Below are positions 1-30,989 of a DNA stretch of 30,989 nt, in pieces; position 1 is the stretch's first letter; every line of letters begins with the position of its first letter. The position numbers were made by a program, and so were the translations under genes. Source of the DNA: Prasinococcaceae sp. CCMP 1430 (Eukaryota > Plantae > Prasinodermophyta); contig RQSC01000381.1 in the NCBI GenBank assembly GCA_013416795.1, positions 46,590 through 77,578 of the forward strand. Reading direction: 5' to 3'. Below the pieces are notes generated by a model. The model made no database searches. It was not told the DNA's origin and was given only the letters and a program-made list of their open reading frames with translations.

Positions 1-134
1 CGAGCGCGCCGGCGCAGTAGAGGCGACGGCGCACGTGGCGCATGGCGTGCGGACCGCGGCGGCCGAGGCCGCCGCGGCGACGGGCTTGAGCGCCGGCTGC
101 GGGGCGCGGTGTGGCGCAGCAGCAGCGGCGGCAT
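1..134 (-). CDS. Possible 5' end of a gene running off the window (R/S/P-rich, transit-peptide-like N-terminus)
   Basis: ATG at 134-132 opens MPPLLLRHTAPRSRRSSPSPRRPRPPRS..., open to the window edge. No domain is visible. Confidence 0.3.
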   Translation of the reverse strand, partial: MPPLLLRHTAPRSRRSSPSPRRPRPPRSARHAPRAPSPLLRRRA

Positions 135-532
135 GCCAGTCACGAGGGGGGGGCGCTGGCACGACCGTTTTTTTCTTCATTTTTGTGCGGTCAGTTTTTC
201 AACGTGTTGAGTGTCACACACACACGTGTGTGCCGCCACGCGCATCGGAGCGCTCGCGTTGCGCAACCTCTCAGCGATACGGCACGCGCGGAGGAAGGTG
301 GGAGCGAGCGCGAGCGAAGGTGTGCGTGTGTGTGTACAGTAGAAGAAGGTGCCGAACTCGTCCAGCGTGAAAGTGCGAGACAACTTATGAAGACGGGAAG
401 GCGTTTTCGGCTCCTAGCTAGAGAGCGCACCGTGTTGGCCACGGTGTAGATGAGCACCGACGTGACTGTGCATGGGTGACGCGAGCTAAGCTATGTGTAG
501 AGCATATGATGGAGTCGCGCGTTTGTGTTCTA

Positions 533-690
533 GTCTCTGACTGGCTGGTGCGTGCCCCGCAGTAGCAGCTATGGCGGTGCCGCCGTACCTCGCCATCCAG
601 CGGTCGCGCGTGCGTTGCCCTGTCTCTGACTGACTGGTCCGTGTCCCGTAGTAGCAGCTATGGCGGTGCCGGCGTCCCTGGCCACCCACT
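533..690. repeat. Imperfect tandem duplication, 89-bp period
   Basis: gtctctgactggctggtgcgtgccccgcagtagcagctatggcggtgccg (from 533) versus gtctctgactgactggtccgtgtcccgtagtagcagctatggcggtgccg (from 622). Confidence 0.85.
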
Positions 691-1040
691 GGCCTTCAGT
701 GTCATGAGCTTCTTGAGGTACGAGTTCGTGCCATCTGTCGACATTGTGTGATCAGCTCTCTTGTCGGCGTTGAAGACCCCCCAAGGGAGCCGGCCAGGGT
801 CGAGCTCGACACACCTCCGGTTGGCGGTGTAGACGGTAGCGTTGGCCTCCTCCGAGCCGTCGAACTTCACGAAAGGCCCTACATGCCGGTAAGTTGGACA
901 CTTGAGTAGCCAGAGCAGCCTGAACGAGCGCGAGCGCGAGCGCGCCGGCCGCGCGCCCGCCCTGCTGCCTGGCGCGCTGCCGTCTGGCGTCGGGTAGAGG
1001 GGTTTAAAAGGCTGGCCCATGGAGCCGCGAGCGGGACTGC

Positions 1041-1063
1041 GTGTGCGCGCGCGTGTGTGTGTG

Positions 1064-1100
<37 letters not shown>

Positions 1101-1110
1101 GTGTGTGTGC

Positions 1111-1154
<44 letters not shown>

Positions 1155-1200
1155 GTGTGCGTGCGTGTGTGTGTGCGCGTGTGTGTGTGCGTGCGTGCAC
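1041..1200. repeat. (GT)n/(GC)n compound microsatellite
   Basis: Directly visible alternating purine-pyrimidine tract. Confidence 0.95.
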
Positions 1201-1277
1201 ACGCGCGCGTGCGTGCACGCACACACGCGCTAAGCGCCCCGCTCAGCCAAGCGCGCTCGCACGCGCTCGTGCGCCGC

Positions 1278-2276
1278 TCAGAGCTCGTCGCCGCCGCCGC
1301 GCGCGCCGTCCGCGCCCTCCGGCACCGCCTGCCCCGTCGCGCCCGCGACCTCGGCCTCGGCCTCGGCCTCGGCGGCCCCCTCTCCCTCTGCCGCGGCCTT
1401 CTCCGCCTCGAGCCTCGCCCTCTCCGCCTCGAGCTCCGCGACCCTCTTGGCGACGTCCACGCGCTTCTGCGTGCGGTCGGCCTCGGCGGCGAACCAGCAG
1501 TACGGGTCGCACTTGCCGAGGTCCGCGCAGGCGCCGCCGCTCGCCGCGCTCGCGAACGCGTCGCGGCGCTCGGGCGACGCGCGGTAGGCGCGCTCGTAGC
1601 ACGGGTAGACGTACGCGTCGTGGCTGGCGACGTAGCCCACGTAGTTCGCCACGACGGGCACCACGCCGTTGGTGAGCACCCTCGACCACGCGGGCCCCTC
1701 GGCGAACTCGATGCCCGCCGCGCGGAAGAGCTGCAGCATGGCGACGGGGTCGGCGGCGTAGCCGTCGCGCATGAGCCCCGCGAGGTTCTCGAAGAAGGCC
1801 TCGCCCATGGGGTTGGGCGGCTCGATGCGCACCCTGATGCGCAGCTCCTCGGTCTCGCTGGGGTTCCAGAAGTGGTGCGCGGCGCCCGGCGGCACCACCA
1901 CCGTGTCGCCCGCGCGCGCCGCGCGCGCCTCGCCCTCGAGCTCGTACGCGAACTCGCCGGCGAGCACCTCGAAGGTCTCCACTTCCTTCGGGTGGACGTG
2001 CCGCGGCGGCGACCCGGGGCGGCCCGCGGCGAAGCCCGGCGCGCCCGCGGGGACGTACTCCTCGAACTCGTAGTACGCGCCGCCCGCCTCGGCGGACGTC
2101 GTCGTGAGGTTGATGCGCGCGGCGCCGCCCCGCTCCGCAACGAGGTGCCGCCACGCGAGCGCGTCGCCCGGCGAGCGACGCAGGCCCGCCTGCCAGCGGC
2201 GCGAGGCGTACGCGGCGATCGCCACGACGCCAGCCAGGCGCAGGGAGTGCCGCAGCGGAAGGCCCGGGCGGCGCAT
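1278..2276 (-). CDS. Cupin-domain protein, intronless, 332 aa, with hydrophobic N-terminus and C-terminal GDEL
   Basis: ATG at 2276. Cupin motif 1 PPRHVHPKEVETFEVLAGE and motif 2 GDTVVVPPGAAHHFWN. Strong GC3 bias. Coiled-coil-like tail. Confidence 0.85.
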   Translation of the reverse strand: MRRPGLPLRHSLRLAGVVAIAAYASRRWQAGLRRSPGDALAWRHLVAERGGAARINLTTTSAEAGGAYYEFEEYVPAGAPGFAAGRPGSPPRHVHPKEVETFEVLAGEFAYELEGEARAARAGDTVVVPPGAAHHFWNPSETEELRIRVRIEPPNPMGEAFFENLAGLMRDGYAADPVAMLQLFRAAGIEFAEGPAWSRVLTNGVVPVVANYVGYVASHDAYVYPCYERAYRASPERRDAFASAASGGACADLGKCDPYCWFAAEADRTQKRVDVAKRVAELEAERARLEAEKAAAEGEGAAEAEAEAEVAGATGQAVPEGADGARGGGDEL

Positions 2277-2372
2277 CGCGCGAGAAGGGGTGTGGGGGGA
2301 GGGGTAAGGGGGAGGGGGAGGGGAGCAGGAGGGCAGCAGGAGGAGGCCTCTGCCGCTGTACGAGCGCGCACT

Positions 2373-2572
2373 GACACGCACGCACACGCACACGCACACG
2401 CACACACACAGGCACACACACACGCACACACGCACACACACACACGCACACACGCACGCACACACGCACGCACACACACACACACACACACGCTCACACA
2501 CGCTCACACACACACACACGCACGCACGCACACGCGCTCACACACGCTCACACACACACACGCTCTCTCACA
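2373..2572. repeat. (CA)n compound microsatellite
   Basis: Directly visible. Confidence 0.95.
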
Positions 2573-2673
2573 CCCCGCGCGCCCCCCCCGCGCGTTTGCG
2601 TCGCCGCGCCGCGCGGCGGCGAATTGCTCATCGGCGCAAATCTTATCGCGAAATAAATATCTGCGCGCGCGCG

Positions 2674-2762
2674 TGCGTTTTGACGTACGCGAATGCGTTT
2701 TGACGTAAGACCACGCACGCTTGCGTTTTGACGTGCATCCAAGCGTGCATGCGTTTTGACGT
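2674..2762. promoter_or_regulatory. Four exact copies of TGCGTTTTGACGT (TGACG/bZIP-type core) upstream of the cupin gene
   Basis: Copies start at 2674, 2694, 2722 and 2750, about 400-490 bp upstream of the cupin ATG. The repeat is certain; a regulatory role is inferred. Confidence 0.55.
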
Positions 2763-3126
2763 AAGCCCGCGCGCGCGTGCAGTTAAGGTTTGAAAGTGCA
2801 GTACGCGCACTTGTGGATCTCATCAAATGCATTGTGACTTCGAGTGCTGTGATGAAACGGTATTTGAGGTTTGAGTATGAGAGGGTTTGTACCATCATGA
2901 TGGTGTGTTCGACCGCGGGGTGCGTGCGCACCGGTGCGCGCACGTGCCGGTGCTCGCAGGCGGGGGGGGGGGAAGCGCGCTCGCCGTGGGCGCGTCCTTC
3001 CCGCGCGTGCCGGCCACCTCTGCGCTGGCGCCCTCAGCGGCCCGCTCCCCGCGTGGCAGCGCCGTCGGCGGCAGCGGGGCGCGCGGCGCCGCGATCCGCT
3101 CCTGAGGCTCTCTTGCGTGCTGCGTC

Positions 3127-4908
3127 CTATCTCTTCGCGCGCGAGCGAGGGGGCGCTGCTGCGCACTCCGCCTGGTGCGCGGCGATCCGCTTGCGCTGGT
3201 TGGCCTTGTAGGTCTTTGGGCAGCGCGGGCACTCCCACTGGCCATCACCTGAAGCCTTGGCGATAAAGTCGCGCCCGCCGGCCGCGAGGTCCGCTGCGGT
3301 GGGCCCGCCCGCGGGCAGCAGCAGCGTCACCGCGTTAGAATCTGGGACGCACCGGTCGCCCCTCCGGCAGAACGTGTCCACGAAGTCGTTGTGTTCGCGT
3401 ATTGCCATGTAAAAATGGCCCAGCGCCGTGAGCCCGTCGGTATCTGTCGCTTCCTTGTCGGCGCCGAGGCGGATGAGCTCGGCCACCGCACGGGTATCAT
3501 AGCGGCCGAATCGGTCAGTCTGCGCCATACGGTTCGCGGCCAACATGAGCGGAGTCCAGCCGTACTCGTCCGCAGCATTGACGTCGGCACCGTAATTGCA
3601 GAGCCACGAGAAGAAGGCGAACTGGTTGTGCATCGCGCACATATGTAGCGCGCACGCGCGCTTCGGACACGCGCCTTGCACAGCCAGGAGATCCTCCGCA
3701 CGATCGCGCATTTCAAGGTTACCCAAATTGGAGTAGAGCCACTCGTCGTCGTTAGCGCCAGCTGGCAGGCGGTCCATTTGTTGGAAGCAAGTCCTGAGCT
3801 CATAGGCGAGTTTCCTCTGCTGGCGTGACGGCTTTGGACCCTTGCCCTTCGCCGGCGTCTTAGCGGGCGCCCGCGCCGCCGCCAGCGGACACGCGAGCGC
3901 CTGAGCGTGCGTCATCGGCGGGCCCGCTGCGAGCATCGCCCTGGTCGCGCAGAGCAACCACCCTGGTCCCTCTCTAGCCATCACAGGCGCCGCCTCGCGG
4001 AAGCCGGTGCGCAGGAACTGCCTCGCGTCGCGCGCACGCCGCTCGTCGGCGCGTTGCTGCTCCTTAGCGCGCTCCTCCTCCTCGTCCGAGTCGGTCTCGT
4101 ACTCGGGGTTCTGCGACGCCCAGAAGTGTTCGATACGCATCACATGCAATCTGTTGCGCTCAGCCTGCGTGAGCTCGGCTTCCGAGTCGCAGATATAGGC
4201 CGCCACGTCCCAGCGCCCCTTGAGGCGCGCGTGCGACAGCAGCGCGCGCACCGCCGCCGCGCCTACGTCGGTTGCGCCGCCAGCGCGCTGGGCGGCGTCC
4301 AGCTTGAGAGTGGCAATGTACAGGAGGCCGCCCTTGCCCTTCGGCACACTCGCGAGCGCCGGGTCGCTTCGCAGCACGCGATGCCGCGGTGTACCGTCGC
4401 TCTTGAAGAGGGTCTTGGCTACAGCGTACAAATCCCCGCTCTTGAAGTCGCACAGCTCGAAGAAGCAGGCGGATGGCCGGTAGACCAGTGTCGCCGTAAG
4501 GCTCCCGACCTGCTTGCCGCCAAGGAGCACGCGCGCCCTCATCACGCGGCCGCCTCCGTCATAGTTCGGGGGGGGGGCGCCACCCAACCACGGGTTGAGA
4601 TCGTGGCCTGGAACGTCCCACCCACGGCATGGAGCGCTCTCGTCCGCTGAGCTGTCGTCGGAGTCGTCACCGGACCGCCACGCGCGCTCGAACTCGATGG
4701 ACACCGCGGGTGCCGCGCTACCCCCGGCGCTGGTGCTGGCGCCAGCGCCGGCGACGGGTGGCATGGAACGCGCCGGCACATCCGACACCAGCTCCCAGCT
4801 CATCGCCCTCGCATCGCCGGCGCCCGGTGCCTTGCAAGGCGCCGCGGCGGTCGGCGAGCCCTCCGAGAGGGCGCTCGGGGCGCCAGCCGCGGACGAATCG
4901 CCGCCCAT
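3127..4908 (-). CDS. Ankyrin-repeat protein, 593 aa, intronless, with a GNAT-like central region and C-terminal C2HC zinc-finger-like motif
   Basis: First ATG at 4908. Ankyrin motifs YGADVNAADEYGWTPLMLAA and LGADKEATDTDGLTALG. CPRCPKTY..H...C near the C-terminus. Confidence 0.8.
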   Translation of the reverse strand: MGGDSSAAGAPSALSEGSPTAAAPCKAPGAGDARAMSWELVSDVPARSMPPVAGAGASTSAGGSAAPAVSIEFERAWRSGDDSDDSSADESAPCRGWDVPGHDLNPWLGGAPPPNYDGGGRVMRARVLLGGKQVGSLTATLVYRPSACFFELCDFKSGDLYAVAKTLFKSDGTPRHRVLRSDPALASVPKGKGGLLYIATLKLDAAQRAGGATDVGAAAVRALLSHARLKGRWDVAAYICDSEAELTQAERNRLHVMRIEHFWASQNPEYETDSDEEEERAKEQQRADERRARDARQFLRTGFREAAPVMAREGPGWLLCATRAMLAAGPPMTHAQALACPLAAARAPAKTPAKGKGPKPSRQQRKLAYELRTCFQQMDRLPAGANDDEWLYSNLGNLEMRDRAEDLLAVQGACPKRACALHMCAMHNQFAFFSWLCNYGADVNAADEYGWTPLMLAANRMAQTDRFGRYDTRAVAELIRLGADKEATDTDGLTALGHFYMAIREHNDFVDTFCRRGDRCVPDSNAVTLLLPAGGPTAADLAAGGRDFIAKASGDGQWECPRCPKTYKANQRKRIAAHQAECAAAPPRSRAKR

Positions 4909-5473
4909 CCCGCCCGCCAAAGTCGTGCTTAGAGGCGGGTGTCACGGCGGGAGCGCGTGCGAGCGCGCGCGCGCGGGTGGTGGGGGCGAGTCGCCAGGCG
5001 CAGGCGCACCGACGGAGGAGCCTGCGCCTCGGCGCGGAGCAGCAGAGCGCCCAGGCGGCGGCAGGGCTGCGGGCGGTGCGCCTGCCCCCTTTCCCGCTCT
5101 TCGCGTCGCCCGTCGCGCGTGGGGCGTGGACCCGTGCGCCCCACGCTGCCGATCGGCGTTTTTTTTTTTTTTTGCGCGCACGAAATGCGACAGCGGCGCT
5201 TTCACGCGCGCGGGCGGGCGGTGTGTGTGTGTGTGTGTGGGGGGGGCACAGCTGCCACCGCGCGCGCGCCTCGCGTATCACCACGCACGCCGCCGCGCGC
5301 CTCGCGCAGCGCATCCCACCGGCCGGCGCCCCTCGAACGTGCTGCACTGTTTGGTGGCGGCCCGCTGCCGTGCGCCCCTCGGGCGCGTGCGGGGTCCCAC
5401 GGCGGCCCTCGCCGGCCCAGTCGTGAGTCAGTCAACAGACGAGGGAGCGCTCGCTCGAGCGCAGGCGCTCGCC

Positions 5474-6358
5474 ATGCCCGCCTTCGACGCCGATGCCGGC
5501 GCCGGCGTAGACGCCGCGTCGGCGGAGAGCGCCCGCAAAGCGCTGCTGCTCGCCACGCAGGCGATGGGTGTTGATGCCGCCGCGGTTCGCGGGGCGTGCG
5601 AGGAGCGCGACGCCGCGCGGGCAGAGCTCGACTTAGCAATGGACAGGCTGCGCACCCACAGTGGCGGGGGCGAATTGCTCGTGCGTGCTGCGCGGAATGG
5701 CAAGGAGTACGCGCTCCGCCACGCGCTCTTGCGCGGCGCAAGCGTCCATTTCGTGGACACGAAGTCAGGCAGGGGCAAGACTGCTCTTCACATCGCTACT
5801 CAGGGAGGCTTCGCCGGCTGCGTCCGGTTGCTGCTCGAGGCGGGGGCCGACCCGGACAGGGAAGATCGCTACCGCCAAGTTGCTGCACATCACGCTGTCA
5901 AACGCGGCCACGATGACATACTTCGCGTGCTGCTCGAGGCGGGCGCCGACAAGGACAAGAAAGATATGTTGGGATACGCGCCTATGCATATTGCAGTTCT
6001 CCACGGCAAGCCCGGCTGCCTTCGAGTGCTGCTCGAAGCGGGCGCTGATATTGCGAGTGCCCATATGCATGGTTACGCCGCGTCGACTTATGCATCACAA
6101 AAGGGCCACTCCGACTGTCTTCAGATGCTCCTCGAAGCAGGGGCGAACAAAGACCACGCAGACAACTCCGGCCGCACCCTTGTGTGGATAGCTGCTAATG
6201 GCGGCCAGACCAGCTGTCTCCGCCTGCTGCTTGAGGCGGGCGCCGACGCGGCCAAGCCCGACGATTTCGGCCGCACGCCGCTCGCCGCCGCCGAAGAGTG
6301 TGGCCAACAAGAGACAGCGGCGCTGCTGCGTGAGCACTTCGCCAGTGGTGCGCCCTGA
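5474..6358 (+). CDS. Ankyrin-repeat protein, 294 aa, about 6-7 repeats
   Basis: ATG at 5474. Repeated units such as GKTALHIA..GFAGCVRLLLEAGAD, GCLRVLLEAGAD and GRTPLAAA. TGA at 6356-6358. Confidence 0.88.
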   Translation: MPAFDADAGAGVDAASAESARKALLLATQAMGVDAAAVRGACEERDAARAELDLAMDRLRTHSGGGELLVRAARNGKEYALRHALLRGASVHFVDTKSGRGKTALHIATQGGFAGCVRLLLEAGADPDREDRYRQVAAHHAVKRGHDDILRVLLEAGADKDKKDMLGYAPMHIAVLHGKPGCLRVLLEAGADIASAHMHGYAASTYASQKGHSDCLQMLLEAGANKDHADNSGRTLVWIAANGGQTSCLRLLLEAGADAAKPDDFGRTPLAAAEECGQQETAALLREHFASGAP

Positions 6359-6374
6359 AGGCGGCACCTCTCAC

Positions 6375-8908
6375 TCAGGCGGCGAGGAAGGGAGACTGAG
6401 GGCCGAACGCCATGCGCCGCGGGCGTGCCGGCGGGAATGGCGGATACCCGTTGACGCACACGAAGGCGTCGAAATTCTGCGCTGAGCACGTGCAGTTCGG
6501 CAGGTCGGGCAGCCTAGGAGAAGGAGCGCACCAGCCAACGCGTGTGGGCGTGTAAGCGTGTGTGCATGTGTGAGTGAGGGCGCTCGCGTGCGTGCGCAGG
6601 GGCGCGCGTGTACGCGCGCGTGATATGCGGCGCACCTCTCCTTGGAGTGCGGGTCGCAGCACAGCGCCAGCGCGGGGTCGCCGCCCTGCGCCATCTGGTT
6701 CTCGGGCGGTCGCTTGGCAAGCGTGGCCTCGTGCGCCGCGCGCGCCGCCTCGAAGGCCGCGCGCAGCGCCGCGTGCTCCGCGGAGGTCGCGTCGAGCGCA
6801 AAACGCTCCGATGGGTCCACCTCGAGGTCGAAGATGAGCGGCGGGTCGTGGAAAACGCCGTCGTCTTGCCAGCCGAGGTCGGCAAGATCCCATGGCGTGC
6901 GCTGCAAGTCCGATCCGTCGCTGGACGCCAGACCCCTGCCCACTACCCCCACGTCCGCGCCCATACCCCCCGCATCTCCCGTGTCCGCCGCCGTCGGATA
7001 GTACGGGCTGAATCCCGACGGCGAGATGGAGTTGGCGGTCACCCAGTGTATCTTGTGCCTCCCGCAGCGCATCGCCCACAGCCCCGGGCAGTTCGGGTGC
7101 TGCTCGGGGCACGCCGCGCCGGGAGTGCCTTTGTAGATGTACAGGCAGTCGTGGGGCGACCTCGCCACCGCGCCGGCGCTTAGGAGCAGCGCGCTAATGT
7201 CCCTGCCGTCGTACACGCGGTCCGCGGGGAGCTCCGCGCCGGCGAGCGCCATCGCGGTGGGGAAGATGTCGTAGGAGGCCGCCACCTCGTGCATATGCAC
7301 AAGGATCCCGGGCGCGTTCGTGCCGCGCCAGGTGTATGGGCGTCAGCGCGACGACTCTTCTGAAACTGAATCGGCCTAGTGCACACTCTCAAGTACATGC
7401 ACGTGCACACATGCACACACGACAAACACGCACATACGCACACGCACGCACGCACATAAACACACCTCGGCGATGACCGTCCCCGGCGCGATGGTGCCGC
7501 GCCAGTGCGCCACGCCTGGCACGCGTACGCCGCCCTCCCATGTCGTCTGCTTGCCCTCGCGCAGCAGGCCAGCGCTGCCACCGTCGAGGCCCTGCGTGAG
7601 CCACGGGCCGTTGTCGGAAGTGAACCACACCTGCGGGGCGCAGACGCGTGTGTGCGCGCGTGGGAGTCAGTGTGCCGTGCACGCAGGCGCGCTCGTTGGT
7701 GTGTGTGCTTGCACGTGTGCGCACGCGCGTATCCACACACCAGCGTGTCATCCATAGCGCCTGCACGCTCCAACGCGGCCATGACGCGCCCCACGGCGCC
7801 GTCCATCTCGGCGAGCGCGTCGCCGAAGGTGCCGCGGCGAGTGGCGCCGCAGTACGCCCTCGACGCGAAGTTGGGCGTGTGCACGTGCGAGAACGCCAGG
7901 TACAGGAAGAAGGGCGCCTCGCCGGCCGCGGCCTCCGCCACGAAGGTCTCGGCGAAGGCCGCTGAGAAAGGCGCCGTTCAGGGTCAGCGCCATGGAACCA
8001 CTTCACACACACGCTCACACGCTCACGCACACGCACACACAAGCGCACACACACACGCACGCACCGTATCGGTCCGTGAGGGCGTTGAGGTCGGCGGGCT
8101 GCTCGATCACCGTTCCGTTGGCGAGCAACGGTAGGGACGGGCCGCCGTACCCCGGCCGCCACGCCGACGCGCCCATGTCGACGGAGAAGGGCACGCCGAA
8201 GTAGCTGTCGAAGCCACGCTCGTGGGGCAGGCTGCCCGGCCGCTGGGTGACGCAGAGGAAGAGAGGTCTTAGGGTGAGTGGATTGCGTTGGGCTTCGCGT
8301 GCGCGCGCGCACACACACACACACATGTGCAGGTGCACACGCACGAACACACCTGTCCGAGGTGCCACTTCCCCGCCATCGCCGTCCGGTACCCCTCGTC
8401 CCGCAGCGCCTCCGCGAGCGTCACCTCGTCCCGCGGCAGCGCGCCCGCGGCGTCGGGGAGCAGCACGCCGCCGGTCCACCGGGCGCCCGCCATACCCGAG
8501 CGCACGGGCAGGCGCCCCGTGAGCAGCGCGGCGCGCGCGGGCGTGCACACGTGGAAGCCGCTGGGGAAGCGGGGCGCCTTTGCGGATGAGAGCTTGGCCT
8601 GGGGCTGCACGCACACACACGCACGCACACACACACATCCGTGTGTACACACACACGCACGCACACACACACCTGTAGAACTGCGTGAGTCGTGCGCCGC
8701 CCGCGGCGAGCGCGTCGATGTTCGGCGTGCGCAGCGTGGGGTGGCCCGCGTAGGCAGCGTCGCCGTAGCCCATGTCGTCCGCGAGCAGCACCACGAGGTT
8801 TGGGCGGCGCGCGTGTGGGAGGGCGGCGGTGCGCGTGTGCGTACACGCGAGCGCGAGCGCCAGCGCCAGCGCGGAGAGGGGCGGTAGGGCGGAAACCATG
8901 CCACGCAT
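6375..8908 (-). CDS. Arylsulfatase (formylglycine-dependent S1 sulfatase), secreted, 7 exons, about 598 aa
   Basis: Exons 8908-8673, 8560-8353, 8242-8065, 7961-7741, 7630-7466, 7285-6636 and 6513-6375 join in frame via GT-AG introns (1797 nt). Motifs [58 protein letters not shown]. Signal peptide present. Alternative ATG at 8899. Confidence 0.92.
6551..6555 (+). terminator. Putative TGTAA polyadenylation signal for the 5474-6358 ankyrin gene
   Basis: TGTAA about 190 nt after the stop codon. UGUAA is the established chlorophyte poly(A) signal. Confidence 0.4.
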
Positions 8909-9564
8909 TCGCGCGGCAGCACACACCCACACACACACAGGCGACGAGAACGACACACACACACACACGCACAGGCTCGCTAGCACTCAGATGCACACCT
9001 GTGCGTGCGTGCGTGTGCGCGTGTACGAGGCGGCCTCGCGCTCGCCGCGTGCGTGCGCACGAGCACGCGCGCTCGCTCTCTCGCTCACGCTCGCGCGCGT
9101 GTGCGTGCGCGTGCGTCCGTGCGCGTGGCCGCGGCGCGCGCTTGCGGCGCGCCCGGGTACGTGTGTGTGGCGCGTACAGGCACAACGCGCGCGCGCCGTG
9201 CCGCAACACCCTCCCGCCGGCTGCGGCCGGTTGCCACGTCAGCGCGGTCTGGGGGTCAACGCTGCTATATTCCGCGCTTTGTGAGGCGCGTGCAAAGTTG
9301 CGTGTGCGCGTGCGTGTGTGTGCGTGTGTGTGTGTGCACGTGTGCCGGGCACACACCACGCGCCACTCCGCGCGCGCGGCGCGGGGCGCGTGCGGCGTCG
9401 ATCGCGTCAACGCGCAGGCGCGGGGCCCTCGCGCACGCGCACGCGCACGCGCGCGCGCGCACATACGCGCGCAAGCGCGCATACCGACCGCACGCGTGCG
9501 CATACGCACACACACGCACACACACACAACCACACACGCACGCACGCACGCACGAGCGTGCGTG

Positions 9565-10399
9565 ATGGCCCTCGATGCCTACGGCTTCGAGGTCCCCGCC
9601 GACCTGCCTCCCTCCGCCTCGGCCGCGCGCGCGCGCAACGCCGCCAAGCGCGCCGAGCGCGCGCCGCGCTGCCTCCGCCCGCGCCGCCCCGCCCCCGCGC
9701 GCGGCAGCCGAGCGTGGAAGGTGCGCCAGGCGCACGCGCACGCGCACAACACACGCACACGCACACGCGCACGCAGACGCTCGCGCGCTCATGTGCGCAC
9801 GCGCGCATCTGACCACCCGCACAAGGAGCGCGCGCGCAAGGGCGTGCCGCCTCCGCTGCGCATGCACGCGTGGCTCGACGCCGCGGGGGCGGGCGCCGCG
9901 CCGGGGGAGTACGAGGCGCTCGTGGAGCGCGCCGAGAGACAGGACGAGGAGGAAGAGGTGCGTAAGGCGCACGCGCGCGTGAGGACAAACACGCGCGCGC
10001 ACACACGTGCACTCGCGCGGCTGACGCGAGCGCGCCCACGCACGAACGCGCACACACACGTGAACACATGCACGTACACCCACACGTACCCACACGCACA
10101 CACGGCAGGAGGAGGCTGCGAGCGCCGCGTCCGCGGCGACAACGTCAACGTCTGCGCCCGTGGACGGCGCCGCACCGCGGAGGCGCGTCGCGCGTGAGAT
10201 CGCCAACGACCTCGCGCGCACGTTCCCGTCGCACGCGTGGGTGGCATCCGACGAGGGGCAGGTGCGAAAGGCGTACCACATGAAACGCTCACACACACAC
10301 GCACACAAACACTCACGTGCGCGCGCTCGCGCTCGTGTACGTAGACCCGCGCGTGCACATGCGCATCGTACGCTTCCAAAACCGCACACACACGCACAC

Positions 10400-10452
<53 letters not shown>

Positions 10453-12243
10453 CGCCCTCACTTATATCTGACACACGCACACACCCCCGCACGGCCCCGC
10501 GCCCCTCTGCAACACCTTGTGGATCGCAGGAGGCGCTGCGCCGCGTGCTGCTCGCCGCGGCGGCGCACAACCCGCGTGTGGGGTACTGCCAGGGAATGAA
10601 CTTCGTCGCCGCGCTGCTGCTGCTGGTGTGCCGGGGGGCAGGTGCGGCGCGCGCGGCCGAGGGCGCGGGCGCACGTCTGGCGTGCGTTCGAACGCACGCA
10701 CGCATGCACGCACGCCCACAGACACCCACACCCACACATACACGCGCCAAAAAGCGCATACAGAATCGCGCGCCAAACACACAACACACACGTGCGCATG
10801 CGCGTGCTCGTGCGTCATACACGCGCACGCACACAAACCTTCGCATCTAACACACACACATTGACACACGCACGCACACACGCACACGCACACGCGCCCG
10901 CGCGCGCGCCAACTCGCAGCGCCCTCCGCGGACGGCTTCACGGTGCCCTCGGCGTCCGTGCACGGCGAGGAGGCGGCCTTCTGGCTCCTCTCGGCCCTGG
11001 TGGAGCGCGTGCAGTACGACGACTTGTACGCCGAGCACCTCCTGGGCTGCCAGGTGGGTTTTCGCGTGCGCGCCGTGCCTGCGCGTGCGCGCGCGCGTGT
11101 GTGTGCGCGGGCGCGCGTGCGTGCGTGCGTGTGTGTGTCGTGTTTGGGAGGCTGCCAGGGGGTGCACGTGTGCGCGTGCGTGCATGTGCGGCGCCACGCC
11201 CCCTGCGCACGCCTTCTGACTCGCGCGTGCGTGTATTTTGTGTGTGTGCGCGCGCACGCGTGACAGGTGGAGCTGCGCGTGCTCGAGGGGCTGCTGCACG
11301 ACAAGCTGCCACGCCTCGCCGAGCACCTCGATGCTATCAAGTGCGACCTCAAAACGCTCGCCACGGACTGGTTTCTCTGCGCATTCGCGCGATCGCTGCC
11401 TGCGGAGACGACGTGCCGCGTGTGGGACGCGCTCTACGCGGAGGGCGGGAAGGTCTGTGTGTGCGCGCGCGTATATGTGCGTGTGTGCACGTTTGCACGT
11501 GTGCACGCGCGCATGCGCGCGTGTGTGTTTGTGCTTGCGTGCATTCGCTGACTGTGTGCGCGCGTCTGCGCTCGCGTGCTACCAGGTGCTCTTCCGCGTG
11601 GCGCTGGCGCTGCTCGCCGACGCCGAGGACGCGCTGCTGGCCGCCCCCGGCGCTGGAGAGGCGTACGTGGCGCTGCGCGCGCACTGCGCGGCCTCCCACG
11701 ACGCCGATGCGCTGCTCGCGCGCGCCTTCGGCGGGCGCGCGCTCGGTGCGGCGCTCCCCGCGTGGCTGCCGGGGGGCGGCGTGTGCGGCTCGCTGCCCAT
11801 GCGGCGCATCGCGCGGGCGCGCGCGCTGAAGCGGATCGACGTGGAGAGAGAGCTCGTCGACGTGCACAGGCGCCGCGTTGAGTACAGGAGGCAGGCGGAG
11901 GACGAGAGACGGCGGCAGCAGGTGCGTGCGAGGGGGAGCGTGTGAGTGCGTGCGTGTTTGCAGGCGTTTGCTTGTGTGTGTGTGTACGCTTGTGCAGTCG
12001 AGATCACGTGTGTGTGTGCCCACGCACGCGGGCGCTGATGGTGCGATACCTACCCCGCAGGGCGCCAACGCCTCGCAGCGCCAGGCGGACATGGCGGGGC
12101 GCGAGTGGCGGCAGGAGGCACGCGCGGCCTCGCCTGTCTCCTCGCCGTCGCCGTCGTCCTCGCCCGCGCCAACGCCGCGCGGCTCGCGCGAGGCGGCGCC
12201 GCGCGCAGTGCGCGCGGTGGCAGACGGCGCCGCCGGCGAGTAA
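9565..12243 (+). CDS. TBC-domain Rab GTPase-activating protein, 8 exons, about 463 aa
   Basis: Exons 9565-9720, 9826-9957, 10109-10261, 10530-10641, 10920-11053, 11267-11452, 11586-11921 and 12061-12243 join in frame (1392 nt). Motifs DAYGF, RKGVPPPLR..AW, IANDLARTFP (Arg finger), GYCQGMNF (Gln finger), EEAAFWLL, WFLCAF, RVWD. Confidence 0.9.
10402..10451. repeat. Perfect (GT)n microsatellite, about 25 units, in TBC intron 3
   Basis: Directly visible. Confidence 0.95.
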
Positions 12244-12409
12244 TACGCCGTGCTCTGCAACATACCCACAGCATGAGCGCGCACCCATACACACACGCAC
12301 ACACACGCAAACACACACACACGCGCGTACACACACGAGAAGTATCACGCGCCGCGCCCAATCGCCGCGGCCATCGCTGATTCCTACCGGAAGGCGCACG
12401 AAAATGCGC

Positions 12410-12414
12410 TTACA
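12410..12414 (-). terminator. Putative TGTAA polyadenylation signal for the ankyrin-MYND gene
   Basis: ttaca on the + strand, 84 nt downstream of the stop at 12498. Confidence 0.5.
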
Positions 12415-12497
12415 ATGCGCACGCAGATGCTCGGCGGCACGTAGAGCGCACAGGACCTTGGTGTGTTGCACGAGGCACCGCTCGAGCGGGCGCGGGC

Positions 12498-13631
12498 TCA
12501 CTCCTCGGGCGCCCTCGTCGAGCCCGTCCTCCCCGCGCACTCACGCTTGTGCTGGGGCCACGCCGCCACCTGGCACGCGCGGCTGCAGTAGCGGGGAGGG
12601 ACCACGTCGGCGCCCTCCTTCTTGGCTCTGCGGCAAGCGGAGCACGAGCGCAGCTTATCGCCCTCGGCCTTTGCCGCAGCGGAGGTCTTGCCGCAGTGCG
12701 CGCACGCGTGGCGCGGCGCATCGCGACTGCCGCCGCCGCGCGCTGCTGTACGCGCTAGCCCATCATGAGGGCGGCGGGGTAGGTAGCCCTGTTCGTAGCC
12801 TACCATGAGCATGGCGGTCTCAACGTTGCCTGATGCAATGGCGATGCTGGTTGCCGTCATGTCCTCGCTGGTAGTGAGAGACAAATCGGCGCCCGCCTCG
12901 ATCAGCATGCGGACGCAGTCGGTATGACCATACGCGGCTGCGACCATCAACTCAGTGCCCCGCGTCGGACCGCCGAGTCTGTCTATTTCCGCGCCCGCCT
13001 CGAGCAGCAGCCGGAGGCAGTCTGCTTTTCCATGTTTTGCCGCTGCATGCAGTGCCGAAATACCGTCGGCGTCGAGCTTGTTCGCGTCTGCGCCCGCCTC
13101 GAGCAGCACGCGCAGGCAGTCGGCGAAGCCCTGCGCTGCCGCGCCCATCATTGGAGATCCACCTTTAGCATCGACTGTGTTCTTGTCGGCACCCGCCTCG
13201 AGCAGCATCTTGACGCAGGCCGTGTGACCAAATCCCGCCGCGAAGTGCAGTGGAGTCTCGCCTACAACATTGGCTGCTTCCTTGTCGGCGCCGGCGTCGA
13301 GAAGGAGCCGCAGGCAGTCTGCCTCGCCATTTCCCGCCGCGACAATCATTGCAGAGTTGTCCATAGGAGTGCTCTCGGACCCATTCTTCTTGTTCACGTC
13401 AGCTCCGGCCTCGAGCAGCAGCCGAAGGCAGACTGGGTGGCCATTCATCGCCGCGTACATGACCGCAGTGGTGCCGTGCTCGTCGGCGTCGTCCTTGTTG
13501 ACACCCTCCGCGAGCAGCCGCTTGAGGTGGCCAGCGCGCCCCTCTGCCGCCGCGGCGCGCAGCAGCGCGGCGGCCTCGTCGCTACCTGCCGACCATGGGG
13601 GCGGTCCTCCTGCCGCCGTGCCGCCAGCCAT
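12498..13631 (-). CDS. Ankyrin-repeat and MYND zinc-finger protein, intronless, 377 aa
   Basis: ATG at 13631. About 7 ankyrin repeats (GETPLHFAAGFGHTACVKMLLEAGADK). MYND pattern CAHC..CSAC..YCSRACQVAAWPQHKREC. Confidence 0.9.
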   Translation of the reverse strand: MAGGTAAGGPPPWSAGSDEAAALLRAAAAEGRAGHLKRLLAEGVNKDDADEHGTTAVMYAAMNGHPVCLRLLLEAGADVNKKNGSESTPMDNSAMIVAAGNGEADCLRLLLDAGADKEAANVVGETPLHFAAGFGHTACVKMLLEAGADKNTVDAKGGSPMMGAAAQGFADCLRVLLEAGADANKLDADGISALHAAAKHGKADCLRLLLEAGAEIDRLGGPTRGTELMVAAAYGHTDCVRMLIEAGADLSLTTSEDMTATSIAIASGNVETAMLMVGYEQGYLPRRPHDGLARTAARGGGSRDAPRHACAHCGKTSAAAKAEGDKLRSCSACRRAKKEGADVVPPRYCSRACQVAAWPQHKRECAGRTGSTRAPEE

Positions 13632-13760
13632 GGCAACAGGCGCGCCCCGGCACGCGCCCTCGCTCGCGCGAGGCGGCGGCCCGCGGCGAGAGGGGCGGCA
13701 GGCCGCCCCTGCCTGCGCGCGCCGAGCCTGAGTGGAAGGGGGAGAGGCGAGGAGCGAGGC

Positions 13761-13883
13761 NNNNNNNNNNNNNNNNNNNNNNNNNNNNNNNNNNNNNNNN
13801 NNNNNNNNNNNNNNNNNNNNNNNNNNNNNNNNNNNNNNNNNNNNNNNNNNNNNNNNNNNNNNNNNNNNNNNNNNNNNNNNNNN
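13761..13883. other. Assembly gap
   Basis: Run of N. Confidence 1.
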
Positions 13884-13934
13884 CGTCCGTGCGCGCCGCC
13901 GCCGCGCCGCGCGGCGCCGCACACCACCGCGGCG

Positions 13935-14226
13935 ATGACGACAACGGCCGCGAGGAGGGCGAGGAGGGCGAGGAGGAAGGGGCAGAGGACGGCCGCGACG
14001 GAGGCTGGGGAGGCCGAGGAGGGCGATGGGGCGGTGCGTGCACGCGCACACGTGCGGGCTCACACAAACCCGGCGAGCGTGCGAGCGCGCGTGCGCTCGC
14101 GAGGGCACGCTGAGGTGTGCGCATGCGCTCGTCGCTCACACACACGTGCACACGCACACGCACACACACACACACGCGCACACACAGGAGGCGGCGAGCC
14201 CCGGCGCCGGCGGCGCGGCGCTCTGA
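13935..14226 (+). CDS. Hypothetical short spliced ORF, or 3' part of a gene starting in the gap
   Basis: Exon 13935-14033, GTGCGT donor, CA-rich intron ending CAG at 14187, then exon 14188-14226 ending TGA. Low complexity, no domain. Confidence 0.3.
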
Positions 14227-14687
14227 GCATCCGCTCGCTGGCAGATGTCGGCGGCCACGCGCGCGCGCAGGACGGCGCGGGGGCGGCAGACAGCGCATAC
14301 ACACGCGCACACACACGCTCGCAGGCGGGCGAGGACACGCGCGGGCGCGGGCGAGCGCGCGAGCGCGGCGGAGGGGGCGGTGAGGGCTCCGGGGGTAAAG
14401 GAGAAAGAATTGGATAGTATACAGACGCAGGGCGCGCGCTGTGGCGCGGCGGGGGCGCCCCCGCCGCGCCCTACAGCGCCCCCCTGCTCCCTGTCCCAAC
14501 GGCCACTCCCATTCAATGCAATTTGATATGAGTTTGTGTGAGAGCATGTGAGCGCGTCGGTGGTGCGTGTGGTGTGTGCGCGTACGAGCTCTGTGTGCGT
14601 GCGTGCGCGTGCGCCACACAGGTGCTCGCGCGCGCCCGCATGCTCGCGCGCGTGCGCGCCGCCTGGCGCGGCGCCGCGGCCGCGCAC

Positions 14688-15643
14688 NNNNNNNNNNNNN
14701 NNNNNNNNNNNNNNNNNNNNNNNNNNNNNNNNNNNNNNNNNNNNNNNNNNNNNNNNNNNNNNNNNNNNNNNNNNNNNNNNNNNNNNNNNNNNNNNNNNNN
14801 NNNNNNNNNNNNNNNNNNNNNNNNNNNNNNNNNNNNNNNNNNNNNNNNNNNNNNNNNNNNNNNNNNNNNNNNNNNNNNNNNNNNNNNNNNNNNNNNNNNN
14901 NNNNNNNNNNNNNNNNNNNNNNNNNNNNNNNNNNNNNNNNNNNNNNNNNNNNNNNNNNNNNNNNNNNNNNNNNNNNNNNNNNNNNNNNNNNNNNNNNNNN
15001 NNNNNNNNNNNNNNNNNNNNNNNNNNNNNNNNNNNNNNNNNNNNNNNNNNNNNNNNNNNNNNNNNNNNNNNNNNNNNNNNNNNNNNNNNNNNNNNNNNNN
15101 NNNNNNNNNNNNNNNNNNNNNNNNNNNNNNNNNNNNNNNNNNNNNNNNNNNNNNNNNNNNNNNNNNNNNNNNNNNNNNNNNNNNNNNNNNNNNNNNNNNN
15201 NNNNNNNNNNNNNNNNNNNNNNNNNNNNNNNNNNNNNNNNNNNNNNNNNNNNNNNNNNNNNNNNNNNNNNNNNNNNNNNNNNNNNNNNNNNNNNNNNNNN
15301 NNNNNNNNNNNNNNNNNNNNNNNNNNNNNNNNNNNNNNNNNNNNNNNNNNNNNNNNNNNNNNNNNNNNNNNNNNNNNNNNNNNNNNNNNNNNNNNNNNNN
15401 NNNNNNNNNNNNNNNNNNNNNNNNNNNNNNNNNNNNNNNNNNNNNNNNNNNNNNNNNNNNNNNNNNNNNNNNNNNNNNNNNNNNNNNNNNNNNNNNNNNN
15501 NNNNNNNNNNNNNNNNNNNNNNNNNNNNNNNNNNNNNNNNNNNNNNNNNNNNNNNNNNNNNNNNNNNNNNNNNNNNNNNNNNNNNNNNNNNNNNNNNNNN
15601 NNNNNNNNNNNNNNNNNNNNNNNNNNNNNNNNNNNNNNNNNNN
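14688..15643. other. Assembly gap
   Basis: Run of N. Confidence 1.
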
Positions 15644-15644
15644 C

Positions 15645-16449
15645 GTCACCATCGTGCGCGCCGACGTCGCCAAGGAGGGTGCGGGCGCGCGGCGATGCGC
15701 GGGGCCGGGGGAAAGGGGGGGAGAAGGGGGCCCCACGGCGCTGCGAGGGAAGGCTTGGGGCGCGCGACGCGCCCTCCCTGAGCGCGCGCGCGCGCGGCTC
15801 GGAGTGCGCGACGCGCGCGGCCGCGGCGAAGCGCGAGTGTGAGGGGGGGAGGGAGGGCTCGCGCCGTCGCGAGGCATGCTCCTGACCCCTTGCGATGCGG
15901 CGTACGCAGGCGTGCTGAAGGAGGTCAAGGCTCCGGATTCGGGTTCGAAGGACGCGGCGAACGCGCCGCTCCCGCCGGTGGACCTCGATCTCGTCGCGCA
16001 GCGCGAAGCGGCGGCCGTGAAGAAGGCCGAGGCGGCGGGGCGCAAGATCGGCGTCGGCGTCAGCGCGCACGCACAGAAGGTGCGGCCGCCGCGCACCGCC
16101 GCGCACCGCGCCGTTGCGTGCGGCGGCGCTGCCCCGCTCTCTGCTCAGGGTCGCACGCCTGACTCGATCGCCGCCCGGACGGCGGCCGCGCTCGCGCCGA
16201 CCCTCCCTCGCGCGTCCGGTGGCGCGCGCGGCGGCCGTCGCCGTCGCCTCCTGGCAAAAGGTCTTCGACGCGTTGCAGAGGACCATGGAGTGCTCGTGGG
16301 ATGGGCCGTGCATCGTGGTGCTCGACGAGGTGCGCATTTCGCCGCCGTACGACACGACGGCCGTCGCCGGCGGCCAGGCCACGCCCGCCACCATGCTGGA
16401 CCGCGTCGTCATGGTGCTCGGCAACGTGCTGCAGACGCTCGCCAAGTGA
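15645..16449 (+). CDS. LSM12: LSM12-like protein (Lsm plus anticodon-binding AD domain), 5'-partial
   Basis: Exons <15645-15678, 15910-16079 and 16261-16449 join in frame. KIGVGVSAHAQK|VFDALQRTMECSWDGPCIVVLDEVRISPPY matches the LSM12 AD-domain pattern (IGVGVt.eAQ.iFDAL.kT...W....IvV..eV.i.pPY). Confidence 0.85.
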
Positions 16450-16574
16450 AGCAGGTACATGTGAGTCTACTGGTCATTAATATTATGTCTTACGACGCCT
16501 CGTGGGCCGTGTCCGCGCGCGCAGTGACGCAGCACCAGCTCAGAGCGCGCACATCCCTCGCAGGCGGGCGGCTG

Positions 16575-17122
16575 TCACGCTTGCTGAGGAGCGGGCGCCG
16601 GTGCCTCCGCGGCCGAGGGGACGGGCGCCGCGGGAGCGGGCTCGACCGAGGGCGCGGCTTCAGGGGCGGGCTCGGCGGAGGGCGCTGGCGCAGGGACGGG
16701 CGCGGAAGGAGCGTCTGGCTCGGCCGCGGGCGCCTCCGCCACGGCGTCGCCCTCGGACTTGACTGGGCCGCCGTAGGGCACGCGCTTGGGCACGAAATCC
16801 GCCAGGAACTCGGCCGGGCCCCCAAGGCGCTCGACGGCGTCGGCTGCGGAGCCAGGAGGGTGGCAGGGATTGAGGCACGAGCGGCCGGTCGCGGCGAGAC
16901 GTGGCGAGGCGAGGCGCGCTGGAGCGCGCCGCGCGGCGCGTCTGCTGCTGCCGGTAGGCTCCGCCCACGCGCGCGGGGCGCGCGGGCGCTGCACGCACGC
17001 CGCTGCCTCCGCGCCCGCACGCGGACCGGCGGAGGAGCAATGAGGTGGGCGCCGTACGGGCAGAGATTCAATGCGAGGTGGGTGGGCGCACTAGCTGTGC
17101 AGACATACTCTGCCACGGGCAT
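16575..17122 (-). CDS. Hypothetical protein with Ala/Pro/Glu-rich tail; 5' structure uncertain
   Basis: Coding-like last exon 16843-16575 after a CAG acceptor (DAVERLGGPAEFLADFVPKRVPYGG...). A phase-compatible first exon 17122-16999 exists but has a weak donor context. Confidence 0.35.
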
Positions 17123-17208
17123 GCGCTGTCCAACGCGACTGCGCTGGCGTTCCAGCGATCTGGTGCGTGTTCGCACTGACACATGCATGCGCCTGCAGGC
17201 TCGCGCAG

Positions 17209-17418
17209 ATGAGCGAGCTTAGCTTCGGCTTCGGGACGAGGGAGAGCGTGGCCGCGTGGGGAATAGCGGGAGCCATCGTGGTGGGCTACTACTGGTACCC
17301 ACAGTGGGAGCGCAAGCAGAGGCACGCCGCCGCCAAAGAGCGCATGCGAAGGCTCGCGTCCGATCCGGATGCGCAGCGCGACGCGCGCACGCCAGACGCG
17401 TCAGACGGCAGGCGCTGA
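17209..17418 (+). CDS. Small single-pass membrane protein, 69 aa
   Basis: MSELSFGFGTRESVAAWGIAGAIVVGYYWYPQWERKQR... has one hydrophobic helix followed by a basic stretch. It is preceded by a CTGAC branch-like site and CAG acceptors, suggesting a 5' intron. Confidence 0.6.
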   Translation: MSELSFGFGTRESVAAWGIAGAIVVGYYWYPQWERKQRHAAAKERMRRLASDPDAQRDARTPDASDGRR

Positions 17419-17509
17419 ACGCTCACGCCTGCGCCGCGCCGCCGCAGCTGCCAGCGGTACAAGTACAACAGAGAATTGCAATACAGTCGCGCGGACAGCG
17501 TCCGCGCGC

Positions 17510-20500
17510 TCACGACAGGTGAAAGCCGCTGCCTTGAGAGATCGCGTAGACCAGCTTCTCCGCCAGCGCCTCGCGGGTCGCGTACGGCGGCAGCTTCAGA
17601 AGGTTCATGCACGTCGCAGCAGTGGGCAGCCGCTCGGCCGCGGCAGCCTCACCGACGTGCCCGGCCATCTGCAGGCAGAAGCGCGGCTCGAGTGCCTTGA
17701 AGCCGAGCAGCGGCGCGCGTGAGCAGCTGGTGACGAACTTGACGAGCATTCGCTGCTCCTTGGCCGACATGGACTCCACCACGCTCCAGAAGTTCAGAAC
17801 GATGGGATGGTCCTCATGGAAGCCGCTGGCGTACACAGTGAAGTTGCGCATGTCATCGACGTCGATCCTGCCCGCCTTGCCGCTGACGAGTTCTTGGAGC
17901 TCTTTCGGGTTGAAGAGGCTCGCCCACTCCGGCGTGATGAGCGTCCGGAAACCCTGCCCGAAGGCATCGGCGGCAAGGCGAGTCTCGGCGTTTAGGCGAT
18001 AGTGCGCCATCAAGTGGACGTACAGCGCCGCATTGGCTTCGGTGACAGGCACCTGCGCGCCGCGGCCGCCGGGCAACAGGCCGACTTCTCGGCCGTTGGC
18101 GGTGGTGGCGGCGAAGGTGAGGCCGAGGTCCTCGGTCGCGGCTCCCGCGCGGCGCACGTAGCGTAGGTTGGCGTCCAGCTCGGCGTCGAGGCTGGCGAGG
18201 TCGGCGGCTCCCGACACGCCGAGCTTGCCAGGCAGGACCTTCCTAAGAAAGTGCTGTGCCAGCGGCAGCTCAAGCAAAATGCCCTCGTAGACCGCCTTGC
18301 CAACCATCTTGCCGAGAAATTCGTAGAGCCTCAGCACGACGGAGGACGTCCCCGCTGCCGGGTCTGGGTAGAGCTCATTGCGCGCGTTGGCGCGGAAGAG
18401 CCCACGCTTGTCGCTGAAACCCTCGAGTAGAAGCTCCTCGAGGAAATCTTTGAAGAGGCCGCCCCCGTCGATGCCGGCCTCTGCCTCGCCTGTGATGTCG
18501 ACAAATTGAACGCGAATGAGCCCCTTCACGGCGTCGCCGAGCTTGTCCAACTCGTTCATTCCATCCTCCAGAAGGTTGCCGCGTCGCACAGTGATGCCGC
18601 GTCCCATGACATGGCCGAATATGTTTGCCCGTCCACGCTTGGACTCGCGGTCGGTGCACACAAGCGTGTGGAACGCCGCAGCGCGCGCAGAGAACGGCAC
18701 CAGACAAGGGGCGGAAAGCAACACGGCGCGCACGCGCGCGCCGCTCAGCATCCTGTTGGCGGCCAACGCGTCGTCCTCCGAGTTCCCGTCGTCTTCAGCA
18801 GTGTCGTGGGCAGCTGCTGCCGCCGCTTCAAACGCACCCGCGCCTGCTGTGCCCCACAGCGCCGCCTGCACCTCAGCATTGAATCGTTCGAGGCCGGCCT
18901 GAGACCGAAGCACGGTCGCGTGGAACGCACTCGGCGGCACGAGCTCCAGCGAAGTGAGCCTGTCGTATGCGACGCGAAGGAGGCGACACGCAGATGCTCG
19001 GATGGCCAGGGCATCGGTGGGCGCCTGCTGCATGGTGGGCGCCCACAGCATATCCCACGCGGCCGAGCGCACTATACCAATGAGGCCACCATGAGGGGCA
19101 CGCGAGTCGTGGAGGGCCGACACGGGGAGAACACCGCCGCGGCTGCCGCCCTCCATGTTACCCCGTAGCTCTTCGGCATCGGCAGACGCCAGCGTGCGCG
19201 TTGCAATCTCGCACACGGCCACCAGCGACGGGACCCACTCCTTGCCGGCCCCGCCGAGGGCCGCGCTTGCCCAGCTCACGTGGCCGGGCACGCGGCTCAG
19301 CACATCATTCCAAAGCGAGGCCAGCAGATCCATCTTGTACGCGAGCGTGTTGACGAGGCGCGGCGCGAGCGGCCCTGCGCGCGCGAAGAGGGCGTTGACC
19401 AACGAGCAGAGCGGCTTGGACCCCTCGGCGGGGTTGAGCTCTCCGGCGCCGCTGGCAGCACTGGCGGCGCTCACCAATGGGGCGAGCGCGTCGTCGGCCG
19501 CAAGCGTCTCAAGCTGCGCGCTCAGCACGGAATCCGCACTCGCTTGCACACCCCACGGCATCGCGTCGCCCTGCTCTTTCTCGTCAAGGTCCATGACGTC
19601 GCCCTCGGCGCCCACGCTGCACGCGCGCGCCAGAAGTCTGTGGAGCGCATCCGCCGCCGCCCTGGCGTCCGCGGCGTGCATCTGACGAGGCGAGGCCGCG
19701 CAAGCGTCCGCGAGATTGCCGAGGGCAACGGCGCTTGTCTCGCAGTCGAGCGAATTCCAGACTGCCTCGGACACGCGCACCGCCGCGATGAGCAGTGCTC
19801 GGGAAACCGCCGCTGAGGAGGTGCTTAGCCGCCTCGTCGCACCGCGCAAGCGCAGCAGGCCGTCGGGCGCGGCGAAAGCCGCGGCTGCCGCACGCCCGCG
19901 CTCAGCCGTCGCCGCCGGCGATGCGGCGTATCGTTCGCAGACAGACGCGACGACGCGCGCCGCCAGACAGTCGCCGGCGGGCGCCGCACCGTCCCCCAGC
20001 CGCACCAGACCCGCCAGCGCCACCGACAACGGCGCGCACCCGCCAGGCGGATGTGTCATTGCCATCAGCCTATCGACCGCCGGCCTCGCTCCTGCGTCGA
20101 GATACAGCGTCGGCTGTGCCAGAGCTACCGCGGCCGTTGCAAGCACCTGGAGCGTCTTCTGTTCGGCCGTGGGCGGCGCTGCGGACTGCGCGGGGGGCAG
20201 TGGCGCCAGCAGCCACTCGGCCGCCGCGGCGCCGCCCGCCGCCGCCGCGTGCAGCGCAGCCACGCACCCGCACAGCAATCTCTCCGCGCGCAGCCTCCCG
20301 ATTCGCACGTCGCCCGCAGAATCGAGCAAGGGCAGCGAAGCACCGCTCGTGAAGGCGGGCAGCACGCACAGCTGCGCACACCTCGCGAGCACGGCGGCGC
20401 CATCCGCATCTGTGCCCCGAGCGAAGAACAGCGCGTCTCGGAGCAACTCCCCGCCGCGTGCCGCCGCGTCCTCGGGCGTCGCGCGCTCCCCGTGCGCGCC

Positions 20501-20743
20501 CCATTTTCGCACCCACGCCGCCTTCATCGCTTTTCTCGCGCGATCCCTCTCCACAGCCCCCCTCCATCGCGCCTGCACGCGCGCGGCCGCCCCACCCCTC
20601 GCGCGCGCCTCCGCGCGGCGCTCGCGCTCGCGCCGGTTGCGCTCGAGGATTTCCGCTCGCGACGCCGACGCGCCGCGGCCACGCGACGCGCCCCCGAGCG
20701 CGACCTTGCGCGCCGGCCGCGCCGACCCCGAGAAGAAGTCCAT
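17510..20743 (-). CDS. UPL6: HECT E3 ubiquitin ligase, UPL6/UBE3C-like, 1077 aa from ATG 20743
   Basis: N-terminus MDFFSGSARPARKVALGG and IQ-like motif ARVQARWRG. HECT motifs EAGIDGGGLFKDF, FVTSCSRAPLLGF and LPTAATCMNLLKLPPY (catalytic Cys). A possible extra upstream exon lies at 20913-20854. Confidence 0.93.
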   Translation of the reverse strand: MDFFSGSARPARKVALGGASRGRGASASRAEILERNRRERERRAEARARGGAAARVQARWRGAVERDRARKAMKAAWVRKWGAHGERATPEDAAARGGELLRDALFFARGTDADGAAVLARCAQLCVLPAFTSGASLPLLDSAGDVRIGRLRAERLLCGCVAALHAAAAGGAAAAEWLLAPLPPAQSAAPPTAEQKTLQVLATAAVALAQPTLYLDAGARPAVDRLMAMTHPPGGCAPLSVALAGLVRLGDGAAPAGDCLAARVVASVCERYAASPAATAERGRAAAAAFAAPDGLLRLRGATRRLSTSSAAVSRALLIAAVRVSEAVWNSLDCETSAVALGNLADACAASPRQMHAADARAAADALHRLLARACSVGAEGDVMDLDEKEQGDAMPWGVQASADSVLSAQLETLAADDALAPLVSAASAASGAGELNPAEGSKPLCSLVNALFARAGPLAPRLVNTLAYKMDLLASLWNDVLSRVPGHVSWASAALGGAGKEWVPSLVAVCEIATRTLASADAEELRGNMEGGSRGGVLPVSALHDSRAPHGGLIGIVRSAAWDMLWAPTMQQAPTDALAIRASACRLLRVAYDRLTSLELVPPSAFHATVLRSQAGLERFNAEVQAALWGTAGAGAFEAAAAAAHDTAEDDGNSEDDALAANRMLSGARVRAVLLSAPCLVPFSARAAAFHTLVCTDRESKRGRANIFGHVMGRGITVRRGNLLEDGMNELDKLGDAVKGLIRVQFVDITGEAEAGIDGGGLFKDFLEELLLEGFSDKRGLFRANARNELYPDPAAGTSSVVLRLYEFLGKMVGKAVYEGILLELPLAQHFLRKVLPGKLGVSGAADLASLDAELDANLRYVRRAGAATEDLGLTFAATTANGREVGLLPGGRGAQVPVTEANAALYVHLMAHYRLNAETRLAADAFGQGFRTLITPEWASLFNPKELQELVSGKAGRIDVDDMRNFTVYASGFHEDHPIVLNFWSVVESMSAKEQRMLVKFVTSCSRAPLLGFKALEPRFCLQMAGHVGEAAAAERLPTAATCMNLLKLPPYATREALAEKLVYAISQGSGFHLS

Positions 20744-21313
20744 CCCCTCCCACGGCAAGCCAACGACGCCGCGCTGGCGGGCGGCGTGAGAGGGGGACCT
20801 GGGGTGGGGTGGGGTGGGGGACGGGGCACGTGCGGCACGCAGGGCGCCCTCACCTGCGACACGTATGCGCGCGACACGAGCCGCTCCGCCTGCTCGAGCG
20901 CGCCAGCGTCCATCGCGGGCCGCGCCGGCCGGCGGGCGGCCGGAGGGGGGGGGGGAGGGGGAGCGACGACGCGCGCGCGACCAGCGAGCGAAGAGAAGGA
21001 GTGAAGAGACGAAGGAGGGGCCACCGGGCTTGCCCCCTGTGCCAGGGCGCGCAGGCGCGCTACGCTGCGCGCGCACTCTGGTGCATCTCGTCGTCTTGAC
21101 CGCGCAAGAGGTCTGCTGTACTTTCGGTTATGCTTTGGGTTAAAGAAGTCGATAGGGTTGCGCGGCGCGGAAGAGCACGCGCAGGGCCTCACGTCGCCGG
21201 GGTGGGGCAGACTCAGCAGCGGTGGACACGGCGAAGCGCGAGGGGCAGGCGGGAGCTCCTGAGGGGTGCGGCGCGCGCGCCGGGCCCTGCTGATACCTGT
21301 ATCATACAACGAA

Positions 21314-21318
21314 TTACA
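21314..21318 (-). terminator. Putative TGTAA polyadenylation signal for the DEAD-box gene
   Basis: ttaca on the + strand, 13 nt beyond the stop at 21331. Confidence 0.5.
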
Positions 21319-21330
21319 TGGTGCGGTGCG

Positions 21331-24300
21331 CTACTCCTTCGGCCGCCGCCGTTTCTTGTTCCTGTCGCCGTTCTTGTCGCCCCTGCTGGCGCCTTTGGCA
21401 ACCCCGGCCACGGCCTTGGCGATGGCAAGGGGCAGGGCGGCCCGTCTTGAGGCGGGTTCGCCAGAGCGCCGTGAAGCCTTGTGCTTGGGCTTGCGCCTTT
21501 TCGCGGGGGCCGCCGCCGCGAGAATGGCGGGCGCCGCGCGCTCCTCCTCGCTCTCGCTGCCCTCGCTGACATCGAGGTCGGGCTCGTCGTCGCTGGATTC
21601 GTCCGGATCCTCTTCGCTCTCGGCTGAGCCGTCGACGGCGACGCCCGCGCCGGCGCCATCGTCATCACTGCCGTCCACGTCGATACCAAGAACACCCTCA
21701 GCTGCGGCGGCAGCCGCGACATCGAAGTTCTCAGGCACCGAGAGGTCCTCCACGGCGTCGCTGTCGTACTCGACGTCGCTCACAACCCCCGCATCGCCTT
21801 CGTCCGAGGTGGCCGCCACTGCCTCGCCACGCGCCTGCGCCTCTCTGGCGACCTTCTTGGCGGCCTCCTTCTCCTGCCGCGCGCGCCTCCCCGTGCCCTC
21901 AGGCGTCTCGTCAGCCACCTTCTGCAGCTCGCCCTCGATGCGCTGCCCCGACCTCTCGAGCAGCGCCACCAGGTCGCGCGCCAGCGGCGCGAAGGAGCGG
22001 GTGAAGAGCGAGAAGGCCTCACCGGCGCGGCCGGCGCGGCCGGCGCGCCCTGCGCGGTGCGTGTACTGTCGTGCGCGACCAAATCGCACGCGCATGCGTT
22101 GCAGCGCGCGCGCACGCGCGAGTGTGAGCGCTGCGTCAGCTGGCGGATCGCGCAGGCGAGGCGCCAGGTGCCCCCCGCAGCACCTCGAACACGCACGCGG
22201 CGTACGCGCGGCGCGAAGCCTCGGAAAAGATTAAGAAGTCAACAAGGAGCATTCAGCTATATGCTTGTCATTTTGGATATCGTCTTCGGCCTCCTGTGCC
22301 CGCCCAGATCGGACGCACACGCACGCGCGTGCGCGTGCGCCCCCGCACGCGGACGCGCCATACGCACCAATTCGAGGCTCGGTGGGAAGTCGTACATGAA
22401 GACGTATTCCAGCCCGGCGATGTCGAGACCGCGCGACGCCACGTCGGTGGCGATCATGCACGTGCTCTTACCCGAACGGAAATTTTCGAGCGCGCGCGTG
22501 CGGTCGGACTGCTGCATCTCGCCGAAGAGAGTGCCAACACGCTCCTACAATACGAGGACAACCCGTGCGAGGCCGCGCGTGCGACGGAGGCGCGCATGAA
22601 CGTGCCGCGCGCGCGGCGTCAGCACGAAGGGCTCCTGACGGGTGCCACGCGTGCTTGGCCATTGCTCCGCGCGCGCGTTCGCGTTCGCATCGCCTCAGAC
22701 ATCCAAGGATGGAGCCCCAGCCGCGCTCAAGCCCCGGCAGAGGCGAGCACGATCGGTTGCTGGTACTGCGAATGTGTTTGGAGAAATGGAAACCAGACTT
22801 GTGTGTCTTCCTCATGGGCGAATGAACGAACCTCGCACGCGCGAGCGCACGCGCGCGCGCACTTGCAGGCGTCGGTGGCACGCACCTCCTTAGCGCCCTT
22901 TCTGATGATGGCCGCGCACACTCTGGCAGCCTTGACAGTGTTGACAAATACGAGGACACGTGCGCGTGCGCGCGTGCCGCTGGCCTTTTCGTTCTGCCGC
23001 AGACTCGAGAGGAAGCGCAGCAGCAGCCGCTCACGCTTGTGCGGTGCGCATACATGCACGTGCTGAGTGAGCGTTGACGACAGCTGCGTGAGGCCGGTAG
23101 GCGTCGCACCGCCGGCCAGCACCTCAGGCTCGGCATCTTCACCAGCGCCTCCAGCACCGGCAGCCTGCGAGTTCGAAATGTGTGCGAATGCGCAGGTGAG
23201 CCGGCATAGGCGAACTCGCCGGTCAGCGCTCGGTGCAAATACACATCCTGTCTTCGCTCCACACGCGCGTTCGCGTTCGCATCGCCTCAGACATCCAAGG
23301 ATGGAGCCCCAGCCGCGCTCAAGCCCCGGCAGAGGCGAGCACGATCGGTTGCTGGTACTGCGAATGTGTTTGGAGAAATGGAAACCAGACTTGTGTGTCT
23401 TCCTCATGGGCGAACGAACGAACCTCGCGCGCGCACGCACAGCGACGCGCGCGCATGGGCGGACGCACCTGCTCGGCCGCGCCCACGGTGTTGTCCTTGC
23501 TAATGGAGATCTCCTCGGCGCCGGGGGGCATCCACGCCGCCGCGGCCTCGCGCACGGCCGGGGGGAACGTCGCGCTCAGCAGAAGCGTCTGGCGATCCCG
23601 CGCGCGCGGCAGTGCGGCCACCAGCTCGTCCAGCTGGTCCTTGAAACCGTGGCTGAGCATCTTGTCAGCCTCGTCGAGGACGACCACCTGCGCGAGCGCA
23701 CGTGGTCAACGCACCGCGAAGAGCAGTCAACAGCGCAACGGTCAGCTCTGGCGGCACCGCGCGCGCGAACGGCAACGAAGCTCCTGGGAGCAAGGCCAGG
23801 CCTGGCACGCGAAGCAAGCGCCCGCGCGCGCTTGCGTGGCTTGCAGGCATCAAAAAATATTGCAACTGTATCACTTTTGTCCTCAGCCGGGCGCGGACGC
23901 CCCTTCGGTACGAGGAATGATAGGTATCATCACATGCCACGAAGCGCACGCCCGCCCGCGCACGCACGCACACACGCACGCGCGCGCGCACAAGCACACG
24001 GCACACGGCACACGCACACCGCGAAAACCACGCGCGGTCACCAACGAGAGCACGCACCTGAACTTTTCCGAGCTTGAGGGCCTTGCGCCTGTGCAGGTCG
24101 AGCAGCCGCCCCGGCGTGCCGACAAGCACGTCGACGCCAGCGGCGAGCGCGTCCGCTTGCGGCGTGATATCGGCACCGCCATGCGCGCACACCGTTGCCA
24201 CGCCGGCGAGTCGTGCGAGCGGCGAGGCCACGCCGGCGATCTGCGCGACCAGCTCGCGCGTGGGGCCAACGACGAGCACGCTCGGCGCGCCCGCGTTGTC

Positions 24301-24890
24301 CGCGCAGCCCGCACGCTGCATGATCGCCGCCACCGCGGGCAGCAGGAAGGCGAGCGTCTTGCCCGACCCGGCGGGCGCACACGCGACCACGTCGGCCCGC
24401 GTCGGCCGACGGCCCGCGCGCGCGGCGTTGAGACCTGGCGCGCACGCCGCCCACACGCGGCGCTGCACCTCGGTGGGGCGCCGCAGTCCCGCCTGCTTGA
24501 AGTAGTCGGTGTACAGCCGCGGGACGCCCGCGGGCAGCTTCGGCTCGTGCGCTCCTCCCATCACCCCCTTGGTGGCTGCGCCCTCCTTGCCGCGCCGCCT
24601 CTTTTCCTTGCCGTCGGCGAGGGCGGGCACGGCCTCGGCGAGCAGCGCACCGAGGTCCTGGTAGCAGGTGGCCTCGCGCACGCGCTTGTTGGTGCGCGAG
24701 CGCTTCTCGTGCTTGCGGCGGCCGCCACGGTTGGTGGCGCCCGACGAGCGCTCGTCCTCGCGCCGCTGCTCGGCGTCGAAATCGACCACGCCCTCGCCGT
24801 CCGCTTGCGACCTGAAAAAGGCTCCGCCGCCCTGCGCGCGGCTGCCCGCGCGCAGCGCGGCGTTGGTGCCCGCCGCCGCGCCCTCGGCGC
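21331..24890 (-). CDS. DEAD-box RNA helicase, 5'-partial, snoRNA host gene
   Basis: Exons >24890-24058, 23687-23469, 23164-22886, 22544-22368 and 22065-21331; all introns are phase 0 GT-AG. Motifs PTEVQ, APAGSGKT, PTREL, TPGRL, DEAD, SAT, LVFVNT, TDVASRGLDI, HRAGRAGR. Acidic then basic tail (KKRRRPKE). Confidence 0.93.
22215..22293 (-). ncRNA. SNORD27: Box C/D snoRNA, U27/SNORD27/snR74-like (guide for 18S Am28, yeast numbering)
   Basis: Minus strand: terminal stem gaggcc/ggcttc, variant box C AAGACGA, AAAATGACAAGCATATAG-CTGA (D' box, guide antisense to 18S AUAUGCUUGUC, fifth nt = A28), CTTAATCTTTT-CCGA (variant D box). Sense orientation within intron 22066-22367. Confidence 0.85.
22690..22821 (-). 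ncRNA. SNORD14: U14 snoRNA (box C/D), copy 1
   Basis: Minus strand: tcgcc-c-ATGAGGA (box C) ... CATTCGCAGT (domain A, antisense to 18S ACUGCGAAUG) ... TCCTTGGATGT (domain B, antisense to 18S ACAUCCAAGGA, Cm414) - CTGA (box D) - ggcga terminal stem. Lies in intron 22545-22885. Confidence 0.93.
23282..23413 (-). ncRNA. SNORD14: U14 snoRNA (box C/D), copy 2
   Basis: Same sequence as 22690-22821 at an offset of 592 bp. Lies in intron 23165-23468. Confidence 0.93.
23846..23938 (-). ncRNA. Box C/D snoRNA, family unassigned, with antisense element to 18S ACGAGGAAU(G)
   Basis: Minus strand: ggca-t-GTGATGA (C) ... CATTCCTCGTA-CCGA (D') ... TGAGGA (C') ... TTGA (D) - tgcc stem. AT-rich island within intron 23688-24057. 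Confidence 0.78.
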
Positions 24891-24891
24891 G

Positions 24892-25079
24892 NNNNNNNNN
24901 NNNNNNNNNNNNNNNNNNNNNNNNNNNNNNNNNNNNNNNNNNNNNNNNNNNNNNNNNNNNNNNNNNNNNNNNNNNNNNNNNNNNNNNNNNNNNNNNNNNN
25001 NNNNNNNNNNNNNNNNNNNNNNNNNNNNNNNNNNNNNNNNNNNNNNNNNNNNNNNNNNNNNNNNNNNNNNNNNNNNNNN
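24892..25079. other. Assembly gap
   Basis: Run of N covering the divergent 5' ends of the helicase and CCB2 genes. Confidence 1.
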
Positions 25080-25102
25080 GCGGGCGGGCGCGCGCGCGCG
25101 CG

Positions 25103-26501
25103 ATGTCGGCGCAGCCGCCGCGGGGCGGCGCGAGCGCCGGCGACGACTTCGCCGTGTTCCAGTTCACGCTGGGCATCCCGGGCTTCGATGACAACGACGT
25201 GCCGCGAGTCGCAGGCATCCTCGCGGCCGTGCTCACTGCAGTCAACCACGTCTTTTCTCAGAGCCCGCTGCCGGCAGCCCAGGTGAGCGCGTCGCGGCAA
25301 ACGCCGAGGCGCCCGTGCGCGCGAGTGCGCGCAGCACGTCACGGCACTGACGCGGTGCCCGCACGAATCCTGCGCGCACCCACGCGCGTGCGCGCACGCG
25401 CGTGCGCGCGCGCGTTCGTACACCCACTTCATAGGCACGCACAGAGACCATCGCGCTGCTCCTTGCGGCTGCCTGCGTGGTAACGCCAGGTCTGGGACGG
25501 CGGCTTGACGAGGCGGCGCGCTCGGGGAGGCGCGCGGTGGCCGAGCTGCAGGGCACGCAGAGGGGCTTCAGGTGCGGGGCGCTCCCGCGAGGGCACACTG
25601 AGACACAGCGCGCCCGCGCAACTGCACGCTCGCTTGCGCGTGGAAGCAAGCGCGCGCGGCTCCTCGCCCTTGCCCGCGCGCCCACGGATGCTGCAGAGAC
25701 CCCGCGCTGACGCGCCCAACACTTTCCTACTGCAGGCTTGGCGACTCCGTGAGTGGCGAGGCCGCGCAGCGCGAGCTGGCCTGGGCGACATTCGCGCTGC
25801 TGCGCAACGCCAACGCCGCGTGTGTGGTCGCGTGGGGGCCTGGTGGTGAGCTCCTCGCGGCGCGTGGACAACTTCCGGCAGCCTTGCTCGGCGGAGAGGC
25901 GGACAGCGCGGGCAGGTGCGTGTTCGGGTGGCGCTACGGCGTGCCGAGTGCATGTGCTTTTGCTGCGCCGCGCGTGTGCCCACGTGCTGACCGGCACACG
26001 CGCTTTGCCCCCTGGCCGAGCTCAGGGATGTGAACAACGCCCTCGCGGACGCGGTGCGCGAGGCCGCGGTGTGTGACGCATTCACCGAGGGTGGCACCGA
26101 GGGCGGTGGCGGCGCTGTGTACCTCAGCGACCGTGGCGCAATGTCGGCCGCAGGGACGGCGTCGTTGGCGCTGCTCCCTGATGGCGCGCAGGTGCGTGCG
26201 TTCGGACGCGGGCCCCGAAGCCAGTGAAGACTCCTGACCACCGCTCGCCTGATAATTCTGCGCGCATGCACACATCCTCACACTGACACAATCGCGCGCA
26301 TGCACACGCATGTGCTTTGACACCGACCCCTCGCGGACGCGCGGCGGACCACAGGCGCTTTGGTGCTGTCCGCTGGGGCGCAGCGGCGAGCAAGCGAACG
26401 AAGGGCGGCTGCTGCTCGTGGCACCTGAGGCACGTGCGTTCTCCAAGAAGGAGCGGGCCTGGGCGGCGGCCATCGCCGCCAAGCTCGGTGGGGCGCTGTG
26501 A
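25103..26501 (+). CDS. CCB2: Cytochrome b6f heme ci assembly factor CCB2, 5 exons; transit peptide probably in the gap
   Basis: Exons 25103-25282, 25435-25571, 25736-25915, 26026-26191 and 26355-26501 join in frame (810 nt). Signatures FQFTLGIPGFDD..VPR, NH, ELAWATFALLRNAN, RAFSKKERAWAAAIAAKL. Confidence 0.88.
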
Positions 26502-26659
26502 GGCCGCGACGCTGCGCGCGCACGCGCCAAGGCGCATGCGCGAACAGGTAAGCCAGTGCGCAGTTAGGTACACGCACACACGGCTGCCTTTCGAGTGCTG
26601 AGCGGCCGGGCTGCCACGCACAGCGCACGTGCGCGACCGTCCTGCCACGAACAAAACCG

Positions 26660-26664
26660 TTACA
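26660..26664 (-). terminator. Putative TGTAA polyadenylation signal for GUN4
   Basis: ttaca on the + strand, about 100 nt beyond the GUN4 stop. Confidence 0.5.
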
Positions 26665-26761
26665 GCGCCGTTGCCGCCTGAGCGCTGCGTCCTCGTAAAT
26701 CACGCGGGCGCGGCCGCAGGTGCGCCGGCGCACACGCGTGTGGGTGGTGCGCCCCCCGAGC

Positions 26762-27797
26762 TCAGAGATACGAGCCCGCCGAGTTGTTCTCGGTGACAGC
26801 CTTCTTGGCCTCGGCCTTCTTCTTGGTGTCGTCGAACGCGGGGTGCATCATGACCGCCTCGAACAGCTGCGTGCCGCGCAGGGCGTTGGTCAGCGGAAGG
26901 TGGCCCTCGGCCGAATCGGCCTCCTGCGAAGAAAGCGAGCGGAAGAAACGCGCGTATGTGCGCGATGGTCAGCACATAGTCGCCTCTGAGCCGCGGCTCC
27001 GCCGCCTCCCTGCCTCCCACGCGCGCGAAGGCACAAACACGCACACGCTCGAGGCTCTCACACGCGCTTGCATCAACGCCACTCGACGACAGAGGGACGC
27101 CCGGCAGTCTCGCGCGCCACACGCAGGAGGGGCATGTGTTTTGCGCACTCGCGTGCGCGCGCGCGCGCGCGCGCGCGCGCGCGGACTGGCCCGGGAGAGG
27201 GGCGCGGTACGCACCCACTTGAACTCCTCCGGCCACTTGCGATACGCCATGTTCTCCCCCTGCACCCAGTCGATCTTCTTGAAGAAGTCCGCCCAGCGGC
27301 ACTTGCAAGCCTTCCACACTTTCCTCTGCACGGAGAAGCCGTAGCGGCCCTTGGAGTAGGTAAGCCACAGCGTGTCGAGCATCTTCATGTCCTTCTCGGG
27401 GATCGCCGCGATCTCCGTGAAGTACACCCACTTGCGTTCGGCCGCCTCCTCGCCGGCGAGCTCGCACAGCAGCCGCCTGTGCTCGTTGTCAGCGAGCTCC
27501 CAGTTGCCCGCCTGCGTTTGCGCGCGCGAGCCGCCGCGAGCACGGGGCGTGGTCGGGGCCACCAGCGGGGGCGCGCGCAGCAGCGTCAGCATGGGCGGCC
27601 CTTCGTGGCACGCAGCATGCGCGCCGGGCGGGCGGCGCNNNNNNNNNNNNNNNNNNNNNNNNNNNNNNNNNNNNNNNNNNNNNNNNNNNNNNNNNNNNNN
27701 NNNNNNNNNNNNNNNNNNNNNNNNNNNNNNNNNNNNNNNNNNNNNNNNNNNNNNNNNNNNNNNNNNNNNNNNNNNNNNGCTGCGTCGCCGCGGCCAT
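26762..27797 (-). CDS. GUN4: GUN4 tetrapyrrole-binding Mg-chelatase activator; first exon interrupted by the gap
   Basis: Probable ATG at 27797 (MAAATQ..). Exons 27511-27215 and 26923-26762. Motifs RKWVYFTE, DTLWLTYSKGRYGFSVQRKVW, YRKWPEEFKW|EADSAEGHLPLTNALRGTQL..HPAF. Confidence 0.92.
27639..27778. other. Assembly gap
   Basis: Run of N. Confidence 1.
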
Positions 27798-27973
27798 CGT
27801 GGTGCACACGCAGACGCGCGACGGCGCACGCCTCGCGCTCTGTGGCACCGCCCTGCCCCCCGCTCCAACCCGCACACGCGCCACCCCGCCCCACCCCCTG
27901 CTGCACCCCACCCCTGCACCCTGCCCGCGCGCGCGCGCACGCTCCCGCGGCGGCCGCGCATGCAGATAAGGAC

Positions 27974-28049
27974 AAAATGGAATCCACTTTTCAAGATGGA
28001 ATCCATACGCGTCAGATACATTAATAAAAACCATAAAGGATTCCATTTT
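27974..28049. promoter_or_regulatory. AT-rich element upstream of GUN4 with three ATGGAATCC copies (two direct, one inverted)
   Basis: AAAATGGAATCC at 27974, ATGGAATCCA at 27996 and GGATTCCATTTT at 28038. Confidence 0.5.
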
Positions 28050-28335
28050 TGGCAACCTCGCCGCGCGGCGGCGCGCGGTCCCGGGCCGACGCGGAGATCT
28101 CGCCCGGCCGCCCGCGGGCCCGCACGAAAGACGCTGTTGCACATTTCGGAGGTGAAACCGCGTTTTTGACGCTTCTGACATCAGAAAGGATCATTTATAT
28201 TTTCCAGATGCGTATTTCCGGGATGTGAAAGTCTGTCGTTCTCGGTTCCTGCGCGCGCGTTTTCGCGGCCCGCCCGCGCCGAAATGCGCGCGCGCGGCGG
28301 CGGGCGCGCATCCATCCCGAACTAAAGAGACGGCT

Positions 28336-29328
28336 TTAAGTGCGCGATCGAGCGCCTCTCCGCCGATTCGGCCGGCCGGCGAGATCTCCGCGGATCGCCG
28401 CCGAGCCGAGATCCCCGTTTTTTCCGTCGGCGAATTGCGCGGGGTTTTGCGCGGAAAAGAAAAAAGAAAGGGGGGGAGAAAAAGGGCGGGGCGGATCGCC
28501 GCGCGCCGCGCCGGCCGGGCCGGCCGCCGCGGCCGTGTGCATGTACTTGACGCCCTTCGAGTCGAGGAGCTTGCCCAGCGGGCTCTCGGGCTTGATCTTG
28601 CCGCTCATGAAGGGGTAGTACTTGCCCGGCGGGCACTTCTCCTCGATGAGCTGCTCCTTGATGACCTCCTCGATGGTCTCGCGCGAGTGGGCGATCTCGT
28701 ACACCTTCTCGGCGATGGCGGCGGGCACCACCACCACGCCGTCCTGGTCGCCCACGATGGCGTCGCCCGGCCTGACCACCACGCCGCCGCAGGTGGTGAC
28801 GCAGTTGGCCTCCCAGGGCTGCATCACGGCGGGGCCCTGGCGCGGCGTGGTCGAGTACGAGTAGCAGGGGAAGCCGTAGCCCAGCAGCGTGTCGGTGTCG
28901 CGGATGGAGCCGTCGGTGACCAGGCCCGCGATGTTGCGCTGCTGGAGGCGCAGGAACTTGATGTCGCCGCCGACGGACTCCCACGGGCCCACGCTGGACA
29001 TGACGAGCACCTCGTTGGGGCCGCACATCTCGAAGGCCTCGTACTCGGGCGAGTCGCCCGCGGGGGGCTTGTCCGCCTGGATGTCGGGGCGCTGCGGCAC
29101 GAAGCGCATCGTCACCGCGCGGCCGGCCATCTTCATGCCGGGGCCGAGCGGGCGCGCGCCCTCGATGTGGCAGGGCGGCCAGCCCAGCACCCACTGGCCG
29201 TCGACGAGCGCCTGCGTCGACAGCGTCTTCAGCTTGGCGAGCAGCTCGTCGGACACCTGCGTCGCGCTCGCCGCGGGGCCCGTGGCGAACGCGCGCGCCG
29301 CGCCGCCGGCAAAGGCCGCCTGGCCCAC
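28336..29328 (-). CDS. RraA / HMG-CHA aldolase family protein; start and C-terminus uncertain
   Basis: Motifs LSTQALVDG, MAGRAVTMRF, GGDIKFL..GLVTDGSIRD and CGGVVVRPGDAIVGDQDGVVVVP. No in-frame ATG upstream of the domain. Confidence 0.85.
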   Translation of the reverse strand: MGQAAFAGGAARAFATGPAASATQVSDELLAKLKTLSTQALVDGQWVLGWPPCHIEGARPLGPGMKMAGRAVTMRFVPQRPDIQADKPPAGDSPEYEAFEMCGPNEVLVMSSVGPWESVGGDIKFLRLQQRNIAGLVTDGSIRDTDTLLGYGFPCYSYSTTPRQGPAVMQPWEANCVTTCGGVVVRPGDAIVGDQDGVVVVPAAIAEKVYEIAHSRETIEEVIKEQLIEEKCPPGKYYPFMSGKIKPESPLGKLLDSKGVKYMHTAAAAGPAGAARGDPPRPFSPPLSFFFSAQNPAQFADGKNGDLGSAAIRGDLAGRPNRRRGARSRT

Positions 29329-29360
29329 GGCGGCGGCGGGCGAGCGAGCGCGCCGCGGGG

Positions 29361-30968
29361 ATGCGCGCGCGCGCGCTCGTCGGCGAGGTCAAGGCGGAGG
29401 TCGAGGCGGGGGGTCGGTCCGCCAGCGTCGGCGCGGCCGCCGTGTCCACAGACGAGGCGGTGTGGCCCGAGCCCCTGACCGCCAGCGAGCGGATCCGCCG
29501 AGCGGCATCCTTCTGGGGGGCGCTCGCGCCCGTGCTGGCGCGCTACCAGTGGCTGCAGACGCGCGAGGAGCTCGCAAGCGTCGCTGACGTCAAGGGCACG
29601 GGCGCCGACTTCAGCGACGATTGGGAGGCGCTGCACGAGGACTCCGCCGTGCGCATACGCGAGACGCTCGAGCGCCTGCAGGGGTTCTACGTGAAGTCGG
29701 GGCAGCTCGTGAGCACGCGCGTGGACCTCTTCCCGCCGGCCTTCGCGCGCGAGCTGGCGGCGATGCAGGACAGCGTACCGCCGATGGACCCCGCACTTGC
29801 GCGAGCGGTGGTGGAGCGCGAGCTCCTCGAGACGCCGCGCACGGGCGTGCGCCTGGAGGACGCGTTCTCAGAGTTCGACGACGAGCCCGTAGGCTCTGCG
29901 AGCGTCGCGCAGGTGCACCGCGCGGTGCTCGCCGGAAGCGGCCGCGAGGTGGCGGTGAAGGTGCAACGCCCTGCGGTCGAGCCCAAGATGCTCGGAGACG
30001 TGGGAAACCTCACGTCGCTCTTCGGCCTGCCTTTCCTTCGCGAGGCCTTTCCGGTGGACTACTACGTGGTGTTCTCCGAGCTCGGCGCGCAGCTGGTGCA
30101 GGAGTTCGATTTCACGATCGAGGCGAGAAACCAAGAAATCATCCGAGGCCGCCTCGGCAAGGACCCGGCCACGGGGCGCCCGCGCGTGTCCCCCGTTCGC
30201 GTGCCGGCCGTGGTCGATGGCATGGTCGCGCCGAGGTGCATGGTCATGGACTTCGTGCGCGGCGTGCCCCTCAGCCGCGCGGGCGAGGAGATGGCGAAAC
30301 GCGGCATAGAGCCGGGATCCCCTGAGAGCAAGCTCTTCGGGCGAAAGCTGCTGAGCTCGCTCACACAAGCCTTCGGGTGCATGATCCTAGAGGACGGGCT
30401 CTTCCACGCGGATCCCCACCCAGGCAACATCTTCATCGACGAGGACGGCGCGTGTGCCCTCCTCGACTTCGGACAGACGAAGCAGCTCTCCGAGACCACG
30501 CGTCGAGCCCTCGCGAGGCTCGTGCTGCTAGTCGCCGAGCAGCCCGACGACGTGGCCGACGTTGACACGGAGGCCATCGCGACGCTCATCAAGAGCATTG
30601 GGGTGACGTTTGTTGATGGCGCGGATGAGGTGGCAGGCGCCGCCGCCGCGATGTGGCTCTTCGATTCGCGCCCCGAGCTTCCCGGCGGCTACGACGCCAG
30701 CGAGCTGAGCGCGAACTCGCCCGCCCTCGCGATCGCGTCGTTCCCGCGTGAGATGGTGTTCGTGGGGCGGTCCACAGTGCTGATTCGCGGCATCACCGCG
30801 CGACTGGGATTGAGCTGGTCGCTCGCGCGGCAGTGGGCGCCCATCGCCAGGCGCGTCCTCGAGGAGGGCGCGAGCACGGAGGCCGCGGCGCCCGCGGCGC
30901 CGCGGTGGATCGAGCCAGTGCTCGCGGCGCTGTCAAGGCTCGCGGCAGCGCTGCGCGCGGATAGCTAG
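29361..30968 (+). CDS. ABC1/UbiB-family atypical kinase (ABC1K), intronless, 535 aa
   Basis: Motifs GFYVKSGQLVSTRVDLFP, ASVAQVHRA, VAVKVQRP, EFDFTIEARN, FHADPHPGN, LLDFGQ. Confidence 0.92.
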   Translation: MRARALVGEVKAEVEAGGRSASVGAAAVSTDEAVWPEPLTASERIRRAASFWGALAPVLARYQWLQTREELASVADVKGTGADFSDDWEALHEDSAVRIRETLERLQGFYVKSGQLVSTRVDLFPPAFARELAAMQDSVPPMDPALARAVVERELLETPRTGVRLEDAFSEFDDEPVGSASVAQVHRAVLAGSGREVAVKVQRPAVEPKMLGDVGNLTSLFGLPFLREAFPVDYYVVFSELGAQLVQEFDFTIEARNQEIIRGRLGKDPATGRPRVSPVRVPAVVDGMVAPRCMVMDFVRGVPLSRAGEEMAKRGIEPGSPESKLFGRKLLSSLTQAFGCMILEDGLFHADPHPGNIFIDEDGACALLDFGQTKQLSETTRRALARLVLLVAEQPDDVADVDTEAIATLIKSIGVTFVDGADEVAGAAAAMWLFDSRPELPGGYDASELSANSPALAIASFPREMVFVGRSTVLIRGITARLGLSWSLARQWAPIARRVLEEGASTEAAAPAAPRWIEPVLAALSRLAAALRADS

Positions 30969-30989
30969 CTTTCACTCCTGCCCTTACTT

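What the first reader, a model, noticed from the sequence alone, without database searches (positions are those of the whole stretch)
21331..24890. DEAD-box helicase gene hosts one 18S-targeting box C/D snoRNA in every visible intron
Seen: the four introns (302, 341, 304 and 370 nt) are the longest resolved in the window, where many others are about 100-180 nt. Each holds a sense-oriented C/D unit with a terminal stem: U27-like (22215-22293), U14 twice (22690-22821, 23282-23413) and an unassigned guide (23846-23938). All have antisense elements to 18S rRNA. Established: U14 functions in 18S processing and Cm414 methylation; it sits in hsc70 introns in vertebrates and in polycistronic clusters in yeast and land plants; the DEAD-box protein Dbp4 is linked to U14 release in yeast. 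Inference: this is a co-expressed small-subunit biogenesis module (helicase plus guides) with a one-snoRNA-per-intron layout in an alga. I do not know of this host/guest combination, but I cannot check the literature.
Basis: partly seen in the sequence, partly recalled or inferred. Interest (0 to 1): 0.9.

Follow-up and report, generated by a model that had tools for sequence, protein, structure and literature searches.

The report
Algal helicase gene hosting four snoRNAs
In the green alga Prasinoderma coloniale, each of the four introns of an RNA helicase gene carries a small guide RNA for the small ribosomal RNA; this is a real and apparently undescribed pairing, but the arrangement itself is well known and other algae load the same gene with different guides.

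Summary
All four introns are spliced out in two RNA data sets. Each carries a sense-oriented box C/D unit: U14 twice, U27/snR74, and a guide predicted for the equivalent of Arabidopsis 18S Am1579. In wild strains the units differ at 1 of 436 sites versus 33 of 876 in the intron flanks (p about 2e-5), which indicates purifying selection. Rfam scores are below gathering, and mature RNAs were not shown. The host is not Dbp4; it belongs to an unnamed algal/protist DEAD-box clade near Dbp2/Dbp3. Orthologues in Volvox and Chlamydomonas eustigma carry 25S-targeting U36a, and three trebouxiophytes carry another C/D RNA, all in different introns. The closest prasinodermophyte-like orthologue lacks all four introns. 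U14 and U27 appear to have further copies elsewhere in this genome. One snoRNA per consecutive intron, and DEAD-box hosts, are already described in Ostreococcus. Best reading: an ordinary housekeeping host with guest turnover, not a conserved small-subunit module. Still open: whether the four introns were gained together with their snoRNAs. The scan noted the same layout at other loci of this genome (unchecked).

The parts
24058..24891 (-). Exon 1, resolved part (ATG about 24948, inside the N gap): basic N-terminus, Q motif, motif I GSGKT, Ia, Ib
   Evidence: Pfam DEAD E 5e-22; RNA contigs; wild-strain contig for the start
23688..24057 (-). Intron 1, 370 nt, phase 0
   Evidence: Joint in X15 and X16
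23846..23938 (-). Box C/D snoRNA without Rfam family. C box 23927-23933. Guide 23910-23918 followed by CCGA as D' predicts 18S A1579 (Arabidopsis numbering; yeast A1573). Second antisense element 23859-23869 pairs about 20 nt upstream in 18S. D box UUGA 23850-23853; 5-bp terminal stem
   Evidence: 1 difference in 93 nt in wild strains, inside the second element
23469..23687 (-). Exon 2: motif II DEAD and motif III SAT
23165..23468 (-). Intron 2, 304 nt, phase 0
23282..23413 (-). U14 (SNORD14) copy a. C box AUGAGGA 23401-23407; domain A 23357-23366 (18S 87-96); Y-like hairpin about 23315-23342; domain B 23291-23301 then CUGA, predicting Cm418 (plant) / Cm414 (yeast); extended flanking stem
   Evidence: Rfam 38.7 bits, E 1e-5; no difference in wild strains
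22886..23164 (-). Exon 3: subfamily signature (HVCAPHKRERL, AEHKKPRKL-type in orthologues) and motif IV
22545..22885 (-). Intron 3, 341 nt, phase 0
22690..22821 (-). U14 copy b, identical to copy a; the near-identical tract extends about 20 nt upstream and 20-25 nt downstream, then the introns diverge
22368..22544 (-). Exon 4: motif V
   Evidence: Pfam Helicase_C
22066..22367 (-). Intron 4, 302 nt, phase 0
22215..22293 (-). U27/SNORD27/snR74-like C/D snoRNA. Variant C box AAGACGA 22280-22286; guide 22259-22269 with D' CUGA predicting Am28; second element 22226-22235 with D box CCGA predicting G42
   Evidence: Rfam 36.5 bits, E 7e-4; no difference in wild strains
21331..22065 (-). Exon 5: motif VI (HRAGR), acidic tract, basic tail, stop codon

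Best explanation
This is an ordinary intronic-snoRNA host gene. Shown: one transcript is spliced at four introns, each holding a C/D unit under purifying selection with 18S antisense elements. Inferred from established pathways: each excised intron is debranched and trimmed to the ends protected by Snu13/Nop56/Nop58/fibrillarin on the C/D K-turn. The U14 copies then pair with 18S 87-96 during early processing and guide Cm418. The U27-like RNA guides Am28 and possibly Gm42. The intron-1 RNA guides the Am1579 equivalent, with its second element probably acting as accessory pairing. Inferred: the host is a housekeeping, probably nucleolar, helicase of an unnamed clade. Different green algae have repeatedly loaded it with different snoRNAs in different introns (constrained drift). 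The all-18S guest list is a local outcome, not a conserved helicase-plus-guide module.
For: Splicing; Rfam hits; target mapping; selection. Orthologues carry other guests: U36a twice in Volvox (one per intron) and in C. eustigma (both in one intron), above gathering and 25S-targeting, and a shared unnamed C/D RNA in Chlorella, Coccomyxa and Trebouxia. No intron position is shared with P. coloniale. The sister orthologue lacks the four introns. O. tauri keeps U14 in an intergenic cluster and U27 in a NOL6 intron. Guest mobility among broadly expressed hosts is published (PMC3511168). A telo-box lies 282 nt upstream of the ATG in wild strains, with none in the resolved window (its link to ribosome-biogenesis genes is from my own knowledge).
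Against: Rfam scores are below gathering, and the C and D boxes of the U27-like unit are non-canonical. No mature small RNA or methylation data exist here. The helicase's function and location are untested. All three guest families target 18S, which is somewhat unlikely for one gene taken alone. Targets were mapped on land-plant and fungal 18S, not on Prasinoderma 18S.
Confidence: 0.75

Rival explanations
1. Selected small-subunit module: the helicase acts on early 90S particles or U14 release, and its gene is kept linked to 18S guides so that enzyme and guides are made together.
For: All three guest families pair with 18S. Basic and acidic tails and an upstream telo-box fit a nucleolar factor. 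Dbp4 works with U14 in yeast (PMC10783500).
Against: The protein is not Dbp4. Orthologues host 25S guides or nothing. U14 and U27 appear to have further copies elsewhere. In human, host and snoRNA abundance correlate poorly for ribosome-biogenesis hosts (median 0.13; PMC13736004), and no correlation was seen in O. tauri.
Confidence: 0.12
2. On origin (compatible with the best explanation): the four introns are recent gains that arrived as snoRNA-carrying cassettes, so snoRNA movement created new introns rather than filling old ones.
For: None of the four positions occurs in the sister orthologue (72-81% exon identity) or in five chlorophytes that share several positions among themselves. Three of four sit at AG|G sites. 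4 of 4 carry a snoRNA. Introns 2 and 3 share a near-identical tract.
Against: Only one sister lineage was sampled. It may have lost the introns: it keeps only two 5' introns, the pattern of reverse-transcript-mediated loss. Similarity between introns 2 and 3 stops 20-25 nt from the snoRNA, which fits gene conversion or copying of the snoRNA into an existing intron. Selective retention of snoRNA introns is documented in fungi (PMC8476143).
Confidence: 0.25
3. The units are decayed or inactive copies of snoRNAs that are expressed from other loci.
For: Sub-gathering Rfam scores, variant boxes, and other copies in the genome.
Against: 1/436 versus 33/876 differences among strains; guide-to-box spacing gives exactly Am28, Cm418 and the Am1579 equivalent; O. 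tauri U14 has the same AUGA-type C-box drift and algal snoRNAs are known to score poorly against land-plant models.
Confidence: 0.04

Closest known systems
Ostreococcus tauri intronic snoRNA hosts (PMC7671301): midasin, Sas10/Utp3 and an Armadillo-fold gene with one snoRNA in each of three introns; DEAD helicase ostta04g00970 with three C/D RNAs in intron 1
   Same: Green alga; protein-coding hosts, a third of them in ribosome biogenesis; one snoRNA per consecutive intron; a DEAD-box host
   Different: O. tauri U14 is in an intergenic cluster and its U27 homologue is in a NOL6/Utp22 intron. I could not test whether ostta04g00970 is an orthologue of this helicase.
U14/SNORD14 (RF00016)
   Same: Domain A to 18S 87-96, domain B plus D box giving Cm418/414, internal hairpin, C/D stem
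   Different: Score 38.7 versus gathering 64; C box AUGAGGA; domain B shortened to 11 bp against plant and fungal 18S; hosted in a helicase rather than hsc70 introns (vertebrates, own knowledge) or clusters
U27/SNORD27/snR74 (RF00086)
   Same: D' guide predicts Am28
   Different: Variant C (AAGACGA) and D (CCGA) boxes; second element predicts G42, which O. tauri assigns to a separate RNA (Ot-CDsno92), while its U27 homologue adds C38
Arabidopsis snoR8 (At3gCDbox95; Am1579 and Um1264; PMC8583080)
   Same: D' guide predicts the same adenosine (Am1579 equivalent)
   Different: Second element pairs at about 1556-1566 instead of 1264; no Rfam match; homology not shown, only a shared target
Vertebrate DEAD-box hosts such as EIF4A1, EIF4A2 and DDX39B (own knowledge, not tested)
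   Same: DEAD-box gene with one snoRNA per intron
   Different: Different helicase subfamilies and different guests
Dbp2/DDX5/DDX17 and Dbp3 helicases
   Same: Highest-scoring named relatives
   Different: The host forms a separate 100/100 clade with green-algal, dinoflagellate and labyrinthulid proteins; its function is uncharacterised

Membership tests
Intronic box C/D snoRNA host gene | Segments are spliced introns | tested here: met
   Four joints in two RNA studies, none in DNA
Intronic box C/D snoRNA host gene | Sense-oriented C and D boxes with terminal stem, away from splice sites | tested here: met
   55-119 nt from the 5' site and 117-158 nt from the 3' site; boxes partly non-canonical
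Intronic box C/D snoRNA host gene | Sequence constraint above intron background | tested here: met
   1/436 versus 33/876, p 1.6e-5
Intronic box C/D snoRNA host gene | Stable mature RNA bound to fibrillarin | not testable with these tools
   Only contigs were available
U14/SNORD14 | Domain A and domain B antisense to 18S, with B next to the D box | tested here: met
   18S 87-96 and 414-424
U14/SNORD14 | Rfam score at gathering threshold | tested here: not met
   38.7 versus 64 bits, although full-length and E 1e-5; the assignment rests on domains A and B
U27/SNORD27/snR74 | D' guide placing the fifth nucleotide on 18S A28 | tested here: met
U27/SNORD27/snR74 | Rfam score at gathering threshold | tested here: not met
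   36.5 versus 52 bits, E 7e-4
snoR8 (plant) | Guide for Am1579 | tested here: met
   +5 rule from CCGA gives the A matching Am1579
snoR8 (plant) | Second guide for Um1264 and overall sequence homology | tested here: not met
   Second element pairs elsewhere; no Rfam hit; not filed as snoR8
Dbp4/DDX10 | C-terminal extension domain of the Dbp4/Has1/Spb4 group | tested here: not met
   Only DEAD and Helicase_C found
Dbp4/DDX10 | Closest sequence relative among named DEAD-box proteins | tested here: not met
   DDX10 44.9 bits versus DDX5 69.1; DDX17/Dbp2 rank first for the full protein
Dbp2/DDX5 or Dbp3 orthologue | Falls inside the Dbp2 or Dbp3 clade | tested here: not met
   Separate clade, 100/100 (midpoint root, no Dbp4 row)
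Conserved helicase-plus-18S-guide module | Same guests in orthologous genes | tested here: not met
   0 of 8 orthologous loci or lineages carry these guides

The most novel reading that the evidence does not exclude
All four introns were gained on the P. coloniale branch as snoRNA-bearing cassettes. That would be snoRNA mobility by creation of new introns, in an uncharacterised helicase family that different green algae repeatedly use as a landing site for different guides.
Probability: 0.22. Interest if true: 0.65.

Novelty: new member of a known kind. Interest (0 to 1): 0.36.

Why it matters
It annotates U14, U27 and an Am1579-type guide in the third green-plant phylum, whose genome paper does not mention snoRNAs. 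It also gives a compact example of host retention with complete guest and intron turnover: U14/U27 in Prasinoderma, U36a in Chlamydomonadales, another C/D RNA in Trebouxiophyceae, and none in a sister lineage. This fits the published constrained-drift model. Repeated hosting hints that this unnamed helicase clade belongs to the ribosome-biogenesis regulon, which can be tested in Chlamydomonas. If the introns arose with their snoRNAs, it would be a rarely documented route of intron gain.

Tried and rejected
Rfam at gathering on the whole window found nothing. Dbp4 identity was rejected. A weak BUD22 hit on exon 5 (20.7 bits versus cut-off 37) was tempting because Bud22 binds U14 in yeast, but it covers the acidic low-complexity tract and vanishes on the full protein, so I rejected it. 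The idea that the intron-1 3' element guides Arabidopsis' orphan site Um1554 was not accepted: the +5 rule lands one base off and wild strains carry a substitution inside the element. Folding z-scores were uninformative (-0.1 to -1.4), as expected for C/D RNAs. A metagenome U14 scan gave 72 loci, none Prasinoderma-like and none next to a helicase, so the sister lineage's U14 locus was not found. Two viral-contig scans for 18S gave chance hits or nothing. Prasinoderma 18S was not obtained. The Chlamydomonas snoRNA paper (Chen et al. 2008) is not held, so whether it lists this host is unchecked. The Atlas search gave only generic DEAD clusters. No further close orthologue was found. The 18S bait scan may include human or other animal rDNA: 41 of 85 loci without the plant/fungal signature were skipped unread and were not compared or searched further.

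Full report
Source and gene. The window comes from Prasinoderma coloniale: the protein clusters with PRCOL_00006169 in EukProt. The gene lies on the minus strand, with exons 24891-24058 (ATG about 57 nt into the N gap), 23687-23469, 23164-22886, 22544-22368 and 22065-21331. All four introns are GT-AG and phase 0. RNA contigs from two separate studies skip exactly 370, 304, 341 and 302 nt; the DNA run shows none of these joints. The spliced model was searched exon by exon by reference and the joined step was left out; full-length work used database proteins.

The four RNAs. Rfam gives nothing at gathering. In E-value mode it gives full-length sense hits: SNORD14 in introns 2 and 3 (38.7 bits, E 1e-5) and SNORD27 in intron 4 (36.5 bits, E 7e-4). 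I mapped targets on fetched land-plant and fungal 18S. U14 has domain A (18S 87-96) and domain B next to CUGA, giving Cm418/414. The U27-like RNA has a D' guide giving Am28 and a second element with a CCGA D box giving G42. The intron-1 RNA has a guide followed by CCGA that gives the adenosine matching Arabidopsis Am1579, a site guided there by snoR8 (PMC8583080). Its second element pairs about 20 nt upstream. A single 10-11 nt run is common by chance (52 of 150 shuffles); two neighbouring runs occurred in 0 of 150. The strongest evidence of function is selection: wild Tara strains differ at 1 of 436 sites in the units, 33 of 876 in the intron flanks and 19 of 2244 in the exons (Fisher p 1.6e-5; the three contigs are closely related and count as about one comparison). 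The single change lies in the second element of the intron-1 RNA, so I read that element as accessory pairing rather than a guide for Arabidopsis' orphan Um1554. Mature RNAs were not shown, because contigs cannot show them.

Copies. The two U14s are identical over 132 nt, and similarity ends 20-25 nt into the flanks, which fits recent copying or gene conversion. In the DNA run the U14 unitigs have depth 568 and 749 against 115-219 for unique parts, one contig joins U14 with a different flank, and another holds a diverged U27 copy. This suggests further U14 and U27 loci, so this gene is probably not their only source.

The host. Pfam shows only DEAD and Helicase_C. DDX17, Dbp2 and DDX5 rank first among solved structures and DDX10 far lower. 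In a maximum-likelihood tree the protein falls in a 100/100 clade with green-algal, dinoflagellate and labyrinthulid proteins, apart from Dbp2, Dbp3 and Ded1 (midpoint root; no Dbp4 row). The Dbp4-U14 link (PMC10783500) therefore does not apply. The function is untested. Basic and acidic tails, and a telo-box 282 nt upstream of the ATG in wild strains with none in the resolved window, suggest a ribosome-biogenesis gene. That is inference.

Orthologues. The closest one (P0002, 72-81% exon identity, genomic contigs with the same GUN4 neighbour) lacks all four introns, has two 5' introns that P. coloniale lacks, and shows no snoRNA hit. Two further metagenomic orthologues are intronless. Volvox carteri has U36a in two separate introns and C. 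eustigma has two U36a in one intron, all above gathering and antisense to 25S. Chlorella, Coccomyxa and Trebouxia share an unnamed C/D RNA in one phase-1 intron just before motif II. None of the four P. coloniale intron positions is shared with these five chlorophytes, and none of its guides occurs there. The family is thus a recurrent host whose guests and introns turn over.

Known context. In O. tauri 72 of 131 snoRNAs are intronic, a third of them in ribosome-biogenesis genes. Several hosts carry one snoRNA in each of two or three consecutive introns, a DEAD helicase hosts three, U14 is intergenic and U27 sits in a NOL6 intron (PMC7671301). Mobility of snoRNAs among broadly expressed hosts is the published constrained-drift model (PMC3511168). 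Retention of snoRNA introns is described in fungi (PMC8476143). Ten literature searches found no report of U14 or U27 in this helicase, but the key Chlamydomonas survey was not available. Unchecked notes of this scan list many similar hosts in the same genome.

Mechanism. Shown: splicing, anatomy, target complementarity (on non-native 18S), constraint, and guest turnover. Inferred: debranching and trimming of each intron to a snoRNP, methylation at the predicted sites, the processing role of U14, and a nucleolar role for the host. I put the ordinary-host reading at 0.75, a selected small-subunit module at 0.12, and inactive copies at 0.04. Separately, gain of the introns together with their snoRNAs has about 0.22-0.25; one sister lineage cannot separate this from loss. 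Verdict: real, a new member of a known kind, interest 0.36. Possible human or animal rDNA contigs were skipped unread.

Noticed in passing
L284:2147-2225, L285:2048-2112, L286:1895-1972: An unnamed box C/D snoRNA is conserved in the same intron of this helicase in Chlorella sorokiniana, Coccomyxa subellipsoidea and Trebouxia. It has an invariant 13-nt element before D' that may pair with 18S near 77-87; no convincing Rfam family.
   Followed up: partly
L283:2059-2153 and 2933-3027; L004:3893-3971 and 4310-4387: U36a twice in the Volvox carteri and Chlamydomonas eustigma orthologues, in different introns. C. eustigma has a further C/D-like unit near 4088-4160.
   Followed up: partly
L237:355-750, L253:1175-1600: An unidentified marine eukaryote has a U27-like RNA and U14 in what look like consecutive introns of a short-exon, apparently non-coding host, followed by further conserved structured RNA.
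   Followed up: no
window 21950-22068; protein P0151: The public model PRCOL_00006169 skips motif VI by using a downstream acceptor; RNA contigs support the acceptor at 22066.
   Followed up: yes
window gap 24892-25079; L287:1-430: The 188-N gap is undersized: wild-strain contigs show at least 430 nt upstream of the ATG, including an AT-rich promoter-like stretch with a telo-box.
   Followed up: partly
L001:660-810: AT-rich island in an intron of the gene upstream of the sister orthologue, containing GUUGCAAUA as in the intron-1 RNA's second element. No C box was seen and there is no Rfam hit.
   Followed up: partly
L261:101-1454: Three identical U14 copies spaced about 645 nt apart in one metagenome contig.
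   Followed up: no
window 22209-22395: A low-depth RNA contig (X15) spans exon 4 into intron 4 and ends near the U27 3' stem; it could be an intron-retaining precursor or DNA.
   Followed up: no
window 26734-28024 and 25104-26000: Neighbouring genes look like GUN4 (also adjacent to the helicase in the sister lineage) and a CCB2/CCB4-like gene (from memory, not tested).
   Followed up: partly
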